A stretch of 64,000 bases of DNA from Candidatus Levybacteria bacterium GW2011_GWA1_37_16 (GTDB lineage Bacteria; Patescibacteriota; Microgenomatia; Levybacterales; UBA12049): assembly GCA_943357985.1 (NCBI GenBank), contig CALRGR010000002.1:306-64305 (forward strand). The letters are read 5' to 3'. The notes under the pieces are model-generated. The model saw nothing but the letters and a program-made list of their open reading frames with translations. It ran no database searches and was not told the origin of the DNA. Both the position numbers and the translations under genes were made by a program. Below, in pieces: positions 1-64,000 of the stretch. How positions within the stretch are numbered: position 1 is the first letter of the stretch; the number at the start of each line of letters is the position of its first letter.

Positions 1-1292
1 CTTTTAACTTTTATTGTTGCGCCCGTGTAATTGTAATTGTCTGCATTTGCAGTTGTGGAAGCTTTGTATCCCAAGCTTTCTAGGAATGTGGAGGCTTTTC
101 CTGCAATTCCTTCCGCTCCGCTTCCGTTTTCAACAGTGATTGTCAACTTACTTCTATCAAGATTTGCAGCATTATTTGCAGGAGAATTATTTTTAAGCTC
201 GGTATTAACCTTATCAAGAAGTGTAGCTATTTGTTTTTCCTGATTTGATCCTTGTGGAAATTTATTTTTATTTTCTTCCAATAGCTTTTGGGCCTGGGAA
301 AAATTATCCATTGCCAGGTTTTTATTTAAATCTTTAAGGCTTTCTCCCTCTTCAAATTTCTTCTGCGCCTGCGGATAGAAAGCGTTAAAAGCTGTTTCTG
401 TTTTTCTATCATTTTGTTTTTTTACTCCCAAAATCACGCTTGTAACAAGTACTAAAAGTATTAAAGTTGCAATTGTCAGATAGATTTTTTTGGAGTGATT
501 TAAGCGTTCCGGAATTATTTTTTTAAATACTCCAAATAGGGGAAATATAAAACCGAGAGGATTCATTTTTTTGCTTTCATCCTCTTCGCTCGCTTTTTCA
601 ATATCTTCATCTCTGGATATGGTGTTTATCTCTGTGTCTTCCTCCGATACTGCAACGTGTGCTTCTGCTTCCTCTTTATAAGAAAGAATTATTGCCGCTG
701 CTCCTGCTTCATCTGACTCATGAATTGTAGGAGCTAAATTTTCCGCAATTTCAGATGGCACAATGCTTTCCGTGGATGCTATTAATTGATCTTTTGGGAT
801 TATGGTTGAAAAGCCTTCTGTTGCAAGAATTATTAAATCATCGTTTTGCAAAAATCCTGAGGCCAATACTATTTCTCTTGCATCTTGCGTAGATTCTAGA
901 ATAACTCCAAACTTATCCCCTCTTTTTATAAATACTCTTCCAACGCCCGATATGTAGGAGTAGAGAATGTTATTTGATAGAACCGTCACAATAAAAGAGA
1001 ATTCCAAATCTTCAGGTATTCCTTTGACAGTGGTTTCAATTGCAGCTTTTACGCTTTCAAGATTTTTTTCCTCTAAAGAGAAAAACTCAGTTTCAAGAGC
1101 ATCTAGGATATTTTTGCCTGATGCTTTAAGAGATCCGCCAACTGGCGGATTCTCACTTTCTGGTGAATCCTCAGAAGCCTCTTTTTTAAGAGATAAAACA
1201 GTAAATAATTTCCCTGCACTGTATGCTTGAGACCATGCAGTGTCTGTGGATGTTGCGGCAATTTTGCTAAAAACTACACTACCTTCTGGCAT
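1..1292 (-). CDS. Membrane protein with a C-terminal LytR_C (LytR/CpsA/Psr C-terminal) domain; partial, the 3' end runs off the window start
   Basis: By-eye translation of the minus strand from the ATG at 1292-1290 is open through position 1 (the ORF track omits it because no stop lies in the window). Sequence runs MPEGSVVFSKIAATST...TM helix...LDRSKLTITVENGSGAEGIAGKASTFLESLGYKA, ending in a LytR_C-like motif. Confidence 0.55.
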   Translation of the reverse strand, partial: MPEGSVVFSKIAATSTDTAWSQAYSAGKLFTVLSLKKEASEDSPESENPPVGGSLKASGKNILDALETEFFSLEEKNLESVKAAIETTVKGIPEDLEFSFIVTVLSNNILYSYISGVGRVFIKRGDKFGVILESTQDAREIVLASGFLQNDDLIILATEGFSTIIPKDQLIASTESIVPSEIAENLAPTIHESDEAGAAAIILSYKEEAEAHVAVSEEDTEINTISRDEDIEKASEEDESKKMNPLGFIFPLFGVFKKIIPERLNHSKKIYLTIATLILLVLVTSVILGVKKQNDRKTETAFNAFYPQAQKKFEEGESLKDLNKNLAMDNFSQAQKLLEENKNKFPQGSNQEKQIATLLDKVNTELKNNSPANNAANLDRSKLTITVENGSGAEGIAGKASTFLESLGYKASTTANADNYNYTGATIKVK

Positions 1293-1295
1293 TGT

Positions 1296-1502
1296 TTATA
1301 GTATAACAAGAGCCGCAATAAAAAGCGAAACAGCAAGAATAATATGAACAGTAGCAATAATTTTAAGTAAATTTGAGGCATGATTTAGCATCACTATCCT
1401 ATTCATAACTAGTACCTGATTAAAAATAACGAGTGTAAATATTACATAAAAACCAATAAGAGTGAGAGTTGTTATCTTTACAATAAGGGCTGTTAATTCC
1501 AT
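1296..1502 (-). CDS. Small hydrophobic membrane protein (68 aa), translationally coupled to the upstream gene
   Basis: ORF track; two predicted TM helices; ATGA overlap with the 1502..2143 gene. Confidence 0.35.
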   Translation of the reverse strand: MELTALIVKITTLTLIGFYVIFTLVIFNQVLVMNRIVMLNHASNLLKIIATVHIILAVSLFIAALVIL

Positions 1503-2143
1503 TATTTTTTTCCTCCAATAAGATTTGCAATAATTTTAGTTGCCTCTCTAGGCTTTGGAGCAGATAATGCTTCAAAATTTACTTCACTTCCTGCTGTTTG
1601 AACAAAAACATTCCCATAGTTAAAAATGGAGCTTATGAATCCAACTTGGGTGTAATTTACATCATGAATATGAGTCATTTTAGTTTCTGCAACATTGTGA
1701 ATTACAGTATTTGAATAATCAATGTCCACAATCCTTTGCTCCGTGACAATAAAAATATTGTAAAACCAAGTCATAAAACTCACTAAAGCGTAGGAAAAAA
1801 TAGCAAGATAATAAAAGAGGAAAGATATTGTTATAAGGCCGGTGGGAACAAAGGAAATGTTCAGATTAAGAAGCGGGAAGAGAAAAGGAATAAGAACAGG
1901 AATGAGAGTAAGTAAAATTGTTATAAATATCCAGGAGATGTTGGTAATGAAATGTCTACGCAGAAATAGAAGTATTTTTTCATCTTCCTCCTGGTTTTCA
2001 AAATGAACATCATGTGGATCTGTACAAAAAGAAGAAAATAGATGAGCGTGATGCTTTGTTATTAGCTCAGGCTCTATGTCTTGGCGGGTCATCGGCGCGT
2101 CTTCTTTTTTTGAATGATGAGGCGATACAAATATATCCTCCAT
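1502..2143 (-). CDS. Membrane protein with a bacterial PH (bPH_2, YdbS/YdbT-like) domain
   Basis: Two TM helices followed by the motif ...TEQRIVDIDYS..., typical of bPH_2/DUF304 proteins. Confidence 0.5.
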   Translation of the reverse strand: MEDIFVSPHHSKKEDAPMTRQDIEPELITKHHAHLFSSFCTDPHDVHFENQEEDEKILLFLRRHFITNISWIFITILLTLIPVLIPFLFPLLNLNISFVPTGLITISFLFYYLAIFSYALVSFMTWFYNIFIVTEQRIVDIDYSNTVIHNVAETKMTHIHDVNYTQVGFISSIFNYGNVFVQTAGSEVNFEALSAPKPREATKIIANLIGGKK

Positions 2144-2145
2144 AA

Positions 2146-3873
2146 TCAGTTTAGTTCTATATTATACAACGGACCAACAATTTGTATATTAGCAGGCGCT
2201 CTAAGGTTAAAGTATGTCTTAAAGAAGCTTCCTGAAAATGCTGGATCGGGGGCGTTCCCGCTAATATGAACTGCTGAAACTTTTCCGCTGCCCCAGTCTA
2301 CGTCTACACTAATTCCCGATACGGAATTAAACGGAGTAATTCCTCTATTGCTTAATTCTTGTTTTATTTTTCCGGCATCCCATGTGTCTGTTCCAGCCGG
2401 ATTTGGTTTATCCGTTTGATATAAGTGTTCGTTAATAGATGAATCTACTGAAGCAAGCTTTACAACATTTGCAATATCTGCCATTTCGGTGGCAGTAAGC
2501 CAGGCTGTTCCTCCATAAGAACTTCTTGAGCCCCAGTCGCAATAAAACCAAGGAGAATCTCTGTCATATGCATTGTTTTTTAGATCTGAAAAACTAGAGA
2601 CGTCTCCTGACGTGTCTCGAGCATTCTTAGTCCATGAAGTCCCGTTCCATCCGATATCTCCTGATGAATGAATGTATCCTCCGTGGGTTGAAGAGAACCA
2701 TGCTTTAATAGGGCTTCCTCCTTGAACCATTACTTTTCCCGCTGTATCATTGACTGCTTTCTCCCAATTTCCTCCCTTAGGGTCTGGCTTAAAAACCTGA
2801 CATTGTTCGGTTGTGCAAATAGAGCCAGAACCATTATTTGTATATGCTAAGGCATAACTTCTTGCGGCAATCGCCTGGGCTTTTAACGCTTCCATGCCAT
2901 CCTGATCTCCCCATGAATCTGGAACTTCATAAATACGCTTCACATATTCATCCAAAGAATAACTACTGTATCCCTGTACATTTATTTGCGCATCTCTTAC
3001 TTCTATTGAATCAAAGTTATAATAAGCTCTAAGAATTTCTTCATAACCTTGTTTTGCTTTTGCTCTCCCCCATGCTCCGTACTGATTAAGACCAACTCTG
3101 TTTGGGACTCCATATGTAAATAGTCCAAATCCTCCGCTGAATCCTGCGCTTTTACCGTTTGTTAAGTCGCTTGAGCAACTTCCTCCCGAGCTTGCAAAAA
3201 GAGGAATTCCAAGACTTGAAAGTCTTTGGGCTAAGATTTGCTGCTGGCGTGCAGATAAAGATGCGATTTGGCTTGAAAGGGTACTTTGGTAGGCAAGGGA
3301 ATCGGCGACTACTTTGTCCAATTTTACTTTTACAGCTGCAAGGCCTATTTTTTCTGCTTCCAAATCCTTTTTTTGGACCTGAAGTTCTCTTACTAAAATT
3401 GCAGCATTTGTGATAAGCGCTTTATTTTGGTCTATGCTTACTTGTTGATATGCCCTAATTTTAGTGAAGTCAGATATTGAAGGACTTAGAAGGAGCTCAC
3501 AGAATGGACAATCTCCCTGAGTTGCTATGTACAATTTTCTTATAGCATCATTTAAAACTTCCATTAATTTTACCAATCTTGCCTCCCCGTCTGATATTTG
3601 TTTTTGTTTTATCGGAATATCATTTTCTATTTGGGCTACTCTTGCTCTTATGCCGTCGACTTGTTTTTTAACTCCTGCTGTTGCCGCAACAGACTGATTT
3701 TTTGCCCGGGTTAAATTGCCGATGCAATCGCTTAGTTCGCTTGGATTCATGTCTTTTACGGCGTTTGGATCGGCGCATCTACTGTTTTGGGCAAGTGTGG
3801 GAACAAAAACATTTAAAAAGAGTACAAATGCTAAGAAAATGCTCGTTAAGAAGATTGGTAAAAGCTTTTTCAT
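2146..3873 (-). CDS. Secreted SpoIID/LytB-domain protein with an N-terminal coiled-coil region
   Basis: Signal/TM N-terminus, a long coiled-coil, and the SpoIID/LytB signature ...EALKAQAIAARSYALAYT.... Confidence 0.75.
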   Translation of the reverse strand: MKKLLPIFLTSIFLAFVLFLNVFVPTLAQNSRCADPNAVKDMNPSELSDCIGNLTRAKNQSVAATAGVKKQVDGIRARVAQIENDIPIKQKQISDGEARLVKLMEVLNDAIRKLYIATQGDCPFCELLLSPSISDFTKIRAYQQVSIDQNKALITNAAILVRELQVQKKDLEAEKIGLAAVKVKLDKVVADSLAYQSTLSSQIASLSARQQQILAQRLSSLGIPLFASSGGSCSSDLTNGKSAGFSGGFGLFTYGVPNRVGLNQYGAWGRAKAKQGYEEILRAYYNFDSIEVRDAQINVQGYSSYSLDEYVKRIYEVPDSWGDQDGMEALKAQAIAARSYALAYTNNGSGSICTTEQCQVFKPDPKGGNWEKAVNDTAGKVMVQGGSPIKAWFSSTHGGYIHSSGDIGWNGTSWTKNARDTSGDVSSFSDLKNNAYDRDSPWFYCDWGSRSSYGGTAWLTATEMADIANVVKLASVDSSINEHLYQTDKPNPAGTDTWDAGKIKQELSNRGITPFNSVSGISVDVDWGSGKVSAVHISGNAPDPAFSGSFFKTYFNLRAPANIQIVGPLYNIELN

Positions 3874-3907
3874 GAGGGTTCTATTATAGCAAAACTCATT
3901 ATTTTAC

Positions 3908-3935
3908 TTGACAAGACAAGATAATATGTTATACT
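3908..3935 (+). promoter_or_regulatory. Sigma70-like promoter (TTGACA-16 nt-TATACT) for the LytR_C gene at 3949
   Basis: TTGACA at 3908-3913 and TATACT at 3930-3935, 13 nt upstream of the ATG. Confidence 0.5.
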
Positions 3936-3948
3936 TTTTCCAGAAATC

Positions 3949-4542
3949 ATGGAAGGTTTAACTTTTGAACAAACACCTTCTGCCCCAATAGGATCTCCTA
4001 AAAGAAATGCAAAGAGATTTTTTTACCTTTTAGCCACAATTGTCGTAATTGGACTTTTGCTTTTTGGAGGATTTAAACTTTTTGGAGGAAGCAATAAATC
4101 CGCAACATCAGAAATAACTCCTACTCCAACAGAATTTATAACGGAAACTCCATTTCCAACTGAGTCAACAACACCAACACCAACATCAACGCCAACAGCA
4201 ACAAAGACTCCTACTCCAACAGTTAAGGCAAATCCGGTAGATAGTGCAACCGGACTTGATAGAAGTACATTGGATGTTTCCATTCAAAATGGAAGTGGGG
4301 AAACGGGAGTCGCCAAGACTGCATCGGATTACCTTTCCGGCCTTGGATATAATATTGTGTCAACCGGAAATGCAGCAACGACAAATTTTACAAACATAAC
4401 CATTCAGGTAAAAAGCACTACAAAGAGCGGTTTTCTCACTCTTCTTAAAAACGACCTGTCCGCAAAATATACAGTTGGAACCACTTCTTCGGATCTATCT
4501 GCAAGTTCCTCGACTGATGCATTGGTTGTTATTGGAAAATAG
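3949..4542 (+). CDS. LytR_C-domain protein with an N-terminal TM helix and a Thr/Pro-rich linker
   Basis: TM helix, then the TPTPT-repeat linker TPTPTEFITETPFPTESTTPTPTSTPTATKTPTPT, then LDRSTLDVSIQNGSGETGVAKTASDYLSGLGYNI (LytR_C). Confidence 0.6.
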   Translation: MEGLTFEQTPSAPIGSPKRNAKRFFYLLATIVVIGLLLFGGFKLFGGSNKSATSEITPTPTEFITETPFPTESTTPTPTSTPTATKTPTPTVKANPVDSATGLDRSTLDVSIQNGSGETGVAKTASDYLSGLGYNIVSTGNAATTNFTNITIQVKSTTKSGFLTLLKNDLSAKYTVGTTSSDLSASSSTDALVVIGK

Positions 4543-4556
4543 TGTAATATTAGGTT

Positions 4557-5489
4557 ATGGATTTTGACCTTATTGCCGTTGGTAATGCCACTATCGATCA
4601 GTTTCTAACTCTTCATAACGCTACGGATTATATAAGCCTAGATTCATCAACTCGCGAATTAAAAATAAAAGCAGGAGAAAAAATTCCCGTTGATTCATGC
4701 GAGTTTCTTTTGGGAGGAAATGCTTCAAACGTTTCAGTTGGAATTGCCAGAGCAGGTTTTAAAGCGGCACTTGTGGCTGAAATAGGAACAGATGAATTTT
4801 CGGAAAAAATTACCAATGGTCTTAAAAAAGAAGGAGTGTCGGAGAGTTTAATTAAGAAGAATCCAAATCTTCCCTCATCTTTTAGTGTAATTTTAAATTT
4901 TGCGGGAGAAAGGACCATTTTTTCGGAGCATGTTAAAAAAGAGCATGATTTTTCATTCGATAATGTTTCCACAAAATGGGTTTATTTAACCTCTTTGGGT
5001 GAACAGTGGAGGGATGCGTATAAAAATGTTTTGGAGTATGTCAAAAAAAGCGGATCTAAGCTTGCTTATAATCCGGGGACTCTTCAGATGGAAGCAGGAA
5101 AGGAAGCTCTTGAAGATGTTTTATCTTGCGCAGAGATTGTCTTCTTTAACAAAAGCGAAGCAAAAGATTTAGTTGGAAGCGAAAATATCGAAGAAGCTCT
5201 TGACGAACTTAAAAAACTTGGACCAAAAATTGTTGTTATTACAGATGGTGAGAATGGCTCGTTTCTTTTGTCGGAGGATGGTCAGGTTTTAAAGCACGGA
5301 ATCGTTCAGACTCAAGTTATTGAAAAAACCGGAGCTGGAGATGCTTACTCAAGTGGATTTTTGAGCGCTGTTTTATCAGGGAAAAATTTGGAAAAGGCAA
5401 TGGAATGGGGAACTAAAAATGCGGCATCTGTTATCAGCAAAGTAGGAGCGCAAACAGGTCTACTTACTAAAGAACAATTGACAATATGA
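4557..5489 (+). CDS. PfkB-family carbohydrate kinase (ribokinase-like)
   Basis: GAGDAYSSGF PfkB signature; stop overlaps the rpiB start (ATGA). Confidence 0.8.
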   Translation: MDFDLIAVGNATIDQFLTLHNATDYISLDSSTRELKIKAGEKIPVDSCEFLLGGNASNVSVGIARAGFKAALVAEIGTDEFSEKITNGLKKEGVSESLIKKNPNLPSSFSVILNFAGERTIFSEHVKKEHDFSFDNVSTKWVYLTSLGEQWRDAYKNVLEYVKKSGSKLAYNPGTLQMEAGKEALEDVLSCAEIVFFNKSEAKDLVGSENIEEALDELKKLGPKIVVITDGENGSFLLSEDGQVLKHGIVQTQVIEKTGAGDAYSSGFLSAVLSGKNLEKAMEWGTKNAASVISKVGAQTGLLTKEQLTI

Positions 5490-5938
5490 AGGTTTATTTA
5501 GCATCAGATCATGCAGGGCTCGAACTTAAAGATAAGATAAAGATTTATCTTGAAGGAGCAGAATATGAGGTAGTTGACTGTGGAGCTTTTGATTTTGATA
5601 AGGATGACGACTATCCAGATTTTATAACAGCCGCTGCAGAGAAAGTTTCCAAGGACGAAGGCTCTCTTGGAATTGTTTTGGGAAAATCAGGGGCAGGGGA
5701 GGCAATTGTTGCAAATAAAATAAAAGGCATCCGCGCAGTTTTAGGTTTTAATAGGGAAAATATTTTACTTGCAAGGACTCACAATGATGCAAATGTTTTG
5801 TCTTTGGGGTCTGCTTTTGTAAATGAGGAAGAGGCAAGAGAGTTGGTAAAGTTATTTTTAGAAACACCATTTTCGGGTGACGAAAGACACAAGAGAAGAA
5901 TAGAAAAGATTACCGAGCTAGAGCGAGTGTCATCCTGA
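5486..5938 (+). CDS. rpiB: Ribose-5-phosphate isomerase B (RpiB/LacAB family)
   Basis: MKVYLASDHAGLELK... is a typical RpiB N-terminus; ~150 aa. Confidence 0.85.
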   Translation: MKVYLASDHAGLELKDKIKIYLEGAEYEVVDCGAFDFDKDDDYPDFITAAAEKVSKDEGSLGIVLGKSGAGEAIVANKIKGIRAVLGFNRENILLARTHNDANVLSLGSAFVNEEEARELVKLFLETPFSGDERHKRRIEKITELERVSS

Positions 5939-5995
5939 GCAGAGCGAAGGATCCCATCGGTAACAAGAAGATTCTTCGTTGGCACTCAGAATGAC
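5929..5995. repeat. Imperfect inverted repeat (two inverted copies of the GTCATyCTGAGC..CGAAGrATC unit) that supplies the rpiB stop codon; candidate terminator
   Basis: GTCATCCTGAGCAGAGCGAAGGATC at 5929-5953 and GATTCTTCGTTGGCACTCAGAATGAC at 5970-5995. Confidence 0.6.
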
Positions 5996-6009
5996 ATTAA
6001 GAATTACTT

Positions 6010-6645
6010 ATGGAGATTATTCCCGGAATTTTAGAAAAAGATTGGTCTGAAATTGAAAAAAAGATAGAGCTTGTCCGTCCATTTGCAAATACTATTCATA
6101 TAGATATTATTGACGGCAAATTTGCTCCTAATACTACTTTTTTGGACCCGGCTCCTTTTAAAAAATATACAAGTCCTTCGGCGGGCTCAGGATTATTTTT
6201 TGAACTTCATATGATGGTAGAAGACCCGATTTCGTATCTGGATAAGTGGGCAGAGGCAGGTTTTGGGAGATTTTTAGGTCATATTGAGAAAATGACGGAT
6301 CAAGTAGAATTTGTTGCAAAAGCGCAGCTGCTCGGCGAGGTAGGGTTAGCAATAGACATGAAAACTCAGATAGAAGAAATAAAAGTGCCGTTTGAAGATT
6401 TAGATAGCATGCTTCTTATGTCTGTTAATGCCGGATTTTCAGGGCAAAAGTTTAACCCAGCGGTTATAGAAAAAATAAAAGAAGTCACGGACAAAACATT
6501 TATTCCAATTGAAGTTGACGGCGGAATAAACGATTCAAACATCTTTGATATTAAGCAAGCGGGAGTATTAAGCTGTGTTTCCACAGGTTTTATTTTTGGC
6601 GGAAACCCACAGGATCAATACAAGAAACTCCAAAGTTTATCTTAA
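6010..6645 (+). CDS. rpe: Ribulose-phosphate 3-epimerase
   Basis: IHIDIIDGKFAPN...LHMMVEDP...VDGGIN motifs. Confidence 0.85.
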   Translation: MEIIPGILEKDWSEIEKKIELVRPFANTIHIDIIDGKFAPNTTFLDPAPFKKYTSPSAGSGLFFELHMMVEDPISYLDKWAEAGFGRFLGHIEKMTDQVEFVAKAQLLGEVGLAIDMKTQIEEIKVPFEDLDSMLLMSVNAGFSGQKFNPAVIEKIKEVTDKTFIPIEVDGGINDSNIFDIKQAGVLSCVSTGFIFGGNPQDQYKKLQSLS

Positions 6646-8817
6646 AGCAGTTGTTGTTGGAGAGGGGACAGGAGCCGCGCCGCAACTGACAGTATTTTCT
6701 GTCCCTTTTACAAAATATTCATTTCTTCCAATGCAGTATTTTTGAACAATATTTGCAGGTGTGGCAATCTTCTCATCAGGATTTTTTATGAGAAGCATTG
6801 TCATAATCCTATTCCATATTGGGGTTGCTCCCGTAATTCCGGAAGCTAAGGCCTGACTCATGGGGCTGTTGTCATTATTTCCTACCCACGTGGCAACCAG
6901 ATATGAAGGAGTATACCCAATTGTCCAGTTATCTCTTTTGTTGTCAGATGTTCCGGTTTTAACGGAAACAGTATGGCCGGGAATATTAAGGATTGAATTT
7001 GGCCCAAACGCTTGTGCTCTGGCGCCTCTATCAGCCAGGATATTGGAAAGTATAAAGGCAACTCCCTGGTCAAGTACGTTTTTTGGTTTAAGTTCTTTTT
7101 TTTCAACAATATTTCCTTTTGGATCTGTAATCTCAAGAATTGGATTTACGTCTACTCTTTGTCCTGCATTTGCCAAAACTCCATAAACTTGGGCCATTTC
7201 TGTCATTTTGACTTCAGCTGCCCCGAGTGTTATTGAAAGACCATAATTTTCCGGATTATTCCATGTTGTTATCCCCATTTTTTTGGCTAAATCTATCATA
7301 TTTGCAACGCCTATTTTATCAATAGTCTTTACGGCGGGAATATTAAAAGAATTGGCAAGGGCAATTCTTAAAGAAACTCTCCCATGAAATTGACCATCGT
7401 AATTAACGGGTGAGTATGGAGCACCACCTGGATTAGGAAATGTAATAGGTGAGTCATCAATAATTGTTGCGGCTGTGTAGCCATTTGTAAGTGCAACGCT
7501 GTAAGTTACGGGCTTTATGGAAGAACCAGGCTGCCTTAGTGATGTTGTTAAATTCACAGCTCCTCCGTTTTGATCTGAATAATCTTTACTCCCAACCATA
7601 GCTAATATCTCGCCGGTTTTAGGATTTGTTATAAGAGCCGCACCATTTGAAATATTAAGACTTGAAGCTTTTTGAACTTCATCGGTTACTATATCCTGAG
7701 CTTTTTGCTGTAAGGATAGGTCTAGAGTGGTTGTAACTTTCAGTCCTCCTTTTTCAACCATTTCAAGTCCATATTTGCGTACTAATAGATCTTTTACGTA
7801 CATCACGAAATGAGGAGTTTGTATTGGAATTTGCGGCGTATTGAATTCCAGATTTTGGGAAAGAGCATCTTTTTCCTGATTTTTTGTTATGTATCCCAAT
7901 TCCCTCATTCTCCTTAAGACTTCTTTTTGTCTTTCTTGCCATGAATTGGGATAAAGTCCGTAAGGAGAATAAGTGGAGGGGGCTTTGGGGAGGCCTGCTA
8001 GAAAAGCACTTTGAGCCAGATTTAAATCTTTTACATCTTTTCCAAAATAGGTTTGCGCGCCGGCCTGCGCTCCCCAGGCTGTTCCTCCATATGGAACCTG
8101 ATTAAAATACATTTCTAAAATTTGACTTTTACTATAAATGCGCTCGGCCCAAAGTGCCAAGATTAGTTCCTTAACTTTCCTTTTTATGCTTCTCTCAGGA
8201 GTAAGTAGCGTTGATTTAATTAATTGCTGAGTTATTGTTGATCCGCCTTGAAGATGATTTCCCTGTAAATCTGAAATTGCAGCTCTTGTAATTGCCATTG
8301 CGTCAAATCCCGGATTTTTGTAGAAATTTTTATCTTCAATTGATATTGTTGCGTTTTGAAAATCTTTGGGAATAGAGGAAAGTGGAACAGATGTTCTATT
8401 CTGTGCGGCATAAATCTGGAAAAGAAGTTTCCCTTTTCTGTCAAAGATTTTTGTTGTTTGAGTACTCTGCGTGTTTGAAAGAATAACAGGATTAGGTAAG
8501 TCTTGTACAAAGATTAGTATTAGAAGAGGAGCGAAAATAAAAAGAAAGGCAAAGAAAGTCCCAAAGGTAAAGTATTTTATTTTTATGCCAATTGGAAGAG
8601 GAAAGATTTTGATTTCTTTATATTTTTTCTTTTTTTGAGAAACGTGCCATTTTGACTTTATTTTAAAGCTGTTTTTGACAACTTTTAATAAATAAATTAC
8701 AAAAAGATATACTTTTCTAAATAAATTATTTGTGAATTTTCCCAGAAGAAGTACAAAATCTCCAATGTAGATAAGAGTTTTTAATAGTAAGGCAATAACA
8801 TCAATTAAAAACAGCAT
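6637..8817 (-). CDS. Bifunctional class A penicillin-binding protein (PBP1a-like: GT51 transglycosylase plus transpeptidase)
   Basis: N-terminal TM helix; GT51 motifs (IEDKNFYKNPGFD...GGSTITQQL); transpeptidase with KTGT. An extra Lys-rich ~80-aa stretch at the N-terminus may not be real. Confidence 0.85.
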   Translation of the reverse strand: MLFLIDVIALLLKTLIYIGDFVLLLGKFTNNLFRKVYLFVIYLLKVVKNSFKIKSKWHVSQKKKKYKEIKIFPLPIGIKIKYFTFGTFFAFLFIFAPLLILIFVQDLPNPVILSNTQSTQTTKIFDRKGKLLFQIYAAQNRTSVPLSSIPKDFQNATISIEDKNFYKNPGFDAMAITRAAISDLQGNHLQGGSTITQQLIKSTLLTPERSIKRKVKELILALWAERIYSKSQILEMYFNQVPYGGTAWGAQAGAQTYFGKDVKDLNLAQSAFLAGLPKAPSTYSPYGLYPNSWQERQKEVLRRMRELGYITKNQEKDALSQNLEFNTPQIPIQTPHFVMYVKDLLVRKYGLEMVEKGGLKVTTTLDLSLQQKAQDIVTDEVQKASSLNISNGAALITNPKTGEILAMVGSKDYSDQNGGAVNLTTSLRQPGSSIKPVTYSVALTNGYTAATIIDDSPITFPNPGGAPYSPVNYDGQFHGRVSLRIALANSFNIPAVKTIDKIGVANMIDLAKKMGITTWNNPENYGLSITLGAAEVKMTEMAQVYGVLANAGQRVDVNPILEITDPKGNIVEKKELKPKNVLDQGVAFILSNILADRGARAQAFGPNSILNIPGHTVSVKTGTSDNKRDNWTIGYTPSYLVATWVGNNDNSPMSQALASGITGATPIWNRIMTMLLIKNPDEKIATPANIVQKYCIGRNEYFVKGTENTVSCGAAPVPSPTTTALR

Positions 8818-8908
8818 AAAACGTAGATTGATAATAAAAATAAGGGCAGGGGACCCGCTTCAATCGGGATTAGCCAGATTATACTATATTATGGGTAGGT
8901 AAAAAAGC

Positions 8909-11077
8909 TTAAGGTGTTGGCGTTGGAGTAGCTTGATCCGGATGAGCGCAATTTACGCAGTATGTTCCGCCTCCCGGTTCTGTCACTAGGACTGATTCTT
9001 TTTCCTCAACATCTTCTGTCTGTCCAGCCTTTGCGGGTGTATTTGTTTTTTTATCAATGAAAATCTTTTGATTTCCAAGATCAGTCATCTTAGGCTCCGT
9101 TCCTTTTATGAAGTATTCAAATCTTGTAGGACAGCCGCTGTTGCCGGGTAAAAGTCCTGATATTGAGCAAATAGCTTTTTGAACAATATTAAATGATTTT
9201 TGAAACGGTTCAGCAGTCTTTTTTTCCAGCATGTGCGCCATTAAGACGTGCCAAATAGGAGCTGCCCCTGTAATTCCTGATACAAGTCCGCTCATAGGTT
9301 TATTGTCATTATTGCCTACCCAGACAACCACAACGTAAGAAGGCGTATATCCGATTGTCCAGTTATCTCTATAGTCATTTGTTGTTCCTGTTTTTACTGC
9401 AACAGGTAAATTGCCAATTCTAAGTGGAGAGTTTGTTCCAAATGCCATAGCGCGGGCGTCATTATCAGATAAGATGCTTGAAATTATATATGAAACGCCT
9501 TCCGGCAAAGCCTTTTTACCAAATATTGGAGAAGTCAAAGGTTTATATTCTTCCAAGGTTTTTCCCTTACTATCGGTAACTTTAATAATGGGATGTAAGT
9601 CAATTCTGTATCCTCCGTTTGCAAAGACGCCATAAGCTGTTGCCATATCAAGCATGGTAACCTCTCCCCCTCCTAGTGTTAGAGAAAGACCATAGCGGCT
9701 AGGATTTGTGAAAGTTGAAATTCCCATAGCCGAAGCAGTTGAAATCATAGACTGAGTGCCATTTAGCTTAAGCATTTTTACAGCCGGAATATTTATGGAG
9801 TTTGCAAGGGCAAATCTCATTTGGATTACTCCGCGAAATTTTCCATCATAATTTACAGGACAATATGGAGGCTCTCCAATATTCGGATAGCAAATCTTCT
9901 CATCTATAAAAGGCGTTGCTGCCGTGTAATTGTGTATCAAGCCCACAGCGTAGTTAATTGGTTTTATGGAGGAACCTGGCTGTCTGTATGCCAGGGCGAT
10001 ATTCACGTTTCCGTCAATTGTTGGAGAAAAGTAATCCGTACTCCCAACCATAGCTAATATCTCGCCTGTTTTGGGACTTGTTATTACCGCGGCACCATTT
10101 GAAGCGTTATATCTTTTAAGACTTGTAACTTCTGCCGAAACTGAAGCCTGCGCGTACTCTTGAAGTATTAAGTCAAGACTGGTTGTCACTTTAAGTCCGC
10201 CTTCCTCAACTACTTTTTGTCCATATTTTTTAACAAGTAAGTCTTTAACATATAAAACAAAATGTGGAGCTTTAATATTATTTGATAATTTTTGGAAGTT
10301 GAGTTTCTCTTTTAAAGCTTTTTCTTGTTCATCACGGGTTATGTATCCCTGCTCATACATATTTCTAATAACTTCCTCTTGTCTTTGTTTTGCCAATTCC
10401 GGATGTGCTCCAAATGGAGAGTAGGTGGTTGGTGCTTCTGGGAGTCCTGCAAGAAGTGCGCTTTCTGCAATATCTAGTTCTTGTACATGTTTTCCGAAAT
10501 ACATTTGAGATGCTGCTTCAACTCCATAGGCAGTTCCTCCATAGGGAACTTGATTTAGATACATTTCCAGAATCTTGCTTTTGGAGTAAACTGCTTCGGT
10601 TGCAAAAGAAAGTATCACTTCTTTTATTTTTCTTGTTATGGTTCGCTCCGGTGTAAGAAGGCTTGTTTTAACCAATTGTTGAGTTAGCGTTGAACCCCCT
10701 TGAAGCTGTTTTTTAAAAACAATTGAATAAGCCGCCCTTGCAATTCCTTTTATATCTATTGCCCCATGCTGATAAAAACTTCTGTCTTCTATAGCAATTG
10801 TTGCTTTCTGCATATATTTGGGTATTGAGTTCAAAGAAACAAAACTCTGATTTTTGTTGGCATAAATTGCGTAAAGAAGTTTTCCGTTTCTGTCATAAAT
10901 CTGAGTGGATTGGGGAATAGAGGAGCTTGCCAGCCTTGTAGGCGAAGGGATATCTTTAAAAATAAAAAGTAAAAAAGTAGCGGCAAATAGAATACCAAAA
11001 ACTGCAGGAATAGAATATCTTTTTTTTCTTATGAGCCTCTTAAAAACTTTTTTAAGCCCTTTTATATCTAATTTCAT
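8909..11077 (-). CDS. Second class A PBP (PBP1a paralog), in tandem with the preceding one
   Basis: Same architecture (IEDRSFYQHGAID...GGSTLTQQL...KTGT); paralogous to the 6637..8817 gene. Confidence 0.85.
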   Translation of the reverse strand: MKLDIKGLKKVFKRLIRKKRYSIPAVFGILFAATFLLFIFKDIPSPTRLASSSIPQSTQIYDRNGKLLYAIYANKNQSFVSLNSIPKYMQKATIAIEDRSFYQHGAIDIKGIARAAYSIVFKKQLQGGSTLTQQLVKTSLLTPERTITRKIKEVILSFATEAVYSKSKILEMYLNQVPYGGTAYGVEAASQMYFGKHVQELDIAESALLAGLPEAPTTYSPFGAHPELAKQRQEEVIRNMYEQGYITRDEQEKALKEKLNFQKLSNNIKAPHFVLYVKDLLVKKYGQKVVEEGGLKVTTSLDLILQEYAQASVSAEVTSLKRYNASNGAAVITSPKTGEILAMVGSTDYFSPTIDGNVNIALAYRQPGSSIKPINYAVGLIHNYTAATPFIDEKICYPNIGEPPYCPVNYDGKFRGVIQMRFALANSINIPAVKMLKLNGTQSMISTASAMGISTFTNPSRYGLSLTLGGGEVTMLDMATAYGVFANGGYRIDLHPIIKVTDSKGKTLEEYKPLTSPIFGKKALPEGVSYIISSILSDNDARAMAFGTNSPLRIGNLPVAVKTGTTNDYRDNWTIGYTPSYVVVVWVGNNDNKPMSGLVSGITGAAPIWHVLMAHMLEKKTAEPFQKSFNIVQKAICSISGLLPGNSGCPTRFEYFIKGTEPKMTDLGNQKIFIDKKTNTPAKAGQTEDVEEKESVLVTEPGGGTYCVNCAHPDQATPTPTP

Positions 11078-11164
11078 ACTTCGGCAAGCTCAGCACAAGT
11101 ATCCTAATGATATCATTGAACCATTCCTATGACAATGATACTGTAAGTTTTATATAATAAAACC

Positions 11165-12187
11165 ATGAACGCTTTTGAATTACTTCTTTCAATCATAAAA
11201 TCGACTACTTCTCAATATAACTGGGTTGATATTTTAATTATCTTTATTTTTGCTTTTTATATTATTGAGGGCTACGCCGTAGGTTTTATAAATGGAGTCA
11301 TAGATTTTTTGAGTTTTTTTCTTTCATTTATTGTAGCGATAAAATACTATGCAATTGTTGCTGCATTTTTGGTAAAAGTTTTTTCTTTGTCTATTGGTTT
11401 TTCCAACGCTTTGGGCTTTATGCTGGCAGCATTTATAAGCGAGATTATAATAGCCTTTATCTTTAAAAAATTTGTAGTTTCATCATTTTCAAAAAATATA
11501 TTATCAAGACTTGAGTTTGTTAGAATAAATAATTTCTTAGGTATTGTTCCGGGTTTTTTATCAAGTCTTATTTTAATTACATTCTTTTTAACGCTTATTG
11601 TCTCTCTTCCACTTTCTCCAACACTTAAAGATAATATTTTTTCCTCAAAAATAGGAAGCTTTCTAACCTCAAATAGTCAGGGTTTTGAAAAAAATCTCAA
11701 TAATGTTTTTGGTGGAGCTGTCTCGGACACTTTAAACTTTATAACAGTAGAGCCTAAAAGTGATGAATCTGTAAATCTTCACTTTACAACAAATAAATTT
11801 TCTACTGATTACAAAACGGAACAGGAAATGCTTGCGCTTCTAAACCAAGAAAGAGAAAAAAAAGGGTTTCCTAAACTAACTTTTAGTAACGACCTTGCGC
11901 AGGTAGGCAGAGAACATTGTGAAAATATGTTTGAAAGAGGATATTTTTCTCATTTTACTCCAGAGGGACTTTCCACTTTTGATAGAATGGATAAGGCAGG
12001 AATCTCTTACTCTTATGCGGGAGAAAACCTAGCTCTTGCGCCAAATGTAGCAATTGCAATGCAGGGACTTATGCAAAGCCTGGGACATAAAGCAAATATT
12101 TTGTCACCAAATTTTGGCCAAGTTGGAATTGGAGTCATTGACGGGGAAATATATGGAGAAATGTTTTGTCAGGAGTTCACAGATTAG
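11165..12187 (+). CDS. CvpA-family membrane protein fused to a C-terminal CAP/SCP (YkwD-like) domain
   Basis: Four TM helices typical of CvpA at the N-terminus; the C-terminus YFSHFTPEG...YAGENLA...GHKANIL matches a CAP/SCP domain. Confidence 0.55.
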   Translation: MNAFELLLSIIKSTTSQYNWVDILIIFIFAFYIIEGYAVGFINGVIDFLSFFLSFIVAIKYYAIVAAFLVKVFSLSIGFSNALGFMLAAFISEIIIAFIFKKFVVSSFSKNILSRLEFVRINNFLGIVPGFLSSLILITFFLTLIVSLPLSPTLKDNIFSSKIGSFLTSNSQGFEKNLNNVFGGAVSDTLNFITVEPKSDESVNLHFTTNKFSTDYKTEQEMLALLNQEREKKGFPKLTFSNDLAQVGREHCENMFERGYFSHFTPEGLSTFDRMDKAGISYSYAGENLALAPNVAIAMQGLMQSLGHKANILSPNFGQVGIGVIDGEIYGEMFCQEFTD

Positions 12188-12235
12188 CGTTTAGAGAATA
12201 CCTGCCTGCCGGCAGGCAGTGCGTATAGCGTTTAG
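12187..12235. repeat. Direct repeat AGCGTTTAG x2 flanking a perfect 18-bp palindrome CTGCCTGCCGGCAGGCAG; candidate terminator or MITE-like element
   Basis: Read directly from the sequence between the cvpA-like gene and pgk. Confidence 0.6.
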
Positions 12236-12237
12236 TT

Positions 12238-13287
12238 ATGAAATTACCAAATATTAAAAATGCTCAAGTTTCCGGGAAAAAAGTCTTTCTTAGGGCAGAC
12301 TTGGATGTTCCGGTTGTCAATGAAAAAGTAATGGATGAGGCAAGGCTTAGAGCTTGGTTTCCGACTCTTCATTATCTTCTAAATAATAGGGCAAAGGTAA
12401 TTCTTGCCGGACATTTGGGAAGGCCAAAAGGAATAGCTAATAAAGAATTTAGTTTGGAGCCGGTTGCAAAATGGCTCGGAGTACAGACAAAGTTAAAAGC
12501 CAAGATGGCCGAGCTCGATGATTTTCCGGGATGGAAATTTGCAGATAACTTATTTTTGCTTGAAAACTTAAGATTTTATAAAGAGGAAGAGGATCCTTTG
12601 GTTAGTTCAGGACAAGTTTTTGCAAAGAGGTTGGCAGGCCTTGCCGATATTTACGTAAATGATGCTTTCGCCGTGTCTCATAGAAACCAGGCATCTGTCT
12701 CTGGTATTCCAAAATACTTGCCTCATTTTGCCGGATTTAGACTTGAAGAAGAAGTTAAAATTTTATCCGAGCTCATGAAAGATCCAAAAAGACCCTTGGT
12801 TGTCATAGTAGGGGGCGCAAAAATAGAAACAAAACTTCCTTTAATTGATAAAATGCATGATTTTGCAGACTATGTTTTGGTGGGAGGAAAACTTGTCACA
12901 GAAGCCACAACTCTTATGAAGCTTCAGCACGAAAAGCAGGATAAAATTCGCTCTGCGCTTTTAGTCTCTGAGATGCAGGATTCAGGTATGGATATTACTC
13001 CTGAGAGTACAGAAAACTTTCTGCAGATTATAAAACTTGCTAAAACCGTTGTTTGGAATGGCCCGGTAGGCAAAGTTGAAGATTCAAAGTTTTCTGAGCA
13101 GTCCAGAAGGCTAGCTAAGGGAATTATTAAAAGTGGTGCCTATACTGTTGTAGGTGGAGGAGATACTATCGCATTTTTAGATAAAGAAAAACTTCTTGAT
13201 AAATTTTCTTTTTATTCAATAGGTGGGGGAGCAATGCTTGCGTTTCTCTCCGGAGATAAGCTTCCAGGCCTCGAAGCCCTCAGTTAA
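12238..13287 (+). CDS. pgk: Phosphoglycerate kinase
   Basis: KKVFLRADLDVPV, a typical PGK N-terminus; 349 aa. Confidence 0.85.
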   Translation: MKLPNIKNAQVSGKKVFLRADLDVPVVNEKVMDEARLRAWFPTLHYLLNNRAKVILAGHLGRPKGIANKEFSLEPVAKWLGVQTKLKAKMAELDDFPGWKFADNLFLLENLRFYKEEEDPLVSSGQVFAKRLAGLADIYVNDAFAVSHRNQASVSGIPKYLPHFAGFRLEEEVKILSELMKDPKRPLVVIVGGAKIETKLPLIDKMHDFADYVLVGGKLVTEATTLMKLQHEKQDKIRSALLVSEMQDSGMDITPESTENFLQIIKLAKTVVWNGPVGKVEDSKFSEQSRRLAKGIIKSGAYTVVGGGDTIAFLDKEKLLDKFSFYSIGGGAMLAFLSGDKLPGLEALS

Positions 13288-13288
13288 T

Positions 13289-13525
13289 CTATTTTTGCTT
13301 ATGTCTTTGGTATGCGAGAGTAAGCCATAATGCTGTTGTAACAAAAGTTGATACTGCACTCATCCAAAGCTGTAGGCTTAAATAAGTCAGGGCAAATATA
13401 AAAAGAACAGTTCCTGTCATGAAACTTGTTGAGAATTCAGGTTTTTGTTTTCCGCGAACCGTGGGGATTAAAGCGATTACGAATATCCAAGTACCTATAG
13501 AGAGAACCAAATCCTGCCAAGGCAT
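13289..13525 (-). CDS. Small membrane protein (hypothetical)
   Basis: ORF track; hydrophobic, with two or three predicted TM helices. Confidence 0.3.
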   Translation of the reverse strand: MPWQDLVLSIGTWIFVIALIPTVRGKQKPEFSTSFMTGTVLFIFALTYLSLQLWMSAVSTFVTTALWLTLAYQRHKQK

Positions 13526-13546
13526 AAATAAATTATAGCAGAAGTT

Positions 13547-15196
13547 TTACCAGTTTGTGCGGATGTGAGACATCGCGTAATCTAAGCTTCCACCAACTTT
13601 TTTCCTTGGATTGAATATGTTTTGTGGATCAAAAATCTTTTTAGTTTCGGCAAAAAGATCAGTTATTTTTTTGCCGTACATCTTTTCAAGATAGGGAGTT
13701 CTTATAAGCCCATCATTATGTTCTCCAGTTATCGAGCCTCCATGTTTTATTACAATGTCGTAAACTTGGTCAGCAATAACAGGAATTGCATCCCTTACTT
13801 TCTTGTCTTGAATATCAACAAGCGGAATAATGTGGAAGTTTCCATTTCCAATGTGTCCTGCAATGGTAAAAATAAAACCCTTGTATTTTTTTATAATATT
13901 TACTATCTGGGGCAAAACTTCCGCGGCATCTGCCGGGTTTAGCACAAAGTCATCAATAAAAGGTGCAGTGTGCATGTTTGTTACGTGCTGTCTTAGTAGG
14001 TTGAAACTTTCCCTGCGGATTGTCCAGTATTTTTGTTCCTCTTTGTCAATTGCAATGCTGGTTTTTAGCTTCAATGGTTTTAATTTTTCGGCAAGTTTAT
14101 CAATTTTGTTTGCAAGCTCATCTGGATCATCTCCTGTAAAATCAACCTGCAGGATTAATTTCGGCAGTCCCCCAAATGCGAGCATAAAAAACTCGGGTAA
14201 AAAGTAAAAAGCAGTTTGTAATATCCCTTTTGTTCCAAGAAGTTTTGCAAAAGCAGGGAAAAATTTAAGAGCAAGCTTAAGAGTATTGTCATCATATGAT
14301 TCAAAGCTTTCAGGTTTAAGAGGTAGAACGGCATCTATAACTTCATTTAAATGAGAGTAATCTTTAAGGAATATAATCATCATTTCGCTGTGCTTGTGAA
14401 CCGGTACAAGTTCTATATCAGCTTCCAAAAGCATTCCCAGAGTTCCCTGTGAGCCTACCCAGAGTTTGCTCAAGTCAAAAATTCCATTTTCTTTATCCCA
14501 AACATTCCATAAGAAATATCCGGCGGAGTTTTTAGAAACCTGAGGCTTGGAATCAGTTAATAGTTTGTAGTTAGTAGTTATTAGTTGAAACATTTTTCTG
14601 TAGATTTCTCCCTCGAGGTTTTTTAATTCCATTTTCTTTTTAAGTTCAGCTTCGGTCACTTGTTTAAATTCACAGATGCTTCCGTCAGACAAAACTACTT
14701 TCACTCTTTTTACGTAACGTTCAGTTTTTCCATATTGCAGGGATTTTTCTCCACCTGCATTATTATTTATAATTCCTCCTATTGCGCAAATTTCCCGTGA
14801 TGCAGGGTAGGAGGGGAAGATTAAGTTGCTTTTTAAAGTTTCCTTTTCAAAATCTCTGTAGTAAACTCCAGGCTCTGTTGTGGCTATGATTCCATTAATT
14901 GTTGGTAACTTATTAAACCTTTCAAAGGAAATTATGATGGAATCGTTAATTGGTCCACCGCTCATATCAGTTCCTGCACAGCGTGCAGTTAAGGAAAGAT
15001 TTGGATAGTCTTTCTTATTTTCAGAAACAAATTTAACAAGATTTTCAATCTCTTTTTCAGTTTTTGGATAAACAATTACTTGAGGTTTTACTTCAAATAG
15101 GGAAGCATCATGGGAAAACTCATCCAAAGCTTGCTCATCTGTTGATATGTCTCCTTTGAATGATTTTTTAAATTCATTTAAAAGCTTTGGATTCAT
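13547..15196 (-). CDS. FAD-linked oxidase (GlcD/D-lactate dehydrogenase-like: FAD_binding_4 plus a C-terminal oxidase domain)
   Basis: 549 aa; N-terminal FAD-binding PCMH-type domain pattern. Confidence 0.65.
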   Translation of the reverse strand: MNPKLLNEFKKSFKGDISTDEQALDEFSHDASLFEVKPQVIVYPKTEKEIENLVKFVSENKKDYPNLSLTARCAGTDMSGGPINDSIIISFERFNKLPTINGIIATTEPGVYYRDFEKETLKSNLIFPSYPASREICAIGGIINNNAGGEKSLQYGKTERYVKRVKVVLSDGSICEFKQVTEAELKKKMELKNLEGEIYRKMFQLITTNYKLLTDSKPQVSKNSAGYFLWNVWDKENGIFDLSKLWVGSQGTLGMLLEADIELVPVHKHSEMMIIFLKDYSHLNEVIDAVLPLKPESFESYDDNTLKLALKFFPAFAKLLGTKGILQTAFYFLPEFFMLAFGGLPKLILQVDFTGDDPDELANKIDKLAEKLKPLKLKTSIAIDKEEQKYWTIRRESFNLLRQHVTNMHTAPFIDDFVLNPADAAEVLPQIVNIIKKYKGFIFTIAGHIGNGNFHIIPLVDIQDKKVRDAIPVIADQVYDIVIKHGGSITGEHNDGLIRTPYLEKMYGKKITDLFAETKKIFDPQNIFNPRKKVGGSLDYAMSHIRTNW

Positions 15197-15299
15197 AATT
15201 TCAAATTTCTAATTTCTAATTTCTAATCAAATCCAAATGTTTTAAAATTTAAATATTAAAAATTGAATAAAAATTAAGAATTAAAAATTTCAAATTAGG

Positions 15300-16289
15300 T
15301 TATTTTCTTGAAATAACCTTCTTTACGGCTTCTTTGATTGAGTTTTTGCCCATTCCATATTTTTCAATTAATTCGTCAGGTTTTCCGCTTTCGGCAAATG
15401 TATCTTGCAAGCCTATAAATTCTATTGGAGCAGGCATATTCTTAGCTAAAATTTCTGCGATAAGTCCTCCAAGTCCTCCGGCAACTTGATGATCTTCAAC
15501 GGTAACCACAGCACCCGTTTCTTTTACGGCAGAGAGAATTCCTTTTTCATCTGCAGGTTTTATGGTTGCAACATTTAAAACAAGCGTTTTTATGCCTTCT
15601 TCTTCCAGTTCTTTTGCAGCAAGTAGCGCGTGATAGAGGATATATCCGGTTGCAAAAATTGAAACCTGTGGAGACTCGCTTGTCCAAAAAGTTTGCACTT
15701 TCCCAGACTCAAATGGAGTTTCCTCAGTTGTAATTATTGGGCTTTTATCACGGCTATACCTTAAATAGACAGGTCCTTTAATCCTTCCAGCCTCTATAGT
15801 TGTTTTTTTTGCTTCGACAGCATCACATGGAACAAATACTATTATTCCGGGCCATGGGCGGGTTATAGCAATATCTTCTGTTGCCTGGTGAGTTGCACCG
15901 TCCGGTCCTGTCATAATTCCAGCGTGATGACCTGCAATTTTTACATTTGCTTGATTGTAAATAATAGTGGTTCTTATTGTTTCCCAGTTTTTTCCAGGGG
16001 AAAAAGTTGCATAAGAGGAAATAAATGGAATTTTTCCGCCTTCCGAAAGTCCTGCTGCAATTGCAGCCATGTTTTGTTCTGCTACTCCGCATTCAAAAAA
16101 TCTTTCTGGAAACTTTTTTGCAAAACCATCAGTTCTTGTTGACTCGGATAAATCTCCAGTTAGCACAACTACATCTTTATTTGCTTCTCCGAGTTCCACA
16201 AGCGCCTTTCCAAAGCCGTCCCTTGTTGCTTTTTTTTCTACATCCTGATCAAATATTTTAGGACTTAAGTTTAAATGTGGATTTAACAT
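15300..16289 (-). CDS. Transketolase, C-terminal (pyrimidine-binding) subunit
   Basis: Split-transketolase organisation; adjacent and co-oriented with the N-terminal subunit. Confidence 0.85.
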   Translation of the reverse strand: MLNPHLNLSPKIFDQDVEKKATRDGFGKALVELGEANKDVVVLTGDLSESTRTDGFAKKFPERFFECGVAEQNMAAIAAGLSEGGKIPFISSYATFSPGKNWETIRTTIIYNQANVKIAGHHAGIMTGPDGATHQATEDIAITRPWPGIIVFVPCDAVEAKKTTIEAGRIKGPVYLRYSRDKSPIITTEETPFESGKVQTFWTSESPQVSIFATGYILYHALLAAKELEEEGIKTLVLNVATIKPADEKGILSAVKETGAVVTVEDHQVAGGLGGLIAEILAKNMPAPIEFIGLQDTFAESGKPDELIEKYGMGKNSIKEAVKKVISRK

Positions 16290-16299
16290 ATTCTAGTTG

Positions 16300-17142
16300 C
16301 TAGCCACTAGTCGCTAGTTGCTTCAGTTCTGTCATTGCTTTTTCTGCTTCTTCTTTTGTCGGCGGTTTGCCATGCCATGTATAATCATTTTCCATAAAAC
16401 TTACTCCTTTGCCTGGGACAGTATTGGTCAGAATGAAAACCGGCTTATCAATTATCTTTTTGGCTTCTTCTACAGCCTCAATAAAAGCTTTGATATCATT
16501 TCCGTCAACTTCAACTACATGCCAATTAAAAGCTTCATACTTTTCTTTTAATGGTTCAAGCGGCATTATGTTTTCCGTATTTCCGTCAATTTGAATGTTA
16601 TTTCTATCTATTACATTGATGATGTTAACTTTATATTTGCCCGCAAACATTATTGCTTCCCATGTATTTCCTTCCTGATGTTCTCCGTCTGAGGTTATGC
16701 AATAAACTTGAAATTTCTTGCCATCCAATTTTGCAGCCAAGGCAATACCAATTGCTTGAGAAAGTCCCTCTCCTAGCGGTCCGGATGTTGTCTCAAGACC
16801 GGGTAGGGAAGCGGCATGGGGATGTCCCTGTAGCCTTGAGTTAATTTTTCGCAAGGTCTTTAGTTCCTCAATAGGAAAATATCCTGCAAGCGCCATTGTG
16901 GCATAGCGGACAGGGACAATATGGCCATTTGAAAGAATAAGTCTGTCTCTGTCTGGCATATCCGGATTTTTAGGATCGTGGTTTAGTATATGAAAGTAAA
17001 AAGCGGTAAAAATATCTGCCATCCCCAAAGGCCCTGCCGAGTGGCCGCTTCCTGCCTCAACAAGCATTTCAATAATAAGCTGCCTTATCTTATTTGCCTT
17101 AACTTCTAAATCTTTTAATTTTTCTTCGCTTAACTCTCCCAC
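16300..17142 (-). CDS. Transketolase, N-terminal (TPP-binding) subunit
   Basis: GSGHSAGPLGMADIFTAFYFHILNHDPKNP... is the TPP-binding motif of transketolase. Confidence 0.85.
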   Translation of the reverse strand: MGELSEEKLKDLEVKANKIRQLIIEMLVEAGSGHSAGPLGMADIFTAFYFHILNHDPKNPDMPDRDRLILSNGHIVPVRYATMALAGYFPIEELKTLRKINSRLQGHPHAASLPGLETTSGPLGEGLSQAIGIALAAKLDGKKFQVYCITSDGEHQEGNTWEAIMFAGKYKVNIINVIDRNNIQIDGNTENIMPLEPLKEKYEAFNWHVVEVDGNDIKAFIEAVEEAKKIIDKPVFILTNTVPGKGVSFMENDYTWHGKPPTKEEAEKAMTELKQLATSG

Positions 17143-17196
17143 AACTCTATCTTATCAAATTTGTAAAGAGTATTAATATAGTAGTATGCTAATACT

Positions 17197-17613
17197 ATGC
17201 CAGAAGGTAATAGTGTCCCTGAAATAAATAATCCATCTCCCGTTATTCAGAAAGAAGTATCAGCTAATGAAGGTCAAGCCTTAAGGTCTGAATATGTAGC
17301 TACTATTATTAGTAGAAAAAAATGGCTGCAATTTCCTCAAACTGGTGTTTCCACAGATGAAAGAGGCTCTAGGACAGTACCAACAGTAGCAGCGGATCTT
17401 GTTGCTGCAGATAATGCAAGGCTTGAAGCTCTAAGAACTCAACTAATTGCTGATGGTATTTCTATTCCAAGCGAATTACAAGTCCAAATCGCCGAATTAC
17501 GTGAAAAGATTACACATCTGCCTGACGGTTCGGTTGTAAATAACGATTACAATAGAGAAATAGCCGATCAAATCAAACAATTAGAAGCCCAAGACTCTAC
17601 GCAAAGCGACTAG
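17197..17613 (+). CDS. Hypothetical protein with a coiled-coil C-terminal half
   Basis: ORF track only. Confidence 0.3.
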   Translation: MPEGNSVPEINNPSPVIQKEVSANEGQALRSEYVATIISRKKWLQFPQTGVSTDERGSRTVPTVAADLVAADNARLEALRTQLIADGISIPSELQVQIAELREKITHLPDGSVVNNDYNREIADQIKQLEAQDSTQSD

Positions 17614-18908
17614 TATTTATAGACCACTATTAGGTCGGAGACGTTGCTGGGGAGGCGGCCGGTCAATATCGTATCGCCTGTTTTTTCAAAAAATTCAAGA
17701 GTATTATTATCTTTTAAATACTGTCTAATATCTAAATTTTGAGTTTTAGCCGCTGCTGCGGTTTGCAAATCTCCAATTGCTCCTGCCGCGCTGCAATTGT
17801 CCCAACCGTCTGAGTCAAAAGATGCAATAGTTACGTCCCCTTTTAGGTAGCGAAGAGAGTTAAGAACGACTTCAAGATTTCTTCCGCCAATTCCATTTCC
17901 GCTTACTCTAAGTGTTGTTTCGCCCCCTATTAAAAGTATTTCTGCCTTTTGAGTCTCTGTTATTAATTGCTGCCCGACTTCTCTTGCGTCTCCTTGAAAT
18001 TTATCGGAGAGAATTCTGGCATTTACTCCTAATTCCTTTGCTTTATTTGTCATGGCCTTAAGTGCGGTTTGGTTAGAAAGCATTAAAAAAGTAGTAACAT
18101 TTTCAAAATATTTGTCTTCTTTTGGCGGCTCCACTAATTTATCTACAATATTTGTGTCGATGCCGTATTTATCAATAATACTTTTTGCATCTGCAATAGT
18201 TGATCTGTCTTTGGTTATAGGACCGGACGCGATAACATATAGATCATTTCCTGGAACATCAGAAAATATGAGACCTACAATATGGGCAGGATATAGTTCT
18301 TTTGCAAGCCCGCCGCCTTTGACTTTGGATAAATGTTTTCTTAAAACATTCATCTCCTCAATTGTCGCGCCGGATTTCAAAAGCTGCTTATTTACTTCAA
18401 TCTTCTGTTCCAGAGTTATGCCCTCCTGAGGAGAAACAAGCATCGCAGAGCCGCCCCCGCAGACAACGATAATTACTAAATCTTTTTCTGAGAGGCCGCC
18501 TAGGTTTTGCAAAACATTTTGAGTAAAATCAAGATTTGCCTGAGACGGTAGGGGATGGGTGCCAATCGTCTCTTTGATTTTTGTGAAGTTTTCCTGCACG
18601 CCATCTATTACAAAACCATCTGTCAATTTATCTCCCAGTAAATTTTCAATAATTTTTGATATTCTGGCAGAGCCTTTGCCAATTCCAAGTAAAAATACCT
18701 TCTCAAACTCGCCTAAATTAAAATTGTTATCCATAATCCTTAAAATCCCATCCGTAAACTTCAAATTTTGAGCCAAAATTTTCTCCGGTTGAATTGAGGT
18801 GAGACATTCTTCAATAATATCCAATACTATTTTTCTCTGAGGAGTTTTGCATAGCTGCTCGAAGTTTTTAATGAGTGTCATGACTACTATACATAGTAGC
18901 ACAATCAT
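17610..18908 (-). CDS. Glycerate 2-kinase (MOFRL family). Start taken at MIVLL; the N-terminal extension in the ORF track is probably spurious
   Basis: DUF4147/MOFRL-like sequence (...IVVCGGGSAML...GGETTLRVSGNGIGGRNLE...). Confidence 0.55.
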   Translation of the reverse strand: MIVLLCIVVMTLIKNFEQLCKTPQRKIVLDIIEECLTSIQPEKILAQNLKFTDGILRIMDNNFNLGEFEKVFLLGIGKGSARISKIIENLLGDKLTDGFVIDGVQENFTKIKETIGTHPLPSQANLDFTQNVLQNLGGLSEKDLVIIVVCGGGSAMLVSPQEGITLEQKIEVNKQLLKSGATIEEMNVLRKHLSKVKGGGLAKELYPAHIVGLIFSDVPGNDLYVIASGPITKDRSTIADAKSIIDKYGIDTNIVDKLVEPPKEDKYFENVTTFLMLSNQTALKAMTNKAKELGVNARILSDKFQGDAREVGQQLITETQKAEILLIGGETTLRVSGNGIGGRNLEVVLNSLRYLKGDVTIASFDSDGWDNCSAAGAIGDLQTAAAAKTQNLDIRQYLKDNNTLEFFEKTGDTILTGRLPSNVSDLIVVYKY

Positions 18909-19169
18909 TTTCTTTCTTCTTTTGTGTCGGCAAAACCATTTCTTGTACTTTCGTTCCGGCGAAAGTACGCAAAGCCTCTCGCCAAGTCTAGCCCCGTGCT
19001 TTCTAAATCTCACTCATTCACTAAAAACGACGGACTTCGCCTTGCCCGTTTTTAGGGCGTTCATTTCATTCAATTTCTCATGCACTACGCTTCGAGTTGG
19101 CGATTTATGGATTCAACTATACGCTAAACGCTATTTTCTATACGCTAGTTGCTGTGTTATACTTTTCCT

Positions 19170-20189
19170 ATGATTAGGGTTGCAATAAACGGTTATGGAA
19201 GAATAGGAAGAGTAGCGCATAGAGTAATTCTTGAGAAATACACCTCGGAAATTGAAGTTGTTGCAATTAATGCGGGTTCATCTTCAGATATTAAAGGATG
19301 GTTAAATCTTTTAAAATATGACTCGGTTTATGGAATGCTCAGTGGCCACTCTTTGGAGGCCAAAAATGATGCTTTTGTCATAGACGGAAAAGAAATAAAA
19401 ATTTTCTCAGAAAAAGAGCCGACAAAACTTCCGTGGCAGGCACTAGATATAGATGTAGTTATTGAATCAACAGGTAAATTTATAACAGAAGATAAATTGC
19501 AGGCGCATTTAACAGCAGGCGCTAAGAAAGTAATACTTGCTACGCCTGCCAAGGGCGGAAATGTTTCTACCTTTGTAATATCCGTTAACGATAAAGATTA
19601 TAAGGGCGAGAATTTAATAAACAATGCATCTTGTACTACAAATTGCATAGCTCCCGTTGCTAAAATAATGGCTTCTTCTTTTGGCGTAGAGAAGGCAATG
19701 ATGACAACAATTCACGCCTATACTTCCGACCAAAGACTTCAAGACGGAGGACACAAAGATCCAAGAAGGGCCCGAGCAGCAGCGTTTAATATAGTTCCCA
19801 CTTCAACAGGCGCAACAACTGCGGCAGGACAGGTAGTGCCTGAGCTTTCCGGCATTTTTTCAGGGCTTTCAATTAGGGTTCCAGTGCCGGTTGGCTCACT
19901 TTCCGACTTTACGTTTCTTCTTAAAAAAGACACAACTGTAGAGGAAATAAACTCTATCTTTAAAAAGGAAGCGGAAAAACCGGAATACAAAGGAATACTT
20001 GAGGTAACAGAGGAGCCTATTGTAAGCTCCGATATTATTGGAAATCCGCACTCTGCAATAATTGACTTGTCTCTTACCCAGGTAGTTGGCGGTAATATGG
20101 TAAAAGTAATTGCTTGGTATGACAATGAGTACGGCTATGCAAATAGGCTTGTTGAACAAGCTATAATGGTGGGGGGAAGTAACTTGTGA
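19170..20189 (+). CDS. gap: Glyceraldehyde-3-phosphate dehydrogenase, type I
   Basis: MIRVAINGYGRIGR...SCTTNC. The start is placed at the ATG at 19170 because an extended -10 (TGtTATACT) lies 6 nt upstream. Confidence 0.9.
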   Translation: MIRVAINGYGRIGRVAHRVILEKYTSEIEVVAINAGSSSDIKGWLNLLKYDSVYGMLSGHSLEAKNDAFVIDGKEIKIFSEKEPTKLPWQALDIDVVIESTGKFITEDKLQAHLTAGAKKVILATPAKGGNVSTFVISVNDKDYKGENLINNASCTTNCIAPVAKIMASSFGVEKAMMTTIHAYTSDQRLQDGGHKDPRRARAAAFNIVPTSTGATTAAGQVVPELSGIFSGLSIRVPVPVGSLSDFTFLLKKDTTVEEINSIFKKEAEKPEYKGILEVTEEPIVSSDIIGNPHSAIIDLSLTQVVGGNMVKVIAWYDNEYGYANRLVEQAIMVGGSNL

Positions 20190-20758
20190 AGACAGGTATT
20201 AGAAACATTACAATCTCCGGAAGAATCGGCAGCGGACAAACAACCTTGGCCAAGAAACTCGCGGAAAAACTAAACTGGAAAATTCTTGAAGGAGGAGAGT
20301 TGTTTGAAAAAATACACAAAGAACTTAACCTGACGGAGCTTGAGGTAAATCAAAGACCGGACAATTTTGACATTGAGTTTGAAGAGAAAATAAAGAAAAT
20401 GCTCCGTGAGGAAGAAAACCACATAATACAAAGCCATCTTGTAGGATTTGATGCGCAGGGAATTGACGGAGTTTTTAAGATTCTTCTTGTTGTTGAAGAT
20501 GATGACGGTAAGGATAAAATAGATATTAGAATTGATAGGCTTGTAAATAGCCGCGGATTTTCAATTGAGCAAGCAAAGGAAGAGGCAGTTTTAAGAGAGG
20601 CAAGAAATCTTGATAAATGGAGAAGATTGTATGTGAATAATGATTCTGGCTGGGTTAATTGGGATAAGAAATACTACGATTTAGTAATTAATACTTATTC
20701 CCACAACGCCGATCAATCCCTCAAAATCGCCCTTGAGGCGCTAGGAGTTAAAAATTAA
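20186..20758 (+). CDS. P-loop nucleotide/nucleoside kinase (cytidylate-kinase-like family)
   Basis: Walker A motif ISGRIGSGQTTLAKKL; ATGA overlap with gap. Confidence 0.4.
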   Translation: MKTGIRNITISGRIGSGQTTLAKKLAEKLNWKILEGGELFEKIHKELNLTELEVNQRPDNFDIEFEEKIKKMLREEENHIIQSHLVGFDAQGIDGVFKILLVVEDDDGKDKIDIRIDRLVNSRGFSIEQAKEEAVLREARNLDKWRRLYVNNDSGWVNWDKKYYDLVINTYSHNADQSLKIALEALGVKN

Positions 20759-21846
20759 TTTTCCCAATTGAAATTAGCTGAATTAAGCGATTTTGTAAAA
20801 CCATATGTAATTAATTCTCTGAGCAAAGGCTTTGAATTTGCTACTACCAAAAATGGAACTCTATCTGTGTTATAGCGGTCAGGGTTTTTTAAATAGAAAT
20901 CTACATCAAATTTATATTCTTCATATGATCCGTCCTCTGGGTTGACGCTAGCCACGATATATCCTGCGTCTCTCGCAAACGCTAGCCCCTGAACAAGCTC
21001 TGATATTGGCTCACCGAACATAATATATGCGCTGGCTGCTCCAGTTGCTATTTCCTCGCCATAAATATGCGAACCAGCTATTCCATGAAGCGGCATATCT
21101 TGATTTCTATCCCTGTCTACGGCATCAAAATTTGCCCGGAAAGGATGTGTGTATTTATATTTTCCGCCATAGCTAATAGGGACAAAAGTGGGATCTTTTA
21201 TACTCTCTACTTTTTTAGGGACAGGTAATTCTATGAGATATTTTTCATTTGGATTATATATGTAATTTTTGCCATTGCGATTTATCGTAATGTGACCTGT
21301 TAATAAGTTTGCTACGCCAGCTGCTATTGGATTACCATTTGTATCCATAAGTCCAAGCGCTAAATATGGAGGCGTATTTAAGCCTATTTGATGATCGAGA
21401 GAATCGTCAATAGGATCAAAGCTTCCTACGACTTGAGGAACATCTCCTATTTTTAAATGTTCATGTTCTGAAAAAACAAACAAACTAAGTCCATTTTGCT
21501 CAGCAGACCTGGTTATTATTTTGTATGCAAGCTTTTCTGCCTCTCCATCAATTACTATTTTTTTATCTTCATCCTCTCTGCCTAAAACCGTTCCCTGTAT
21601 TGCTCTTCCAAAACCTAAGTCTACTGCTTTACGAAGGGGTGGAGTAGAGCCAAACATTAAATCTAGAACAATTTCATTTGCTCTATCTTGAATTGATGAA
21701 TTAATTACATTTTCTGGTCTCGCCCAAACATCTGGACGAGGATATGGTCTTTTCCTTCGCCAACTTTCAATGGGCTCTGATGCTACGCGTAATGATTCAG
21801 TTTTTGCATTCATATTAGAATTTATAAAGCCAGCGGAATATATCAT
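20755..21846 (-). CDS. fbp: Fructose-1,6-bisphosphatase, class I-like (FIG superfamily)
   Basis: REDEDKKIVIDGE aligns with E. coli Fbp SEEEDEIVVFEG; FDPIDDSLDHQIG aligns with DPLDGSSNID. Confidence 0.55.
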   Translation of the reverse strand: MIYSAGFINSNMNAKTESLRVASEPIESWRRKRPYPRPDVWARPENVINSSIQDRANEIVLDLMFGSTPPLRKAVDLGFGRAIQGTVLGREDEDKKIVIDGEAEKLAYKIITRSAEQNGLSLFVFSEHEHLKIGDVPQVVGSFDPIDDSLDHQIGLNTPPYLALGLMDTNGNPIAAGVANLLTGHITINRNGKNYIYNPNEKYLIELPVPKKVESIKDPTFVPISYGGKYKYTHPFRANFDAVDRDRNQDMPLHGIAGSHIYGEEIATGAASAYIMFGEPISELVQGLAFARDAGYIVASVNPEDGSYEEYKFDVDFYLKNPDRYNTDRVPFLVVANSKPLLRELITYGFTKSLNSANFNWEN

Positions 21847-21973
21847 ACTCTATTGCCATTTTGCAAATACACATAAAATTTGCAAAAAAATTAATTTATG
21901 GTAACATAGGACTTGGAAAAATTGGGGAATTCCATATAGCCCAAAATTGTGTGGAATTTTGTTATAATTATAT

Positions 21974-23059
21974 ATGATACAAGAAGGAGAAATTTTTAGA
22001 AGACCTGTTAAAGATATGAAACCTTATAGCCCGCCTATTGAGGGAAGAAGCGCTCCGAATTTTCTTCGATTGGATTTTAATGAAAGAACTAGACCACCCC
22101 ACCATATAGTACAAGAGGCTGTAAGGGATTATGCTGCAAGAGGAGAATTTCAAATTTATCCTGAATATGGAGATTTAAATGAAGTAATAGCAAATTTTGC
22201 AGGAGTGACGTCAGAAGAGGTAATTCCAGCCGTTGGAGGAGATCAGGCAATAGATATTATAACTAGACTTTTAGTTAAAGACGGAGACGGTGTTATAATC
22301 CCTGCTCCAACTTTTGCGATGCTTGAGGAGTCATCTCATGTGCAAGGGGCAAATATTATTGCTCCTCGTTATAGTGGCCCTAACTTGAAGTTCCCTTTTG
22401 ATGAAGTAATGGAAGCGATTAAGCCTGGCGTGAAACTTGTTGTTGTATGTAACCCCAACAATCCTACCGGAACACCTGTTCCCAAGGAACAAGTAGAGGC
22501 GATAATCGAAAAAGCTGCTAAAGTTAGTGCCGGAGTTTTGGTGGATGAGGCATATAATGATTTTGCTCCAGAGCTTACCGTTGTTGGTGACATAGGTAAA
22601 TATTCTAATTTATTCATTGTAAGAAGTTTATCAAAAAACATGGGAATATCAGCTCTTAGAGCAGGTTATGTTATATCTCGTGCAGAAAACATTGCAGAGT
22701 TAAGGAAGATAAGAGGCCCTTATGATCTACCTACGGTAACTGCATTAGCGATAAAAACATTAAGAAATCCTGAAGTTGTCGCAGATATTGATGCTTATGT
22801 TTCGGAAGTAATGACTGATTCAAAACCAATGCTTGAAGATTTTTACCGAAGAAACAATATCAAGTTTTTCCCAAGCAGTGCCGGATTCCACCTATTAGAA
22901 GAACCACCAGGTTTTATTGACTTTCTCAGAGCAAGAAATATTCTAGTAAGAAGAAGGCCAGATCCTTTAGGAACTGTGCGAGTGAGCATAGGAACAAAAG
23001 AAGATACGCAAGCATACATAAAAGTGGTCGAAGAATTTTTAAGAGCACGTGATAAATAG
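21974..23059 (+). CDS. Class I/II PLP-dependent aminotransferase (HisC-like)
   Basis: LRLDFNE...CNPNNPTG...SLSKNMG pattern. Confidence 0.6.
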   Translation: MIQEGEIFRRPVKDMKPYSPPIEGRSAPNFLRLDFNERTRPPHHIVQEAVRDYAARGEFQIYPEYGDLNEVIANFAGVTSEEVIPAVGGDQAIDIITRLLVKDGDGVIIPAPTFAMLEESSHVQGANIIAPRYSGPNLKFPFDEVMEAIKPGVKLVVVCNPNNPTGTPVPKEQVEAIIEKAAKVSAGVLVDEAYNDFAPELTVVGDIGKYSNLFIVRSLSKNMGISALRAGYVISRAENIAELRKIRGPYDLPTVTALAIKTLRNPEVVADIDAYVSEVMTDSKPMLEDFYRRNNIKFFPSSAGFHLLEEPPGFIDFLRARNILVRRRPDPLGTVRVSIGTKEDTQAYIKVVEEFLRARDK

Positions 23060-23148
23060 AAAAGAATATACTTCTTCTATGAGTAAGGTACATTTCTCCT
23101 TGAATTTTTTATTTTTTAATGTTAAAGTAGTGCTGCTCTAAGGTTAAT

Positions 23149-24411
23149 ATGAAAGTTGCAGATGTAATGTCCGCCCACGTAGATTTTGTATCAAAAGATA
23201 CGAAGATAAAAGACGTAGTTCTTCTAATTTTTGGCCGTGGTATAAATGGAGTCCCCGTTTGCGAAAATAAAAAGGTAATAGGATTTATCACAGAAAAAGA
23301 TATACTTGCTAAATTCTATCCCTCGGAAAAAGAATATTTTGAAGATCCGTTCAGAGAAGGCAACTTTGAGTTAATGGAGGAAAAAACATCCGAAATTTTT
23401 TCCATGATTGCAGAAAAAGTAATGAGCACAAAAATCACGGCGGTGAAAGCTGATACTCAGCTACTTCATGCCCAGTCTCTTATGTTTGTTAATAAAGTAG
23501 GTCGACTTCCCGTTATTGACGATAAAGGTAACTTGATAGGAATAATTTCTAATGGCGACATTTTCAGTTCCTTAGTTGGAGATAGGCTAGCATTTAATGA
23601 GGATGCAGATTACAACGATTGGCTTTCAAAGTCATATTATGCGGCCGTAGACATAGAAGATAGATTAAAACACGAAATGCCTGATTTAATGAAAATTTTT
23701 TCTGAAAATAAGGTAAGAAATGTGATGGATATTGGATGTGGAACAGGGGACCATGTAATAGAATTTGCAAGAAGAGGGATTGTGTCTAATGGGACAGATA
23801 GAAGCTTGGATATGATTAAGGAAGCAGCTAAGAGAAAATTAAAATTATCAAAAGCTCAAATGCAAAATGCAGGTTTTTATTATGGAGAGGCAGAGCCAAT
23901 TCTAGCTAAGCTTAAAACAAATTTTGATGCAATAACTTTTCTAGGAAATACTCTTTCTCATAATCCAGGTACTTTTGAAAAACTTATCAAAATATCTTCT
24001 CAATACATGTCTAGTAGGGGAGTAATGGTTCTTCAAATTACTAATTTTGAAAAAGTAATAAAGACTAAGAAAAGATTTTTAAGTTTTGGTTTTGCAAAAT
24101 TGAAAAATGGAGTAGAGAAGGAATATGGGTTTTTGGAATTTTATGATGAGCCTAATTTGAAGGATAAAACAATTCAAAAAACTTTCGCAATTTTACGATC
24201 TGCTAATAATAGGTGGAAATGGTTGGGAGTCAGAAACAGTACCATGGCCTATGTTACTAAGGATAGCATAAAAAGAGTACTTGAAAAAAATGGATTTTCA
24301 AAAATTTCATTTTATGGAGGTTCTTTTGATGGAAGAAGCTGGGACTATCTATTTAGAAAACCCTTTAAGCCCTTGGAAAGTGACTGGTTAAACGTAGTTG
24401 CAAAGAGATAA
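23149..24411 (+). CDS. Fusion of a tandem CBS pair to a class I SAM-dependent methyltransferase
   Basis: Two CBS-like modules (aa 1-140), then VMDIGCGTGDHVIEFARRG (SAM-binding motif I). Confidence 0.55.
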   Translation: MKVADVMSAHVDFVSKDTKIKDVVLLIFGRGINGVPVCENKKVIGFITEKDILAKFYPSEKEYFEDPFREGNFELMEEKTSEIFSMIAEKVMSTKITAVKADTQLLHAQSLMFVNKVGRLPVIDDKGNLIGIISNGDIFSSLVGDRLAFNEDADYNDWLSKSYYAAVDIEDRLKHEMPDLMKIFSENKVRNVMDIGCGTGDHVIEFARRGIVSNGTDRSLDMIKEAAKRKLKLSKAQMQNAGFYYGEAEPILAKLKTNFDAITFLGNTLSHNPGTFEKLIKISSQYMSSRGVMVLQITNFEKVIKTKKRFLSFGFAKLKNGVEKEYGFLEFYDEPNLKDKTIQKTFAILRSANNRWKWLGVRNSTMAYVTKDSIKRVLEKNGFSKISFYGGSFDGRSWDYLFRKPFKPLESDWLNVVAKR

Positions 24412-24958
24412 GATCATGAAAAAGTTGGTATTAGCTTTAACTCTTTTTAGCTTCTTTTTAATTTCGACTTATTCTTTTGCTCAAGAGAATTCGAGTTCGG
24501 ATTCGGCTCAAACATCCGTTGATTACATACTTCCATATCCTGGTCTTTTACCGGATAGTCCATTTTATTTTCTGCGTGCAACTCGTGACCGCGTTATTTC
24601 ATTTTTAATTACAGAACCATTGAAAAAAGCAGAGTTTGATTTGCTCCAGGCGGACAAGATGCTTTCTGCGGGAATATATCTGGGAGATAAAAAGAAGTAT
24701 GAGTTGGCAGTAACAAGTATTTCAAAGGGAGAAAATTATTTTGAATCAGCTATTGCTCAAGCAGTTCAAGCAAGAAAAGAAGGCAAGCCGGTAGGAGATA
24801 TTGCGGCTCAACTTTATAATTCGGCAAGAAAACATCAGGAAGTTTTAAAAGAATTAGAAACTAAAACCAGTGGCAGTTTAAGGGCGAGTTTTGTTGAGGA
24901 AGAGAAGAGAGCTGCAGTTTTTGAAAAAAAAGCAAAGTTAATTCTTTCTCAGAAATAG
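24398..24958 (+). CDS. Secreted hypothetical protein (signal peptide; DUF5667-like YILPYPGLLPDSPFYFL motif)
   Basis: ORF track; the real start is probably MKKLVL at ~24416. Confidence 0.35.
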   Translation: MQRDKIMKKLVLALTLFSFFLISTYSFAQENSSSDSAQTSVDYILPYPGLLPDSPFYFLRATRDRVISFLITEPLKKAEFDLLQADKMLSAGIYLGDKKKYELAVTSISKGENYFESAIAQAVQARKEGKPVGDIAAQLYNSARKHQEVLKELETKTSGSLRASFVEEEKRAAVFEKKAKLILSQK

Positions 24959-25138
24959 GAATAAATTGCATAGATTGTACATAAAATATACTCTCCATTC
25001 TTTGATTTTTGGAAGTTAAGCCCGGTTATTTTTGCTTTTGAGGCTAGATTTTAAGGTTGACCATTTTTGATATAGAAATTTCTAGTTGACACCGCATATT
25101 TAGTGCAATAAGCTGTGTCTTAGCACTAGATAGCTATT

Positions 25139-25588
25139 ATGAAATGTCCCTACTGCGGAGGAAGTGAAACAGAAGTTGTTGAAACAAGAGACAGCGAGGA
25201 CTTAGAAACCATAAGAAGAAGACGGTCTTGTCTTAAATGTGATAAGAGATTTACAACGTACGAGAGAATAGAAAATGTACATTTAGTCGTAATAAAGAAA
25301 GACGGAAGAAGAGAGCAGTTTACTAGAGATAAATTAAAAGCAGGACTTGCAAATGCAGCGCAGAAAACAAAAGTATCTCTGGAAAAAATAGATAAGCTGG
25401 TAACGGAAGTAGAAAGAGAGTTGCGTGGAGGAGACAGCGTAGAAGTAGAAAGTAAGAAAATAGGGCAACTGGTTGCAAATAAGTTAAAAAAGATAGACAA
25501 AGTTGCTTACATAAGATTTTCTAGCGTTTTTAGAAGATTTGTAGATGTTGAAGATTTTGAAAAGGAATTAAAAAGACTTATTAAATGA
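25139..25588 (+). CDS. nrdR: Transcriptional repressor NrdR (Zn ribbon plus ATP-cone)
   Basis: MKCPYCGGSETEVVETRDSEDLETIRRRRSCLKCDKRFTTYERIE is diagnostic of NrdR. Confidence 0.9.
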   Translation: MKCPYCGGSETEVVETRDSEDLETIRRRRSCLKCDKRFTTYERIENVHLVVIKKDGRREQFTRDKLKAGLANAAQKTKVSLEKIDKLVTEVERELRGGDSVEVESKKIGQLVANKLKKIDKVAYIRFSSVFRRFVDVEDFEKELKRLIK

Positions 25589-28032
25589 CAAGTGGAAAAA
25601 TAAATATGAAACTAGACGGAATAAGAGAAAAAGTATTTTTAGACAGGTACGCCTTGAAAGGCAAAGACGGGGAGCTTTTGGAGCATGAACCCGAAGAAAT
25701 GTGGAAGAGAGTAGCAAGGGGAATCGCAAAGAAAGAGAAAAAAGAAGTCCGCAAGCAGTGGGAAGACAAATTCTACAGCATTATGGAGGACTTCAAATTT
25801 GTTCCAGGCGGAAGAATCCTCTCGGGTGCAGGAACAGATTATCAGGTAACTTACTTTAACTGTTTTGTAATTCCCTCACCTAAAGATTCAAGAGAAGGAA
25901 TTCTTGACTCTTTAAAGCAATTGGTTGAAATTCAATCCCGTTCAGGTGGAGTAGGACTTAATCTCTCATCGCTACGGCCAAATGGGGCAAGAGTTAAAAA
26001 GGTAAATGGAACTTCATCTGGTCCTGTAACTTGGGCAGGACTTTTCTCCTACGCAACGCATGATGTTGTGCAACAGGGCGGAACCCGAAGAGGAGCAACG
26101 ATGATCATGCTTTGGGATTGGCATCCGGATATTGAGGAATTCATAACAGTTAAGCAGGATTTATCAAAAATTAATGGAGCAAATCTTTCAGTTTGTGTTT
26201 CGGATGACTTTATGCAAGCTGTAAAAGATGATGCAGATTGGAATTTAGTCTACCCGGATTTAGACGACCCGCGCTACGATTCTAAATGGAATGGAAACTT
26301 GGATGAGTGGAAGAAGATGGGAGGAAAAGTAAAAGTTTACAAAACCATAAAAGCAAGACAACTCTGGGATTTAATTTGTGAGGCAGCTTGGAAGTCTGCA
26401 GAGCCAGGTCTTCATTTCTTAGAGCGAAGCAACAAAAGAAGCAATACTTGGTATTTTGAGAAATTGATTGCAACAAATCCTTGCGGGGAGCAGCCTCTTG
26501 GTGGATGGGCAGTCTGTAATCTTGGAGCAATGAATTTATCTGCTTATGTAAGGCCTGCCTCGCTTGACGGCGGTCAAGGCGGGGATGAAGTATTTGATTT
26601 TGAAAACTTTGGAAAAGATGTAAAAGTAGCCATGAGATTTATGGATAATGTCATTGATTCAACCTATTATTTCTTTCCGGAGAATGAAAAATGCGCAAAG
26701 GACATAAGAAGAACCGGACTTGGAATAATGGGAATAGCGGATGCGCTTATTAAAATGAAGATCCGTTACGGGAGCGAAGAATCACTTCCTATTATTAGAA
26801 AGATTTTTGAGACACTCAGAAATAATTCTTATGAGGCATCAACAGAAGTTGCATCGGAAAAAGGCTCTTTTCCTAAATTTAACAAAGAAAAGTACCTTAA
26901 GGGATATCACATAAAAGCATTGCCAAAGTCTTTGAGAGATAAAATTGCAAAAAATGGAATAAGAAACGCGGTTTTACTTACAATTGCTCCAACGGGAACA
27001 ACAAGTCTCTTGGCAGGGGTTTCCTCTGGAATTGAGCCGGTTTACGAATTCACTTTCATAAGAAGGGACAGAACAGGGGAACATATGATGTATCATCCAC
27101 TATTTGAGCAGTGGAAAGAAGCAAATCCTGGAGCAGAAAGACCGGAATATTTTGTTTCGGCAAATGACTTAACTCCTCTTGAGCATACGATAGTTCAGGC
27201 AGCAGCTCAAGAATATATTGATTCTTCTATTTCAAAAACAGTAAATGCTCCAAATTCTCACACAATTGATGATGTTAAAACTCTTTACATGTCGGCATAT
27301 GACTTAGGTCTTAAAGGAGTAACTTACATGAGGGACGGTTCAAGAGAAGGAGTATTATCCAGAGTTGGGGATGCTTCGGCAAGCTCAGCACAAGCTAAAA
27401 AAGAAGAAGTTGTACCAAAAAAAGTAGCCCAAAGTAGGCCAATGATTCTTGAAGGATACACTTATCAGCTTGAAACACCAGTTGGAAGAACCTACGTAAC
27501 AATCAATCATAATGAAAATAGAGAACCGCTTGAAGTCTTTATAACTATTGGAAAGTCTGGATCCGATGTTGAGGCAATGGCAAATGCGTTGGGACGTATG
27601 ATTTCGTTATCTCTTAGGCTTGAAAGTGATGTAGCCCCCCGCGAAAAGGTAAGAAAAATAGTTGCACAGCTTTCAGGAATTGGTGGAGCAAGAAGCGTTG
27701 GATTTGGAAAAGACAGAGTTAGATCACTTCCTGATGCTTTGGCCAAAGTTTTGGCAAATCATCACGGGTTTGCAGTAAACGGACACGTTGAAGACAAGCC
27801 GGGATTTGTTTTTAACGGACACCAAAACAATCAGCAAAAAGTAGAAGAGACACCGGTACTGGTTGAAAATGTTATAATTTCTCCTCTTCCAATGATTGAA
27901 CCCGTACATGAATCTTTTGCGGAGGCTTCTACAACAGGACTTTTTGATATTTGTCCTGAGTGTGGAAGTGGAACTTTTGCATACGAAGAAGGCTGCCGCA
28001 AATGTTATGGCTGCGGATACGCCGAATGCTAG
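25585..28032 (+). CDS. nrdJ: Adenosylcobalamin-dependent ribonucleotide reductase (class II, NrdJ) with a C-terminal Zn ribbon
   Basis: Class II RNR motifs (..NPCGEQPL.., ..TVNAP..) and a C-terminal CPECG...CYGCG motif; follows nrdR. Confidence 0.85.
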   Translation: MTSGKINMKLDGIREKVFLDRYALKGKDGELLEHEPEEMWKRVARGIAKKEKKEVRKQWEDKFYSIMEDFKFVPGGRILSGAGTDYQVTYFNCFVIPSPKDSREGILDSLKQLVEIQSRSGGVGLNLSSLRPNGARVKKVNGTSSGPVTWAGLFSYATHDVVQQGGTRRGATMIMLWDWHPDIEEFITVKQDLSKINGANLSVCVSDDFMQAVKDDADWNLVYPDLDDPRYDSKWNGNLDEWKKMGGKVKVYKTIKARQLWDLICEAAWKSAEPGLHFLERSNKRSNTWYFEKLIATNPCGEQPLGGWAVCNLGAMNLSAYVRPASLDGGQGGDEVFDFENFGKDVKVAMRFMDNVIDSTYYFFPENEKCAKDIRRTGLGIMGIADALIKMKIRYGSEESLPIIRKIFETLRNNSYEASTEVASEKGSFPKFNKEKYLKGYHIKALPKSLRDKIAKNGIRNAVLLTIAPTGTTSLLAGVSSGIEPVYEFTFIRRDRTGEHMMYHPLFEQWKEANPGAERPEYFVSANDLTPLEHTIVQAAAQEYIDSSISKTVNAPNSHTIDDVKTLYMSAYDLGLKGVTYMRDGSREGVLSRVGDASASSAQAKKEEVVPKKVAQSRPMILEGYTYQLETPVGRTYVTINHNENREPLEVFITIGKSGSDVEAMANALGRMISLSLRLESDVAPREKVRKIVAQLSGIGGARSVGFGKDRVRSLPDALAKVLANHHGFAVNGHVEDKPGFVFNGHQNNQQKVEETPVLVENVIISPLPMIEPVHESFAEASTTGLFDICPECGSGTFAYEEGCRKCYGCGYAEC

Positions 28033-28203
28033 GGCAGCGTATAGTAAATAGTGTCTAGCGAATAGTTCAAACATAATTAAAATTTAGTTTGGAGTTCCGA
28101 AGTCTGTGTAAGTCAGACACTGTGCCGCAACCGTAAAAGTCGGGTCGAAGGCTTCAAATCAAAATTCTGTCTCCTTCGAGCAAAGGAAATACTTGTGTAA
28201 CCT

Positions 28204-28232
28204 TCTCGATTGAGAAGGTTTTTTATTTAATA
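28204..28232 (+). terminator. Rho-independent terminator (CCTTCTC-gatt-GAGAAGG followed by a U-tract) downstream of nrdJ
   Basis: Perfect 7-bp stem, 4-nt loop, TTTTTTATTT tail. Confidence 0.75.
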
Positions 28233-28234
28233 TC

Positions 28235-28780
28235 ATGCCAATTTATACAAGAACAGGAGACAAAGGTAAAACGGGCCTTTTTAATGGAAAAAGAGTTTAT
28301 AAAGATAGCCTCGTAATAGAAGCAGTAGGTTCCGTTGATGAATTAAATGCCGTGCTGGGCTTGGCCGCATCAAAAGTATCGAGTATTAAGTATTCAGTAG
28401 CAAGTATAAAAAAGGAATTGCAAGAAATTCAAAGTGATTTATTTGTTATTGGAGCTAATTTAGCAAATCCAAAATCAGCCTCAAAAATAGATTCTATCAA
28501 GCGGGCAAAAGAGTTTGAAAAACTGATCGATGACATGACAAGGCAACTCCCAAGACTCATGAACTTTATCTTGCCGGGCGGGGGGGAAGCAGGCGCAGCT
28601 TTGCATTTGGCAAGAACAGTTTCCAGACGAGCGGAAAGAAGAATAGTTAGTCTTTCTAAAAAAACTAAACTCGATTCAGGCATTTTAATCTATGTAAATA
28701 GACTATCTGACCTGCTTTTTACAATGGCCCGCTTTGTAAATTTGCTTGATAAGAAAAAGGAGACAATCTGGCGTGGCTAA
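28235..28780 (+). CDS. PduO-type ATP:cob(I)alamin adenosyltransferase
   Basis: MPIYTRTGDKGKTGLFNGKRVYKDSLVIEAVGSVDELNAVLG is a typical PduO/MMAB N-terminus. Confidence 0.8.
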   Translation: MPIYTRTGDKGKTGLFNGKRVYKDSLVIEAVGSVDELNAVLGLAASKVSSIKYSVASIKKELQEIQSDLFVIGANLANPKSASKIDSIKRAKEFEKLIDDMTRQLPRLMNFILPGGGEAGAALHLARTVSRRAERRIVSLSKKTKLDSGILIYVNRLSDLLFTMARFVNLLDKKKETIWRG

Positions 28781-29825
28781 AGAAGCATTTAGTGTAGGAC
28801 TGGAAGCAGCAGCATATCATAGAAAGCCTTTTGAAGGAGAACCTACGGAGGTTTTTGCAGCAAGGGAACAAGAGGCAAGAAATAATATGCTTAGGTACTT
28901 GGGAGAGTATAGGTTAGCTGTAAAATTTGATGAAATTTTTTATCAAGAAGGACAAAATTCCAGTGGTGAAAGGTTCCTTAGAGCAAAAGAAAATGCACCT
29001 GTCAGGGATATATTTAGAAATTTTATCAGACAAAAAGAAATAGACGGGCAAAGCTCAAAAAGGGAAGTTGCAGAGTGTTTAGGATTTGAAAAAGTTGAGG
29101 AGAAGTTTTTAGCAGGAGAAGATTTTCTTTTTCTTTGGATTTCTCCTCCGGGGGCAAAAGAGGATGGATACGGTGATTATAGCTTCACATTTGTAGGAGA
29201 GGTTAGAAATGGACAAATAAGGGAAATTCCTTATAGAAATAAACTTCAGCTTGAAGAACATAGGGAGATTATAAGATTGTTTTCGAATCAGGCGGATAGC
29301 TTCCAAATAGATGTTGACTTTCTGGCAAATCCTATATTTATCCCAAAAACAAAAAGTAGAAATTCCGCAGAAGATATTCTTGCAGAAATTGGCGAAAAAG
29401 AAGCTATTGATATTTCTTGGAAAAGTCGGCTGGAAACAAGGCTTGCCAGTCTAATGGATATTTTTATTGATGCGGTAAAAAGGAATGCGCCCGAGCATGA
29501 ACTTAATAAAATAAAAAGAGCAATAGAAAATTTTACAATAAATAAAAAGAATGAAATTGTTTCAGGAGAATTTACTCATTATGATTTGAACACTAAGAAT
29601 TTGATAGATACTTATGGAAGCTATGCTCCTCCTGTTGTTGGGGGGAGTTGTGGTAATTCTTCATCCAGTACTCTTATGGAATTTCAGCAGGAATTTAATC
29701 TGGAACCAGATAAGTATGGAGACAGAAAATTTGACTGTCCGCAGTGTGGAGAGACAAATGTAAGGCCAAAAGATCAACTTCTTACAAAATGTCAACATTG
29801 TGGCAGCAAAAAGGTAGCCTGTTAA
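28746..29825 (+). CDS. Hypothetical protein with a C-terminal zinc ribbon (CPQCG...CQHCG); start uncertain (may be MLRYL at ~28887)
   Basis: ORF track; no recognisable family; C-terminal CxxC-x17-CxxC. Confidence 0.4.
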   Translation: MIRKRRQSGVAKEAFSVGLEAAAYHRKPFEGEPTEVFAAREQEARNNMLRYLGEYRLAVKFDEIFYQEGQNSSGERFLRAKENAPVRDIFRNFIRQKEIDGQSSKREVAECLGFEKVEEKFLAGEDFLFLWISPPGAKEDGYGDYSFTFVGEVRNGQIREIPYRNKLQLEEHREIIRLFSNQADSFQIDVDFLANPIFIPKTKSRNSAEDILAEIGEKEAIDISWKSRLETRLASLMDIFIDAVKRNAPEHELNKIKRAIENFTINKKNEIVSGEFTHYDLNTKNLIDTYGSYAPPVVGGSCGNSSSSTLMEFQQEFNLEPDKYGDRKFDCPQCGETNVRPKDQLLTKCQHCGSKKVAC

Positions 29826-29890
29826 CCGTTAGTCTTTTGTGAGGCTTTTATAATGACACGCTTGGCATTGCGTGATATGATGAATGCATT

Positions 29891-30331
29891 ATGAATCCTA
29901 CTGCCGATCCGGTTCAAGCAGTCCCAAATATTCAGACTGATCCATCCATAATCCTAGCATCTCCTATTCTCCCAGTTCCTGTTGTGTCTGGTTCTGGTGT
30001 GCATAAGGAGGAAGGCCCTGTAATTTCGTTTGCAAGTTCAGCAGAAACAGTTCCTATGATAAGTAAAGAGCTTGGAGAGATAGGAATCAAGACGCCTGTC
30101 CAGCATGATAATCCAAATTTGACAGTTGAGCATAATCAGGTAGGAATGACTATTTCTCCTTCAGCCCAGCCTGTTCCGGTGAAGCTTTCGGAAAATCCAT
30201 TTACTATGACTCCAGCACAAGCAAAATTTGAACAGAAAGGTTCTATAGAAAATTCTAGTTCATGGCTTGCAAAATTGTGGAATAAATTTTTTACACCTAA
30301 GCCACAAGTAATGAAAGGAGGATTGTCTTAA
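29891..30331 (+). CDS. Hypothetical Pro/Val-rich small protein, translationally coupled (ATGA) to the downstream ATPase
   Basis: ORF track; overlaps the start of the 30331 gene. Confidence 0.3.
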   Translation: MNPTADPVQAVPNIQTDPSIILASPILPVPVVSGSGVHKEEGPVISFASSAETVPMISKELGEIGIKTPVQHDNPNLTVEHNQVGMTISPSAQPVPVKLSENPFTMTPAQAKFEQKGSIENSSSWLAKLWNKFFTPKPQVMKGGLS

Positions 30332-32712
30332 TGAATCCGGTATCATTTTCCTTAGATAGTCTTGTTCAGTTTTTGACGGCCTTTTTAATAGGCCTTGCTC
30401 TTTCTATAGTTTTAGTAGGTCTTGCGGCTTTAGGAGTTTATCTACTTAGTGTCTGGTATAGAAATAGAGAAAGAGAGAAGTATTCTTTGGACTCAACTCT
30501 TCTTCAGGTTTCCCTAGCGCGGGACAATGAGATAAAAATAGATGCAGCAGAACAGCTTTTCTCTTCTCTTGCATCATTTAGAAAAAGCGGAAGGTTTTCT
30601 TTTTTGCATCTTCAGCCGCACATTTCTTTTGAAATAGTAGGAATGCCTGCCGATATAAGGTTTTATATATACGTTCCTAATAAACTTAAGGACTTTGTAG
30701 AAAAGCAAATAAACGGAGCATATCCTGATGCTGAGATAAAAACTGTAGAAGAAAAATCTTCAATGAGAGAAGGTTATACAGTAGGAAATGAATACAATAT
30801 TTTTTCAAAAGAAGGAAAGGTAGCTTTTGCCAGCTTAAAGCTTAAAAAGTCTGATTATATGCCAATTAAAGTTTATAAAGATTTGGCTACAGATCCACTC
30901 TCTTCAATTACTTCAGTACTTGCCAAAATGACAGAAGGAGAGGGAGCAGCAATTCAAATTTTAATTTCTCCTGCTGAGGGAAAATGGAAGAAATTTGGAC
31001 GGACACATCTTTCCAAAGTTAAAAAAGCAGAAGCAAATCCGGAAACAGCAAAATATTCGGCAGATCCTAAGGAGCTTGAAGGAATCGAGAATAAAATCGG
31101 GAAATCAGGCTTTGATACCGTAGTTAGAATTGTTGTCAGCTCAAGCACAAAAGAGGCAGCGGATGCTCATCTGGGAAATATAGTGAACGCTTTTAATCAG
31201 TTTTCCGGAGCAAATTCCTTTACAAAAAATAAATTAAGACTTAAAGGAATGTTTATGGCTGATTTTATCTATAGATATCTTCCAATGAGAAAAGGGCAGA
31301 CTTCGGTTCTTTCAAGTGAAGAATTGGCAACTGTTTTCCATCTTCCAAATAAGTCTGTTGCAACTCCTCATATTTTCTGGGTAAGTTCAAAAAGAGCGCC
31401 GGCCCCCTCCCAAATCCCCGATCATGGTCTTTTTCTTGGGAGAAGTACCTATAGGGGCCTTTCTAAGCCCGTCCATATAGACATAGATGATAGGCGCAGA
31501 CACATGTATATTATTGGAAAAACAGGAACTGGAAAATCTGAGTTTCTTAAGGCTATGATAATGCAGGATATTAATAATGGCGAAGGTCTTGCTGTTATTG
31601 ATCCGCATGGAGATTTAATTGATGACATTTTACAGCTTATTCCTTCAAATAGGGCAGAAGATGTTATTTTATTTGATCCATCAGATACAACCCGTCCGAT
31701 GGGTTTTAATATGCTAGAAGCCTCAACGGAGGAGCAAAAGCATTATGTTGTAACCTCAATCATCGGCCTCATGTATAAACTTTTTGACCCAAACAAAACC
31801 GGAATTATCGGGCCTCGCTTTGAGCATGCTATAAGAAACGCAATGCTAACGGTTATGTATGATCCAGGAGCTACTTTTATTGAAGTTGTAAGAGTTTTAA
31901 CAGATGCAAATTTTGTACAGGAACTTTTGCCAAAAGTCCAAGATCCAATTATTAGGAGATACTGGACAGACCAGATAGCACAAACTAGTGATTTCCATAA
32001 GTCTGAAGTGCTAGATTACATTGTTTCTAAATTTGGCCGTTTTGTTACAAATAAAATGATAAGAAATATCATTGGTCAATCTTATAGTTCTTTTAACTTC
32101 AGGCAGGTAATGGATGAGAAGAAAATTTTACTTGTTAATCTTTCAAAAGGAAAAATTGGGGAAGAGAATTCAAATTTCTTGGGGCTAATACTTGTTCCTA
32201 AAATTCTAATTGCTGCAATGAGCCGTCAAGATGTGCCACAAGACCAGAGAAAAGACTTCTTTTTATACGTTGATGAGTTCCAAAACTTTGCAACTCCTGA
32301 CTTTGCTCAAATACTTTCCGAAGCCCGAAAATACAGACTTAATTTAATTGTTGCAAACCAGTTTGTTGGACAAATGGATGAGGAAGTGAAAAATGCTATA
32401 TTTGGAAATGTTGGAACGGTTGCCTCTTTTAGAGTTGGAGTTACGGATGCAAACTATCTGCAGCATGAATTCCAGCCAACGTTTACAGAAGCAGATCTTA
32501 TAAATATTGACAGATTTAATACTTATATTAAAACTATTGTTGGAGGGGAGCCTGTGCCGCCTTTCTCTATGGATTTAACACGCGATATGACAGCAGAAAA
32601 AGCAATGGCAAATCCAAGAATTGCCGAGCTTATAAAAGAACTTTCACGTCTAAAATATGGACGCGATGCGATTCAGATTGAAGCAGAAATAGGGCAGCGC
32701 GCAAAGCTTTAG
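30331..32712 (+). CDS. Membrane-anchored FtsK/HerA-superfamily P-loop ATPase, TraD/VirD4 (T4SS coupling-protein)-like
   Basis: N-terminal TM segment, a ~350-aa N-domain, then Walker A IIGKTGTGKSEF, VIDPHGDL, Walker B LYVDEFQNF, and an ARKYRLNLIVANQ...VKNAIFGNVGTVASFRV C-terminal pattern shared by T4CP and FtsK motors. Confidence 0.6.
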   Translation: MNPVSFSLDSLVQFLTAFLIGLALSIVLVGLAALGVYLLSVWYRNREREKYSLDSTLLQVSLARDNEIKIDAAEQLFSSLASFRKSGRFSFLHLQPHISFEIVGMPADIRFYIYVPNKLKDFVEKQINGAYPDAEIKTVEEKSSMREGYTVGNEYNIFSKEGKVAFASLKLKKSDYMPIKVYKDLATDPLSSITSVLAKMTEGEGAAIQILISPAEGKWKKFGRTHLSKVKKAEANPETAKYSADPKELEGIENKIGKSGFDTVVRIVVSSSTKEAADAHLGNIVNAFNQFSGANSFTKNKLRLKGMFMADFIYRYLPMRKGQTSVLSSEELATVFHLPNKSVATPHIFWVSSKRAPAPSQIPDHGLFLGRSTYRGLSKPVHIDIDDRRRHMYIIGKTGTGKSEFLKAMIMQDINNGEGLAVIDPHGDLIDDILQLIPSNRAEDVILFDPSDTTRPMGFNMLEASTEEQKHYVVTSIIGLMYKLFDPNKTGIIGPRFEHAIRNAMLTVMYDPGATFIEVVRVLTDANFVQELLPKVQDPIIRRYWTDQIAQTSDFHKSEVLDYIVSKFGRFVTNKMIRNIIGQSYSSFNFRQVMDEKKILLVNLSKGKIGEENSNFLGLILVPKILIAAMSRQDVPQDQRKDFFLYVDEFQNFATPDFAQILSEARKYRLNLIVANQFVGQMDEEVKNAIFGNVGTVASFRVGVTDANYLQHEFQPTFTEADLINIDRFNTYIKTIVGGEPVPPFSMDLTRDMTAEKAMANPRIAELIKELSRLKYGRDAIQIEAEIGQRAKL

Positions 32713-32754
32713 CTTGCTCTTGCCTTCCTCTCTTGATAGAATAGCAAGCAATCA

Positions 32755-32826
32755 GGGTGCGTAGCTCAGTGGTAGAGCGCTACTCTTATAAAGTAGATGT
32801 CCTTGGTCCGATCCCAAGCGCACCCA
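32755..32826 (+). tRNA. tRNA-Ile (anticodon UAU)
   Basis: Hand-folded cloverleaf. Acceptor GGGTGCG/CGCACCC, D-arm GCTC-AGTGGTA-GAGC, anticodon stem CTACT/AGTAG with loop CTTATAA, T-arm CTTGG-TCCGATC-CCAAG, discriminator A. Confidence 0.7.
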
Positions 32827-32828
32827 CA

Positions 32829-34043
32829 ATGATTTTTGTCCCCAGATTTATTAAAACCTCTGCCCTTAAGTTAACGCGTGATAGAGGATACGTCCTCAAT
32901 AAATTTTTGCTGCATACTTTTCCCAAAGGTTATCCACAAGTACAAACTGTAATTATCTTGAAAAACAAACCGGAGAAAGATGATGTAAATATTTCAAGAA
33001 GGCTTTTGAAAGCATATAAGCTGGCAAAAGCTACTGATGAAGTTAAAAAGCCTGTCTTGCTCGTCTCGCTGCGAAGCGGGCCTGCAGGCAGGGAGAAGGA
33101 TATTTGGACAGATTTAGCTATGTCTGACCATAGAGAATTTATAGAAGTTTTGGAAAGTGATGATCCAAAACTTCTTGCCAATTATTTATTTGGTGTTCAC
33201 GCAAGAGGAATTTCTCAGGGACTTGTGCAGGGGGAAAAAGAATATGAAAAAATCCGTGCCTCTCAAATTTTTAGAAGGTTTTTAGGAGTTAATACTAAAG
33301 ATAAGCTTATATCTTTAGCAGAATATTTGGGAGTTTTGTCTTATGAGAATCCGGAACAGGGAAGAAATGGCGAAAACATTTACAAGAATGTAAATAAAAT
33401 AGTTTCTGAAATTGAGAAAAAACTTGGTTTTGAAATTACAACTGCAGATTTTGAAAACGCTCTTTTGAAGCTGAAACTTAAAAAAGGCTCGATTCATATA
33501 CGTGATATTTATGCACTTTATACAGCTTTTCGTTTGGCCGAAATAGCAGGCAAAAAAGCAAAGGTGGCAGAAATTGGCGGAGGAGTTGGAAAAGCAGCTT
33601 ACTATGCTTACAAATTAGGAATTGCCGATTACAGCATTTTTGATTTGCCATATATAAATGTTTTGCAAGGATATTTTTTACTTAAAACCTTACCTATTGG
33701 TTCGATTTCTCTTTTTGGGGAAAAAGAAAAAGCTATAAAGATTTTGCCGGACTTTGAATTCTCAAAAGTGGCAAAAAACAGGTTTGATATAGCTTTAAAT
33801 TCTGATTCTTTCCCAGAGATAAATAAAAAGATAGTTAAGAAATATCTATCTGATATTAAAAAGAATACGAAGAAATATTTACTAAGCATAAATCAAGAAG
33901 GGGAGAGTAGCTTTGCCGCCATAAAACAATCTGTTGTCGGCAAAATCATTTCTGAAATTGGTGGATTTAAGAGAGAATACAGGTTTCCATTTTGGGTAAG
34001 AAAAGGTTATATTGAAGAGCTTTATAGTATAATTAAAGTATGA
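32829..34043 (+). CDS. Hypothetical protein, possibly a Rossmann-fold methyltransferase (AEIGGGVGKAAYYA); start uncertain because the ORF track starts it inside the tRNA
   Basis: ORF track; glycine-rich Rossmann-like motif. Confidence 0.35.
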   Translation: MIFVPRFIKTSALKLTRDRGYVLNKFLLHTFPKGYPQVQTVIILKNKPEKDDVNISRRLLKAYKLAKATDEVKKPVLLVSLRSGPAGREKDIWTDLAMSDHREFIEVLESDDPKLLANYLFGVHARGISQGLVQGEKEYEKIRASQIFRRFLGVNTKDKLISLAEYLGVLSYENPEQGRNGENIYKNVNKIVSEIEKKLGFEITTADFENALLKLKLKKGSIHIRDIYALYTAFRLAEIAGKKAKVAEIGGGVGKAAYYAYKLGIADYSIFDLPYINVLQGYFLLKTLPIGSISLFGEKEKAIKILPDFEFSKVAKNRFDIALNSDSFPEINKKIVKKYLSDIKKNTKKYLLSINQEGESSFAAIKQSVVGKIISEIGGFKREYRFPFWVRKGYIEELYSIIKV

Positions 34044-34735
34044 AAAACAAAATAATTTTAGCCATTGGCGCGCATCCTGATGATACGGATTTTGGAGCAT
34101 CCGGAACAATTGCAAAGTGGGTGGAAGAAGGAGCAACCGCTTGTTATGTTATCTGTACAGACGGCAGCAGAGGCTCGGAAGACCCTAGGATGACACATAA
34201 GAAACTGGCTGCAATCCGTAAATCGGAGCAGGAGGAAGCAGCAAAAGTTTTGGGAGTTAAAAAGGTCTTCTTTTTAAATCATCCGGATACTCAGCTTGTT
34301 TCCGATTTAAAACTTAAGGAAGAGTTGGTTAGGGTCATAAGAACCGTTAAGCCTAATATTGTAATAACTATGGACCCCACTTTTTATTACTCCGAAGAAT
34401 TTATAAATCATACGGATCATAGGGCAGCAGCTGTGGCTGCAATGGATGCTGTTTTTCCTCTTTCCCGTGATAGACTTACATTCTTGGAGCATGAGAAAGT
34501 AGGACTGAGGCCTCACAAAGTTGAAGAAATATTATTTGTCAGCTTTGGAGGAGGAGAGTTTTTTGTAGATATTAGCAAAACAATAGAGAAAAAAATAAAA
34601 GCACTAGCACTTCATAAGAGCCAGTTTGAAAACTTTGCCGATGTTGAAAAAAGAGTAAGAAAAAGAGCAAAAATGCTTGGAAAAAAGGGTGGTTATAAAG
34701 CTGCCGAAAGCTTCAAAAGAGTAGTAATCCGCTAA
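34040..34735 (+). CDS. PIG-L/LmbE-family N-acetylglucosaminyl deacetylase
   Basis: LAIGAHPDDTDFGASGTIAKW (AHPDD motif) and the HxDH region; ATGA overlap with the upstream gene. Confidence 0.8.
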   Translation: MKNKIILAIGAHPDDTDFGASGTIAKWVEEGATACYVICTDGSRGSEDPRMTHKKLAAIRKSEQEEAAKVLGVKKVFFLNHPDTQLVSDLKLKEELVRVIRTVKPNIVITMDPTFYYSEEFINHTDHRAAAVAAMDAVFPLSRDRLTFLEHEKVGLRPHKVEEILFVSFGGGEFFVDISKTIEKKIKALALHKSQFENFADVEKRVRKRAKMLGKKGGYKAAESFKRVVIR

Positions 34736-34736
34736 A

Positions 34737-35597
34737 TTATAGTTCGGACATTATTGCGGTTTCTTTTGCTCTGTCAGGAACAAAATCAAGATATCTTTCG
34801 GTTGTTGAGAGTCTTTTATGGCCCAAAAGCTTGGAAAGTAAGACCAAAGAAATGCCGTGGCGCAAGTGATGTGCAACAAAAGTGTGCCTTAAATCATTTA
34901 CTTTGGCGTTTTTAATTTCCGCAATTCTAAAGTAGCGCTCAATTGCAGTTCTAATATTTCTAACCAAGAATGATTTTCCTGACTTGGTCACAAAAAGCGG
35001 CCCGCTTTCAATCTTGGGTCTAATTTCAAGATAGCGTCTTAAAGCCTCACGGGAACGGGCATTGAGAGGAACATCTCTTTCTTCATGTTTTTCAACTGCT
35101 GGAATATGAAGAGAATCTTTTTTAACATCTTCCATTTTTAAAGCTGCAAGTTCTCCAATTCTAATTCCTGTTTGAAGTAAGATCTCAATAATGGCATACA
35201 TTCTGGCATCATTTTGAGCCGCATCTCTTAGTGCTCTATATTCCGTAGGAGTTAAAATTCTAGGTGGAGCTAAGTGATATTGTGGATGATCAACTAAAAG
35301 AGAAGGGTCGTCTGTTATATATTCATTGATTTTCAAAAACCTATAGAAAGTACGGGTGGAATTGAGCTTTCTTGAGATTGATTTAGCTGTGTAACCGTTT
35401 TTGCTCATTGAGGCTAAAAAGGCATCAATGTCTTCTTTATCTACTTCATGAATATGGTTCTTTTTAAGCTCATTTAAGAACGTTACAAGCTGTTCCACAT
35501 CCTTACCGTATGCTACAATAGTAGCACTTGAGTTTTTGTTGCCTTTAAGATAATTTCTGAACTCTTCATTTGCGTCCGAAAGCTTTATGATTTTCAT
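34737..35597 (-). CDS. Tyrosine site-specific recombinase (XerC/XerD-like); start taken at MKIIKL
   Basis: C-terminal catalytic region ...LRHTFVAHHLRHGISLVLLSKLLGHKRLSTTERYLDF (R..H..R..Y). The first 20 codons in the ORF track come from a repeat element. Confidence 0.8.
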   Translation of the reverse strand: MKIIKLSDANEEFRNYLKGNKNSSATIVAYGKDVEQLVTFLNELKKNHIHEVDKEDIDAFLASMSKNGYTAKSISRKLNSTRTFYRFLKINEYITDDPSLLVDHPQYHLAPPRILTPTEYRALRDAAQNDARMYAIIEILLQTGIRIGELAALKMEDVKKDSLHIPAVEKHEERDVPLNARSREALRRYLEIRPKIESGPLFVTKSGKSFLVRNIRTAIERYFRIAEIKNAKVNDLRHTFVAHHLRHGISLVLLSKLLGHKRLSTTERYLDFVPDRAKETAIMSEL

Positions 35598-35712
35598 AGT
35601 TCGATATATCAATCTTCGATTTCGCTCAGCATCCTGAGCTTGCCGAAGGATAAACAATATCCTATAATATCAAGAATGAAGCTAATAGTCAAGAAGCATT
35701 TATAAAAGGCTT

Positions 35713-36054
35713 ATGAAAAGAATTATATTCGCAATTTTAGTTTTCAGCTTAAGCTTAGTAATCGTTGGTCTTGCCCGTTCAATATATGACCTTTGGAAAA
35801 AGCAAGATTTGGTTATTTCTTATCAAAAACAGCTTGTAAAACAGAAAAATGAGAATCAGACACTAAAACAAAAGCTTTCATTAACAAATAACCCTAAATT
35901 TGTAGAACAGCAGGCAAGAGACAATCTTTTCCTGTCAAAACCGGGGGAACAGAATATACTTATTCCCAGCGGGCTTCTTATAAGTAGTAGTTCCGCAAGG
36001 CCTATAGAAGACCTAATTCCAAATTGGAAGAAATGGTGGAACCTGTTTTTCTAG
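35713..36054 (+). CDS. Septum formation initiator (FtsB/DivIC family)
   Basis: N-terminal TM helix, coiled-coil, then FVEQQARDNLFLSKPGEQNILIP, a DivIC-like motif. Confidence 0.6.
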   Translation: MKRIIFAILVFSLSLVIVGLARSIYDLWKKQDLVISYQKQLVKQKNENQTLKQKLSLTNNPKFVEQQARDNLFLSKPGEQNILIPSGLLISSSSARPIEDLIPNWKKWWNLFF

Positions 36055-36296
36055 AATTTCAAATTTAAAACTTTTATTTTCTTAGTCTTATCCCAGCCCT
36101 TAATTTGGCTTTCTCTTTTTAAAGCTTCAGATTGGGAACTAAGCTCCTCTAGGTAAACTTTCTTAATAGGTTTATGAGATCTTGTGTATCTTCCACCCTT
36201 GCCGTTTTTATGGTCGGAAAATCTTCTGTCTGGATTGTTCGAGGAGCCAGTATAAAGACTTCCGTCTGAACACAAAAGTATATAAACAAACCACAT
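36051..36296 (-). CDS. GIY-YIG (URI-domain) nuclease, UPF0213-like; start taken at MWFVYILLC
   Basis: FVYILLCSDGSLYTGSSNNPDRRFSDHKNG...YTRSHKP is the GIY-YIG motif. Confidence 0.7.
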   Translation of the reverse strand: MWFVYILLCSDGSLYTGSSNNPDRRFSDHKNGKGGRYTRSHKPIKKVYLEELSSQSEALKRESQIKGWDKTKKIKVLNLKF

Positions 36297-36742
36297 AGAA
36301 AAGTGCTTGCACTGAACTGAGCGAAGCAATGAAATCGCACTTGCCCTTCGACGCGATTTTCGCATGTGCTCAAGTCTTGCTCAGGACACTTCATCTGTGC
36401 TTCGCCCAGCTGAAGTGTTGCGGGGCTGGGAGTTGGACCCAGCCTACAAGATTATGCAATCTGTTTCTCCGGTTACCCAGAGTGTCGGACTATATCATCA
36501 TCCTTGATAAATCTAGGATGTTCAGCGTATAGTCTCTACGGGGTCAATCTCGATTAAATCGGGACGACTTCCCTCGGTATTGCCCTTTGTCTAGGGTTTC
36601 ACCGATATAGCTAAATTCTCTTTTATACGTTGCCGTATAAAGGGCCCATTTTTGAGCCTCGTGTGCACCGTACACTACCCCGCGCGTTTGAACATTATAC
36701 AATTTGATTTAAGGCTCGTCAACCTGATAAAATAGGTGGCAA

Positions 36743-36815
36743 GCCAGGGTAGCTCAGTGGTTAGAGCACAAGATTCATATCCTTGCGGTCGTGGGTTCAA
36801 CTCCCACCCCTGGTA
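36743..36815 (+). tRNA. tRNA with anticodon CAU (elongator Met; an Ile2/lysidine type cannot be excluded)
   Basis: Hand-folded. Acceptor GCCAGGG/CCCTGGT with G1-U72, D-arm GCTC-AGTGGTTA-GAGC, anticodon loop TTCATAT, T-arm GTGGG-TTCAACT-CCCAC. Confidence 0.7.
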
Positions 36816-36821
36816 CTTTTT

Positions 36822-38117
36822 ATGGCAGATTTTAAAGGTAAAAAAATTGCAGTTTTGGGACTTGGAGTAGAAGGGGAGTCTTCGGTTGAATTTTTCAAAA
36901 AACAAGGCGCTCAGGTTTCAGTTCTTGATATTAAAGATAATAAAGGCTATCTCAAAGATTTAAATCAGTATGACATTATTGTAAGAAGTCCGGGAGTAAG
37001 ACTCGATAATCTCGAGATCCTTGAAGGAAAAGTTACATCTCAAACAAAATTATTTTTTGACCTTTGTCCTTGTTCAATAATTGGCGTGACAGGTACAAAA
37101 GGGAAGGGAACAACATCATCTCTTATTTATGAAATGTTAAAAACAGAAGGAAAAGATGCATACCTTGGTGGAAATATCGGAGTTCCTCCCCTCACTTTTC
37201 TCGAAAAACTAACATCAGGTAGTATTGTTGTCTTAGAACTTTCCAGTTTCCAGTTGATCGATTTGTCTAAGAGTCCGCATATTGCAGTTATGCTTATGAC
37301 AACAAGCGAACATTTAGATTGGCACAAAGATGTTTTGGAATATATAGATGCAAAAAGGAATATTTTAAGACATCAAGTAGAGAGTGACTTTGCAATTGTA
37401 AATAAAGATTATCCTGCAAGCAGGGAATCTGATGTTTACTCGTCAGCACAGATTTTTTATGTCTCACGGGAAGACGAAGTCATGGAAGGATGCTTTGTTA
37501 AAAATGAGAATGTAACTGTTAGAAGAGGAGGGGTTGAACAGGAAATCATCGAAACTGCCGAGATTCTTTTGCCGGGAAAACATAATTTGGAAAATGTTTG
37601 TGCGGCAGCCATGGCGGCAATCTTAGCCGGAGTTTCCAGAAAAAATATTGCCCAAGTACTCCGCACTTTTAAAGGCTTGGAACACCGCCTGGAGCTTGCC
37701 CGTGAAGTCAACGGAGTCAGATACTATGACGATTCATTTTCAACAACGCCCGAAACTGCAATAGCTGCAATAGAAGCTTTTACGGAGCCTGAAATATTAA
37801 TTCTTGGCGGGTCCAGTAAGAAATCAGACTTCAAAGAATTGGGGCAACTTATTTTTGAAAAGCCAAATATAAAAGCAATTATTGGAATAGGCGTTGAATG
37901 GGAGAGGATTAAGGAATCTATTGGGCATCAAAGAGCAGGTTTAACATACATAGAAGATTGTAAGAATATGACTGAAATTATCATTGCAGTCTCAAAAATC
38001 GCGGAAGATGGAGACGTAGTTCTTCTTTCTCCTGCTTGTGCAAGTTTTGGAATGTTTGAAAATTATAAAGACCGCGGTGAGCAATTCAAAAAAGAAGTTA
38101 ATAATTTGCTAAGTTGA
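36822..38117 (+). CDS. murD: UDP-N-acetylmuramoylalanine--D-glutamate ligase
   Basis: KKIAVLGLGVEGES..., Mur-ligase middle and C-terminal domains; start moved to the ATG after the tRNA. Confidence 0.85.
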   Translation: MADFKGKKIAVLGLGVEGESSVEFFKKQGAQVSVLDIKDNKGYLKDLNQYDIIVRSPGVRLDNLEILEGKVTSQTKLFFDLCPCSIIGVTGTKGKGTTSSLIYEMLKTEGKDAYLGGNIGVPPLTFLEKLTSGSIVVLELSSFQLIDLSKSPHIAVMLMTTSEHLDWHKDVLEYIDAKRNILRHQVESDFAIVNKDYPASRESDVYSSAQIFYVSREDEVMEGCFVKNENVTVRRGGVEQEIIETAEILLPGKHNLENVCAAAMAAILAGVSRKNIAQVLRTFKGLEHRLELAREVNGVRYYDDSFSTTPETAIAAIEAFTEPEILILGGSSKKSDFKELGQLIFEKPNIKAIIGIGVEWERIKESIGHQRAGLTYIEDCKNMTEIIIAVSKIAEDGDVVLLSPACASFGMFENYKDRGEQFKKEVNNLLS

Positions 38118-38147
38118 AAAAGATTTGTCAGGTGCTATAATTGCCCT

Positions 38148-38423
38148 ATGGTATTTGATAGACTTGATGCCGCTGAAAGACTTCCCGAGAATAGGCAAGA
38201 CCCTGTTAAAAGCAGAGCAATAAAAGCCGCAAGACAATTATTAAAAGCTGCAGAAGTTACAGATCCTGGTCCATTAGTCCTGGTTACTAATAATGATAGG
38301 AAAGAAGTGGTTGATTTAGCTCCAGCTCAAGAAAGGGCAAATAATCTGCTCCAGCAATACGCTGAATTGTATCCAGATCTTTCAGAAGTAAGCTTATCTG
38401 ATTTTCTATCCAATCCCGGATAA
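38148..38423 (+). CDS. Hypothetical small protein; first of three same-frame ORFs separated by single TAA codons
   Basis: ORF track; see findings. Confidence 0.3.
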   Translation: MVFDRLDAAERLPENRQDPVKSRAIKAARQLLKAAEVTDPGPLVLVTNNDRKEVVDLAPAQERANNLLQQYAELYPDLSEVSLSDFLSNPG

Positions 38424-38585
38424 GCATCCTCTTTCCCAGAAAACATAGAAGCTTTTATCGGGTCTCCTGATTTATTTAAAGATATTCCTGCTACCCAGCG
38501 CGTAGTAAAATATCTTATAGATCAAGAGAAAGAAGTTCTCTCTAAGATGGACTTATTTTAAGAAGAAAAGATTGGCGTAGATGAA

Positions 38586-38885
38586 TTGGGTCTTCAAAGT
38601 GCAGTAATAACCGCTTTTCGCTATAAAAGAGCTTATGGCAAAAATAATGGGAATATCGAAATCGACCACAGACACCCCTGGGGTCTTAATGATTTCATGC
38701 ACCATCATTCGGTTTCAAGTGCACCATATTTTCTAGATAATGCCGGTGCATTATCTATGAATCGGGCTGAAGATTTACTTAGAATTAATAATTTTGGACC
38801 CAAAAAGCTAGAAAATGTAATGCAACAACTTGCAGCTCATGGTCTAGCGCTAGCTACTAAAGCACCTACACCGGGACAGAAATAA
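38586..38885 (+). CDS. Small protein with a C-terminal HhH motif resembling RNA polymerase alpha-subunit CTD (LLRINNFGPKKLENVMQQLAAHGLAL)
   Basis: ORF track; similar to the alpha-CTD consensus [21 protein letters not shown]. Confidence 0.3.
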   Translation: MGLQSAVITAFRYKRAYGKNNGNIEIDHRHPWGLNDFMHHHSVSSAPYFLDNAGALSMNRAEDLLRINNFGPKKLENVMQQLAAHGLALATKAPTPGQK

Positions 38886-38907
38886 AAGATTTTGCTACAA
38901 TAGAAAA

Positions 38908-39894
38908 ATGGATAAGGTAATTTTTTCAGGAGTTCAGCCGTCAGGAAATTTACACATAGGAAATTATGTCGGCGCGCTTAAGCAATGGGTTACGATGCAG
39001 GAGGGTAGAGATGCCATTTTTTGCATTGTAGATTTACACACGATAACTGTTCCGCAAGATCCAAAAGTTCTGCGTGAGAAAATACTGGAAATGACAGCTT
39101 TATATATTGCCTGCGGAATTGACCCTGAAAAAGCTCATATTTTTGTGCAGAGCGAAAATCCAAACCATACGCAGCTTGGTTGGATTTTAAATACAATTAC
39201 TTCATTTGGACAGCTTGAAAGAATGACACAATTTAAGGAGAAATCCCAAAAATACGGTGAAAATGTGGGCCTTTTTGATTATCCGGTTTTAATGGCCGCA
39301 GATATTTTGCTCTATCAAACAGACGAAGTACCTGTTGGAGAAGATCAAAAACAGCATTTAGAACTAGCAAGAGATTTAGCAAAAAAATTTAATAAGCAAT
39401 TCGGAGAAGTTTTTAAATTGCCAATTCCTGTTATTGGAAAAGAAGCAGCGCGCGTTATGAGTCTTCAAGCGCCAACTTCAAAAATGAGCAAATCAGACGT
39501 TAATCAGCTTGGAACCGTTTATTTACTTGATTCAGAAGATCAAATTAGAGAGAAAATTAAAAAAGCAGTAACGGATTCGCAAACGCATATTTCAAAAGAT
39601 AGAGGCTCGGAAGGACTTTCTAATCTTTTAACAATTTATTCGGCTTTTAAAAATCAGACTTTAACAGATTCTTATAACCAGCTTGAAGGAAAATCTTATG
39701 GAGAATTTAAAACTTTGCTTGCGGATTTGGTTGTTTTAGATTTGTCTCAAATAAAAAAGAAATATGAAGAAATTAGAGGGAATGAAGAATATTTAAATCA
39801 AATTTTGGATGGAGGACGCGACTTTGCAATAGAAAAATCAAATGAAACAATGCAAAAAGTATTAGACGCGCTAGGATTAGGCAGGACTGCTTGA
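38908..39894 (+). CDS. trpS: Tryptophanyl-tRNA synthetase
   Basis: Class I aaRS motifs: HIGN (HIGH) and KMSKS; ~330 aa. Confidence 0.9.
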   Translation: MDKVIFSGVQPSGNLHIGNYVGALKQWVTMQEGRDAIFCIVDLHTITVPQDPKVLREKILEMTALYIACGIDPEKAHIFVQSENPNHTQLGWILNTITSFGQLERMTQFKEKSQKYGENVGLFDYPVLMAADILLYQTDEVPVGEDQKQHLELARDLAKKFNKQFGEVFKLPIPVIGKEAARVMSLQAPTSKMSKSDVNQLGTVYLLDSEDQIREKIKKAVTDSQTHISKDRGSEGLSNLLTIYSAFKNQTLTDSYNQLEGKSYGEFKTLLADLVVLDLSQIKKKYEEIRGNEEYLNQILDGGRDFAIEKSNETMQKVLDALGLGRTA

Positions 39895-39930
39895 AAATAG
39901 GCTCCTTCTAGTGGTATACTACGGTCTACG

Positions 39931-41775
39931 ATGGCAGCCTTAACCCCAAGCAAAAGAAAAAAGTCAAAAATTATAAGAGTAAATCTTTCTTGGAAAAACG
40001 CGCTTATCTACGGTTTTGTCTTACTTTTTATTGCTTTCACTTTTTTTGGATTTAATCAGTCAGTTGAACCCAAGAAGGTAGTCCCAATTTCTCAGATAAT
40101 TAGTGATGTAAGACAAGGAAAGGTTTCTGAAATTAAGGTATCTGATATTGTTCTTACAGTTACCGAAAAAGATAAGATACTTACTAGTACAAAAGAGCCT
40201 GGTCAAAACGTTTACCAGCTCTTCAAAGATGCTGGAGTGTCACTTGATAAGACAAAAGTCATTATTAAGGATGACACTGGTCTTAATTCTTGGATAAATA
40301 TTCTCTCTTCCGTTTTGCCAATACTTTTGATGGTTGGATTTTTCTACTTTATCTTTAGACAAGCCAGGGGTGCGCAGGAAAATATATTTTCCTTTGGTCA
40401 GTCGCGTGCAAAGCTTTTTAGCAAAGACACTCCTAGAATTAAATTTTCCGATGTAGCCGGAGTAGACGAAGCAAAACAGGAGTTAGCCGAGATTGTAGAT
40501 TTTCTAAAGCACCCTGAAAAATATAAAGCAATGGGAGCAAGGACTCCAAAGGGAGTACTTATGGTAGGACCTGCAGGAACAGGAAAAACTCTTTTGGCAC
40601 GTGCTACTGCAGGAGAAGCAAATGTACAATTCTTTTCAATAGCAGGATCTGAATTTATGGAGATGTTGGTTGGAGTTGGGGCTTCAAGAGCACGGGACCT
40701 TTTTGCTACTGCAAAAAAATCACAGCCGGCAATAATCTTTATTGATGAAATTGATGCAATTGGAAGACAGCGTGGAGCCGGATTTATGGGAGGACACGAT
40801 GAGAGGGAACAGACTCTTAATCAAATTCTTGTTGAAATGGACGGATTTACTCCAAATGAGCAACTTATTGTTATGGCAGCAACCAATAGGCCAGATGTAT
40901 TGGATCCGGCACTCATAAGGCCAGGAAGATTTGATAGGCGTGTAATTTTGGATATGCCGGATATTGTTGGAAGAAAGGCAATTTTAGCCATTCATGCACG
41001 TGGCAAGCCCTTTGTTAAAAACCTTGATTGGGATAAAGTTGCAAGACGTACAGTTGGGTTTTCTGGAGCTGATATTGAAAACATGTTAAATGAGGCGGCA
41101 ATTCTAGCTGCAAGACTTGAGAAAAAGGCAATTGATATGAAAGATCTTGAAGAAGCGGCAACAAAAGTAAAGCTTGGGCCGGAAAAAAGACGTCTTCAGT
41201 CAGATGAGGATAAGAAAATGACCGCGTATCACGAAGCAGGACATGCTTTGGTTTCTTGGCAAATGCCGCATTTGGACCCGATTCACAGAATTTCAATTGT
41301 TGGCCGTAGCGAATCTTTGGGGCAGACAGAAATTGCGCCCGAAGACAGAGTTCATGAGACGAAAACAAGGTTAATTGAGCAGATTGCAATGGCAATGGGA
41401 GGAAGAGCTGCCGAAAGTGTGGTCTTTTCCGAAATGACAACAGGAGCGTCAAGTGATTTGAAAAAGGCAACAAGACTGGCGCGTCTTATGGTTGTTGAAT
41501 TTGGAATGAGTGATCTGGGGCCAATGACTTTTGATGAAGATACTAAGTCTTATTATGAAAGTAACCAGACTTCTGAAAACATGAGCGCCAAAATTGATGA
41601 GCAGATTAAAAAAATAACAGATGTAGCCTACAAGCAAGCAATAGCAATCATATCTAAATTTAGAGATAAGCTTGATATTCTAGCGGAAGAGCTTTTGAAA
41701 AAAGAAACTTTGGAATCTGAAGAATTCTTGGCTCTCATGGGTCCCCGCAAGGCATTCTCTTTTGCCAAAGCCTAG
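39931..41775 (+). CDS. ftsH: ATP-dependent zinc metalloprotease FtsH
   Basis: N-terminal TM helices, AAA module ([13 protein letters not shown]), HEAGH Zn site. Confidence 0.9.
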
Positions 41776-42134
41776 TTGATATCCATAAGTCTTTTGATAT
41801 ACTTAGTTTAGTGGATAACAATTCAGCAAATAATCAAACTCCCGCTCAGGTGGCTCCGCAAACAGTTCCACCAGTTCCATGAATTCCTGCTCCAGCCGCA
41901 CCAAGTTCACCTGCAGGCAAGACTTTCTCAAGTTCCGAAGCGATAAAGTTTGGATTTGAATTATTTAAGAAAAATGTAGTTAATTTCCTTAAAATTGCCG
42001 GAATTTTAATTCTTATTAATATAGCACTAAGTATAATCGGGAGTATATTCGGTCATAATAATATTCTTGCTTTTGTATGGGGGATAATAGTAGCGGTAGT
42101 CTGGGTTATAATATACATAGGAGTTTTTAGAATC

Positions 42135-42536
42135 ATGTTTGATCTCTACGACGGAAAACCTCTCGTCTTATCTAATTTCTATTCTCAGAACCGTCTTTTG
42201 ATCCCAATTTTTATAGCTTCGATTTTATCCGTACTCATGATTGCAGCGGGTATTGTTCTTCTTATAATTCCAGGGATTTACTTATCTCTTAAATTTACCT
42301 TTTTTAGCTATTTTATAGTTGATAAGAATGCTGGAATAATGGATTCTTTCAAGAAGAGTTCATCGCTCACCGAAGGAGTAAAACTAAGAATTCTTCTATT
42401 TCAATTTATAGTTGGTTTAGTAAATATAATTGGGTTTCTTCTTTTAGGAGTCGGGCTTTTTGTTACTATTCCAACGACTATGATGGCATTAATTCATGTC
42501 TACCGAAAACTCCTATCCCAAACCCCCGGAATTTAG
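42135..42536 (+). CDS. Membrane protein (hypothetical). Coding signal continues upstream to ~41880 with no ATG, so the start is unresolved
   Basis: ORF track; see findings. Confidence 0.35.
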   Translation: MFDLYDGKPLVLSNFYSQNRLLIPIFIASILSVLMIAAGIVLLIIPGIYLSLKFTFFSYFIVDKNAGIMDSFKKSSSLTEGVKLRILLFQFIVGLVNIIGFLLLGVGLFVTIPTTMMALIHVYRKLLSQTPGI

Positions 42537-42559
42537 ATCTTTGATGTTATAATACCTTC

Positions 42560-43489
42560 ATGGATGTTGATAAAGAGGTTTTTATTCTTGTTGATGGCTC
42601 TGCGATTGTGCACCGTGCATATCATGCAATGCCACCCCTTAGACGCCTCGACGGGACTCCTACGGGAGCTGTACAGGGATTTTTTTCAATGATTCTTAAA
42701 GTGATGCAGGAATTTAAGCCTGAGCATATCGCAATAGCTTTTGACAGGCCGAGCCCAAATTTCCGTAAAGAATTATTCAAGGGTTACCAGTCTCAGCGTC
42801 CCGCAATGGATAGCGATTTATCTCCTCAGTTTGGAATAATCCAAAAGATTTTAGAAGCAGCGAAAATTTCTATTTATGGAGTTGACGGGCTTGAAGCAGA
42901 CGATATTATAGGTACAATTGCCGAGAAAGCTAAAGCAACAGGACATTTGGTTTACATATTAACGGGGGATAGAGATATGCTTCAGCTTGTAAACGGAAGG
43001 ACTAAGGTTTTGGCGCCTCTTAAGGGAATTTCTGAAATGACTTTATATGATGAAGACAAAGTTAAAGAAAAATATGGAATCCCAGCTCAGGAATTTATTG
43101 AAATGAAGGCGCTAATGGGGGACGCGTCGGACAATTATCCCGGAGTTGCCGGTATTGGTCCCAAAACCGCGACGGATTTAATAAATGAATATCATTCCGT
43201 TACCAATATTTACAAAAGCTTGGACAAACTGCGGCTCAAAAATCCCAAATTAGCAGAAAAATTAGAAAATGGAAAAGCCAATGCTCTACTTGCTCACCAG
43301 CTGGCAACAATACTTACGAATGCACCTTTTAAATATGACTTTGCCGATTGTTCTTTGAAAAATCTCGACGTCCCCGGATTTAAAAAGGCACTTGAAGCTT
43401 ACGATTTTAAGACTTTGCCAAAAAGGCTTGATGAGGTTTTTAAAAACGGTGGAATTGCCGATTCAATGAATCAAATAAAATTACTATAA
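42560..43489 (+). CDS. 5'-3' exonuclease (stand-alone PolI N-terminal/FEN-like domain)
   Basis: ILVDGSAIVHRAYHAMPPL...GLEADDIIGT...LTGDRDMLQLV; acidic metal-binding residues conserved. Confidence 0.75.
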   Translation: MDVDKEVFILVDGSAIVHRAYHAMPPLRRLDGTPTGAVQGFFSMILKVMQEFKPEHIAIAFDRPSPNFRKELFKGYQSQRPAMDSDLSPQFGIIQKILEAAKISIYGVDGLEADDIIGTIAEKAKATGHLVYILTGDRDMLQLVNGRTKVLAPLKGISEMTLYDEDKVKEKYGIPAQEFIEMKALMGDASDNYPGVAGIGPKTATDLINEYHSVTNIYKSLDKLRLKNPKLAEKLENGKANALLAHQLATILTNAPFKYDFADCSLKNLDVPGFKKALEAYDFKTLPKRLDEVFKNGGIADSMNQIKLL

Positions 43490-43493
43490 AATT

Positions 43494-44240
43494 ATGCCAG
43501 AAGTAACAGGTCAGTTAGGAGAAATGAAAACAGTAGGGGTTAATGTTAGAGATTTGATAGTAGATCGGCTAGGGATAGATTTTAATCATCCCCCCAAAGA
43601 AATATCCGGAAGTTTAATAAACAGAATAATCCATTTTAGAATGACTAAAGAGTTGCGTGGGGATATGGGAATTTATTTTCCTGAAAAAAACGCTTTCATC
43701 TACAATCCAAATTTAAGCCCGAAAGATAAATTTGAAACCCGAATTCACGAGGGAATGCACGGGCTTTTTAAGGAGGTAAACCCGGATTATTTTGAAACAA
43801 TAAAAACCCTGCTTGATTCATCTACTAATCCTACAATTGGAATTGCATTTGGCAATGCTTTAATTCGGGGACAGATAGATGAAGAAAAATATTTAAGAGC
43901 CATGAGTCATATAGGAAGATTTGAAGACGTTCTTATAGCATTTAATATAGTTACGGAAGGAATTGCAGAATGGGGACGACTGGAAATGCGTGCAGACCAT
44001 GTCATTACAACACGTGAGCATTTAAATGACATAGAAGAAGAGATGCGAATATCCGCGGAGGATAAAAAAATGGACCCCTATTTTAGGGGAAACAGATTTG
44101 TAACTTCGGCTATCGATTATTTAGAGCGGAAAGGCATCCCAAGAGGAGAAGCACTCCTGTGCTTAATGTCTAATCCGCCTCTTATTGTTGCGGATATTTC
44201 TGTGGGTGGAGCGCAATATGCTATCGAGAATCTGATTTAA
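43494..44240 (+). CDS. Hypothetical protein with a HExxH-like motif (IHEGMHG)
   Basis: ORF track. Confidence 0.3.
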   Translation: MPEVTGQLGEMKTVGVNVRDLIVDRLGIDFNHPPKEISGSLINRIIHFRMTKELRGDMGIYFPEKNAFIYNPNLSPKDKFETRIHEGMHGLFKEVNPDYFETIKTLLDSSTNPTIGIAFGNALIRGQIDEEKYLRAMSHIGRFEDVLIAFNIVTEGIAEWGRLEMRADHVITTREHLNDIEEEMRISAEDKKMDPYFRGNRFVTSAIDYLERKGIPRGEALLCLMSNPPLIVADISVGGAQYAIENLI

Positions 44241-44241
44241 T

Positions 44242-45402
44242 ATGAAAATTGCAATTGTTCACGATTACATAAAAGAGTACGGTGGCGCTGAACGAGTTCT
44301 GGAAGAGTTAATTAAGTTATATCCTAAAGCAACTGTATATACAACGGTATATTTGCCTAAATATTTAGGACCTCATAGGCAAAGGTTTAGTGAATACAAA
44401 ATTAGAACATCTTTCTTGCAATATCTTCCTTTTAAAGCCAAATTAATTTCGCCTTTTAGACTCTTATCTCCTTTAGCTTTTAAGCTTTTCAACTTCTCGG
44501 ATTTTGATTTAATAATTACATCTCAAACCGGTGCATACTTCCCAAATATCCTAGATAAGGAAAAAGCCGTGCTTATCTCTTACACCCACACGCCTCCAAG
44601 ATATCTATATGGGTTTGCAACAGCAAGGGAGTGGAAGAAAAACCCTGTTTTGAGATTTTTAGGAGAGCTTGCTAACCATTTCCTGCGTCTTTTAGATTAT
44701 AAAGCCGCACAAAATGTAGATTATTTTATAGCAAATTCAAAAAATGTAGCAGGAAGAATTAAAAAGTTCTATAGACGTGATGCTGTTGTAATTTATCCTC
44801 CGGTGGGTGTTCAGGAATCAGGAATAGGGAATAAGGAATCAAGAAAAAAAATTCATAATTCAAAATTCATAATTCCTAATTCATATTATCTGGCAGGAGG
44901 TAGGCTTGCACGGCCAAAACATATAGAGCTTATTGTTATGACTTTTACAAAATTAAGAATTCCTTTAAAAATCTTTGGTAAGGAATTTGCGGGATACGGT
45001 GATTCTCTTAGACGCATTGCCGGTAAAAACGTGGATTTTTTAGGTGAAATATCAGACGAGGAAAAGCTCGATCTAATGAAAAACGCCAAAGCATATATTT
45101 TTGCGGCAGAGGATGAGGATTTTGGGATTACTCCAGTTGAAGCAATGATGGTTGGCACTCCTGTTATAGCTTACAAGTCAGGGGGAGTTATAGAGACCGT
45201 AGTAGACCCTTCGGCAGGCTCAGGGCAAGTGGCGACAGGTGTATTTTTTGATAGGCTTTCCGCGGGACCGCTTACCATGGCACTTAATAAATTTAAAACA
45301 ATAGATTTTGATAAAAATGCTATCATAAAACATGCCAAAAAGTTTTCCGCGGAAAACTTTGATAGGGAATTGAAGAAGTTTATTTCTAAAGTGACTAAAT
45401 GA
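44242..45402 (+). CDS. Glycosyltransferase family 4 (GT-B, 'group 1')
   Basis: C-terminal EDFGITPVEAMMVGTPVIAYKSGG motif. Confidence 0.75.
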   Translation: MKIAIVHDYIKEYGGAERVLEELIKLYPKATVYTTVYLPKYLGPHRQRFSEYKIRTSFLQYLPFKAKLISPFRLLSPLAFKLFNFSDFDLIITSQTGAYFPNILDKEKAVLISYTHTPPRYLYGFATAREWKKNPVLRFLGELANHFLRLLDYKAAQNVDYFIANSKNVAGRIKKFYRRDAVVIYPPVGVQESGIGNKESRKKIHNSKFIIPNSYYLAGGRLARPKHIELIVMTFTKLRIPLKIFGKEFAGYGDSLRRIAGKNVDFLGEISDEEKLDLMKNAKAYIFAAEDEDFGITPVEAMMVGTPVIAYKSGGVIETVVDPSAGSGQVATGVFFDRLSAGPLTMALNKFKTIDFDKNAIIKHAKKFSAENFDRELKKFISKVTK

Positions 45403-45947
45403 GCAAAAATAAGGCTATAATTACCACGGGACTGGCAACATTTTTCTTTGGTTTTGGAGCAGGCGCGATCCTTAATTTATATCTGATTTCAATTAAATCT
45501 CCTCTAGTTGCTAATCTTCGCAGTAGTTTGAGCTTTAAGTCTTCAATCTATGGGGACGGAATTCTTCTTCCGATTGTGAATATGGTTATGGTTGCCTTTC
45601 TTTACAAAAAGAGAGAGTTTGTCCATAAATATAGCTTAAGGGCGGGTTTCCTTGGAGGATTTGTAATAACTGCATATTTTCATATAATTCAAGCTTTGCA
45701 AGGATTAGTGAATTGGACAATGCCAACGCCGTGGCATTGGAATATTTTGGGATTTTGGCATGCTTTGTATATGTTTTCTGTCGCAAGTTTAATAACGCTT
45801 TTTTTTGTAGTTTCTGTCCTGTCTTTTAGAAAACAGAAAAAACTTGATAAGGAGATTTACATTGTAATTGCCGGGATAATTTTCTTTCTCTTGCTTCTTA
45901 AATCTGATTATATGGACGTAAATCTTTTAAGCTTAATCCCGCGTTGA
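45399..45947 (+). CDS. Polytopic membrane protein (hypothetical)
   Basis: ORF track; several TM helices; ATGA overlap. Confidence 0.35.
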   Translation: MSKNKAIITTGLATFFFGFGAGAILNLYLISIKSPLVANLRSSLSFKSSIYGDGILLPIVNMVMVAFLYKKREFVHKYSLRAGFLGGFVITAYFHIIQALQGLVNWTMPTPWHWNILGFWHALYMFSVASLITLFFVVSVLSFRKQKKLDKEIYIVIAGIIFFLLLLKSDYMDVNLLSLIPR

Positions 45948-47215
45948 ATATGAGTTTTAAATTACCCACTATTTTTAAAAACAGTCAATTTATGTCTCTT
46001 TGGGGAAATCAAGTTCTTCTTCAAGTCTCTTTTAATATGTGCAACTATACGGCACTTCTTATTCTTGCAGACAGGACTCATTCTCCATTTGTACAAGCTC
46101 AGCTTTATGCAGCTTTAACTCTTCCTGCTTTTATCTTTGGAATAGTGGCTGGTCCCGTTGTTGATATGGTGGACAGAAAAAAATTAATGCTTATAACGGA
46201 TGCTTTACTAGCTTTTCTTTTTCTTTCTTATGCATTTGCGGGAGCAAATACAGTAATTATTATGGTAATTGCTTTTTTAACGTCTTCCGTTGCAAGATTT
46301 TTTATCCCGGCAGAAGCAGCGACAATTCCCCTTATGGTGTCAGAGGAGACATTAGAGCATGCTAATACTTTTTTTCTTTTTACTCTTATGGGTTCTGTGC
46401 TTTTGGGATATGCGATAGCAGGACCTATCATTCAGCTTTTTGGAGGGCTTGGAAGTTTTGGGGAAATAGTGCCTTTTATATTAAGCAGCGTTCTTCTTGT
46501 TGTTGGATTTATTCTTCGCTTAAGTCTTAAGAAAGTTGAGATGGTAAGACCTCAACTTCCAAATGGCACAATTTTTAAAAAAACCTTTCATTTATTTAAG
46601 CAGACTATTGGAGAAGTAAAAAGCCATGAAAACATTTATATTCCTATTACGCTTTTGGTTTTTGTTGAGTTTATCGTAGGAGCTATGAGTATTTTACTTT
46701 TAGAATTTGTGAGTAGATACTTAAGGCTTGAAATTACATCGGTTAGTTATGTTTTAATGGGGCCGCTTGTTGTAGGTCTAATTTTAGGAGTGTCTTTGCT
46801 ATCTAGAATTGAGAAGATAATGGGACATATAAAATCTATATTTGCAGCTTGTTTTGGCGTAGGATTAATATTGTTTATCTTTGGCTTGACACCGTTTATA
46901 GCTGGAGTTCTAATCACAAGAATTACTACTATTGCAGGTGCGTTTTTTCTGGGGATAGCTATAGTTGTTATTGCGGTGCAGGCAAGAACAATTTTACAGA
47001 TTAATGCAAAAGTTGAGATGCATGGAAGAATATTCTCATTTTTAGATATTATGATAGCATTTATTACGCCTGTTCCGGTTTTAATCCTAGGATTTTTGGC
47101 AGATAAAATTAGCATTTTGGTTATACTTTCTATGATTGGATTTTTAATAATCACAACTACGTTTCTAATTAGTAGGAGAAGAGGGGGATTATATGTCAGA
47201 TCTCCCGGAAGTTGA
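45944..47215 (+). CDS. MFS-type transporter
   Basis: ~12 TM helices; MFS-like loop motif (VVDMVDRKKLML). Confidence 0.55.
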   Translation: MNMSFKLPTIFKNSQFMSLWGNQVLLQVSFNMCNYTALLILADRTHSPFVQAQLYAALTLPAFIFGIVAGPVVDMVDRKKLMLITDALLAFLFLSYAFAGANTVIIMVIAFLTSSVARFFIPAEAATIPLMVSEETLEHANTFFLFTLMGSVLLGYAIAGPIIQLFGGLGSFGEIVPFILSSVLLVVGFILRLSLKKVEMVRPQLPNGTIFKKTFHLFKQTIGEVKSHENIYIPITLLVFVEFIVGAMSILLLEFVSRYLRLEITSVSYVLMGPLVVGLILGVSLLSRIEKIMGHIKSIFAACFGVGLILFIFGLTPFIAGVLITRITTIAGAFFLGIAIVVIAVQARTILQINAKVEMHGRIFSFLDIMIAFITPVPVLILGFLADKISILVILSMIGFLIITTTFLISRRRGGLYVRSPGS

Positions 47216-47263
47216 TTTTGCTGCATTTACAGGTAAGGGTAGATAATTTGCTATAATCCCCAC

Positions 47264-47410
47264 ATGCCAGAGTTACCAGAAGTAGACCCATTCGGCTTCG
47301 CTCAGGGCAAGAACATTGAGAATCGGCAGCCGCGGTACCTACTTTTGTCCCAATTGTCAGAAATAAATCTATTGTATTTTTATAACCCCTATGCTACTAT
47401 CCTATTCTAG
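47264..47410 (+). pseudogene. Decayed remnant of formamidopyrimidine-DNA glycosylase (Fpg/Nei): MPELPEVD...RYLLL retained, the rest lost
   Basis: Leaderless ATG 6 nt after a TATAAT at 47253-58. It encodes MPELPEVD (the Fpg N-terminus with catalytic Pro2/Glu3), then a repeat-derived linker, then RQPRYLLLSQL (compare the Fpg RAKYLLLEL motif), then a stop. Confidence 0.4.
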
Positions 47411-47513
47411 CACCCTCTTTTGCTGAAGCTTCAGTTGGCGAGGCCAAGTGCTAGTTTTTTATGCCCATTCGCAGTCGAAAACTGCTCAGGACATAATAAG
47501 TTATAATTGAATT

Positions 47514-48221
47514 ATGGCAAACGGCTATACAGAAAAGATTGTAATGTCCATTGGGGGCTCCCTTGTTGTTCCCGACGGAGGAATTGATACAGATTTCCTT
47601 TCAAGACTTAATAAATTTATCCGTGAACATCTGGCTAAAAATCCCCACCGCCAGTTTTTTTTGGTTATAGGAGGAGGTTCAATTGCCCGTAACTACCGTG
47701 ATGCAGGCAGGGATGTTATAGGTCATGAGCTAAACCGTGATGATTTGGACTGGCTTGGAATTCATGCAACAAAATTAAACGCGCATTTAGTCCGCACCAT
47801 TTTTAGAGATATTGCACATCCATATGTTATTAAGCATTACGAAATTATAAGAAAGGCAACAGAGCCTGTTGTTGTTGCCGCAGGATGGAAGCCGGGTTGG
47901 TCAACTGACTATTGCGCTGCTCTTTTATGTGAGGATTATGGAATAAAATCAATGATAAATCTTTCAAATGTTGATAAAGTTTATGACAAAGATCCTAAGC
48001 AATTTGAAGATGCAAAGCCGATGGACAAGATATCTTGGTTAGAGTTCAGGAAAATAGTTGGAGATGAATGGAAGCCCGGAATGAATGTGCCTTTTGATCC
48101 TATTGCCGCACAAAAATCAGAAGAATTAGAACTTAAAGTTGCAGTTTTGAATGGAAATAACTTTGAAAATGTTGCTAAATATATAGCTGGTGAAAATTTT
48201 GTGGGAACTGTGATAAAGTAG
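47514..48221 (+). CDS. pyrH: UMP kinase (amino-acid kinase family)
   Basis: KIVMSIGGSLV...LVIGGGSIARNY...VVVAAGW pattern. Confidence 0.7.
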   Translation: MANGYTEKIVMSIGGSLVVPDGGIDTDFLSRLNKFIREHLAKNPHRQFFLVIGGGSIARNYRDAGRDVIGHELNRDDLDWLGIHATKLNAHLVRTIFRDIAHPYVIKHYEIIRKATEPVVVAAGWKPGWSTDYCAALLCEDYGIKSMINLSNVDKVYDKDPKQFEDAKPMDKISWLEFRKIVGDEWKPGMNVPFDPIAAQKSEELELKVAVLNGNNFENVAKYIAGENFVGTVIK

Positions 48222-48229
48222 AGGGCGCA

Positions 48230-49291
48230 ATGTTACTTAAAAGTTTAGCTCTCTCAAGCTTTAGAAACCATCCAAAAGCCTCGTTTGAATTTTCCAATAA
48301 AACTACTTTTATAGTGGGTCCCAATACTTCCGGTAAGACAAATCTTTTAGAATCTATCTCATATTTAACAACCGGGAAAAGTTTTAAAGGTGCAAAAGAT
48401 GAGGATGTAGTAAAAAAAGGTGAAGGTGTGGTAAAGATTAAAGGTGAAACATCGGATGTTGAGCTTGAAGTTTTAATGGTTGCTGGTTCTTCTGAGCAAG
48501 AAAGAGTGAGGAAGAAATATTTGGTCAACGGAGTTTCAAAAAGTAGAATAAATTTTTCAGGAAACTTGACTTCAATAATATTTTCCCCATCGGATTTGGA
48601 CATAATAACTGGTTCACCGCATTTAAGACGGGAGTTCTTGGATGCAGTTTTGGAGCAATCGGACAAAGATTATAGGTACGCAAGTTCCGCTTATGTAAAA
48701 GCCCTAAGGCAAAGAAACGCGCTTTTGGATTTGGCGAGAGGCACGGGACAAAGAAATGAAAAACAATTTGACTATTGGGATACGCTTCTTATAAATACGG
48801 GTTCGATTGTTACTCAAAAAAGAGAAGAGTTTATTGAGTTTATAAATAAGGCCAAAAAAGATATTTTTGACTTTATTGTCACTTATGATAAAAGTGTTAT
48901 TTCGGAGGCTAGGCTATTGCAATATAAAGATGCGGAACTCTCTTCGGCCGTGACTTTGGTTGGCCCGCATAGAGATGATTTTGCGGTCTCGATGTTTGAC
49001 AATGCAACAAATGCAACATCAGATGTAAAGAGTTTTGGTTCAAGAGGGCAACAGCGTCTCGTTATCTTACAGCTCAAGCTTTTACAGCTTGATTTTATAG
49101 AAAAAACGCTCGGTCATCGTCCGTTACTCCTTCTTGATGATATATTCTCCGAGCTTGACGGTGGCCACATAAAACTAGTAACGGAAATGATAGATAAACA
49201 GCAGTCTATAGTGACCACAACGCATAGGGAGTTCATAGGCAGTAAATTAAAAGGCTCTGTGATAGAATTGAAAAAAGATGGAAAAGTTTGA
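48230..49291 (+). CDS. recF: DNA replication and repair protein RecF
   Basis: LSSFRNH...FIVGPNTSGKTNLLESI (Walker A), C-terminal LLLDDIFSELD (Walker B). Confidence 0.85.
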   Translation: MLLKSLALSSFRNHPKASFEFSNKTTFIVGPNTSGKTNLLESISYLTTGKSFKGAKDEDVVKKGEGVVKIKGETSDVELEVLMVAGSSEQERVRKKYLVNGVSKSRINFSGNLTSIIFSPSDLDIITGSPHLRREFLDAVLEQSDKDYRYASSAYVKALRQRNALLDLARGTGQRNEKQFDYWDTLLINTGSIVTQKREEFIEFINKAKKDIFDFIVTYDKSVISEARLLQYKDAELSSAVTLVGPHRDDFAVSMFDNATNATSDVKSFGSRGQQRLVILQLKLLQLDFIEKTLGHRPLLLLDDIFSELDGGHIKLVTEMIDKQQSIVTTTHREFIGSKLKGSVIELKKDGKV

Positions 49292-50093
49292 TAGTTCGGT
49301 ACTAAAAAACCTATACAAACCGGAGCACGATTCTCATAAGGGACAGAATGGGAAACTTCTTTTAATTGGTGGTTCAAAACTCTTTCATGCAGCATCTCTA
49401 TGGTCACTACAGGTTGCATCGCGAATTGTAGATATGGTTTTTTATGCTTCAATTCCTGAAAATAATCAATTGGTACAAGCCGCAAAAGAGGAATTTAGAA
49501 ATGGAATTGTAATTCCGCGTTCAAAAATCGATGATTATATAAAAGAGGTTGATTGCATCTTGATTGGTCCGGGGCTTCCGCGTGAGAGTGGAATTGAAGA
49601 AGGGGATGATGATACAAAAGAGTTAACGGAAACCCTTCTTAAGGCATACCCGGACAAGAAATGGGTAATAGACGGAGGAAGTTTGCAGGTTATCTCGCCT
49701 CAAGTTTTGCCAAAGAATGCAATTGTGACGCCTCACCACATGGAGTTTGAAAAGTTGTTTGGAACAGCGGGTAATGAAAATACAATTGTGGAAATGGCAA
49801 AGAAATATAACGTAGTAATTTTGGCGAAGGGGGAGAGGGACATTGTTGCCTCGCCGAGTGAGTCGGTCGAAATCTCTGGCGGTAATGAAGGGATGACAAA
49901 GGGCGGAACAGGAGACGTTTTAGCGGGACTCGTAGGAGCATTATATTGTAAGAATGATGCATTTTTGGCCGCAAGTGCGGGAAGTTATATAAACAAAAAA
50001 GCAGGAGATTCTCTGTTCACGAAGGTCGGACCTTATTTCAGCGCCTCAGACCTCGCTTTCGAAATCCCTCAATTAATGAAAAGATTGATTTAG
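49278..50093 (+). CDS. nnrD: ADP-dependent NAD(P)H-hydrate dehydratase (YjeF C-terminal domain family)
   Basis: HKGQNGKLLLIGGS...GGTGDVLAGLVGAL. Confidence 0.75.
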   Translation: MEKFDSSVLKNLYKPEHDSHKGQNGKLLLIGGSKLFHAASLWSLQVASRIVDMVFYASIPENNQLVQAAKEEFRNGIVIPRSKIDDYIKEVDCILIGPGLPRESGIEEGDDDTKELTETLLKAYPDKKWVIDGGSLQVISPQVLPKNAIVTPHHMEFEKLFGTAGNENTIVEMAKKYNVVILAKGERDIVASPSESVEISGGNEGMTKGGTGDVLAGLVGALYCKNDAFLAASAGSYINKKAGDSLFTKVGPYFSASDLAFEIPQLMKRLI

Positions 50094-50120
50094 TTATTAT
50101 TTTGTTGTATATTTTTCGTT

Positions 50121-50354
50121 ATGGTTGAAAATAATAACGGTAAGTCTAATCCAAATATTCCATGGCGTCGTCTTTCAGATGGTACAAAAATAGTTGATGC
50201 AGAGTTTTTCACTAGGGTTTGGTCTGATTACCAAGATAGAATAGATAATCCTGTTCAAAAGCCTCCAAAGACAATAGAGCAAGAAAGACAGGAAAGATTG
50301 GATTCTGGTCATGCAAGAGTTATTGAACCTCGAATTAAGTTTCGTACTAGATAG
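50121..50354 (+). CDS. Hypothetical small protein
   Basis: ORF track only. Confidence 0.25.
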   Translation: MVENNNGKSNPNIPWRRLSDGTKIVDAEFFTRVWSDYQDRIDNPVQKPPKTIEQERQERLDSGHARVIEPRIKFRTR

Positions 50355-50621
50355 TTAATTTTCGTTTTGTAGTTTTTCGGAGAGAGAAGAGAGTTGGTAA
50401 GTTACAAAAACTGCAAGTCCCGTTATAACCAAAGCATAAATAAGAAGAGAAATGATTCCACTTTCCGGAAACCACTTTCTGATGTAGTTATTTACAAATT
50501 CCTGAATAAGATTATTCCAAGCAAGCGCTGCTACAAGGCCAAAACCGCTTGTTGCAAGGATTAGCATTTGTCTCACAAGCTCTACATGGAGTCTTTTCTT
50601 GCTTCGGGAATTATTCGGCAT
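50355..50621 (-). CDS. Small membrane protein (two TM helices), hypothetical
   Basis: ORF track; hydrophobic profile. Confidence 0.35.
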   Translation of the reverse strand: MPNNSRSKKRLHVELVRQMLILATSGFGLVAALAWNNLIQEFVNNYIRKWFPESGIISLLIYALVITGLAVFVTYQLSSLSEKLQNEN

Positions 50622-50693
50622 ATAATGATATAATTATAGCAGTTTTACTAAGCAACTAGCCACTAGTAGCTAGAAACTAGTCGCTGCATTTCT

Positions 50694-51740
50694 ATGTACA
50701 TACCTAAATTTGCTATTACTAACAGGATACTAAAGAATATTGGGATTATTGAAGCCTCAAAAGAGGTTATAGATCACGCGCCACTTCTTCCGTATTATGA
50801 GAAAAGATTTCAAAATGAAGCAATAGTAAGAGCCGTTCATTTTGGAACTCATATTGAGGGAAATGAACTCAATCTTTCTCAGGCGGAAAAAGTTTTAGAG
50901 GGTATAGATGTTGTCGGCCGGGACCGGGATATTCAAGAAGTTATAAATTACAGAAAAGCAATGGATTTTATAGGAGTTGAAGAGAATGAGAAGAATATAG
51001 TTTCGGAAGAGCTGATAAGATACATCCATAAATTGACAGTTAATAAAATTTTAGAGTCTGGACAATGTGGAGAGTTTAGAAAAACTCAGGTTGTAGTCAA
51101 AAATAGCGCAACTGGGGAAGTTTCATTTCGTCCGCCACTTGCCATAGCTATTCCTTTCCAAGTTAAGGATCTTTTGGCATTCATAAATAGCTCGGAGGAT
51201 TTGGATACTCATCCTGTTTTGAGTAGTGGAATTGTTCATTATGAGCTGGTAAGAATTCATCCATTTATTGATGGAAATGGGCGAGTAGCCCGTGCTTTAT
51301 CAACCCTTATCCTTTTTCAAAACGGTTATGACATAAGAAAATTCTTTTCTTTGGAGGAATACTTTGATTCCGACTCCGGCGCATATTACGAAGCACTCCA
51401 AAGCGTTGAAAAGAATGGGGGAGATTTAACCCGATGGCTTGAATACTTTACTCAGGGGTTAGCAATAGAACTGTCAAAGATAAAAGAAAAGGTAGAAAGA
51501 GTGTCAATTGATGCAAAGCTTAAATCAAAACTTGGCGGTACACCACTAATGCTTTCGGAGCGTCAGCTCAAGATTATTGAATATATTCAAAAAACAGGAC
51601 ACTTGCAGAATAAAGGATTTCCACAGCTTTTTCCAATGGTATCCGAGGACACAATTCTAAACGAATTGAAAGCTCTTATAAAGAATGGTATTATCACCAA
51701 GAGCGGAAGCACCAAGGGCGCAAAGTATATAATGAAATAA
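50694..51740 (+). CDS. Fic-family protein (AMPylation domain) with a C-terminal winged-helix
   Basis: Canonical FIC motif HPFIDGNGRVARAL; an N-terminal THIEGN segment resembles the class II inhibitory helix. Confidence 0.85.
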   Translation: MYIPKFAITNRILKNIGIIEASKEVIDHAPLLPYYEKRFQNEAIVRAVHFGTHIEGNELNLSQAEKVLEGIDVVGRDRDIQEVINYRKAMDFIGVEENEKNIVSEELIRYIHKLTVNKILESGQCGEFRKTQVVVKNSATGEVSFRPPLAIAIPFQVKDLLAFINSSEDLDTHPVLSSGIVHYELVRIHPFIDGNGRVARALSTLILFQNGYDIRKFFSLEEYFDSDSGAYYEALQSVEKNGGDLTRWLEYFTQGLAIELSKIKEKVERVSIDAKLKSKLGGTPLMLSERQLKIIEYIQKTGHLQNKGFPQLFPMVSEDTILNELKALIKNGIITKSGSTKGAKYIMK

Positions 51741-51866
51741 TATGGGTGAAGGACAAGACAATAAAGAAGTAAAAGAAAAAGAAGAATTATTAGATATATT
51801 TGGCTCCTATATTCTGAAGCCGACAGAAGCGGTAGGGAAGCCACGCGTTTTGTCATTTAAATTTGT

Positions 51867-53642
51867 ATGACGTTTAAAAATTTATCCTTATATCTTGAAA
51901 AACTTGATAATACTTCATCCCGTCTTGCTTTGATAGACATACTTTCAGACCTATTCAAAAGTTCTTCAAAGGCAGAAATTTCCATGATTTGCTACTTGGT
52001 TCAAGGGAGAATTGCTCCATTTTTTAAGCCTGTTGAGATTGGAATGGCAGAAAAAACAGTAGCCCAGTCTATTGCCATTTCCTACGGTAGTTCGAAAGAT
52101 GAGGTTTTAAAACTTTATGGAAAACTTGGGGACATGGGACTAGTTGCTTCGCAACTTAATTCAAAATTCAAAGTTCAGAATTCAAAATTAACAGTAGCAC
52201 AAGTTTTTGAAATTTTAACTCAAATTGCAGGTACAAATGGGGAGGGGACAGTGGAGAAGAGGCTAAAACTTCTCTCTGACTTATTAAAGAAACTCGACTC
52301 AATCTCGGCAAAATATCTTGTTAGAATCCCTCTCGGAAATTTGCGTTTGGGAATTGGCGATCCCACAATTTTAGAAGGTCTTTCTGTGGCAAAATTTAAT
52401 GATAGGAGCAAGAAAAAGATATTGGAGGGGGCATATAACAGGACTTCCGATTTGGGGCTAATTGCGCAGATTTTATGGGAAAAGGGACTGCCGGCTGTTG
52501 AAAAGCTTGAGGTAAAAGTCGGATATCCAATTAGGTCTGAACTTTGCGAAAGGCTTCCGACCCCTCAAAAAGCAATTGAAAAGATGGGAACCGTTGACGT
52601 GCAGTATAAATATGATGGTTTTAGGGTTCAAATCCACAAAGACGGAGACAATGTTTCTATGTTTTCCAGAAATCTTGAAAATATGACTCATATGTTCCCT
52701 GAGCTTATTGAGGGAACACTAAAGCAAGTAAAAGCAAAAACTGCGATTTTAGATTCGGAAGCTCTTGCATACAGCCCTGAGTCTGAAGAATTTTTGCCTT
52801 TTCAGGAAACAACAAAAAGAAGAAGAAAGCACGGAATTGAGGAAATGGCTGCAAAACTTCCTCTTAAAGCATTTGTTTTTGACATTTTATATAAAGACGG
52901 AAAATCTTTAATAGATAGCCCATTGACGGAGCGCATTAAAGCTTTAAAAAGCACGATTGAAGAGGATGGAACGCTTATTCCGACAATTACTCAGACAATT
53001 TCAGACCCCAAAGAGTTGGGAATTATGTTGGAAGATGCAATTTCCAAAGGTTTGGAAGGAGTTGTTATTAAGAAACTGGATAGTAAATATGAAGCTGGAG
53101 GACGTAATTTTAATTGGGTAAAGCTTAAAAGGCATTCGGCTGGAGAATTGCACGACACTATTGATTGCGTAATTTTGGGATATATTTTTGGAAAAGGTAA
53201 GAGGGCGGATTTTGGAGCCGGAGCGCTTTTGGTTGGTGTTTATGATAGTAAAAAAGATGAATTTGTTACTGTTTCAAGAATTGGAACAGGCCTTACGGAT
53301 GATGAATGGCGCGAAATTCACAAAAGAGCGGACAAAATAAAAGTTGATCATAAACCTGCGCGTGTCAGCTCGCTTATTACGCCTTCTGTTTGGATTAGAC
53401 CGGAGATTGTAATTGAAGTATTAGCGGATGAAATAACCCGTTCCCCAATTCACACGGCCGGTCGTTCGACTCTGAGGGATGAGCCCTCAGGCTCAGACTC
53501 GAAGAGCAAGACCGAAACAGAGCCCGGATATGCTTTGCGTTTTCCAAGGCTTGTCTCTTTTAGAGATAAAGATAAGAAAGCAGAAGACGCAACATCTGTT
53601 AAAGAACTCGCCGAGATGTTTTTCCAGCAGTATAAAAAGTAA
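51867..53642 (+). CDS. ATP-dependent DNA ligase
   Basis: Adenylation motif I VQYKYDGFR (KxDG), OB-fold region, N-terminal DNA-binding domain. Confidence 0.85.
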   Translation: MTFKNLSLYLEKLDNTSSRLALIDILSDLFKSSSKAEISMICYLVQGRIAPFFKPVEIGMAEKTVAQSIAISYGSSKDEVLKLYGKLGDMGLVASQLNSKFKVQNSKLTVAQVFEILTQIAGTNGEGTVEKRLKLLSDLLKKLDSISAKYLVRIPLGNLRLGIGDPTILEGLSVAKFNDRSKKKILEGAYNRTSDLGLIAQILWEKGLPAVEKLEVKVGYPIRSELCERLPTPQKAIEKMGTVDVQYKYDGFRVQIHKDGDNVSMFSRNLENMTHMFPELIEGTLKQVKAKTAILDSEALAYSPESEEFLPFQETTKRRRKHGIEEMAAKLPLKAFVFDILYKDGKSLIDSPLTERIKALKSTIEEDGTLIPTITQTISDPKELGIMLEDAISKGLEGVVIKKLDSKYEAGGRNFNWVKLKRHSAGELHDTIDCVILGYIFGKGKRADFGAGALLVGVYDSKKDEFVTVSRIGTGLTDDEWREIHKRADKIKVDHKPARVSSLITPSVWIRPEIVIEVLADEITRSPIHTAGRSTLRDEPSGSDSKSKTETEPGYALRFPRLVSFRDKDKKAEDATSVKELAEMFFQQYKK

Positions 53643-53672
53643 ATTAAATTTTTGTGTTAGAATAAACTCCAA

Positions 53673-54983
53673 GTGGAATTTGTAACAGATTTACATTTGC
53701 ATAGTAAATACTCCAGGGCTGTTTCTCCAAGCATGACGCTTCCTTTTATGGCTGCGTGGGCAGTAAAAAAGGGAATAGATGTTTTGTCAGCAACGGATTT
53801 TACACATCCATTGTGGTTTAAGGAAATTAAAGCTTTGCTAGAAGAAGATGGGGAAGGAGTTTATAAACTAAAAAATATCGATAACAAGACGAAATTTATG
53901 CTTTCAACAGAAATTGCGAGCATTTTTAAGCAAGGAGAAAAACTAAGAAGAATTCATAATTTATTGTTTGCGCCAAATTTAGAAATCGCTGAAAAAATTA
54001 ACAAAGAATTAATAAGAAGAGGTTGTAATATTGCGTCTGACGGTAGACCGATTGTTGGCCTTTCCTCAAAACAGCTTTTGGAAATGGCGCTGTCTATTGA
54101 CAAAAAAGTCATTCTTATTCCGTGTCACGTCTGGACACCTCACTTTGGACTTTACGGTTCTGCAAGCGGCTTTGATACTATAGAGGAAGCATTTGGCGAT
54201 CTCTCAAAATACATCTACGGAATTGAAACGGGAATTTCCTCTGATCCTTTTATGAATTGGCAGATTCCTGAGCTTGAAAAGCGCGCAATACTTTCTTTTT
54301 CCGATGCTCATTCTGCCCCAAAAATGGGAAGAGAAGCAACGGTTTTTAAATTGCCAAAATTATCATATTCTGAATTTGGAAAAGCCCTTGCAATGCTAGA
54401 TGAAGAATCAAAAGTTTCTCATACGATTGAATTTTATCCTGAAGAAGGGAAATATCATTACACCGGACACAGGAATTGTGGAGTTTCTCTTTCCCCAAAA
54501 GATGTAAAAGAAAAAGGAGCAATTTGTCCTGTTTGCAAAAGAAAATTAATAGAGGGAGTAATGTTTAGAGTCCAGCAGGTTGCAGGCCGTGAGGTTTCAA
54601 CCGATGAGCCGATTCCTCAACCGGATGAAAATGGAGTCAATTGGATAAAAGATCCAAAAAATATTCATCCTCCTTTTGTAAAACTTGTACCACTTCTTGA
54701 AATTGTTGCCGAAGGTCTTGACTCGACGACCTCGTCTGAAAAAGTAAAGATGCTTTTTGATAAATTATGCGATGAACTCGGCTCAGAACTTAAAGTATTG
54801 TTAAAAACTCCGCTGGATGACATAAAAAGAGTTGGGGGAGAGAGAGTTGCCGAGGGAGTTTTGAAAGTAAGACGTGGAGATATCTCAATTACGCCCGGAT
54901 TTGATGGTGAATATGGAAAAGTTGCAATATGGTCCGCCTCGTCCGGCGAGCGGGCGAGTCGAGACGGGTCCGATAAAATTTAA
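53673..54983 (+). CDS. PHP-domain protein with an internal Zn ribbon; endonuclease Q-like (TIGR00375-type), putative
   Basis: N-terminal DLHLHSKYS (a PHP motif), CPVCKRK Zn-binding segment, ~436 aa like EndoQ; lies next to the DNA ligase. Confidence 0.45.
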   Translation: MEFVTDLHLHSKYSRAVSPSMTLPFMAAWAVKKGIDVLSATDFTHPLWFKEIKALLEEDGEGVYKLKNIDNKTKFMLSTEIASIFKQGEKLRRIHNLLFAPNLEIAEKINKELIRRGCNIASDGRPIVGLSSKQLLEMALSIDKKVILIPCHVWTPHFGLYGSASGFDTIEEAFGDLSKYIYGIETGISSDPFMNWQIPELEKRAILSFSDAHSAPKMGREATVFKLPKLSYSEFGKALAMLDEESKVSHTIEFYPEEGKYHYTGHRNCGVSLSPKDVKEKGAICPVCKRKLIEGVMFRVQQVAGREVSTDEPIPQPDENGVNWIKDPKNIHPPFVKLVPLLEIVAEGLDSTTSSEKVKMLFDKLCDELGSELKVLLKTPLDDIKRVGGERVAEGVLKVRRGDISITPGFDGEYGKVAIWSASSGERASRDGSDKI

Positions 54984-55028
54984 GAAGTTAAGAAAGAGCA
55001 AATAGAACTTTTCTGATATAATCCGAAT

Positions 55029-55658
55029 ATGAAATTAATAGTGGGGCTTGGTAATCCGGGAGAGAAATACGCAAAAACACGTCATAACTTGGGGTTTATG
55101 ATTGTTGATCAGTTTTTGAAAGATTTTGAGCCTCAAAAAGATACCGTTTGGAATGATAGTAAAAAATTCAAAAGTGATATTGCCCAGATAGAATGGCACC
55201 GCCGTTCGGCAGGTTCGTCAAGCTCACTGCGAGCAAGCTCAGGCCAAGCAATCATGGAAAAAGTTATTCTTGTTAAGCCTAAAACCTACATGAATAACTC
55301 CGGCATGGCTGTTTCTCTTATTTCAAAGTTTTATAAAATTAAACCTGAAGATATTTGGATTGTCCATGACGATATAGATTTTCAAGTTGGAAATTTAAAA
55401 ATCAGATTTGGTGGAGGAGACGCAGGGCACAATGGAGTTGCGTCAGTTACAAAGAGTCTTGGTACGGATAAATTTTGGAGAGTAAGGCTTGGAATTGAAT
55501 TTGGGGAAAAGATTGTTGTGGAAGATTTTGTTTTGCGAAATTTTTCGCCCAAAGAGAAGGGGAAAGTTAAAAAAGTTATAAAAAATGCATCAGATGCTTT
55601 GCAAGAAGTTTTAGAAAATGGAACAGACGTTGCAATGAACAAATTTAATACAAGGTGA
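55029..55658 (+). CDS. pth: Peptidyl-tRNA hydrolase, with a ~19-aa Ser/Ala-rich in-frame insertion
   Basis: MKLIVGLGNPGEKYAKTRHNLGF...HDDIDF...GHNG; extra segment HRRSAGSSSSLRASSGQA relative to E. coli Pth. Confidence 0.85.
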   Translation: MKLIVGLGNPGEKYAKTRHNLGFMIVDQFLKDFEPQKDTVWNDSKKFKSDIAQIEWHRRSAGSSSSLRASSGQAIMEKVILVKPKTYMNNSGMAVSLISKFYKIKPEDIWIVHDDIDFQVGNLKIRFGGGDAGHNGVASVTKSLGTDKFWRVRLGIEFGEKIVVEDFVLRNFSPKEKGKVKKVIKNASDALQEVLENGTDVAMNKFNTR

Positions 55659-55685
55659 CCCATTCGACTAATCCTCAGGGTCATA

Positions 55686-55985
55686 GTGAGTGAAATCGAA
55701 TCTATGAAGACGGTTAAACAAATTCTAGAAAACTTTTCGCCTGTTGAGGATAAATATATTTCCCGTGAATTTCAGTCCTTTGGTATCTATTTGGCAGAAC
55801 AGCTTGATGATTATAAGCATAGAGCGCTTTTTATAAAATTGGCAAAGACTGTTCATCGTTCAATTTTAGAAAAAGCTCTTTCTTTTGCCGTAGACAGCAA
55901 TGCAAGAAATAAAGGTGCACTTTTCATGTGGAAGCTTAAGGAATTTAAAGAGGTGGTAAAAGGCAAACAAAATGTTAAAAAATAA
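55686..55985 (+). CDS. Hypothetical protein
   Basis: ORF track only. Confidence 0.3.
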   Translation: MSEIESMKTVKQILENFSPVEDKYISREFQSFGIYLAEQLDDYKHRALFIKLAKTVHRSILEKALSFAVDSNARNKGALFMWKLKEFKEVVKGKQNVKK

Positions 55986-56493
55986 ATATACTCTCTATTT
56001 TCTCACCTTTGGCTCTTCAATACTCTTGATTATCCTTACTTTTTTATTTCAGGATAAACTTATTCATCTAAAAACGTGGGGAATATTGGGAGTATTTCTC
56101 ATCAATTTTTTCTCAACCGCTACTCTTTTTGTGCCTAACTTTTCCCTTGTAACAGTTATAGCGGGTGGGTCAGTTTACAATCCAATCTTGGTTGCTATTG
56201 TGGCAACTTTGGGAGGAGTTTTGGGGGACTCAACTAGTTATTTATTGGGGCATAGTGGTAAACATATATTTGTAAGGCATGAAAGTGAATTGTTCCAAAA
56301 AGTAGTGCGCGTTTTTGATAGACATGGATTAATTGTTATTTTTGCTCTTGCGCTTATTCCAAATCCTATCTTTGATGCAATTGGAATTATGGCTGGAAGT
56401 ACTGGTTATAATTTCAAGAGATATATGGTAGCTATGTTTGCAGGAAGAATTATAAGAAACCTACTTCTTGCTTATGTCGGTAAGGCTCTATGA
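55972..56493 (+). CDS. DedA/TVP38-family membrane protein
   Basis: Polytopic; ...GGVLGDSTSYLLGHSGK... motif. Confidence 0.6.
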   Translation: MLKNKYTLYFLTFGSSILLIILTFLFQDKLIHLKTWGILGVFLINFFSTATLFVPNFSLVTVIAGGSVYNPILVAIVATLGGVLGDSTSYLLGHSGKHIFVRHESELFQKVVRVFDRHGLIVIFALALIPNPIFDAIGIMAGSTGYNFKRYMVAMFAGRIIRNLLLAYVGKAL

Positions 56494-56551
56494 CACATTC
56501 GATACATTCGATAAAGCTCAGGGTCTTCGTCACCAAGTCAGACTTGGCTCC

Positions 56552-56580
56552 TTGACAAATGCAACTTAGTTGCATATAAT
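56552..56580 (+). promoter_or_regulatory. Consensus sigma70 promoter (TTGACA-17 nt-TATAAT) whose spacer is a perfect 17-bp palindrome ATGCAACTtAGTTGCAT; candidate Zur/Fur operator
   Basis: TTGACA at 56552-57; palindrome at 56559-75; TATAAT at 56575-80; ATG 7 nt downstream. Confidence 0.65.
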
Positions 56581-56587
56581 CATTAAG

Positions 56588-56971
56588 ATGAACTCAATTA
56601 GCAGAACACCGGCAAGAGCTACTATTGTTGAATTTCTATCCAAATCCTATTCTCCCGTAGACGTTTCTCAGATTGTTAATTTCTTAAGGGCAAAAAATTT
56701 AAGTACAAATAAAGTAACCGTTTACAGAGTCATGGACTTTCTTTTAGAAAAAGGTTTTATAGATAAGGTTGAGTTTAGAGAAGGGAAGTTTAGATACGAA
56801 ATCAAAAGAGATGACCACCACCACTTTATTTGCCAAAACTGTGATGTAGTAGAGGACATTTCGGATTGTAATATTTCTGTGCTTGTTGAGGAAATCCAAA
56901 AAAAGAAAGGCATTCTAATTAAAAAACATTCTTTGGAGTTTTTTGGAATATGCAAGAATTGTCAACTTTAG
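56588..56971 (+). CDS. zur: Fur-family metalloregulator (probably Zur); start moved to the ATG at 56588 (leaderless)
   Basis: wHTH, HHHF, CQNC...CKNC metal sites; followed by zupT. The TTG start in the ORF track lies upstream of the -10 box. Confidence 0.75.
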   Translation: MNSISRTPARATIVEFLSKSYSPVDVSQIVNFLRAKNLSTNKVTVYRVMDFLLEKGFIDKVEFREGKFRYEIKRDDHHHFICQNCDVVEDISDCNISVLVEEIQKKKGILIKKHSLEFFGICKNCQL

Positions 56972-57705
56972 TTAACATATTACTGGCGACTTTTATGGGC
57001 AGCATAGCCGCTCTTATTGGCGGAATTATTCTTTTATCCAAGGAAAAGTTAGCCCTAAAAATTTCTCATTTTCTAGCTTCATTTGCAGCCGGAATACTGC
57101 TTGGTACCGCATTCTTTGATCTTCTTCCTGAGGCATTGCATGGGGGTGGGGAAGATGTGCTATTCTGGACGCTTTTTGGAATTATATTGTTCTTTCTAAT
57201 TGAAAGATTTATTCATTGGTTTCACCATCATGAACAGTTTGAAGGAGAAAGAGAATCAAAAACCACACTGCCGCTTATAGTAATTGGAGATACTGTGCAT
57301 AATTTTATTGACGGAGTTGTTATTGCTGCAACTTTTATGACAAGTCCGGCTCTTGGAATTGCAACTACGCTTGCCGTATTTGCTCATGAGATGCCGCAGG
57401 AAATAGGAGATTTTGGGTTAATGTTGCATAAGGGAATGGCAAGAAGAAAGATAATCATAGTTAACATAGCAAGCGCCGTAATATCATTTGCAGGCGCTAT
57501 CTTAACTTTTCTACTAGGGAATTTTCTTGAGCCTTATATACCAGTACTTCTGGCAATTACAGCAGGATTTTTTATCTATATTGCTTCTTCTGATTTAATT
57601 CCTGAGATTCATTATGAAAAGAGACACGGATTTGCCGCAGTCGAAAGTCTTCTTCTGGTCTTGGGAGTTGTTATTATGTGGATTGTTGCTTCAGCGATTA
57701 TTTAA
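56950..57705 (+). CDS. zupT: ZIP-family zinc transporter
   Basis: HNFIDGVVIAA...AHEMPQEIGDF motifs; 8 TM helices. Confidence 0.85.
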   Translation: MQELSTLVNILLATFMGSIAALIGGIILLSKEKLALKISHFLASFAAGILLGTAFFDLLPEALHGGGEDVLFWTLFGIILFFLIERFIHWFHHHEQFEGERESKTTLPLIVIGDTVHNFIDGVVIAATFMTSPALGIATTLAVFAHEMPQEIGDFGLMLHKGMARRKIIIVNIASAVISFAGAILTFLLGNFLEPYIPVLLAITAGFFIYIASSDLIPEIHYEKRHGFAAVESLLLVLGVVIMWIVASAII

Positions 57706-58489
57706 GAAGTTTATCGATGGCTGCTGTTATAGATTCTTTAGGTTGAGCTCCAACTATTGCCTCTCCTTTTCCATCCCGATCTATTATAAAGCTTGTTGGT
57801 GTGCCAGTTACTCCTGCTGCCGAGCCTTCCGCAAACTGATCCTGAACTTTTTTAGTGTACTTTCCAGTATCAAGACAGCTTTGGAAGGATTGCTGATTGA
57901 CTCCTACTTCTGCTGCCAAAGGTCCTAGTTTATCTAGAGCAAATCCTGTTCCGTTTGAAGTAGTTCTTTCAAATAACTTGTCAATAAAATTCCAAAAGGA
58001 ATCATTTCCGCCTAACTCCGCAACGCATTCTGAGGCTTCTGCTTCTTTTTGTGCATTTGCATGAAATGAGAGAGGATAGTGTCTGTATACAAGCTTTACC
58101 TTGTCTGGGTAAGTTTTTAATATGTCATTTACGTTTGGGTGGAAAGTTTTGCAGAAAGGACACTCTAGGTCCGAATATTCAATTATAGCCACTTTTGCAT
58201 CCTTATTTCCTCTTATATGGTCACTGTCGGAAATCGGTTTTACTTTATCTACAGCCAATGTGGGAGCAGCTCTTGGGGGAGCGGCTTGAGGAACGGCTTG
58301 TCCAACAGCTGTTCCAATTGTAGCGCCTTTTTTAAGATATTCAACTTGGCTTGAAAGTCTTCCCAGGAAAAAAGATGCAATAAGAAGAAGAACCATAAGA
58401 ACGGGAAGGTAGGAAGTGTTTTTCAAAGAGAGTTTTGGAACTCTGATACTATAACTTTCTGAACTTTTTGAGGAAGCTTTTGTTACCAT
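57698..58489 (-). CDS. DsbA-like thiol:disulfide oxidoreductase (membrane-anchored, CPFC active site)
   Basis: N-terminal TM helix; thioredoxin fold with CPFC. Confidence 0.7.
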   Translation of the reverse strand: MVTKASSKSSESYSIRVPKLSLKNTSYLPVLMVLLLIASFFLGRLSSQVEYLKKGATIGTAVGQAVPQAAPPRAAPTLAVDKVKPISDSDHIRGNKDAKVAIIEYSDLECPFCKTFHPNVNDILKTYPDKVKLVYRHYPLSFHANAQKEAEASECVAELGGNDSFWNFIDKLFERTTSNGTGFALDKLGPLAAEVGVNQQSFQSCLDTGKYTKKVQDQFAEGSAAGVTGTPTSFIIDRDGKGEAIVGAQPKESITAAIDKLLK

Positions 58490-58555
58490 AGGAATATCTT
58501 ATTCTAAAGATTTGGCAAAAGGATTGTCAAGCCCCAAACTGTCTGCACAATTGAG

Positions 58556-58720
58556 TCAAGAGGTAGGTTTCACTTTTCCATGTGTTGATTTCTGTGTTCT
58601 GCTAGTCTCATTTTGCTTTTTTGTCACAAAGCACTCTTTAAGAGACTTAAATGATATTACTTCATGAAAATTTATAGGCATTGGCCATGATTCTAAAAAT
58701 GCTCCCGATGTTTTATTCAT
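58556..58720 (-). CDS. Unannotated small ORF (~54 aa) with a strong RBS (AAAGGAGGTGA-atc-ATG) upstream of the DsbA gene
   Basis: Read from the minus strand: MNKTSGAFLESWPMPINFHEVISFKSLKECFVTKKQNETSRTQKSTHGKVKPTS; below the ORF-track length cutoff. Confidence 0.3.
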   Translation of the reverse strand: MNKTSGAFLESWPMPINFHEVISFKSLKECFVTKKQNETSRTQKSTHGKVKPTS

Positions 58721-58847
58721 GATTCACCTCCTTTCATAAGATGATTTTAAGACGATATGTAAATAGTTACAGTGATGTTTATTACTAAAAATTTGTGAGA
58801 TTTTTAACAATTATTGATTAATTGCTTTTATTGTTCTAGAATTAGGA

Positions 58848-59504
58848 TTGGTGGACAGAGAAGAATCCTCTAGGAAAATTATAGATTTCTTCGAGAATTT
58901 TCGCCTTTTACATTATAAAAAGGGTGAAATAATACTGCGTCCTTTTGAAACGCCTCAAGGAGTTTTTTATCTAAAAAGCGGTTATGTTAGGCTCTATTCA
59001 GTGTCAGAAGATGGTCAAGAACTTTCTCTGATAATCTTCAAGCCTGGAGATTTTTTTCCTGTGATTTGGCTTATAAATAACACACAAAATGAGTATTACG
59101 TAGATTCACTTACTTCTTCATCTTTGCTTCTTGTACCAAAAGATAAATTTCTGCAGTTTATACATAGAGATAAAGACATATTATTTGAGTTAACATCAAG
59201 GGCTCTTACCCGTCTTGGGGGACTTTTGGAAAGAATGAATTATCTGGTTTACGGTAATGCCGGCCAAAAGCTTGCTTCAATAATTTTAATTCTAGTAGAG
59301 CGTTTTGGAGAGAAAAAAGGAAAAGAGATAGAGATACCAATTTCAATGACGCATAAAGACATAGCAGCGCTCCTTGGCGTAGCCAGGGAAACCGTAAGCA
59401 TAGAACTTAAAAAATTGGAAAGAAAGGGCCTAATAGAAATCAAAAATAGACATCTAATTGTCAAAAAGAAAGAGTTACTTGAGAAAGAAGCTTTATTGTC
59501 TTAA
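58848..59504 (+). CDS. Crp/Fnr-family transcriptional regulator
   Basis: cNMP-binding beta-barrel plus C-terminal HTH (HKDIAALLGVARETVSIELKKLERKG). Confidence 0.75.
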   Translation: MVDREESSRKIIDFFENFRLLHYKKGEIILRPFETPQGVFYLKSGYVRLYSVSEDGQELSLIIFKPGDFFPVIWLINNTQNEYYVDSLTSSSLLLVPKDKFLQFIHRDKDILFELTSRALTRLGGLLERMNYLVYGNAGQKLASIILILVERFGEKKGKEIEIPISMTHKDIAALLGVARETVSIELKKLERKGLIEIKNRHLIVKKKELLEKEALLS

Positions 59505-59510
59505 GTCTAA

Positions 59511-60161
59511 TTACTTAAGGAGAGCATCAATTTTGCTTTTTAGGTCATTGAAAGAGGCAAGTCCCGTTACTTTCTCCCCGTTTAAATAAAAGGTGGGGGT
59601 AGAATTAACTCCAAGACTAACTCCATCATTTATGTCTGCCTTAATTTTGTCTGAATATTTATTTCCTTCTACATCATTTTTGAATTTATCGGTGTCAAGC
59701 CCAATGCTTTTTGCATATTCGGTAAACATGTCAAGTGGGTTACTACTGCTACTCCATGCGCTTTGGTTTTCAAATAGCATATCGTGCATCTGCCAATATT
59801 TTCCTTGCGCGCCGGCTGCCTCTGCAGCCTCTGCTGCAATTTTAGAATTTTGGTGTATTGATAAAGGGAAGTTTCTGTATACAAATAAAACTTTATCTTT
59901 GTAATCATTTATTATCTGTTTTATTATTGGATAAGCTGCGCCGCAAGCTGGACATTGGTAGTCGCTAAATTCAACAAGTGTGACTTTTGCTGACGCGCTC
60001 CCCAGTTTATCACTGTCGCTTCTGAATAAAATTTTAGGATCTGCTTTTGTAGTAGAAGTTATTGGAGTAGACGTGTTACCGCTTAAAAGAACTACTGCTC
60101 CAACAAGGATTGCAATAGCTACTGCTCCAACTCCCAAAAGTATTTTTGCTTCTTGTTTCAT
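59511..60161 (-). CDS. DsbA-like thiol:disulfide oxidoreductase (CPAC active site), second paralog
   Basis: Signal/TM N-terminus; YQCPACG. Confidence 0.75.
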   Translation of the reverse strand: MKQEAKILLGVGAVAIAILVGAVVLLSGNTSTPITSTTKADPKILFRSDSDKLGSASAKVTLVEFSDYQCPACGAAYPIIKQIINDYKDKVLFVYRNFPLSIHQNSKIAAEAAEAAGAQGKYWQMHDMLFENQSAWSSSSNPLDMFTEYAKSIGLDTDKFKNDVEGNKYSDKIKADINDGVSLGVNSTPTFYLNGEKVTGLASFNDLKSKIDALLK

Positions 60162-60631
60162 TTTGTTTTTTTCTTAAGCACTAAAACCATGCAAAAAGTT
60201 ATTATAGCAAAAGAAATAAAAGAGAGAAGGGGAATTGTTACAAATCCAAAAAGTTCAAGCTGTTTTTGTGTGCAAGAAGCGCCAATCGTGCAGGGACTTA
60301 TTGTTTCCGGAATTAAACCGTAATATAAAAGGTTATGATAGGAAGCAACAATTAGCCCCCCGATACTTAAAGGAAGAGCGTAAAACGGCATGTTTTTATC
60401 TTTTCTTAAAATTCCAACTGCTATTACTACCACAAGCGGAAACATAAGTGCGCGCTGGTACCAGCATAATTCGCATGGAGGAAAATGTAGAAACCTACTC
60501 ATAAATAGACTTCCTAAAGTTGCAAGAAGTGCTTGTGTCCAGGCTACATAAGAAAATGTTTTCACAAATGATAGTATAGCAAAAATATCATTGACAGGAA
60601 CTCTTCTTGTTTGGTATTCTAAAACTCTCAT
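60158..60631 (-). CDS. Disulfide bond formation protein DsbB-like; start uncertain (taken at MRVLEY)
   Basis: PPCELCWYQR resembles E. coli DsbB CVLCIYER; 4 TM helices; ATGA overlap with dsbA. Confidence 0.6.
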   Translation of the reverse strand: MRVLEYQTRRVPVNDIFAILSFVKTFSYVAWTQALLATLGSLFMSRFLHFPPCELCWYQRALMFPLVVVIAVGILRKDKNMPFYALPLSIGGLIVASYHNLLYYGLIPETISPCTIGASCTQKQLELFGFVTIPLLSFISFAIITFCMVLVLKKKTK

Positions 60632-60641
60632 AAATAAAAAT

Positions 60642-60962
60642 ATGTCGGATATTATATTTACAGATAACAATTTTGAACAAGAGGTGTTGAAATCCGATAC
60701 TCCTGTTCTTGTTGATTTTTGGGCCCCTTGGTGCGCTCCTTGCAGCATTGTTACCCCAATTGTTGAAGAGTTGGCAAAAGAATATGAAGGCAAAATAAAA
60801 ATATGCAAAGTTAATGTTGATGAAAATCCTAAGGCTGCTCAGAACTTTTCTGTCATGAGTATTCCAACTGTTATTCTATTCAAAGCAGGAAAACCGGGAA
60901 AGACAATAATTGGTGCACAAAGCAAAGATAACTACAAAAAGGCAATTGAAGAATTGCTCTAA
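60642..60962 (+). CDS. trxA: Thioredoxin
   Basis: MSDIIFTDNNFEQEVL...VDFWAPWCAPC (WCxPC). Confidence 0.85.
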   Translation: MSDIIFTDNNFEQEVLKSDTPVLVDFWAPWCAPCSIVTPIVEELAKEYEGKIKICKVNVDENPKAAQNFSVMSIPTVILFKAGKPGKTIIGAQSKDNYKKAIEELL

Positions 60963-60968
60963 TACCAC

Positions 60969-61892
60969 ATGGACGAAAAACTATTTGACGTAATCATCAT
61001 TGGTTCCGGCCCCTCCGGCCTCACAGCAGCCATTTATACAACCCGTGCAAACCTAAAAACTCTAATTGTTGCTGGAGGAAGATGGGGTGGGCAGTTAATG
61101 CTTACAACTCTTGTTGAGAATTTTCCGGGCTTTCCAGAGGGAATTCAAGGACCCGATTTAATGCTTGCAATGCGAAAACAGGCGGAGAAGTTTGGTACTC
61201 AAATAGTTGAAGAAGACTTTGTAGAAGGGGATTTTTCTAAGTCACCACTTGTTGTAAAAACCGGATCCAACTCTTATGAGGGCAAGACTGTTATTATTGC
61301 AACTGGAGCTGACACTAAATGGCTTGACGCTCCCGGTGAAAAAGAAAAAATAGGCCGGGGAGTTTCAAGTTGTGCACCATGTGACGCTCCATTCTTCCGC
61401 AATCTTGACGTAATTGTTGTCGGCGGTGGAGATTCTGCCATGGAAGAAGCCACGGTTTTGACCAAATTTGCAAAGGCCGTAAATGTAGTCTATCGAGGTG
61501 AAACTCTCCGTGCCTCCCAAATAATGCAAGAAAGAGCCAAGAAAAACCCAAAAATTAAGTTCATTTTCAATAGCGAAGTCACAGAAATTTTAGGAGAAGA
61601 GAAGGTAGCGGGTGTAAAAATTAAAAATAATAAAACCAACGAGGAGTCGCAGATGCTAGTTCAGGGAGTTTTTGTAGCAATAGGGCACATACCAAACACG
61701 ACGGTTTTCAAAGGAATTGATTTAGATGAGCATGGATTTATAAAAGTTTATGATCATACAAAAACAAACCTTGACAGGGTTTATGTTGCAGGAGATGTGC
61801 ATGATAATACTTATAAACAGGCAGTAACAGCAGCAGGATTTGGAACTATGGCCGCACTAGACGTAGAAAAATTCCTCCGCGAGCAAGAATAG
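60969..61892 (+). CDS. trxB: Thioredoxin reductase (NADPH)
   Basis: FAD motif IIGSGPSGLTAA, redox-active CAPC, NADPH motif VVGGGDSAMEEA. Confidence 0.85.
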   Translation: MDEKLFDVIIIGSGPSGLTAAIYTTRANLKTLIVAGGRWGGQLMLTTLVENFPGFPEGIQGPDLMLAMRKQAEKFGTQIVEEDFVEGDFSKSPLVVKTGSNSYEGKTVIIATGADTKWLDAPGEKEKIGRGVSSCAPCDAPFFRNLDVIVVGGGDSAMEEATVLTKFAKAVNVVYRGETLRASQIMQERAKKNPKIKFIFNSEVTEILGEEKVAGVKIKNNKTNEESQMLVQGVFVAIGHIPNTTVFKGIDLDEHGFIKVYDHTKTNLDRVYVAGDVHDNTYKQAVTAAGFGTMAALDVEKFLREQE

Positions 61893-61913
61893 CTTGACAA
61901 GATAGACTTAATA

Positions 61914-62702
61914 GTGCTTAATCAGCTTATGGCAGACGGAACTCCAACCCCAGAATCAGGTTCTCAAGATCAGAAAGGATTTCTTCAAAAGCGTATAACC
62001 CGTAGGCAAGTATTAAGCGGAATTAAAGAAGTAGGAAAAGGCGTTGCTGCAGTAGCATTAGTAAGTGCAATTCCAAGCGTTGCTGTTGGAGGTTTGGCTG
62101 CCGCCGATGCCGTAAACAGACATAATGCAGAAGTGACATCGAGAAAATATGAAGAGATTAAGAATAGTAAGGAAGTGAGCCTAGTTGATAAAGAACTCGT
62201 TCCTCAAGATTCAGCCAAAAAAGACGTAAGAAGGATAGTAGTTGAAGACTTATTTCCGCGTTTAGGGCTGGGAGATATTCCTAATGTGCGCGGTGTTGAA
62301 TTTCCAATTGCTCACAAACTTCCTGATTTTATGCGCCAGCGTGGGACTGAAGCAGAGGCTACAAACAGAATAAACGCCAGACATAAGGCATCATTTACGA
62401 TTGGCGGATTAGATATATCCACACGAGCTGTCTATTATCCAGGTGGTAATACTATAGATGAAGTTAGAGTAAGCTTCACGGATGAATCCGGTGAAAAGAT
62501 TAATCTTAATTTTGGTAGAGACAATAGTGATTATGTAGGCCCTGGTTACTCTAAAAATGATGCCTATACAAAGCCTCTTAGAAAAGCAATGCCACATACT
62601 TTACTAAAAGCAATGAATGATGCAATAGTTAATAGATCTAAGATTGCCGTAAGGGAATCATACATGGTAGAAGTGCAGGCGCCTTCAGCCCCAAAAGTCT
62701 AA
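61914..62702 (+). CDS. Hypothetical exported protein with a twin-arginine-like signal (TRRQVLSG)
   Basis: ORF track; RR motif followed by a hydrophobic stretch. Confidence 0.35.
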   Translation: MLNQLMADGTPTPESGSQDQKGFLQKRITRRQVLSGIKEVGKGVAAVALVSAIPSVAVGGLAAADAVNRHNAEVTSRKYEEIKNSKEVSLVDKELVPQDSAKKDVRRIVVEDLFPRLGLGDIPNVRGVEFPIAHKLPDFMRQRGTEAEATNRINARHKASFTIGGLDISTRAVYYPGGNTIDEVRVSFTDESGEKINLNFGRDNSDYVGPGYSKNDAYTKPLRKAMPHTLLKAMNDAIVNRSKIAVRESYMVEVQAPSAPKV

Positions 62703-62901
62703 TTTCTTATCTACTTTGTACCCCTTGACAGCCTCCACGTTAAATTGTAAAATAGATTTTACCTTTTGGGAAATTTAGATATTTATGATTTTGATAAAAA
62801 ATTAACTTCAATACATTCGCCTAGGCGAATCCCTATTGGTCTCTTCGTGTCTTAGTTTCTCTATAAAGGTTTGAAAATTTAGTGTTGGACTTGAGTCTTA
62901 C

Positions 62902-62974
62902 GGGCCCGAAGTTTACCCGGTTGAACGCCTCGTTTGCAACGAGGAGGTAGGGAGTTCGACTCTCCTCGGGTCCA
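62902..62974 (+). tRNA. tRNA-Ala (anticodon UGC)
   Basis: Hand-folded. Acceptor GGGCCCG/CGGGTCC with the G3-U70 Ala identity pair, D-arm GTTT-ACCCGGTT-GAAC, anticodon loop TTTGCAA, T-arm GGGAG-TTCGACT-CTCCT. Confidence 0.85.
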
Positions 62975-63271
62975 CCCAGATAGGGAATAGGGATTAGCGT
63001 ATAGGGTATAGTTTCTTGACGCTTTGAGTTTAGAATTTACTAAACGCTAAACGCTAGCAACTAAAACCTAATTTTAGTCATTGCTTTTTGGTCTTCGTTA
63101 CGCAAGTTCTGCGTCAAGACCAGAAAATAGTGACTAAGTCTTAAATTAGCTCTTTAACAAGCGAAGAGAAGAAATGTAAGCCTACGTTCACTGGGGTGAA
63201 CGTAGCATAGTAAGTAATTACCTACTAAATTGTACGTCTGGATTAATAGGATTCAGGGAGCGATTTAATAG

Positions 63272-64000
<729 letters not shown>

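Follow-up and report, generated by a model that had tools for sequence, protein, structure and literature searches.

The locus raises the question of whether the short palindromes scattered over the window (the whole 64-kb stretch of DNA that was analysed) form a genuine repeat family, and whether their presence upstream of a gene for a GIY-YIG nuclease is more than a coincidence of place. The first-pass annotation, made from the sequence alone, had reported a dispersed hairpin repeat at 10 or more sites. This claim held, every listed site carrying the motif or a recognisable remnant of it; the list was incomplete, with two clear copies missed (6172-6194 in rpe and 45205-45227 in a GT4 glycosyltransferase gene), and the proposed consensus, GTCATyCTGAGC...CGAAGrATC, held only in part, as it fits one subfamily. 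The general repeat unit is a hairpin of the form NN-CTGAGC-N4-CGAAG-N'N', with a core of 19-24 nt. The pattern TTCG-N3-7-GCTCAG matched nine times in the window against 0.33 matches expected, with a maximum of two in shuffled sequence; CTGAGC-N4-CGAAG with at most one mismatch was found seven times (0.58 expected) and a looser one-mismatch pattern 14 times (1.8 expected). In total, the 64 kb hold 14-16 repeat copies or remnants. The identity of a 21-mer, CTTCGGCAAGCTCAGCACAAG, between two of the annotated sites was confirmed at 27374-27394 and at 11079-11099, one base from the 11078 originally given; no such pair is expected.

A covariance model, trained on the window copies together with copies of other genomes and searched without filters, returned six window matches with E < 0.01. 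The copies with a loop of 5-6 bases (35615, 47291, 55663 and 56507) and the nested or degenerate copies (36297-36416, 47470 and 55203-55252) rest on pattern search and by-eye reading only. Rfam gave nothing at the repeats, at the gathering score or at E values up to 10, with the whole window, the GIY-YIG region and the 5900-6010 doublet as queries. The two closing base pairs of the hairpin covary (CG 44, GC 31, UA 20 and CG 45, GC 35, AU 16), with a covariation score reached by none of 500 shuffles and slid controls scoring far lower, and among copies from outside the candidate phyla radiation (CPR) base pairing between the flank positions is seen in 96% and 92%, against about 45% after shuffling. 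When predicted folding was used as a check, as the first-pass annotation had proposed, doublets folded better than shuffled sequence and single copies did not; the support for the single hairpin comes from covariation and not from folding energy. What the repeats have in common is a very small hairpin with a conserved apex and covarying closing pairs, and they form one family whose members stand alone, in inverted pairs or in nested mosaics, mostly between genes; 101 of 118 distinct CPR copies fall outside long ORFs. About 12 of 15 window copies point the same way, and for most window copies the mRNA carries the TTCG strand, which is the weaker, instead of the GA strand. The form of an intrinsic terminator, a GC-rich stem followed by a T-run, is not met at the window copies: no T-run could be read after 5995, 35652, 55703 or 56530, and only some CPR leaders have a hairpin with a T-run.

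Position by position, the copies show how varied these arrangements are. A forward-strand copy in GA orientation at 5931-5953 (CATCCTGAGCAGAGCGAAGGATC; covariance model 20 bits, E 0.0078) is the left half of an inverted doublet, whose partner on the reverse strand (5970-5993; 12.6 bits, E 0.69) has a 6-base loop and T/A stem variants. This REPIN-like doublet had been annotated as a long hairpin supplying the rpiB stop codon, and both parts held: the region 5925-6000 folds as a long hairpin (-11.1 kcal/mol as DNA, z -2.45), and the ORF translation places the rpiB stop, TGA at 5936-5938, inside the CCTGAGC of the left copy. Within rpe, a ribulose-phosphate 3-epimerase gene identified by Pfam Ribul_P_3_epim, the reverse-strand copy at 6172-6194 (25.2 bits, E 3e-4) is in frame and encodes PSAGSG; that it is an insertion could not be demonstrated, there being no length excess over PDB homologues. 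The intergenic reverse-strand copy at 11075-11097 (26.4 bits, E 1.5e-4) shares the 21-mer of the nrdJ copy. It had been said to abut the PBP start codon directly, which is nearly correct, the start codon lying one base from the copy at 11079. In nrdJ itself, a 24-nt insertion on the reverse strand (27373-27396, GCTTCGGCAAGCTCAGCACAAGCT; model match at 27370-27392, 30.2 bits) encodes ASASSAQA in a linker. A tight inverted doublet at 35615-35652, between the recombinase and divIC starts, consists of a TTCG-oriented copy (35615-35629) followed by a GA-oriented one on the forward strand (35630-35652, 30.8 bits), and likewise folds as a long hairpin (-8 kcal/mol, z -2.65). The suggestion that the pair at 35614-35651 falsely extends the recombinase ORF held as well: the spurious N-terminal extension amounts to 20 residues, and the Met-start form has 286 aa, the same as in the relative L121, whose recombinase/divIC spacer likewise contains copies, three of them.

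The best covariance-model match (31.5 bits, E 7e-6) is the reverse-strand copy at 45205-45227, which lies in frame inside the GT4 glycosyltransferase gene and encodes PSAGSGQ. In the fpg remnant, a reverse-strand copy with a 5-base loop (47285-47311, pattern match and sequence) comes directly after the MPELPEVD start (ATG at 47264). The weakest member, a degenerate reverse-strand copy with an enlarged loop (47470-47492, TTCG-12 nt-GCTCAGG), is supported by sequence only and had no covariance-model match. Two nested reverse-strand copies sit in frame in pth (55203-55252, RRSAG-SSSSLRAS-SGQA), on the basis of a Pth alignment and of DNA comparison with the relatives L125 and L126. The spacer after pth (55656-55703, pattern match and sequence) holds a TTCG-oriented copy with the 6-bp stem TGACCC/GGGTCA (55656-55683) and, overlapping it by a few bases, a degenerate GA-oriented copy at about 55680-55702, ATAG-TGAGTGAAATCGAAT-CTAT; L125 and L126 have a different hairpin there. 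After the VTT-domain gene, an intergenic reverse-strand copy with a 5-base loop (56499-56530, pattern match) is preceded by a partial duplication, ACATTCGATACATTCGATAAAGCTCAGGG; L125 and L126 are without this site and their genes abut at that point.

Indistinguishable occupied and empty orthologous sites had been named beforehand as a result that would refute the family. At nrdJ, the glycosyltransferase gene and Pth the two states can be told apart. A codon-level comparison of nrdJ revealed an insertion of exactly 24 nt, in frame, where the empty L121 orthologue reads GAT/AAAAAA, and alignments of the glycosyltransferase gene gave a net gain of 21 nt over the L121 orthologue, which reads GAC AAA AAA ACT; an A-run (GAY/AAAAAA) is present at two insertion sites. 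The Pth alignment contains empty, single and nested states, L125 being empty and L126 single at the DNA level; the older copy is common to many Levybacteria, and a further 24 nt, GGTTCGTCAAGCTCACTGCGAGCA, is inserted in its loop. The in-gene copies use one common frame, which results in Ser/Ala/Gly linkers. The repeats come and go between related genomes and can sit in frame inside genes as harmless linkers, and these differences support the original description of a REP/MITE-like, small mobile or recombinogenic palindrome. No target-site duplication was seen at nrdJ, the glycosyltransferase gene, Pth or HsdR, the only four sites looked at; no clean, constant element boundary was found among the occupied/empty comparisons, and in three of four of them local sequence was also replaced. 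Replaced sequence without target-site duplication would be explained by repair-type events at least as well as by transposition.

The GIY-YIG gene (36051-36296, reverse strand) encodes an 81-aa protein of the UPF0213 / bacterial Slx1-like family (Pfam PF01541, E 1e-21), which matches the PDB entries 1zg2 (E 2.8e-14) and 1ywl (E 8.1e-14). The family-invariant residues Y5, C9, Y15, G17, R25, H29 and E62, defined as invariant alignment columns, are all present, and the minimal GIY-YIG domain agrees with the UPF0213 family in its similarity to BH0048 and EF2693 and in its conserved Tyr, Arg, His and Glu residues. The protein consists of the catalytic core only, without DNA-binding modules. A word-indexed search found 722 homologues, the best 120 being 69-100% identical, and the intron-endonuclease model TIGR01453 scored the protein at 16.7 bits against a cut-off of 56. 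A group I intron (36654-36457) was considered as the host of the gene and rejected, since it interrupts tRNA-fMet, the gene is found some 120 nt past the tRNA 3' end, and relatives carry the nuclease gene with an intron-less tRNA. The leader from the tRNA-fMet 3' end to the GIY-YIG start codon (36297-36416, reverse strand, read from the sequence) is a mosaic built from degenerate copies and nested ones, comprising a CACTTCA...TGAAGTG hairpin, TCCTGAGC-[27 nt]-CGAAGGG and TTGCTTCGCTCAGTTCAGTGCAAGCAC. Of 80 CPR loci, 47 have a homologous leader of modular build, 27-268 nt long. The CPR leaders feature long-range pairing in a stem, a hairpin that resembles a terminator together with a T-run, and a further hairpin immediately ahead of the ATG; such a leader could be a regulatory RNA or a mere insertion hot spot. 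In 63 of the 80 CPR loci the nuclease gene is linked to tRNA-fMet. The CPR nuclease looks like a housekeeping gene, because it keeps 65-86% identity between lineages and an unchanging place next to tRNA-fMet.

The proximity of the repeats to this gene had been called suggestive, and it extends well beyond the locus: taken over 80 CPR loci and 80 loci of other phyla, the density of the motif next to the nuclease gene exceeds that elsewhere by a factor of 25-45. The CPR loci have 4.67 copies per kb in the 200 nt upstream of the gene, against about 0.15 per kb; the other loci, which include Bacteroidota, Cyanobacteria, Verrucomicrobiota, Nitrospirota and others, reach 5.6-8.3 per kb in the 200 nt flanking the gene on either side, compared with a background of 0.19 per kb. 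A copy lies within 300 nt of 72 of 76 nuclease loci, compared with 7.4% of random windows. Broad GIY-YIG alignments being too diverse, metagenomes were scanned with a single protein as query and genomes with a tight alignment of Bacteroidota type. The genome-scan query carried repeat-encoded ends, and the re-analysis kept the loci matched on the domain alone, which were selected free of any influence of the flanks. In this subset 47 of 50 loci had a copy within 300 nt (6.0 vs 0.23 per kb), with the enrichment still present. The upstream enrichment would possibly be only about 3-5 fold if the baseline were other intergenic DNA and not all DNA. Orientation is TIR-like, 36 of 52 outermost upstream copies being TTCG-oriented and 45 of 65 outermost downstream copies GA-oriented, and a Nostocaceae locus (Aliinostoc, L247) also has the motif beside the GIY-YIG gene. 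The apex occurs in many bacterial phyla and brackets the UPF0213 / bacterial Slx1-like nuclease gene as terminal inverted copies. A full-text literature search returned no paper linking a GIY-YIG nuclease with such repeats; the motif strings are absent from PMC3733652.

One HsdR site exists in three states: empty, with a hairpin pair, and with a hairpin pair plus the GIY-YIG gene. The cassette is in frame and its ends are inverted motif copies; the HsdR of P0400, with the hairpin pair only, reads TIFQTFM-ASAGSATEGSVTELVEG-YFGDY, and its junctions are those of the GIY-YIG cassette. The cassette may derive from one insertion spread by gene transfer.

The apex was also found in at least 120 viral contigs of 32-73% GC, with non-random loops (CTGT 33, TTGT 19, GAAG 14) and with identical apices on unrelated yet perfectly paired outer stems; doublets were seen in other contigs too. 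Of 17 cases in which a viral-contig copy follows a gene end, 14 have the GA strand on the sense strand. ORF coverage is uninformative in these contigs, as 88% of random points lie inside an ORF and high-GC DNA has long ORFs in every frame. By tblastn and the family HMM, none of 131 copies in 120 viral contigs had a UPF0213 nuclease within about 5 kb. The link between repeat and nuclease is visible only from the gene side, not from the viral-contig copies.

Compared with the REP/REPIN-RAYT systems of Proteobacteria, the family shares the dispersal of many short imperfect palindromes, mainly outside genes, their occurrence as singlets, inverted doublets (5931-5993 and 35615-35652) and BIME-like mosaics, and one nuclease-type gene bracketed by repeats, which in CPR is a single vertically conserved locus. 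It differs in that the bracketed gene is a PF01541 GIY-YIG and not a Y1 HUH transposase (RAYT), the unit is smaller, one apex extends across phyla and is not lineage-specific, in-frame copies in genes are tolerated, and there is no GTAG/CGTC tag; in the non-CPR copies, where this tag is absent, the flank consensus before CTGAGC is GT[GC][GC]. The SDRs of Nostocaceae, repeat modules of 21-27 nt regarded as mobile (Elhai et al. 2008, Genome Res 18:1484), are reported only in Nostocaceae (PMC5861425), and precise insertion of SDR5 within the HIP1 palindrome has been reported (cited in PMC4390886 and PMC5861425); the 21-24-nt units and loop insertions found here parallel these modules and this insertion. 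The SDRs are not known to have an enzyme, and in the literature searched, which was secondary descriptions of SDRs, we found no statement of a GIY-YIG link. Rickettsia palindromic elements (RPE) are likewise palindromic repeats inserted in frame in coding genes, giving tolerated peptides, as here in nrdJ, the glycosyltransferase gene and pth. RPEs are about 100-150 bp long and confined to Rickettsiales, whereas the present units are of 21-24 nt; RPEs are not known to have an associated enzyme.

With the GIY-YIG homing endonucleases (I-TevI, Seg) the nuclease has in common the catalytic domain, a selfish-cassette behaviour (the in-frame HsdR cassette) and a tRNA-gene neighbour, T4 SegB sitting among tRNA genes (PMC2330249). 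Unlike them, it is an 81-aa core without DNA-binding domains, is bracketed by hairpin repeats, lies in the window outside the group I intron, and belongs to the Slx1-like and not to the homing-endonuclease/UvrC branch (PMC1564403). IS-derived MITEs offer the parallel of an autonomous unit with short derivatives having the same inverted ends (HsdR site, P0400); the present units are far smaller, with no target-site duplication seen and no recognised transposase.

The reading that we favour, by a modest margin, is a REP/RAYT-like system with a GIY-YIG nuclease as partner. It is inferred, without enzymology for UPF0213 or whole-genome co-occurrence data, and the role of the nuclease as repeat-mobilising enzyme is an inference too, neither mobilisation nor an insertion mechanism having been shown. 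The structure-specific nuclease would recognise the hairpin, one strand of which can stack a U-A pair, tandem G.A pairs and a G-C pair; a nick or cut there would be followed by repair-coupled copying of hairpin-bounded DNA to new places, with existing hairpin loops as a favoured target. The scattered 21-24-nt copies would be non-autonomous derivatives, and in this Levybacteria-like genome the single conserved locus beside tRNA-fMet would be comparable to a domesticated RAYT. Against this reading stand the lack of a nuclease near the viral copies, of target-site duplications, of constant boundaries and of a fold signal in single copies, together with the housekeeping-like CPR gene, the possibly lower enrichment relative to intergenic DNA and a possible single origin of the HsdR cassette.

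Among the rivals, chance or a by-product of composition or codon usage can be all but excluded. The core is short, and by our own estimate a collection scan with 15 fixed bases yields chance matches of the order of 100; the window counts (9 vs 0.33 and 14 vs 1.8), the non-random loops and flanks of the viral-contig matches, the covariation of the closing pairs and the sharp positional enrichment beside one gene family all speak against it. It is unlikely that the hairpins are host-useful RNA or DNA signals for processing, stabilising or termination, on which the nuclease acts in normal metabolism, for instance by releasing the tRNA-fMet transcript from the mRNA that follows it; their spread would then be a by-product and the nuclease no mobiliser. 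The highly conserved CPR gene with its tRNA-fMet linkage, the leader with its long-range stem, terminator-like hairpin with T-run and pre-ATG hairpin, the GA strand on the sense strand after viral-contig gene ends and the position of several window copies right after stop codons are in its favour, as is a TrmH fusion that prompted others to suggest an RNA role for the nuclease family (PMC1564403). This explanation leaves the insertion polymorphisms, some of them inside coding regions, unaccounted for; moreover, most window copies put the weaker TTCG strand in the mRNA, the doublets have no following T-run, both orientations flank the nuclease gene, and the three HsdR states resemble a mobile cassette and its derivative.

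Those same HsdR alleles could suggest that the scattered hairpins are not self-moving units, but scars or solo ends of a whole GIY-YIG cassette, of homing-endonuclease style, that has lost its interior: P0400 has only the two end hairpins, exactly at the cassette junctions, and the cassette ends are inverted motif copies. We regard this as improbable, as all 80 CPR loci fetched share one context beside tRNA-fMet and yet the window alone has about 15 copies, two of them with an identical 21-mer, and 24-nt units nested in older loops are hard to explain by a cassette of about 400 nt being repeatedly gained and lost. Another enzyme, either a Y1/HUH transposase of RAYT or IS200 type or a phage function, might instead move the hairpins, the GIY-YIG gene being no more than a preferred insertion target, or a passenger for which they serve as flexible linkers. 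REP and IS200/IS605 systems do use single-stranded hairpins in a strand-biased manner, which the predominance of one orientation in the window would match, and many viral-contig copies are without a nuclease. This alternative is also improbable: no such gene lies beside any copy examined, the bracketed gene being GIY-YIG, typical REP GTAG/CGTC tags are absent, and the association holds in very different phyla with TIR-like orientation.

A bolder form of the REP/RAYT-like reading, which we put forward only tentatively and consider rather more doubtful than not, is that UPF0213 / bacterial Slx1-like proteins, including E. coli YhbQ, are partners of pan-bacterial hairpin mini-elements of about 20-25 nt. 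They would form a second, independently evolved REP/RAYT-type system spanning CPR, Bacteroidota, Cyanobacteria (possibly including the enzyme-less SDRs), Verrucomicrobiota, Nitrospirota and others, which would insert in hairpin loops and write in-frame Ser/Ala/Gly linkers, even a whole nuclease domain, into proteins.

In practice, the motif marks false gene starts and indel hot spots, and the repeats account for the numerous spurious extensions of peptides, and the unusual inserts rich in Ser/Ala/Gly, that annotated proteins of CPR and other bacteria contain. Streamlined genomes of about 1 Mb tolerate a mobile repeat that remodels protein loops. If the link between repeat and nuclease is causal, it would assign a function for the first time to a family of small nucleases that is very widespread and whose role is unknown, and would constitute a second repeat-plus-enzyme partnership beside REP/RAYT, built on a different nuclease fold; the nuclease may also be the missing enzyme of the very small mobile repeats of cyanobacteria.

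The window, with a GC content of about 38%, is placed in the Levybacteria/Microgenomates (CPR) by the names of the homologues of its Pth and GIY-YIG proteins. The first-pass annotation had listed at least ten sites of a hairpin repeat, and inspection of the sequence found the motif at all of them; the 21-mer described there as identical at two sites also held, the copies at 11079 and 27374 matching exactly. The list was incomplete, as two clear copies had been overlooked, one inside rpe (6172-6194) and one inside the GT4 glycosyltransferase gene (45205-45227). The pattern TTCG-N3-7-GCTCAG occurs nine times against 0.33 expected, CTGAGC-N4-CGAAG with at most one mismatch seven times (0.58 expected), and a looser one-mismatch pattern 14 times (1.8 expected). 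A covariance model trained on copies from the window and other genomes retrieved six window copies at E < 0.01; for the longer-loop and nested copies the support is limited to pattern matches and reading.

On the GA strand the repeat unit reads NN-CTGAGC-N4-CGAAG-N'N'. Among 108 distinct copies from CPR (including the window) and other phyla, picked solely on the 11 invariant bases, the first stem-closing pair varies between CG (44), GC (31) and UA (20) and the second between CG (45), GC (35) and AU (16). The covariation score of these pairs was reached by none of 500 shuffles, and control pairings in which the partner was offset by 1-3 columns scored far lower; the covariation was also checked by an independent flank test. 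The repeats are a covarying hairpin family. By inspection, it is inferred that the helix can extend through the conserved part as C-G, U-A, tandem G.A/A.G and G-C, closed by a 3-5-base loop. In nearest-neighbour folding, single copies were no better than shuffled sequence and inverted doublets folded significantly (z about -2.5). Some copies stand alone; others form inverted doublets (5931-5993, 35615-35652 and 55656-55703), nested forms (55203-55252) or, in one case, a mosaic (36297-36416).

The repeats show insertion polymorphism, in-frame copies included. Compared at the codon level with L121 (GCA_900218215.1), the syntenic contig of a related genome, nrdJ has exactly 24 nt (GCTTCGGCAAGCTCAGCACAAGCT) inserted between GAT and AAAAAA, and the glycosyltransferase gene has a net +21 nt at the point where L121 reads GAC AAA AAA ACT. 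Of 35 aligned Levybacteria-type Pth proteins, ten have the empty form (QPKHGK) and the majority the single-copy form (RRSAGSGQA), and comparison of the DNA showed that the window pth has an extra 24 nt within the loop of the single copy. No strict copies were found in the 16.7-kb contig of a close relative (L125). In the CPR loci, most distinct copies (101 of 118) fall outside long ORFs and the genuine in-gene copies are nearly all in the frame xTCG-GCx-xGC-TCA, encoding Ser/Ala/Gly, suggesting that only harmless insertions survive. In four occupied/empty comparisons no target-site duplication was seen, and in three of them the bases beside the insertion were also altered.

Further sites were noted. 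A second nrdJ insertion of ten residues, PASLDGGQGG (CCTGCCTCGCTTGACGGCGGTCAAGGCGGG, 26554-26583), is missing from L121 and is perhaps a decayed copy. The fpg/mutM remnant (47264-47513), without an intact ORF, has a repeat copy directly after the canonical MPELPEV start and has an MFS transporter gene on one side and, on the other, a gene of the amino-acid-kinase family that is probably pyrH. The L121 glycosyltransferase (18956-20230) has two insertions of its own, of 18 and 27 residues, not found in the window, one being a short tandem GAGAGTT-type repeat. In L125 (6713-6773) and a second relative, L126 (2477-2537), the spacer after pth holds another hairpin, whose stem (ATCCTGCACTTT...AAAGTGCAGGAT) is 12 bp long, in the place of the window's repeat doublet.

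The association of the repeat with UPF0213 GIY-YIG genes is strong and oriented. The window's only GIY-YIG gene (36296-36051, minus strand; 81 aa), of the UPF0213 / bacterial Slx1-like family, belongs to PF01541 (PDB 1zg2, E 3e-14; 1ywl, E 8e-14) and its product retains all family-invariant residues. In 80 metagenomic CPR loci retrieved with the bare GIY-YIG domain, motif density over the 200 nt preceding the start codon was 4.67 per kb versus about 0.15 elsewhere, and 43 of 73 loci had a copy within 230 nt. A further 80 genome loci of the same family, retrieved with a Bacteroidota-type alignment, include Bacteroidota, Verrucomicrobiota, Nitrospirota, Cyanobacteria, several Proteobacteria, Planctomycetota, Chloroflexota and Ignavibacteria; density was 5.6-8.3 per kb in the 200 nt to either side of the gene, 0.19 beyond 1 kb and 0.21 inside it, and a copy lay within 300 nt in 72/76 loci versus 7.4% of random windows. 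The outermost copies were oriented like terminal inverted repeats (36/52 upstream, 45/65 downstream). Because the genome-scan query contained repeat-encoded ends, the test was re-run on 50 loci matched by the domain only, where a copy was present in 47 (6.0 versus 0.23 per kb). Dispersed copies far from the gene were also in excess in the genome-set genomes (48 versus 10.8 expected; 38 versus 9.2 expected).

In the window the gene lies on the minus strand behind a near-consensus sigma-70-like promoter (TTGACG-17 nt-TATAAT, 36722-36694), a tRNA-fMet(CAU) (36684-36417) and a 120-nt leader of repeat modules. The tRNA is split after position 33 (exons 36684-36655 and 36456-36417) by a 198-nt group I intron (36654-36457; Rfam 84.6 bits), and ARAGORN detects it, as tRNA-Met, only when the exons are joined in silico. 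The possibility that the GIY-YIG gene is intron-encoded was rejected, since this order places it outside the intron; in relatives the same gene follows an intron-less tRNA after a 27-nt spacer. It adjoins tRNA-fMet in 63 of the 80 CPR loci (L127-L206). In 47 of these it is co-oriented and downstream, behind a leader of 27-268 nt composed of varying hairpin modules; in the other 16 it is divergent, without repeats between the two genes.

Several side observations concern this region and other RNA genes. In the tRNA-fMet-like gene, C1xA72 is a mismatch and the T-loop (TCCAACT) is unusual; some related CPR loci have the intron and others (e.g., L131) lack it. Across the 80 CPR loci the GIY-YIG protein is 65-81% identical to that of the window, a conservation equal to that of core housekeeping proteins. 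Between the window (36051-36816) and its syntenic relative L121 (9790-10246), the whole block tRNA-Met/tRNA-fMet-GIY-YIG has the opposite orientation with respect to the divIC and recombinase genes that flank it. A tRNA-Ile (32755-32827) has the anticodon UAU, uncommon in bacteria; the ORF called mechanically at 32757-34043 overlaps it and must in reality start further downstream. In the region 62902-64000, the 23S rRNA gene starts at 63290, preceded by tRNA-Ala(UGC); as protein-coding ORFs lie directly upstream, without a 16S gene in the preceding 2 kb or so, the rRNA genes appear unlinked.

A series of empty, pair and pair-plus-gene states exists at one site in type I restriction HsdR. In several phyla a TTCG-oriented copy, the GIY-YIG gene and a GA-oriented copy lie in frame within full-length HsdR ORFs of about 920-1050 aa, with junctions reading TIFQTFM / ASAGSAT ... 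PEPVEG / YFGEYPPDFF. Among homologues 74-84% identical in the junction region, most are empty (TIFQTFMSGPPKDGKPSPYFGEY), and two, P0400 (TIFQTFM-ASAGSATEGSVTELVEG-YFGDY) and P0411, have the hairpin pair alone at this same position. HsdR helicases with a GIY-YIG domain and repeat-encoded linkers were seen in Nitrospirota, Betaproteobacteria, Anaerolineae, Verrucomicrobiota and Bacteroidota (L207-L216; P0391-P0510); at one of these loci, L212, the left junction has five tandem STGSATGA repeats. One such insertion was already recorded in 2006 by authors who raised the question of whether Slx1-like domains are molecular parasites, without mention of the repeats (PMC1564403).

The family is distributed across phyla, beyond the lineage of the window. 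The pattern TCCTGAGC-N4-CGAAGGA was found in at least 120 viral contigs (GC 32-73%). These matches are non-random: the loop is CTGT, TTGT, GAAG or GCAG in 78 of 131, GTCA precedes 34 of 131, and many copies have long, perfectly paired outer stems, unrelated among copies with identical apices. The GIY-YIG nuclease was not found in any of the 120 contigs.

The repeat and GIY-YIG system resembles REP/REPIN-RAYT in its working but lacks two defining features, the Y1 HUH enzyme and the GTAG/CGTC tag. The Nostocaceae SDR modules (21-27 nt) are alike in size and in insertion inside a palindrome (PMC4390886, PMC5861425), without sequences having been compared, and Rickettsia palindromic elements share in-frame insertion, although the present repeat is several-fold smaller. 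Neither a link between UPF0213 GIY-YIG genes and hairpin repeats nor the motif strings appeared in any paper of the literature searched, which leaves out most subscription journals; the link may be new, but this absence falls short of proving it.

Three other explanations remain serious contenders in the absence of enzymology, a whole-genome co-occurrence test and a defined insertion chemistry: the GIY-YIG nuclease could have a normal role in RNA or DNA processing, the scattered hairpins could be solo scars of cassette insertions, or another enzyme could mobilise them. In the mechanism we propose, inferred by analogy with REP/RAYT, the nuclease would recognise the hairpin and then initiate its copying, and hairpin loops may be the preferred insertion targets, a preference hinted at by the nested copies and the identical apices on unrelated palindromic stems.

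Follow-up and report, generated by a model that had tools for sequence, protein, structure and literature searches.

The stretch of DNA analyzed here (the window; 64,000 nt) covers positions 306-64,305 of the forward strand of contig CALRGR010000002.1 (GCA_943357985.1), from Candidatus Levybacteria bacterium GW2011_GWA1_37_16 (Patescibacteriota; Microgenomatia; Levybacterales; UBA12049). Three co-oriented ORFs lie on its plus strand at 28746..29825 (359 aa from a TTG), 29891..30331 (146 aa), and 30331..32712 (793 aa); all three had been named in a preliminary description of the window, which holds for them apart from small corrections to coordinates and motifs. They are real genes and not chance ORFs, because the 793-aa ATPase has more than 6,500 homologues and the Zn-ribbon protein 132, and because the small ORF keeps both its position and its motif and shows a dN/dS of 0.46 against the closest relative (locus L101). 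The features are as follows.

28772..29970, no strand given: segment without nucleotide similarity to L101 (blastn, window versus L101)
28773..29825, plus strand: Zn-ribbon ("SPPG-GSCG") protein, 350 aa from GTG 28773; TTG 28746 would give 359 aa
29736..29801, plus strand: C-terminal Zn ribbon CPQC-x14-CQHC (Cys322, 325, 340, and 343 in the 350-aa numbering)
29853..29881, plus strand: promoter-like site ATGACA-17-TATGAT with extended TG, just 5' of the small ORF (consensus scan only)
29891..30331, plus strand: small partner protein, 146 aa, with a Pro/Gln-rich N-terminal part and a conserved C-terminal motif
30315..30322, plus strand: strong Shine-Dalgarno sequence of the ATPase, AAAGGAGG, within the 3' end of the small ORF (read directly from the sequence)
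30331..32712, plus strand: 793-aa, putatively membrane-anchored DUF8128 and T4CP-like (VirD4/TraG/TraD-type) P-loop ATPase
30352..30456, plus strand: single N-terminal hydrophobic helix, about aa 8-42 (hydropathy scan; helix 8-53 in the model)
30493..31365, plus strand: alpha/beta N-domain, about aa 55-345, Pfam DUF8128 (precomputed on close homologues)
31423..32574, plus strand: RecA-like motor, about aa 365-748
31516..31539, plus strand: Walker A, GKTGTGKS
31729..32115, plus strand: all-helical insertion, about aa 467-595, between strands 445-448 and 599-603 of the model
32272..32283, plus strand: Walker B, DEFQ
32590..32703, plus strand: conserved C-terminal helical tail LSRLKYGR...IE.EI..R (model helices 754-791; alignment conservation)
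32755..32827, plus strand: tRNA-Ile(UAU) (ARAGORN and Rfam), syntenic with the ATPase rather than an attachment site
34737..35597, minus strand: Xer-type tyrosine recombinase, 286 aa from ATG 35597 (Pfam Phage_integrase and Phage_int_SAM_1), convergent with the ATPase

The most likely start of the Zn-ribbon gene is GTG 28773 rather than the TTG at 28746, because an AAGGAG Shine-Dalgarno sequence lies at 28758-28763 and because 350 aa is also the length of the identical database protein (P0121) and of the other close homologues; the overlap with pduO described for this ORF stands, at 8 nt (pduO stop at 28780). The ribbon had been given as CPQCG-x17-CQHCG, which is wrong, as the sequence has CPQCG-x13-CQHCG. 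Its four cysteines are invariant or nearly so among 53 sequences, alongside the conserved motifs YLGEYR, RE.AE, SPPG, GYGDY, EN, and GSC, and Zn-ribbon Pfam models match the region weakly. All homologues found in the database search are from CPR, and no Pfam domain is present in any of the 132; the confident model of the protein matched no fold in PDB or BFVD. The statement that neither upstream protein resembles a characterized family thus remains accurate.

The AF2 model of the ATPase (pLDDT 89) and the hydropathy scan agree on one hydrophobic N-terminal helix, as expected from the membrane anchor proposed earlier. The basic stretch RNREREK follows it, and by the positive-inside rule the helix is predicted to anchor the protein with the remainder in the cytoplasm. 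The N-domain is uncharacterized, as had been said, and spans ∼300 aa; its secondary structure is confident in the model, and its Pfam name, DUF8128 (PF26449), was precomputed for homologues 77-97% identical. Distant VirD4-like proteins of Bacillus and Geobacillus phages (phage G gp156, SPO1-like, and D6E ORF23) align from residue ∼95 to ∼737 and so cover part of this domain as well as the motor, but they are just 18-23% identical and stand in a phage context. Within the motor, GKTGTGKS, VIDPHGDL, DEFQNF, and ARKYRLNLIVANQ were all found where the preliminary description placed them, and most are invariant in an alignment of 57 sequences (invariant motor columns G396, G401, K402, D648, E649, K667, and Q677). 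No Pfam match to an FtsK gamma domain was obtained in the ATPase, and its C-terminal tail is something else.

[quoted passage not shown] DUF87, TrwB_AAD_bind, and TraG-D_C exceed their gathering scores, and FtsK_SpoIIIE falls below its cut-off; the NCBIfam VirD4-like CD1115 family matches aa 376-697 (E 7e-16) under its curated cut-off, and for every named T4CP in NCBIfam the motor scores far under the curated cut-off. TrwB and DotL are the nearest solved structures by sequence, TrwB aligning with the motor across 363 of 420 residues, and a full-length TrwK alignment is confined to the motor. The motor fold alone cannot tell a T4CP from VirB4-CTD, DptH, or HerA; sequence profiles favor T4CP over VirB4. 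The homologues include 6,268 clusters at 50% identity with E<1e-30, and NCBI names the close ones [quoted passage not shown], "DUF87 domain-containing protein", or "TraM recognition domain-containing protein". Loci carrying them, of which 82 form our comparison set, come from Microgenomates, Dojkabacteria, WWE3, Saccharibacteria, Berkelbacteria, and many Parcubacteria.

A survey of Patescibacteria counted 5,713 VirD4-like T4CP homologues in 2,918 of 3,035 genomes (96%), only 148 of them near virB4, and left their function open (Quinonero-Coronel et al. 2025, PMC12102498). The family of the window ATPase very likely corresponds to these orphan T4CP homologues: both are chromosomal, away from virB4, near-universal in CPR, and matched by T4CP profiles. 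The DUF8128 architecture, the Zn-ribbon gene, the small ORF coupled to the ATPase, and the hypervariability of these partners are all absent from that survey. In Tn-seq of S. epibionticum the T4CP homologue, which may or may not be the DUF8128 orthologue, was non-essential although the T4SS was essential (PMC12102498), a point against the reading favored below. The searchable literature yielded no experiments on the ATPase family.

In 67 of the 82 loci the ATPase is immediately preceded by a co-oriented ORF of 100-190 aa. In the window its stop overlaps the ATPase start by 1 nt, as TAATG (30329-30333); an overlap had been noted, its form (ATGA) mistakenly. Given this junction and the Shine-Dalgarno sequence inside the small ORF, the two genes are translationally coupled, in keeping with the coupling suggested before. 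The promoter-like site could provide a separate promoter for the two-gene unit, for which the evidence is weak because the consensus scan returned as many sites as chance would. The N-terminal part of the small protein is probably disordered, and its C-terminal motif (V.LP.T..E...G......S.rWLa.w..R..KK) is net basic. Only two sequence-level database matches were obtained for the small ORF, and jackhmmer links 20 of the upstream small ORFs and, with them, the N-terminal parts of the L041 and L037 ATPase ORFs; these two are fusions of the small domain to the ATPase, the small domain standing where the transmembrane helix would be. In Parcubacteria and Saccharibacteria the small ORFs in this position belong to three or more additional classes, for which no homology to the window class could be detected, so the "conserved partner" is positional outside Microgenomates and Dojkabacteria.

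The three genes had been taken as one module. This holds for the small ORF and the ATPase, which are kept together across CPR; the slot upstream of them is occupied here by the Zn-ribbon gene, which is hypervariable and confined to some Microgenomates. Even family members 25-31% identical share that slot, which lacks the gene in three loci (L005, L016, and L024) and is filled by unrelated genes in two (L009 and L011). Across relatives, the ATPase keeps 74-97% identity to that of the window and equals NrdR and NrdJ in conservation; the Zn-ribbon protein keeps 20-70% and the small protein 25-76%. Against L101, with an ATPase 97% identical, dN/dS is 0.06 for the ATPase versus the 0.46 of the small protein, and the Zn-ribbon protein is only 20% identical, its counterpart in the slot still being a member of the family (E 1e-35). 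The dissimilar segment has sharp breakpoints at 28771 and 29971, between flanks 86.5% (pduO) and 93.8% (rest of the small ORF and ATPase) identical, and is thus a replaced allelic cassette relative to L101; against L102, the small ORF independently lacks any nucleotide similarity. Both partner genes are therefore hypervariable, exchanged as cassettes or very fast diverging between close relatives, while the motor ranks with the most strongly conserved proteins of the region. Low-complexity, disordered sequence rather than selection could be part of the cause for the small protein.

The arrangement nrdR-nrdJ-pduO-[Zn-ribbon gene]-[small gene]-ATPase-tRNA-Ile(UAU)-(PIG-L)-Xer-DivIC is found again in numerous Levybacteria and further Microgenomates, with matching order in L001, L003, L097-L099, L102, and L103. 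Among the 82 loci, Xer lies downstream in 23, usually followed by DivIC (15 loci), and nrdJ and pduO lie upstream in 13 and 12, respectively. The tRNA, found after the ATPase as described, occupies this place in about 30 related loci, some with ATPases only 43-48% identical. The methyltransferase-like/LmbE pair and the minus-strand recombinase are likewise present as described, being a NanM-like methyltransferase, a PIG-L/LmbE deacetylase, and a recombinase with the XerC/D-type domain pair, grouped with DivIC and MurD. The preliminary description had read tRNA and recombinase as possible marks of an integrated-element remnant, a reading that the recurring gene order and the syntenic Xer do not support; a repeat of the tRNA-Ile 3' end occurs nowhere in the window. 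Because of the conserved gene order, the missing tRNA-end repeat, the flat G+C (0.36-0.40 across the region), and the lack of a GC-skew switch in the window, we do not consider this an island; a conserved core locus with a T4CP-like motor is very probable. The locus belongs to the chromosome of a Levybacteria-type CPR bacterium and is inherited vertically, with the small protein and the ATPase as its two-gene operon core. The trio is not a single unit within this synteny, its Zn-ribbon gene being swapped or absent in relatives, and the ATPase is not an ordinary FtsK with a gamma domain, even though its locus is conserved in relatives.

Could the motor nevertheless serve as an FtsK analogue, a septal DNA translocase of CPR acting with the adjacent Xer in chromosome dimer resolution and segregation? 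Like FtsK/SpoIIIE, which works with XerCD, it shares the superfamily and a membrane anchor, and the convergent Xer is the most persistent protein-coding neighbor, kept even where nrdJ-pduO synteny is gone and the ATPase is 43-48% identical; DivIC and MurD adjoin, and neighbors in other lineages also include DNA-metabolism genes (DnaX and NrdJ). However, the ATPase has neither gamma domain nor multi-pass N-domain, its FtsK_SpoIIIE score is sub-threshold, the absence of a skew switch places the locus away from the terminus, Parcubacteria and most Saccharibacteria loci have no adjacent Xer, and TM7x has a gene annotated as ftsK (PMC10768705). We regard this role as improbable. Import of host or environmental DNA or RNA, feeding nucleotide salvage in connection with NrdR-NrdJ-PduO, also seems unlikely to us. 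Patescibacteria lack de novo nucleotide synthesis, and since ComEC-dependent competence is dispensable for growth (PMC12102498; PMC12857230), another route of nucleotide acquisition is to be expected; a 2026 preprint reports host RNA uptake by an unknown mechanism (10.64898/2026.06.21.733656), and nrdJ adjoins in one distant lineage (L053) among its 13 loci. Yet the ribonucleotide reductase neighborhood is mostly a feature of Microgenomates that could simply reflect synteny, no gene for a channel protein lies nearby, and weak matches to the archaeal DNA-import ATPases CedB and CedD are limited to the P-loop.

Anti-phage defense, with a conserved HerA/DptH/MADS-like motor and hypervariable sensor or effector partners, is still harder to accept and in our judgment quite improbable: cassette-exchanged partners are often seen for conflict-system genes and PADLOC mad8 matches the ATPase (E 1.6e-17; HerA and DndH weakly), but that match spans the generic ATPase core only, defense systems are patchily distributed in variable islands while this motor occurs in nearly all CPR, keeps its synteny, and is subject to strong purifying selection, and profile searches found no nuclease, Sir2, methylase, or other effector domain in either partner. 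An integrated mobile element at tRNA-Ile (ICE, IME, or prophage, as core or remnant) is in our view extremely improbable, for despite the proximity of a T4CP-type ATPase, a tRNA, and a tyrosine recombinase, a strong phrog_5156 match (E 2e-96), and the distant phage homologues (that of D6E lying between a partition gene and an integrase), the locus and flanks are syntenic over many genera and classes, the ATPase is conserved like NrdR and NrdJ, att-like repeats and composition shifts are absent, 2.9 million IMG/VR contigs gave only 12 weak matches, and no relaxase, VirB4, capsid, or terminase gene lies near the locus.

Our favored reading, which we hold to be reasonably probable, is that of a housekeeping motor in the membrane, a translocase or coupling ATPase, whose adaptor or substrate partners evolve fast. 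The window ATPase shares with TrwB (R388), VirD4, and TraD/TraG the P-loop motor with its all-helical insertion and the N-terminal anchor; unlike them, it has a single transmembrane helix where two are usual, ∼290 aa of DUF8128 between anchor and motor, NCBIfam scores far below the curated cut-offs, housekeeping-like conservation, and no relaxase or T4SS genes nearby (no T4SS genes were found in the 64-kb window or in the ±6-kb flanks examined). Cag-beta (Cag5) of H. pylori with its small regulator CagZ and the Legionella DotL coupling complex are also among the closest known systems, but differ in lying inside T4SS loci. The small VirB3 gene adjoins virB4 and is fused to it in some systems (PMC12102498), which parallels the fusions in L041 and L037; unlike VirB4 the window ATPase lacks the VirB4 N-terminal domain, and unlike VirB3 the window class of small partner is not a membrane protein.

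Judging from TrwB, VirB4, and HerA, the motor would assemble into a ring, typically hexameric, at the cytoplasmic side of the membrane, where NTP hydrolysis would drive the handover or pumping of a macromolecular substrate, in the first place a nucleic acid or protein-nucleic acid complex and in the second an unfolded protein. That it is the coupling ATPase feeding a CPR T4SS encoded elsewhere on the chromosome is a possibility we entertain tentatively; a T4SS-independent role in DNA or RNA handling, the motor acting alone, appears somewhat doubtful. The small partner may bind at or near the N-terminus of the motor, the place of fusion in two lineages, as adaptor, regulator, or substrate, and in some Microgenomates the third gene upstream would add a Zn-ribbon protein of the cytoplasm whose fold is an orphan and whose conserved residues are enzyme-like. 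The contrast in evolutionary rates and the hypervariability of the partners are new observations of this analysis, and they suggest that the partners, unlike the motor, face a changing counterpart, which may be the host cell, a phage, or the transported cargo.

The locus combines a coupling-protein-type P-loop motor, anchored in the membrane, with a small partner that is translationally coupled, and sometimes fused, to it, and it has a lineage-restricted third protein, a housekeeping-like distribution and hypervariable partners. All three co-oriented ORFs of the preliminary description were found in the window sequence, with corrections at their junctions. The first gene does overlap the pduO stop whichever start is taken, but it most likely begins at GTG 28773 and not at 28746, because AAGGAG lies 9 nt before this GTG and because 350 aa is the length of both the identical database entry and the close homologues. 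The overlap between the small ORF and the ATPase gene also exists, as a 1-nt TAATG rather than as ATGA; together with AAAGGAGG, which lies within the 3' end of the small ORF before the ATPase start, it forms, judged from the sequence, a classic layout for translational coupling. The ribbon of the first protein reads CPQCG-x13-CQHCG, not x17, and the quoted ATPase motifs are all present, most of them invariant in a 57-sequence alignment. The tRNA-Ile and the genes described beyond it (methyltransferase, PIG-L/LmbE deacetylase, tyrosine recombinase) were confirmed; the methyltransferase is a NanM-like sugar O-methyltransferase (TIGR04371, E 9e-15), and the recombinase carries a XerC/D-type domain pair.

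Features of the window
28773..29825 (+), Zn-ribbon gene, 350 aa
29891..30331 (+), small ORF, 146 aa
30331..32712 (+), ATPase gene, 793 aa
32755-32827, tRNA-Ile(UAU)
32898-34043 (+), NanM-like methyltransferase gene
36051-36365 (-), GIY-YIG ORF
36417-36684 (-), tRNA-Leu(CAA)
53673-54983 (+), 436-aa ORF

Scanning a single genome per species yielded 80 loci, and 82 were analysed (79 scan loci, three fetched earlier and the window itself); individual related loci carrying an ATPase homologue are denoted by L and a number. The conserved unit is the small ORF plus the ATPase gene, two genes rather than the three originally proposed as a module. A co-oriented ORF, typically of 100-190 aa and ending -40 to +200 nt from the ATPase start, was present in 67 of the 82 loci. 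Iterated searches from the 146-aa protein gathered the neighbouring ORFs at 20 loci, most of them Microgenomates, and also the N-termini of two ATPase ORFs (L041, 913 aa; L037, 846 aa), in which the small domain stops where the TM helix would otherwise be and is followed by the conserved ...D.E....AAE.LF... start of DUF8128. The small proteins share a C-terminal motif (V.LP.T..E...G......S.rWLa.w..R..KK) with net positive charge, and their N-terminal half is Pro/Gln-rich and variable. In Parcubacteria and Saccharibacteria the upstream ORFs make up at least three further classes, for which homology to that of the window (class A) could not be detected; by hhalign, class A was linked to the Dojkabacteria/Woesebacteria type (80% probability, C-terminal motif) and to none of the remaining classes. 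Because homology is undetectable there, the partner is conserved in position only outside Microgenomates and Dojkabacteria.

None of 132 homologues of the Zn-ribbon protein contained a Pfam domain. Conserved residues are spread along its chain (YLGEYR, RE.AE, W.SPPG, GYGDY, R155, EN, GSC293), the four ribbon cysteines are conserved as well, and this scattered pattern looks like that of an enzyme or a specific binding protein. The family adjoins the ATPase in every locus examined; the gene is directly upstream in the window and in L001, L003, L004, L006, L008, L097-L099 and L101-L103, and on the opposite strand in L018 and L026. Its slot is empty in L005, L016 and L024 and holds unrelated genes in L009 and L011, whose products (632 and 662 aa) are not members of the family. 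Because of this distribution, we regard the Zn-ribbon protein as an accessory member confined to part of Microgenomates.

Rates of change across the locus differ sharply between the motor and its partners.

Identity (%) to the window proteins at related loci (L101 is the closest relative)
L101: ATPase 97; PduO 86; small protein 76; Zn-ribbon 20
L102: ATPase 90; PduO 77; small protein 36; Zn-ribbon 70
L103: ATPase 78; PduO 57; small protein 27; Zn-ribbon 62
L001: ATPase 80; PduO 64; small protein 35; Zn-ribbon 42
L003: ATPase 78; PduO 57; small protein 30; Zn-ribbon 25

The Zn-ribbon protein of L101 is a true family member (E 1e-35), and the allele closest to it is found in L099 (48%), a locus whose ATPase is just 79% identical to that of L101. 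DNA similarity between the window and L101 ends at 28771 and restarts at 29971, with flank identities of 86.5% and 93.8%. In the comparison with L102, the Zn-ribbon gene is collinear and nucleotide similarity is undetectable over the whole small ORF (29860-30366). In these two comparisons, the partners thus behave as deeply divergent alleles that can be replaced independently of each other between conserved flanks. Relative to L101, dN/dS was lowest for the ATPase (0.06), intermediate for PduO (0.19) and highest for the small ORF (0.46), and conservation of the motor equals that of NrdR and NrdJ.

Two fetched relatives with ATPases 78-80% identical to that of the window have the same gene order, which runs nrdR - nrdJ - pduO - a gene of ~360-450 aa - a gene of ~140 aa - ATPase and continues with tRNA-Ile(UAU) - (PIG-L) - Xer - DivIC - ... 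MurD. The tRNA lies directly 3' of the ATPase in ~30 loci, some of them in genomes labelled Dojkabacteria or Saccharibacteria with an ATPase merely 43-48% identical, and in Parcubacteria loci the ATPase is flanked by CysRS, an uncharacterised gene of ~210 aa and DnaX.

Recurrent neighbours of the ATPase gene (loci of 82)
Xer, downstream, always convergent: 23
DivIC, downstream: 15
nrdJ, upstream: 13
pduO, upstream: 12

It had been proposed that the module might be the remnant or core of an element integrated at tRNA-Ile near a Xer-like recombinase. This mobile-element reading is essentially excluded, as the same flanks occur in many relatives, no repeat of the tRNA end exists and G+C is flat (0.36-0.40 throughout the region). 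A search of the window with the tRNA-Ile 3' end (26 nt, ≤3 mismatches) matched only the tRNA itself, and no meaningful direct repeats were found at 24-40 kb. Variable presence and atypical composition would be expected of a tRNA-targeted element (ICE, IME, prophage), and neither was seen. A terminus or dif site was rejected too, since GC skew keeps the same sign across all 64 kb with no switch, and a scan for inverted repeats in the gaps between genes near the tRNA and Xer yielded trivial hairpins only. Elsewhere the window is typical CPR (Patescibacteria) chromosome, with two class A PBPs, FtsH, a class I (Trp/Tyr-type) tRNA synthetase, MurD and an ATP-dependent DNA ligase; a 436-aa ORF beside the ligase had no Pfam match at E≤1e-5. 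The sole lineage-specific piece at the locus is the NanM-like methyltransferase gene between tRNA-Ile and PIG-L, a small insertion at a tRNA-flanked spot that is absent there from the other 81 loci and common to L102 (ATPase 90% identical).

Several further observations concern the neighbourhood. L101 carries two extra genes (DUF4430 and DUF6580, 248-1122) between nrdJ and pduO that have no counterpart in the window, where the corresponding gap is at about 28226, and in L103 this spot is occupied by an inserted ABC transporter; because of these insertions, the nrdJ-pduO junction is another variable spot. L099 has a BrnT/CopG-type toxin-antitoxin pair (10051-10597) directly after the ATPase, where others have the tRNA, PIG-L and Xer. 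The Parcubacteria gene of ~210 aa is co-oriented and conserved, lacks a Pfam match and follows the ATPase in 15 loci (e.g., L052, L054), and it may be a further lineage-specific partner; DnaX is downstream of the ATPase in 11 loci, directly after the ~210-aa gene in L052 and L054. In most bacteria AUA is read by an isoleucine tRNA with a CAU (lysidine) anticodon, from which the UAU anticodon here differs. This tRNA directly follows the ATPase stop, mostly on the same strand, in a position conserved across classes, and for that reason may be transcribed with the ATPase operon. The tRNA-Leu(CAA), missed by default ARAGORN and found with introns allowed, has its anticodon loop split by a group I intron of ~198 nt (36466-36664; Rfam RF00028, 84.6 bits, E 1e-20), and the GIY-YIG ORF just downstream on the same strand could be an intron-associated gene of the homing-endonuclease type. 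Many records with CPR-type loci bear the titles 'uncultured Gammaproteobacteria', 'Bathyarchaeia', 'Limisphaerales' or 'Methylomirabilota' (including L004, L006, L009-L011, L013, L030 and L049); because the genes surrounding the match are CPR-like in content, these labels look wrong or the bins contaminated.

The ATPase has an FtsK/HerA-superfamily P-loop nucleotide-binding domain (NBD) with Walker A and Walker B motifs. Pfam matches above the gathering score were DUF87, TrwB_AAD_bind and TraG-D_C; all NCBIfam models of type IV coupling proteins (T4CPs) score far under their cut-offs, the best being VirD4-like CD1115 (E 7e-16, aa 376-697, 58 bits against a cut-off of 250). PF26449, named DUF8128 in gene tables, is precomputed at the N-terminus of all close homologues, and we infer membership for this ATPase from their 77-97% full-length identity. 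An AlphaFold model built on a diverse alignment was confident (pLDDT 89) and has a long N-terminal helix (aa 8-53, the first ~35 residues hydrophobic), an alpha/beta N-domain (~55-345) for which a separate structural match was not found, a RecA-like core with an all-helical insertion (~467-595) between core strands, and a short C-terminal tail of three helices. A single hydrophobic helix (~aa 8-42) is the predicted membrane anchor, whereas classical T4CPs usually have two N-terminal membrane helices.

Structural comparison of the ATPase
VirB4 C-terminal domain: 30.0
DptH/DndH C-domain: 28.1
TrwB (363/420 residues aligned): 26.9
HerA: 25.5
DotL: 23.2
Cag-beta: 22.7
FtsK: 17.5

These figures therefore place the ATPase in the VirB4/VirD4/HerA branch. 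The model shares the all-alpha NBD insertion with T4CPs (VirD4/TraG/TraD/TrwB), and the TrwB alignment extends beyond the NBD alone; the insertion does not exclude VirB4, because the VirB4 C-terminal domain also has one. The ATPase lacks the VirB4 architecture, in which an N-terminal domain precedes a C-terminal ATPase, and sequence profiles point to the coupling-protein side of the branch. The family comprises 6,268 clusters (50% identity) at E<1e-30 from Microgenomates, Dojkabacteria, WWE3, Saccharibacteria, Berkelbacteria and many Parcubacteria. In long members (1,000-2,000 aa) the search for fused domains revealed TPR repeats or nothing, and TPR-fused motor domains ~50% identical to the ATPase occur in an organism with a non-CPR gene context; one TPR form has metabolic genes of a non-CPR-like kind around it. 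A phage origin was rejected in spite of a strong phrog_5156 match, as INPHARED held only distant homologues (Bacillus and related hosts, 18-23%; Bacillus/Geobacillus proteins align to residues ~95 to ~737) and IMG/VR 12 weak loci.

We propose that the motor would assemble into a ring at the cytoplasmic side of the membrane and move or hand over a macromolecule, with the small protein docking at the N-terminus of the motor as adaptor, regulator or cargo. Earlier records list the gene family as uncharacterised, under Pfam DUF8128 (not mentioned in the literature searched) and very likely among the orphan T4CP homologues. A 2025 survey of 3,035 Patescibacteria genomes counted 5,713 VirD4-like T4CP homologues in 2,918 of them, just 148 of the homologues being near virB4, and VirB4 in 2,417 genomes; in S. 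epibionticum a T4CP homologue was not essential and the T4SS genes were, and the authors considered the homologue possibly exapted (PMC12102498). According to the original Tn-seq paper, no coupling protein can be recognised in the T4SS (PMC10633639). The literature searched describes neither the anatomy of the unit nor the cassette-like hypervariability of the partners.

The likeliest setting for the motor is the chromosomal Patescibacteria T4SS, which has no assigned coupling protein, although linkage to a T4SS is absent (no VirB4-size ATPase or relaxase was present among the large ORFs of the window or in the flanks of the 82 loci), a T4CP homologue is reported to be non-essential, and T4CP-like genes are more widely distributed than VirB4. 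Nucleic-acid handling independent of a T4SS is suggested by the persistent neighbours Xer, DnaX and NrdJ. An FtsK-like role is weakened by the missing gamma (winged-helix) domain, for which a Pfam search was negative, and by the lack of a skew switch; that the ATPase is the FtsK of the cell was rejected, its FtsK Pfam score being under the cut-off and its structural match poorer, and the alpha/beta motor of FtsK/SpoIIIE is not the closest family. A defence role is likewise weakened by the universality and synteny of the locus, where neither the HAS-barrel N-domain nor the adjacent nuclease or effector partner of HerA-NurA systems was found and PADLOC matches span the generic motor only.

A bolder reading, which we consider improbable, is that the near-universal CPR motor is the constant engine in a device for host interaction or conflict whose specificity resides in the two upstream cassette genes replaced by recombination. 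The cassettes, a small basic-tailed protein and an orphan-fold Zn-ribbon protein swapped between close relatives, might for example act as cargo or adaptors that pass through the essential Patescibacteria T4SS or gate it, or else belong to a route, adjacent to the ribonucleotide reductase unit, by which host nucleic acid is imported.

A large part of bacterial diversity falls within Patescibacteria, which are host-dependent; their T4SS proved essential in the single species tested and has no coupling protein tied to it, and orphan T4CP-like genes are almost universal among them. The locus gives this orphan family a concrete anatomy (TM helix, DUF8128, motor, and a coupled, sometimes fused, small partner) and a clue, in that the motor, among the best conserved proteins of its neighbourhood, adjoins two genes swapped as divergent alleles. 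Should the partners be cargo, adaptors or specificity factors, they would open CPR host range and conflict to study; otherwise, a false "mobile element" call is still removed from a core locus.

Follow-up and report, generated by a model that had tools for sequence, protein, structure and literature searches.

The window, that is, the whole 64,000-nucleotide (64-kb) stretch of Candidatus Levybacteria DNA analysed here, has a G+C content of 37.9% and contains housekeeping genes for PBPs, pentose-phosphate and glycolytic enzymes, a class II RNR with NrdR, MurD, TrpRS, FtsH, RecF, Pth and an ATP-dependent ligase; at its end lie a tRNA-Ala(UGC) gene and then the start of a 23S rRNA gene. The features of interest are the following:

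30331..32712, forward strand (+), VirD4/TraD-like DUF87 ATPase gene (Pfam DUF87/TrwB; NCBIfam VirD4-like matches below cut-off)
32755..32826, forward strand (+), tRNA-Ile(UAU) gene of 72 nt, the 3' end of which is the discriminator A73, CCA not being encoded
32787..32789, forward strand (+), anticodon TAT (U34 A35 U36) of this tRNA, by direct reading; gene position 33 according to ARAGORN
32807..32813, forward strand (+), T-loop TCCGATC of this tRNA, with C55 at 32808, from the sequence and the Rfam alignment
34737..35657, reverse strand (-), Xer-type tyrosine recombinase gene (Pfam Phage_integrase and SAM_1)
35713..36054, divIC, adjoining the recombinase gene
36417..36684, reverse strand (-), split initiator-type CAU tRNA gene with a C1-A72 mismatch and a group I intron
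36743..36815, forward strand (+), CAU tRNA gene (ARAGORN; Rfam, 66.2 bits)

ARAGORN identified a tRNA-Ile with the anticodon tat at 32755-32827 (+). The Rfam model RF00005 matches 32755-32826 with a score of 69.6 bits (gathering score 29, E=4e-13), in an alignment that runs over its full length (1-71) with zero non-canonical pairs flagged, and this score is the highest of the three tRNAs returned by the search of the window. The minimum free energy structure predicted by RNAfold is a cloverleaf (-25.9 kcal/mol). With positions numbered by hand, starting from the 3' end, the acceptor stem (GGGTGCG/CGCACCC) has 7 bp and the D stem (GCTC/GAGC) 4 bp, the D-loop AGTGGTA contains both G18 and G19, the anticodon stem is CTACT/AGTAG, the variable loop ATGTC and the T stem CTTGG/CCAAG. 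In the anticodon loop, CUUAUAA, C32 and U33 precede the anticodon and A37 and A38 follow it; the UAU anticodon is, thus, genomically encoded (TAT, in the loop CTTATAA) in a tRNA-Ile body with A73, and this body is close to that of the GAU tRNA-Ile found at a related locus, L014. The T-loop has U54, C55, C56, G57 and A58, G53 and C61 still being paired, and therefore departs from the canonical loop at a single position, C standing at 32808 in place of U55/pseudouridine-55. The remaining tertiary positions (U8, A14, G15-C48, G18, G19, A21, U54-A58 and C56) are canonical, in a gene scoring well above the gathering threshold of RF00005. A sequence-only reading of this DNA had described a clean cloverleaf at these coordinates, with UAU in the loop CUUAUAA and a T-loop reading U54-C55-C56. 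ARAGORN, Rfam and RNAfold agree on the cloverleaf, no other anticodon or structure was returned by the tools, and the C at 32808 is present both in the sequence and in the Rfam alignment.

Related loci were collected with a pattern scan (D-arm plus CTTATAA), one genome being used per species. The pattern was found in at least 119 loci, nearly all from CPR/Patescibacteria MAGs. The sequence-only reading had proposed a comparison with related CPR genomes, and the same UAU tRNA gene proved to be present in more than 110 species-level genomes of this group. The matches listed include Levy-, Roizman-, Gottesman-, Curtiss-, Yanofsky-, Jorgensen-, Magasanik-, Harrison-, Staskawicz-, Portnoy-, Dojka- and Berkelbacteria and CPR3, together with about nine from outside the CPR (e.g., Streptomyces and Planctomycetes). 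The Microgenomates gene order is also found in many of the loci that bear the label 'uncultured Gammaproteobacteria', a label that looks unreliable here. The description of a UAU tRNA-Ile as uncommon is correct for bacteria in general (PMC6063277; PMC3575796), but in this lineage the UAU anticodon, a known solution to the reading of AUA, is the norm.

The tRNA gene begins 42 nt after the stop codon of the ATPase gene and the next start codon lies 2 nt beyond its 3' end, which suggests that the tRNA is probably co-transcribed with its neighbours and processed; a scan for promoters and terminators around it returned nothing beyond shuffled expectation. Orthologues of the ATPase, with 46-90% amino-acid identity, adjoin the UAU tRNA in at least 28 loci. 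The closest locus among the matches listed is L013, from a Levyibacteriota MAG, with 90% identity for the ATPase, 86% for Xer and 71% for DivIC. The conservation of these three genes beside the tRNA indicates, from gene order, that the gene for the UAU tRNA belongs to a syntenic core inherited vertically, with a fixed place directly after the gene encoding the VirD4-like ATPase. These relatives place the window in a Levybacteria-like member of the Microgenomatia, and the sequence-only reading was right to point to the CPR.

The tRNA had been said to abut a recombinase-containing region. A recombinase gene is indeed found downstream, but it lies 1.9 kb away, past two unrelated genes encoding a putative sugar O-methyltransferase-like protein and a PIG-L/BshB-like deacetylase. 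A tyrosine recombinase on one side and a coupling-protein-like ATPase directly upstream are what might be expected if the tRNA were the cargo or the attachment site of an integrative or conjugative element, but several observations make this very improbable. The best NCBIfam scores of the recombinase are for XerD, XerC and archaeal XerA, none of them reaching its equivalog cut-off; its gene was found by tblastn in more than 20 related loci, and beside divIC in about 12, among the matches listed. This recurrence of Xer and divIC, like that of the ATPase gene beside the tRNA, is the behaviour of vertically inherited core genes. No direct repeat of the 3' part of the tRNA was found within 16 kb, and the flanks carry housekeeping genes (RNR, MurD, TrpRS and FtsH). 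The locus, thus, differs from a tRNA-targeting integrative element in the Xer-like type and distance of its recombinase, in the lack of a repeat and in the recurrence of its genes in relatives, and the mobile-element reading was rejected on the basis of the repeat search, synteny and Xer typing. The Xer gene is context only, with no functional tie to the tRNA.

ATA is a frequent codon in the window, accounting for 521 of the 18,801 codons of 60 ORFs (27.7 per 1000) and for 35% of isoleucine codons. Its meaning was assessed in seven window proteins aligned with their orthologues (268 HSPs), only orthologue codons other than ATA being tallied. The residues found opposite window ATA codons were I (0.54), V (0.17), L (0.10) and M (0.05), a profile matching those of ATT and ATC and differing from that of ATG (M 0.57). 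Codon counts and aligned residues together show that AUA is in use in the window genes and that it means isoleucine; a cognate decoder of AUA is, therefore, essential. The UAU tRNA is the sole AUA-cognate tRNA candidate within the 64-kb window.

Two other tRNA genes of the window have a CAU anticodon. The one at 36743-36815 is most likely the elongator tRNA-Met, an assignment made by elimination, and its orthologues adjoin an initiator tRNA at four related loci (L015, L027, L037 and L072). The other is of the initiator type and is split into a 5' exon (36684-36655) and a 3' exon (36456-36417) by a group I intron of 198 nt (36654-36457; Rfam Intron_gpI, 84.6 bits) inserted between positions 33 and 34. 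Once joined, the exons form a 70-nt tRNA identical at 62 of 70 positions to its intronless orthologue in L015. Its T-loop, TCCAACT, also has C55.

Most bacteria had been stated to use TilS for the decoding of AUA, and this statement is supported by the detection of TilS, described as evolutionarily stable, in 98.18% of 1093 bacterial genomes (PMC6063277). Nine species in three clades were known in 2013 to lack tilS and to have a tRNA-Ile(TAT), according to PMC3575796. In the window, a six-frame scan gave no match to the SGGxDS PP-loop, and Pfam searches on about 50 ORFs detected no TilS, TruB, IleRS or deaminase. The PP-loop scan of 0.94 Mb of related loci, all of them centred on the tRNA and representing about 1% of any genome, returned only SHMT and a Dph6-like ORF. 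IleRS was found neither in the window nor in the related loci; a KMSKS scan of these loci returned TrpRS-like ORFs and two ORFs of about 805 aa (L021 and L052) that are LeuRS-like by motif context.

A broader view comes from Nakagawa et al. (2026), whose Table S2 gives the tRNA counts of 95 complete genomes of Patescibacteria (PMC13011429). These counts are based on ARAGORN names, which are given by anticodon alone, so that 'Ile' excludes CAU and 'Met' covers all CAU tRNAs; the table holds amino-acid labels only, and the reading of a second 'Ile' as TAT is ours. ARAGORN misses some CPR tRNAs, such as the split initiator of this window. The numbers of Ile and CAT tRNAs are distributed as follows (PMC13011429, Table S2):

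Microgenomatia: two or three Ile and at most two CAT, in 12 of 12 genomes
Dojkabacteria: two Ile and two CAT, in 7 of 7
Paceibacteria: two or three Ile and two CAT, in 13 of 20
Saccharimonadia: one Ile and three CAT, in 27 of 36
JAEDAM01: one Ile and three CAT, in 6 of 7
Gracilibacteria: one Ile and three CAT, in 3 of 5
Mixed pattern: two Ile and three CAT, in 10 of the 95 genomes, 7 of them Saccharimonadia

These complementary counts are what would be produced by two alternative systems for AUA, one with GAU and UAU tRNAs and the other with a GAU tRNA and a lysidine-modified CAU tRNA. The authors of the table leave the complementarity of Ile and CAT undiscussed, and its interpretation is that of the present analysis. 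In the 12 complete Microgenomatia genomes, two anticodon-defined Ile tRNAs with no more than two for CAU would leave no room for a tRNA-Ile2(CAU). The ten genomes with the mixed pattern indicate that both routes can coexist in the phylum. The 64 kb of the window and the counts published for the rest of the class lead us to infer that tilS and a third CAU tRNA are absent from this genome, in which AUA is most probably read by the UAU tRNA alone.

It could be argued that TilS and a tRNA-Ile2(CAU) are encoded outside the window, itself only 64 kb of the genome, with the UAU tRNA acting as an auxiliary reader of AUA. Such coexistence has been proposed for Lactobacillus casei/plantarum, Cyanothece and Ferrimonas (PMC3575796), and the mixed pattern of two Ile and three CAT tRNAs is a further precedent closer to hand (PMC13011429). 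This redundancy is nevertheless unlikely here. A third CAT tRNA is missing from all 12 complete genomes of Microgenomatia (PMC13011429), and the two CAU tRNAs of the window are accounted for as an initiator and an elongator type. The frequency of AUA (28 per 1000 codons) is well over the typical level of a rare codon served by a minor tRNA. In other bacteria, a tilS-hpt pair often precedes ftsH; in the window, ftsH (39931-41775) is preceded by trpS, with no tilS-hpt pair, which argues weakly in the same direction.

The second unusual feature of this tRNA is C55. U55, as pseudouridine, has been described as the modified position with the most universal conservation in tRNAs, and the pseudouridine contacts G18 at the elbow (PMC7912444). 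Among the matches listed, positions 54-56 of genome-derived UAU tRNAs read TTC in 76, TCC in 26 and CTC in 3 of 105 sequences, the tRNA of the window being counted. In an independent scan of metagenomes, which was anchored on the anticodon and the T arm, admitted Y at position 55 and placed no constraint on the D-arm, 39 of 115 UAU tRNAs had C55 (27 of 69 distinct sequences), and G18-G19 was invariant. One copy of the region, L001, stops inside the tRNA and gives no independent read of position 55. C55 is present in 65 of 219 Ile-UAU tRNAs (30%) versus 14 of 280 other tRNAs of the same loci (Fisher p=5e-14, a value that overstates independence, given the relatedness of the genomes and the choice of loci via the UAU tRNA); the only other C55-rich class is Gly-GCC (8 of 25), and the remaining tRNAs have C55 in about 2% of cases.

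This concentration in two isoacceptors, and the maintenance of C55 on many backgrounds with intact stems, would be expected if C55 had a function of its own, the ribosome, RNase P or EF-Tu handling the elbow differently, or if C55 were deaminated to U after transcription. Editing of tRNA has a precedent in CDAT8, which deaminates C8 in Methanopyrus kandleri, and toggling between U and C at an otherwise obligatory U would also be expected from editing. Both versions are improbable. Position 55 is the sole difference within sets of near-identical tRNAs and also varies between sister genomes, which resembles drift more than an adaptive state that has become fixed; no partner was seen to co-vary with it, as neither G18-G19 nor any other part of the loop has changed; and no deaminase was seen among the scanned window ORFs. 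The pattern of change is visible in a neighbour-joining tree of the adjacent ATPase, in which the C55 tRNAs fall on five or more distinct branches (the window, L022+L089, L114, L008 and L058+L062), with U55 in L013, the sister of the window. In the metagenome sample, 9 of 28 acceptor-stem types were seen with both U55 and C55. The two forms occupy the same syntenic position in different genomes and were never found side by side.

The C55 tRNAs otherwise have the properties of ordinary tRNAs. Eight T-stem sequences and a wide variety of acceptor and anticodon stems are represented among the 25 C55 orthologues. On the cloverleaf, standard pairs make up 99.6% of the cells, and compensatory double changes have occurred in 14 of the 21 pairs; none of 500 shuffles matched these values of pairing and covariation, and slid structures were only 31-43% paired. 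The UAU tRNA is, thus, a real, structurally intact tRNA under stem-preserving selection. Because stems are paired and compensatory changes have occurred on many backgrounds, the C55 tRNAs can be taken to be functional genes that are not decaying. G18-G19 is kept in 78 of 79 C55 tRNAs, whereas G55 T-loops (TGC or CGC) are associated with GG-less D-loops in 31 of 32 cases. The C55 tRNA, as judged from its conserved positions, most likely folds normally, with an elbow keeping G18, G19, C56, U54-A58 and G53-C61.

These data also bear on the idea that the loss of U55 marks either withdrawal from the ribosome or a decaying copy. There is a precedent for withdrawal in the staphylococcal cell-wall tRNA-Gly, which has TGC or TGT in place of TTC, no pseudouridine and poor binding to EF-Tu (PMC7826273). 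The tRNA studied here has a different profile, however, and a non-translational or pseudogene status is very improbable. It is the sole AUA-cognate tRNA seen, for a codon accounting for more than a third of isoleucine codons; it is a single-copy gene, with U55 and C55 forms sharing one syntenic position across genomes; its stems covary perfectly; and its Rfam score is the highest of the three tRNAs of the window. The marks of non-proteogenic tRNAs, namely an extra paralogue accompanying a canonical decoder, a UGY T-loop and an altered D-loop, are lacking here: the gene is single and G18-G19 is kept, unlike in the G55-type tRNAs.

The reading that we favour, with a probability of roughly 0.78, is that the UAU tRNA is the working, lysidine-independent AUA decoder of this organism and that C55 is a recurrent, near-neutral U/C polymorphism. 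AUA would be read directly by the UAU anticodon, with no conversion by TilS of C34 to lysidine in a CAU tRNA; U34 would pair with the third-position A of AUA. The IleRS of the lineage would accept UAU, either through a basic residue replacing Trp905, as in Mycoplasma mobile, or because it is an IleRS2 of the archaeal/eukaryotic type. Competition from tRNA-Met, together with the ribosome, would limit the misreading of AUG, and A37 would be t6A-modified as usual. The C55 form of the tRNA would lack pseudouridine-55 and the G18-Psi55 contact, the rest of the elbow being intact. C55 is here read as a tolerated change in a functional tRNA, its near-neutrality being suggested by the toggling between U and C.

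Extended to the phylum, this reading becomes more speculative, and we consider the odds for the following scheme to be about even. The Microgenomatia, the Dojkabacteria and much of the Paceibacteria/ABY1 would have given up TilS and would read AUA via the UAU tRNA only, whereas the Saccharimonadia, Gracilibacteria and Absconditabacteria would keep three CAU tRNAs; about one third of Microgenomates would decode AUA with a C55 tRNA having neither pseudouridine-55 nor the G18-Psi55 contact, or would restore U by an unknown C-to-U editing. No description of C55 in the UAU tRNAs of the CPR was found in the searchable literature, and a search for tilS, lysidine, AUA decoding or TruB in CPR/Patescibacteria gave nothing on point, the ava2C paper and the IleRS preprint leaving the CPR out. 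The split of the phylum between UAU and CAU and the recurrence of C55 in an essential single-copy decoder, both deduced from gene sequences, appear to go beyond the descriptions found.

The discrimination of AUA from AUG is a classic problem of the genetic code, and TilS is regarded as an essential bacterial enzyme and a drug target. If the scheme is true, TilS would have its largest natural exception in a large bacterial radiation that relies on a plain UAU tRNA, and this radiation would provide many independent test cases of the way in which U34 is dealt with by IleRS and the ribosome. The toggling of U55 and C55 in a single essential tRNA would be a natural experiment on whether pseudouridine-55 and the elbow contact between G18 and position 55 are indispensable. 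There are also practical consequences: annotation pipelines should not call C55 tRNAs pseudogenes, and sets of completeness markers containing TilS would under-score such genomes. TIGR02432 is among the GTDB bac120 markers.

The closest known system is that of Mycoplasma mobile, in which the anticodon UAU carries no modification, its recognition by IleRS depends on Arg865 at the position of E. coli Trp905 and the ribosome discriminates against AUG (Taniguchi et al., 2013; PMC3575796). As in the tRNA-Ile2(UAU) of that species, an encoded UAU reads AUA in a small genome and in a U33, A37 and A38 context (PMC3575796), and, we infer, without the lysidine route. For M. mobile, experiments have shown that tilS is absent and U34 unmodified, that Arg865 is the determinant in IleRS and that the ribosome discriminates against AUG (PMC3575796), whereas the decoding by UAU described here is deduced from gene sequences. 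M. mobile is an isolated loss in the Tenericutes, whereas the UAU trait extends here across whole classes of a phylum; C55 is not mentioned for M. mobile in the accessible part of that source (PMC3575796). Bifidobacterium and Neorickettsia resemble the present case in the decoding of AUA by UAU without TilS, but they have a eukaryote-type IleRS, thought to be a horizontally acquired IleRS2-type enzyme (PMC3575796).

Like the canonical tRNA-Ile2, in which CAU is converted to LAU by TilS, the tRNA studied here keeps AUA as isoleucine apart from AUG and has A73 and A37-A38; unlike it, it has a TAT anticodon and needs no lysidine, and TilS, present in 98% of bacteria (PMC6063277), is probably absent. 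It is similar to the suppressor of a Bacillus subtilis tilS deletion (tRNA-Ile1 G34U), in which an Ile1-like body with a UAU anticodon can take over AUA (PMC3919564; PMC3575796), and the GAU tRNA-Ile of L014, the only one in the related loci listed, shares its 72-nt design and its D-arm with the UAU tRNAs. The B. subtilis suppressor is a laboratory product, however, whereas the UAU gene of this lineage is natural and conserved. With respect to position 55, the staphylococcal non-proteogenic tRNA-Gly is likewise a bacterial tRNA without U55 and hence without pseudouridine-55 (PMC7826273). Those tRNAs have G55 and altered D-loops and are extra paralogues avoiding EF-Tu and the ribosome (PMC7826273), whereas the tRNA-Ile(UAU) has C55, keeps G18-G19 and is the single decoder of a frequent codon.

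According to the tRNA counts for 95 complete Patescibacteria genomes, two Ile and two CAT tRNAs are called by ARAGORN in Microgenomatia, Dojkabacteria and most Paceibacteria, and one Ile and three CAT tRNAs in Saccharimonadia, JAEDAM01 and most Gracilibacteria; both are present in 10 of the 95 genomes (PMC13011429 Table S2). When tabulated by class, the Ile and CAT counts are complementary, which suggests that the system for decoding AUA is split at class level in Patescibacteria. This split is not discussed in the source (PMC13011429). The window's two CAU tRNAs and a neighbouring ORF are:

36051-36365, minus strand: ORF of 104 aa with a GIY-YIG domain only, whose start lies some 50 nt downstream of the split tRNA
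36417-36684, minus strand: initiator-type tRNA(CAU), mismatched at C1-A72 and split by a group I intron (Rfam)
36743-36815: elongator-type tRNA(CAU) whose anticodon loop reads UUCAUAU, with a G1-U72 pair and an A31-C39 mismatch

The initiator-type gene, for which ARAGORN made no call at 36417-36684, is interrupted between positions 33 and 34 by a group I intron of 198 nt (Rfam, 84.6 bits), at an insertion site already known for tRNA-fMet (PMC13011429). Its joined exons form a tRNA of 70 nt that is identical at 62 of 70 positions to intronless orthologues in related genomes (loci L015, at 4752-4821, and L007). The D-arm of the split tRNA is unusually short, and C55 is found here too (T-loop TCCAACT). 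The neighbouring GIY-YIG ORF lies outside the intron and has a single, weak homologue among the fetched loci (L041); it may be a homing endonuclease of the free-standing kind, or may simply belong to the small GIY-YIG proteins, which are common.

In the intronless initiator orthologues (loci L007, L015 and L020, among others), the T-loop reads CGCAACT (C54, G55, C56) and GG is missing from the D-loop; their whole elbow is therefore non-canonical. This form accounts for 19 of the 67 CAT tRNAs in the fetched loci. In the elongator-type tRNA(CAU), the A31-C39 mismatch closes the anticodon stem, and it looks to be under selection on sequence comparison, because it is shared by the orthologues in L015, L027, L037 and L072.

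Unusual UAU tRNA-Ile genes were also found in related genomes. In four of them (L030, L033, L060 and L119), which come from Yanofskybacteria and related genomes, the T-loop reads CTCGATC (C54, U55), and C54 would break the U54-A58 reverse-Hoogsteen pair. At locus L113 the pattern matched twice, at sites about 50 nt apart; a partial UAU tRNA, made up of the 5' half (acceptor, D-arm and anticodon loop) and then an A/T-rich run, stands immediately upstream of a complete UAU tRNA gene, and may be a relic of a duplication or integration event.

The window ends in rRNA:

62902-64000: tRNA-Ala(UGC), then the 5' end of the 23S rRNA

Upstream of these genes the window contains neither a 16S rRNA nor a tRNA-Ile(GAU), and protein genes extend to 62702. 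From this it appears that the rRNA genes are unlinked, or that the operon is atypical.

Among the CPR loci (L019, L035, L051, L090, L119, L120 and others), TGC T-loops (G55) occur in the genes for tRNA-Cys, tRNA-Phe and tRNA-Leu(UAA) and in some for tRNA-Gly(GCC), accompanied by D-loops without G18-G19. Their T-loop triplet is shared with the staphylococcal cell-wall tRNA-Gly, yet each of these tRNAs is the sole copy of its anticodon within the fetched stretch.

Follow-up and report, generated by a model that had tools for sequence, protein, structure and literature searches.

The question raised by this locus is what occupies the 298 nt that separate the gene for an MFS transporter (45944-47215) from that for a pyrH-like UMP kinase (47514-48221) in a Levybacteria genome. 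A sequence-only reading of the 64,000-nt stretch analysed here (henceforth the window) had recognized the start of a gene for formamidopyrimidine-DNA glycosylase (fpg; MutM) in this gap, saw it interrupted by a short repeat, and concluded that gene decay was in progress. Following comparison with related loci (designated by L numbers), positions 47193-47366 very probably represent a composite scar left by deletions, without function, within the variable MFS-pyrH slot. The basis for this is homology at both ends, synteny, contiguity with an intact orthologue, a junction shared with other lineages, and identical independent assemblies. The features of the region are listed in Table 1.

Table 1. 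Features of the MFS-pyrH interval, in window coordinates.
Feature	Position	Strand	Basis
MFS transporter gene	45944-47215	+	Pfam MFS_1
Shine-Dalgarno-like GGAGAAGAGGGGGA before stub 1, within the 3' end of the MFS gene	47175-47188	+	Sequence; position as in L016/L017
fpg start stub 1, ATGTCAGATCTCCCGGAAGTTGAT (MSDLPEVD)	47193-47216	+	Positional orthology to the L016/L017 fpg start
Alpha/beta-hydrolase 3' remnant, last 9 codons and stop (FAAFTGKGR*)	47217-47246	+	Homology to hydrolase 3' ends of relatives
Extended -10 promoter box TGCTATAAT (predicted function)	47249-47257	+	6 nt before ATG; kept before intact fpg of relatives
fpg start stub 2, MPELPEV(D)	47264-47287	+	Alignment to L040; N-terminal motif
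Repeat copy A, CCATTCGGCTTCGCTCAGGGCAAG, at the deletion junction	47288-47311	+	Pattern scan
fpg 3' stub, TLRIGSRGTYFCPNCQK and TAA; second half of zinc finger	47313-47366	+	tblastn; L040 alignment
Terminator-like hairpin, CTAGCAC...GTGCTAG and T6	47407-47460	+	Predicted fold, -19.7 kcal/mol
53-nt insertion after the ancestral pyrH ATG (47461-47463)	47461-47513	+	Comparison with leaders of relatives
Repeat copy B, with internal hairpin	47464-47493	+	Related to copy A
pyrH-like UMP kinase gene, amino-acid kinase family; downstream syntenic anchor	47514-48221	+	PF00696, E 2.3e-24

Judged by pyrH, MFS and the neighbouring genes, the window belongs to a Levybacteria (Patescibacteria/CPR) genome, and orthologues of pyrH were 64-89% identical across all related loci. 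The gene order kept among relatives is GT4 - hyp182 - (MFS) - (variable gene) - fpg - (variable ORF) - pyrH - recF - Nnr, and the comparison of syntenic regions that the sequence-only reading had proposed placed an intact fpg where the window carries the scar. Twelve related Levybacteria loci contain an intact fpg (280-291 aa) directly or shortly upstream of pyrH. The gene lies close upstream of pyrH in L003, L004, L005, L010, L011, L016, L035, L037, L039 and L040; in L017, L018 and L028, it is located downstream of MFS. These intact genes match PF01149, PF06831 and PF06827 (precomputed Pfam), their products are 78-80% identical pairwise within the MFS-bearing clade, and the protein database holds 1166 Levybacteria Fpg homologues with E<=1e-90. 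The MFS-pyrH slot itself is strongly rearranged among relatives.

The ATG at 47264 opens an ORF of 48 codons (47264-47410) that begins MPELPEVD, as the sequence-only reading had stated. The residues Met-Pro-Glu-Leu-Pro-Glu-Val, with Pro2 as the nucleophile, are those with which Fpg starts, and MPELPEVET forms the N-terminus of 114 of 120 Levybacteria Fpg homologues. Six-frame translation of the window contains the pattern M[PS][ED]LPEV[ED] at two places; over 300 shuffles, its frequency was 0.0 per window. In line with the synteny of the relatives, this identified a true fpg start (stub 2), of which codons 1-7 are native and codon 8 (GAC) is probably already repeat-derived.

A TATAAT placed 6 nt ahead of this ATG had also been reported correctly, one position off in its coordinates (given as 47253-47258, actually 47252-47257); the preceding TGC completes an extended -10 box. 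TGnTATAAT or TATAAT at N6 from the ATG is likewise kept ahead of the intact fpg of L035, L039, L040, L030 and L011. Within the window, TATAAT-N5-8-ATG precedes nine ORFs of at least 60 aa, compared to 0.38 in shuffled sequence, an indication that the genome makes frequent use of leaderless mRNAs; the box before stub 2 would thus be the genome's normal leaderless-type start, seemingly intact. Examples of the nine sites are those at 11153, 21963, 34028, 42548, 47502 and 55017. A consensus promoter/terminator scan called neither the extended -10 box nor the terminator hairpin of Table 1, the latter because its loop is too long.

At the other end of the scar, the sequence-only reading had taken RQPRYLLLSQL, read in the 48-codon frame, for the internal RAKYLLLEL block of Fpg, about 45 residues into the enzyme. 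It proved to be an out-of-frame reading of the Fpg C-terminus (TLRIGSRGTYFCPNCQK*), i.e., the last 17 codons and the stop, which include ..GAATCGGCAGCCGCGG.. and lie in the +1 frame relative to stub 2; about 257 codons are therefore missing, not about 40. Stub 2 occupies frame 2 and the 3' stub frame 0, and translation of the 48-codon ORF therefore passes through the 3' stub in the wrong frame. Across the 64-kb window, this 3' stub was the top tblastn match of the relatives' Fpg (E 0.001-0.003), and the Fpg C-terminal motif occurred once in the six-frame translation and 0.0 times per window over 300 shuffles. Its identity was 40/48 to the end of the L037 fpg and 31/48 to that of L028. A 3-codon gap that had been supposed within this stub was dropped after alignment with L040.

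The tblastn search with intact Fpg, which had been recommended along with the syntenic comparison, matched both the N-terminal and the C-terminal stub. With E. coli Fpg and the Fpg proteins of six relatives as queries, no Fpg-like sequence was detected in the 64-kb window outside these two stubs; the E. coli query by itself gave a single match, the 8-residue N-terminus at E 6.4, and an intact gene is absent from the window. Around 25 of some 280 codons survive, and nothing is left of the catalytic beta-sandwich past Pro2/Glu3, of the H2TH motif or of the first half of the zinc finger. Thus, codons 9-265 being absent, no ORF of about 270-290 aa unites the PF01149 beta-sandwich with the PF06831 H2TH, and the sole remnant of the CxxC...CxxC zinc finger (PF06827) is its second CxxC (CPNC), out of frame with the start. 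With approximately 257 of 280 codons gone, neither the 48-codon nor the 17-codon ORF can yield a glycosylase.

Stubs as short as 8 and 17 codons, and an E value of 6.4 for the N-terminus with the E. coli query, might also be expected from a chance similarity in an AT-rich spacer or from an assembly chimera. We give this explanation next to no credence, as the motifs appeared 0 times in 300 shuffles, the stubs sit at the exact syntenic position, and one flank is 91% identical at the nucleotide level to an intact orthologue in L040. Further, Logan assemblies of two other runs (L001 and L002) contain exactly the gap sequence of the window, and such agreement between independent assemblies makes an artefact unlikely. 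The shuffles, the L040 alignment and the junction shared with L031/L032 (see below) together refute it.

The L040 locus, whose pyrH is 83% identical to that of the window, carries GATATAAT-N6-ATG and then an intact 281-aa fpg, followed by a 28-nt spacer, the terminator hairpin and a repeat-bearing pyrH leader, all as in the window. Positions 47239-47283 of the window aligned with L040 2158-2202 at 35 of 45 nt (78%), from the promoter into codon 7 of the intact gene, and positions 47317-47414 with L040 2979-3076 at 89 of 98 nt (91%), from the interior of the intact gene through its stop codon into the terminator. Between the two aligned blocks, L040 has 772 nt (codons 9-265) and the window has the repeat alone. 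On this alignment, stub 2 and the 3' stub are the two ends of one fpg gene; synteny and contiguity with L040 make both position and flanks orthologous, in agreement with descent of the scar from an fpg gene.

The upstream part of the scar, consisting of a second start stub (MSDLPEVD, 47193-47216) and a hydrolase 3' stub (47217-47246), had not been described in the sequence-only reading. Stub 1 shares 23 nt with the 3' end of the MFS gene and has Ser in place of Pro2. In L016/L017, the real fpg start overlaps the MFS end at the position of stub 1, and the Shine-Dalgarno sequence of that intact, MFS-overlapping gene matches the position of GGAGAAGAGGGGGA in the window. Degenerate forms of stub 1 are present in L028 (MSGLPDVL) and L029 (MLELPEIE).

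Joined in frame to stub 1 is FAAFTGKGR*, and the sequence from 47217 up to the TATAAT shows homology, as DNA and as peptide, to the region in relatives where an alpha/beta-hydrolase gene ends and adjoins the fpg promoter. The hydrolase 3' ends compared were those of L030 (..LAALAGRGR*), L031 (..RFVRTGR*), L035 and L039 (..LAAFARVGR*, continuing in L039 as TTTGTTATAATCCGCTCATG). A hydrolase gene lies between MFS and the fpg position in L029, L030, L031/32, L035 and L039, and the homology to its 3' end indicates that the window has also lost this gene; the remnant is too short to be detected by tblastn. An assignment of FAAFTGKGR to the middle of Fpg (GPEP..DF) had been considered and was rejected in favour of the hydrolase homology.

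Downstream of the 3' stub, the stem and T-run of the terminator-like hairpin are kept in L016 and L031-L040, with 96% conservation of the hairpin. A palindromic insert in its loop, GCTGAAGCTTCAG (containing AAGCTT; 47415-47446), is common to the window and L031-L034, and absent from L016, L037, L038 and L040. No spacer separates the T-run from the pyrH ATG in L031 and L035-L039 (TTTTTTATGGC). An insert of 43-66 nt behind the old ATG, between duplicated TTATG sequences, is present in the window, L016, L032, L033 and L040. In the window, L016, L033 and L040, it consists of a repeat copy whose internal hairpin varies, together with a TATAAT and an ATG that are both new; the copy in L032 is shorter and has no TATAAT. 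The insertion in the window carries copy B, the related copy that the sequence-only reading had noticed near 47470, together with a new TATAAT (47502-47507) and the ATG at 47514, and the pyrH start appears to have been displaced (47461-47516). A short dead-end transcript running from the predicted promoter before stub 2 to the hairpin is plausible.

The scar was also observed in other lineages. In L031/L032, whose MFS is 68% (aa) and whose pyrH is 89% identical to those of the window, the order is hydrolase end, TGTTATAAT, start stub (MPEL..), two tandem repeat units, 3' stub, terminator and pyrH. Here, the stub-repeat-stub junction aligned collinearly with that of the window, and the transition from repeat to 3' stub is the same, into ..ALKIGS..RGSYFCDNCQK*. 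The stub ORF is in frame over 42 codons in L031 and is broken by one extra C in L032, while L033/34 retain the start stub and the repeat only, with neither fpg nor the 3' stub. The presence of one junction in different lineages implies that the scar is old or was exchanged between lineages; as read from these alignments, it is older than the species or has moved between lineages. This, along with the stub and repeat in L028, overturned the notion of a decay in progress.

Retention of stub, repeat and stub as a functional unit, be it as a micropeptide or leaderless mini-ORF, or as a short transcript from promoter to terminator with an insulating or regulatory effect on pyrH, would account for the intact promoter-like TGCTATAAT-N6-ATG, for the conservation of the terminator hairpin (96%), and for the single in-frame 42-codon ORF that start stub, repeats and 3' stub form in L031 (...RGSYFCDNCQK*). 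It would also fit the differences between the 3' stubs of the window and L031, which are mostly synonymous (6 of 8 differing codons, in a sample of 11 codons); this excess is unexpected for long-dead DNA and counts against the explanation that we prefer. However, neither the window (+1) nor L032 (extra C) keeps the frame, L033/34 are without the 3' stub, and L035, L037, L039 and L040 carry the full gene instead. Moreover, the peptide sequences differ among lineages and an Rfam search of the scar region returned nothing relevant, so that we regard a retained function as very improbable.

The repeat at the junction has a consensus of about GAYCC-TTCGGCAAGCTCAGGRCAAG, read as ..PSASSGQ.., and is GC-rich and 17-24 nt long; where it has an internal hairpin, it reaches up to 41 nt. 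Seven copies, all on the + strand, are present in the window, where the pattern scan gave 8 overlapping matches compared to 1.6 expected. Copy A contains TTCGGCTTCGCTCAGGGCAAG (47291-47311), which had rightly been recognized as a repeat-derived stretch following the start. Other copies are coding (45206-45229, 12593-12616 and 27371-27394), giving an ..S-x-S-S-G-Q.. pattern, or intergenic (11076-11099 and 36346-36388). The three coding copies share one reading frame, seen as ..DPSAGSGQV.. in GT4, ..DPLVSSGQV.. in a PGK-like ORF and ..DASASSAQA.. in an 815-aa ORF. The GT4 insert is absent from the orthologues in L003-L006, L011, L031-34 and L039, present in L014, L028 and L037, and expanded in L015/L016.

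That the repeat does enter fpg follows from its 17-nt core, TTCGGCTTCGCTCAGGG, which is found as an identical in-frame insert at codon 37 of the intact gene in L005, and from GSGQ inserts near residue 152 in several other intact Levybacteria Fpg proteins. It follows the start stub in L028, L031/32 and L033/34 and is located at the deletion junction in every scar-bearing lineage. Among intact Fpg homologues, inserts were found at about residues 37, 84 and 152 only, and none at about residue 9 or 263, where they would have supported a recombination between two copies. No relative was found to have copies at both deletion end-points, so that a repeat-mediated mechanism is no more than a supposition. 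The internal fpg deletion with the repeat exactly at its junction, which the sequence-only reading had proposed, was thus borne out; the repeat as its cause comes down to association, since L028 has stub and repeat beside an intact gene.

L028, the nearest relative (MFS 92% aa), carries stub 1, stub 2 with the repeat, and then an intact 281-aa fpg. Over stubs and repeat it is 90% identical to the window (69 nt). After the repeat come AACACTAAA, corresponding to the first bases of the 3' stub, and 20-odd nt resembling an MFS 3' end; 29 nt separate stub 2 and repeat from the intact gene, and the contig ends 81 nt past this fpg. No Fpg in the protein database was closer than 81% identity to that of L028. 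In L016, an orphan 3' stub, 33/36 nt identical to that of the window, lies approximately 290 nt downstream of an intact fpg.

These two loci are in keeping with another history, namely a recent loss from an L028-like ancestor in which the stubs were already dead or orphan sequences around an intact fpg, and the whole gene between them was deleted; the two stubs would then not be the termini of the gene lost last. The low identity of the window's 3' stub to the 3' end of the L028 gene (31/48) would suit it as well. The earlier view of stub 2 and repeat as a mere pseudo-start and of the 3' stub as an unrelated orphan, which had been drawn from L028 and L016, was overturned by L040 and L031 and is kept as this rival history. 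We hold it to be unlikely: the window and L031/L032 pass collinearly from repeat to 3' stub, the intact L040 gene aligns without interruption to the 3' stub and its flank, and the AACACTAAA retained in L028 after the repeat fits an insertion into a pre-existing scar. Further, 31/48 to L028 compared to 40/48 to L037 and 91% to L040 makes it less likely that an L028-type gene was deleted recently. The intact gene seems to lie inside the scar in L028, and a simple vertical history with a single deletion needs an extra event in that lineage, either re-insertion or recombination with another lineage.

The history that we favour, an old internal deletion, would start from an ancestor with an alpha/beta-hydrolase gene and a 280-aa fpg at the locus, the latter with its own leaderless-type start (TGnTATAAT-N6-ATG). 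A first deletion would have removed the hydrolase gene, joining the older 8-codon stub 1, which overlaps the MFS end, to the last 10 hydrolase codons. In a second, codons 9 to about 265 of fpg (some 772 nt) would have been lost, leaving the promoter, 7-8 start codons, a 24-nt repeat copy and an out-of-frame 3' end of 17 codons plus stop. The order of the two events is what the arrangement suggests, and the repeat may have taken part, either because two inserted copies recombined or because it filled a break during repair. The promoter may still fire, in which case the transcript would end at the hairpin at 47407-47460.

With respect to known systems, the scar resembles Fpg/MutM (PF01149, PF06831 and PF06827) in MPELPEV with the Pro2 nucleophile and Glu3, in a C-terminus (...GRGTYFCPNCQK*) that retains the second CxxC of the zinc finger, and in a locus and flanks as in the intact 280-291-aa orthologues. 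It differs in lacking the catalytic domain, the H2TH motif and the first CxxC, and in having its pieces in different frames. It is a relic by descent, a pseudogene remnant of a known family and not a working member.

In Rickettsia, split and decayed genes reflect reductive genome evolution with repeat-associated gene deletions. Similar to those scars, terminal fragments remain here with a repeat at the junction, and intact, partly deleted and fully deleted states occur among related genomes. However, the repeat in the window is only 17-24 nt, the junction is common to lineages about 30% apart in neighbouring proteins, and the slot also gains genes in relatives (hydrolase, amidohydrolase, ORFs of 148-464 aa). 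Like Rickettsia palindromic elements (RPEs) and intragenic MITEs, the repeat has dispersed copies, some of them in frame inside conserved genes (GT4, PGK-like ORF) that it does not destroy and absent from orthologues; it is also found in the Fpg of L005 and other Levybacteria, and in intergenic sequence. RPEs are palindromic elements of about 100-150 bp that encode a conserved peptide (PMC10969869). In contrast, the 17-24-nt element lacks the length (about 50-400 bp), the terminal inverted repeats and any clear target-site duplication of RPEs and MITEs; no inverted termini were seen in its copies, and a possible TTATG duplication was seen at the pyrH copy alone. We would only tentatively, and as a rather doubtful proposal, consider it an undescribed ultra-short insertion-prone Levybacteria element that enters genes in frame, inserts beside start codons, where it brings or creates new TATAAT-ATG starts (as at pyrH), and marks or perhaps drives deletions such as that of fpg. 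The conserved first 24 nt of fpg would in that case be an anchor at which recombination repeatedly adds cargo genes to the slot or removes them.

Fpg removes 8-oxoguanine and Fapy lesions, and most Levybacteria retain it. In lineages without fpg at this locus (the window genome and L031-L034), the rate of G:C to T:A mutation may be raised, unless another glycosylase compensates. A literature search on CPR with formamidopyrimidine or glycosylase loss yielded nothing specific. The locus offers a natural series of states, i.e., intact, hydrolase-interrupted, scar, and scar with an intact gene inside (L028), which is useful for studying gene gain and loss in streamlined CPR genomes, and annotators should not call the 48-codon ORF a gene. 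The scar is a new instance of a known feature type, a commonplace though well-supported gene loss, and its modest interest resides mainly in the plastic MFS-pyrH slot and the ultra-short repeat tolerated in frame.

Several other observations were made at related loci and elsewhere in the window. In L014 (2040-2140), the fpg ORF is without its last 17 codons or so, the part that survives in the window, and runs in frame into pyrH (..CGGIIKRNLN-MANGYTEK..); it also has long repeat-like inserts near residues 80-120. Cargo regions flank fpg in L016 (3736-6500), L035 (3536-4930), L039 (5885-6610), L030 (2736-3182) and L040 (1232-2161). This cargo varies, including a 2.4-kb ORF pair, ORFs of 464, 241 and 148 aa, and an amidohydrolase replacing the alpha/beta-hydrolase, and the 8-codon fpg start forms a direct repeat at several of its boundaries. 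In the window, a pair of 31-nt inverted repeats (CTAGTTGCTAGCCACTAGTCGCTAGTTGCTT, 90% complementary) is located at 16293-16323 and 50650-50680, 34 kb apart. Two adjacent segments of about 1.3 kb each (6857-8130 and 9291-10582; spacing 2452 nt) are 71-75% identical and probably represent tandem paralogous genes. Finally, a gene for an ATP-dependent DNA ligase (PF04675/PF01068/PF04679; gene table of the source contig) is found at about 51867-53642, 4 kb downstream of the scar, and adjoins a Fic-domain gene.
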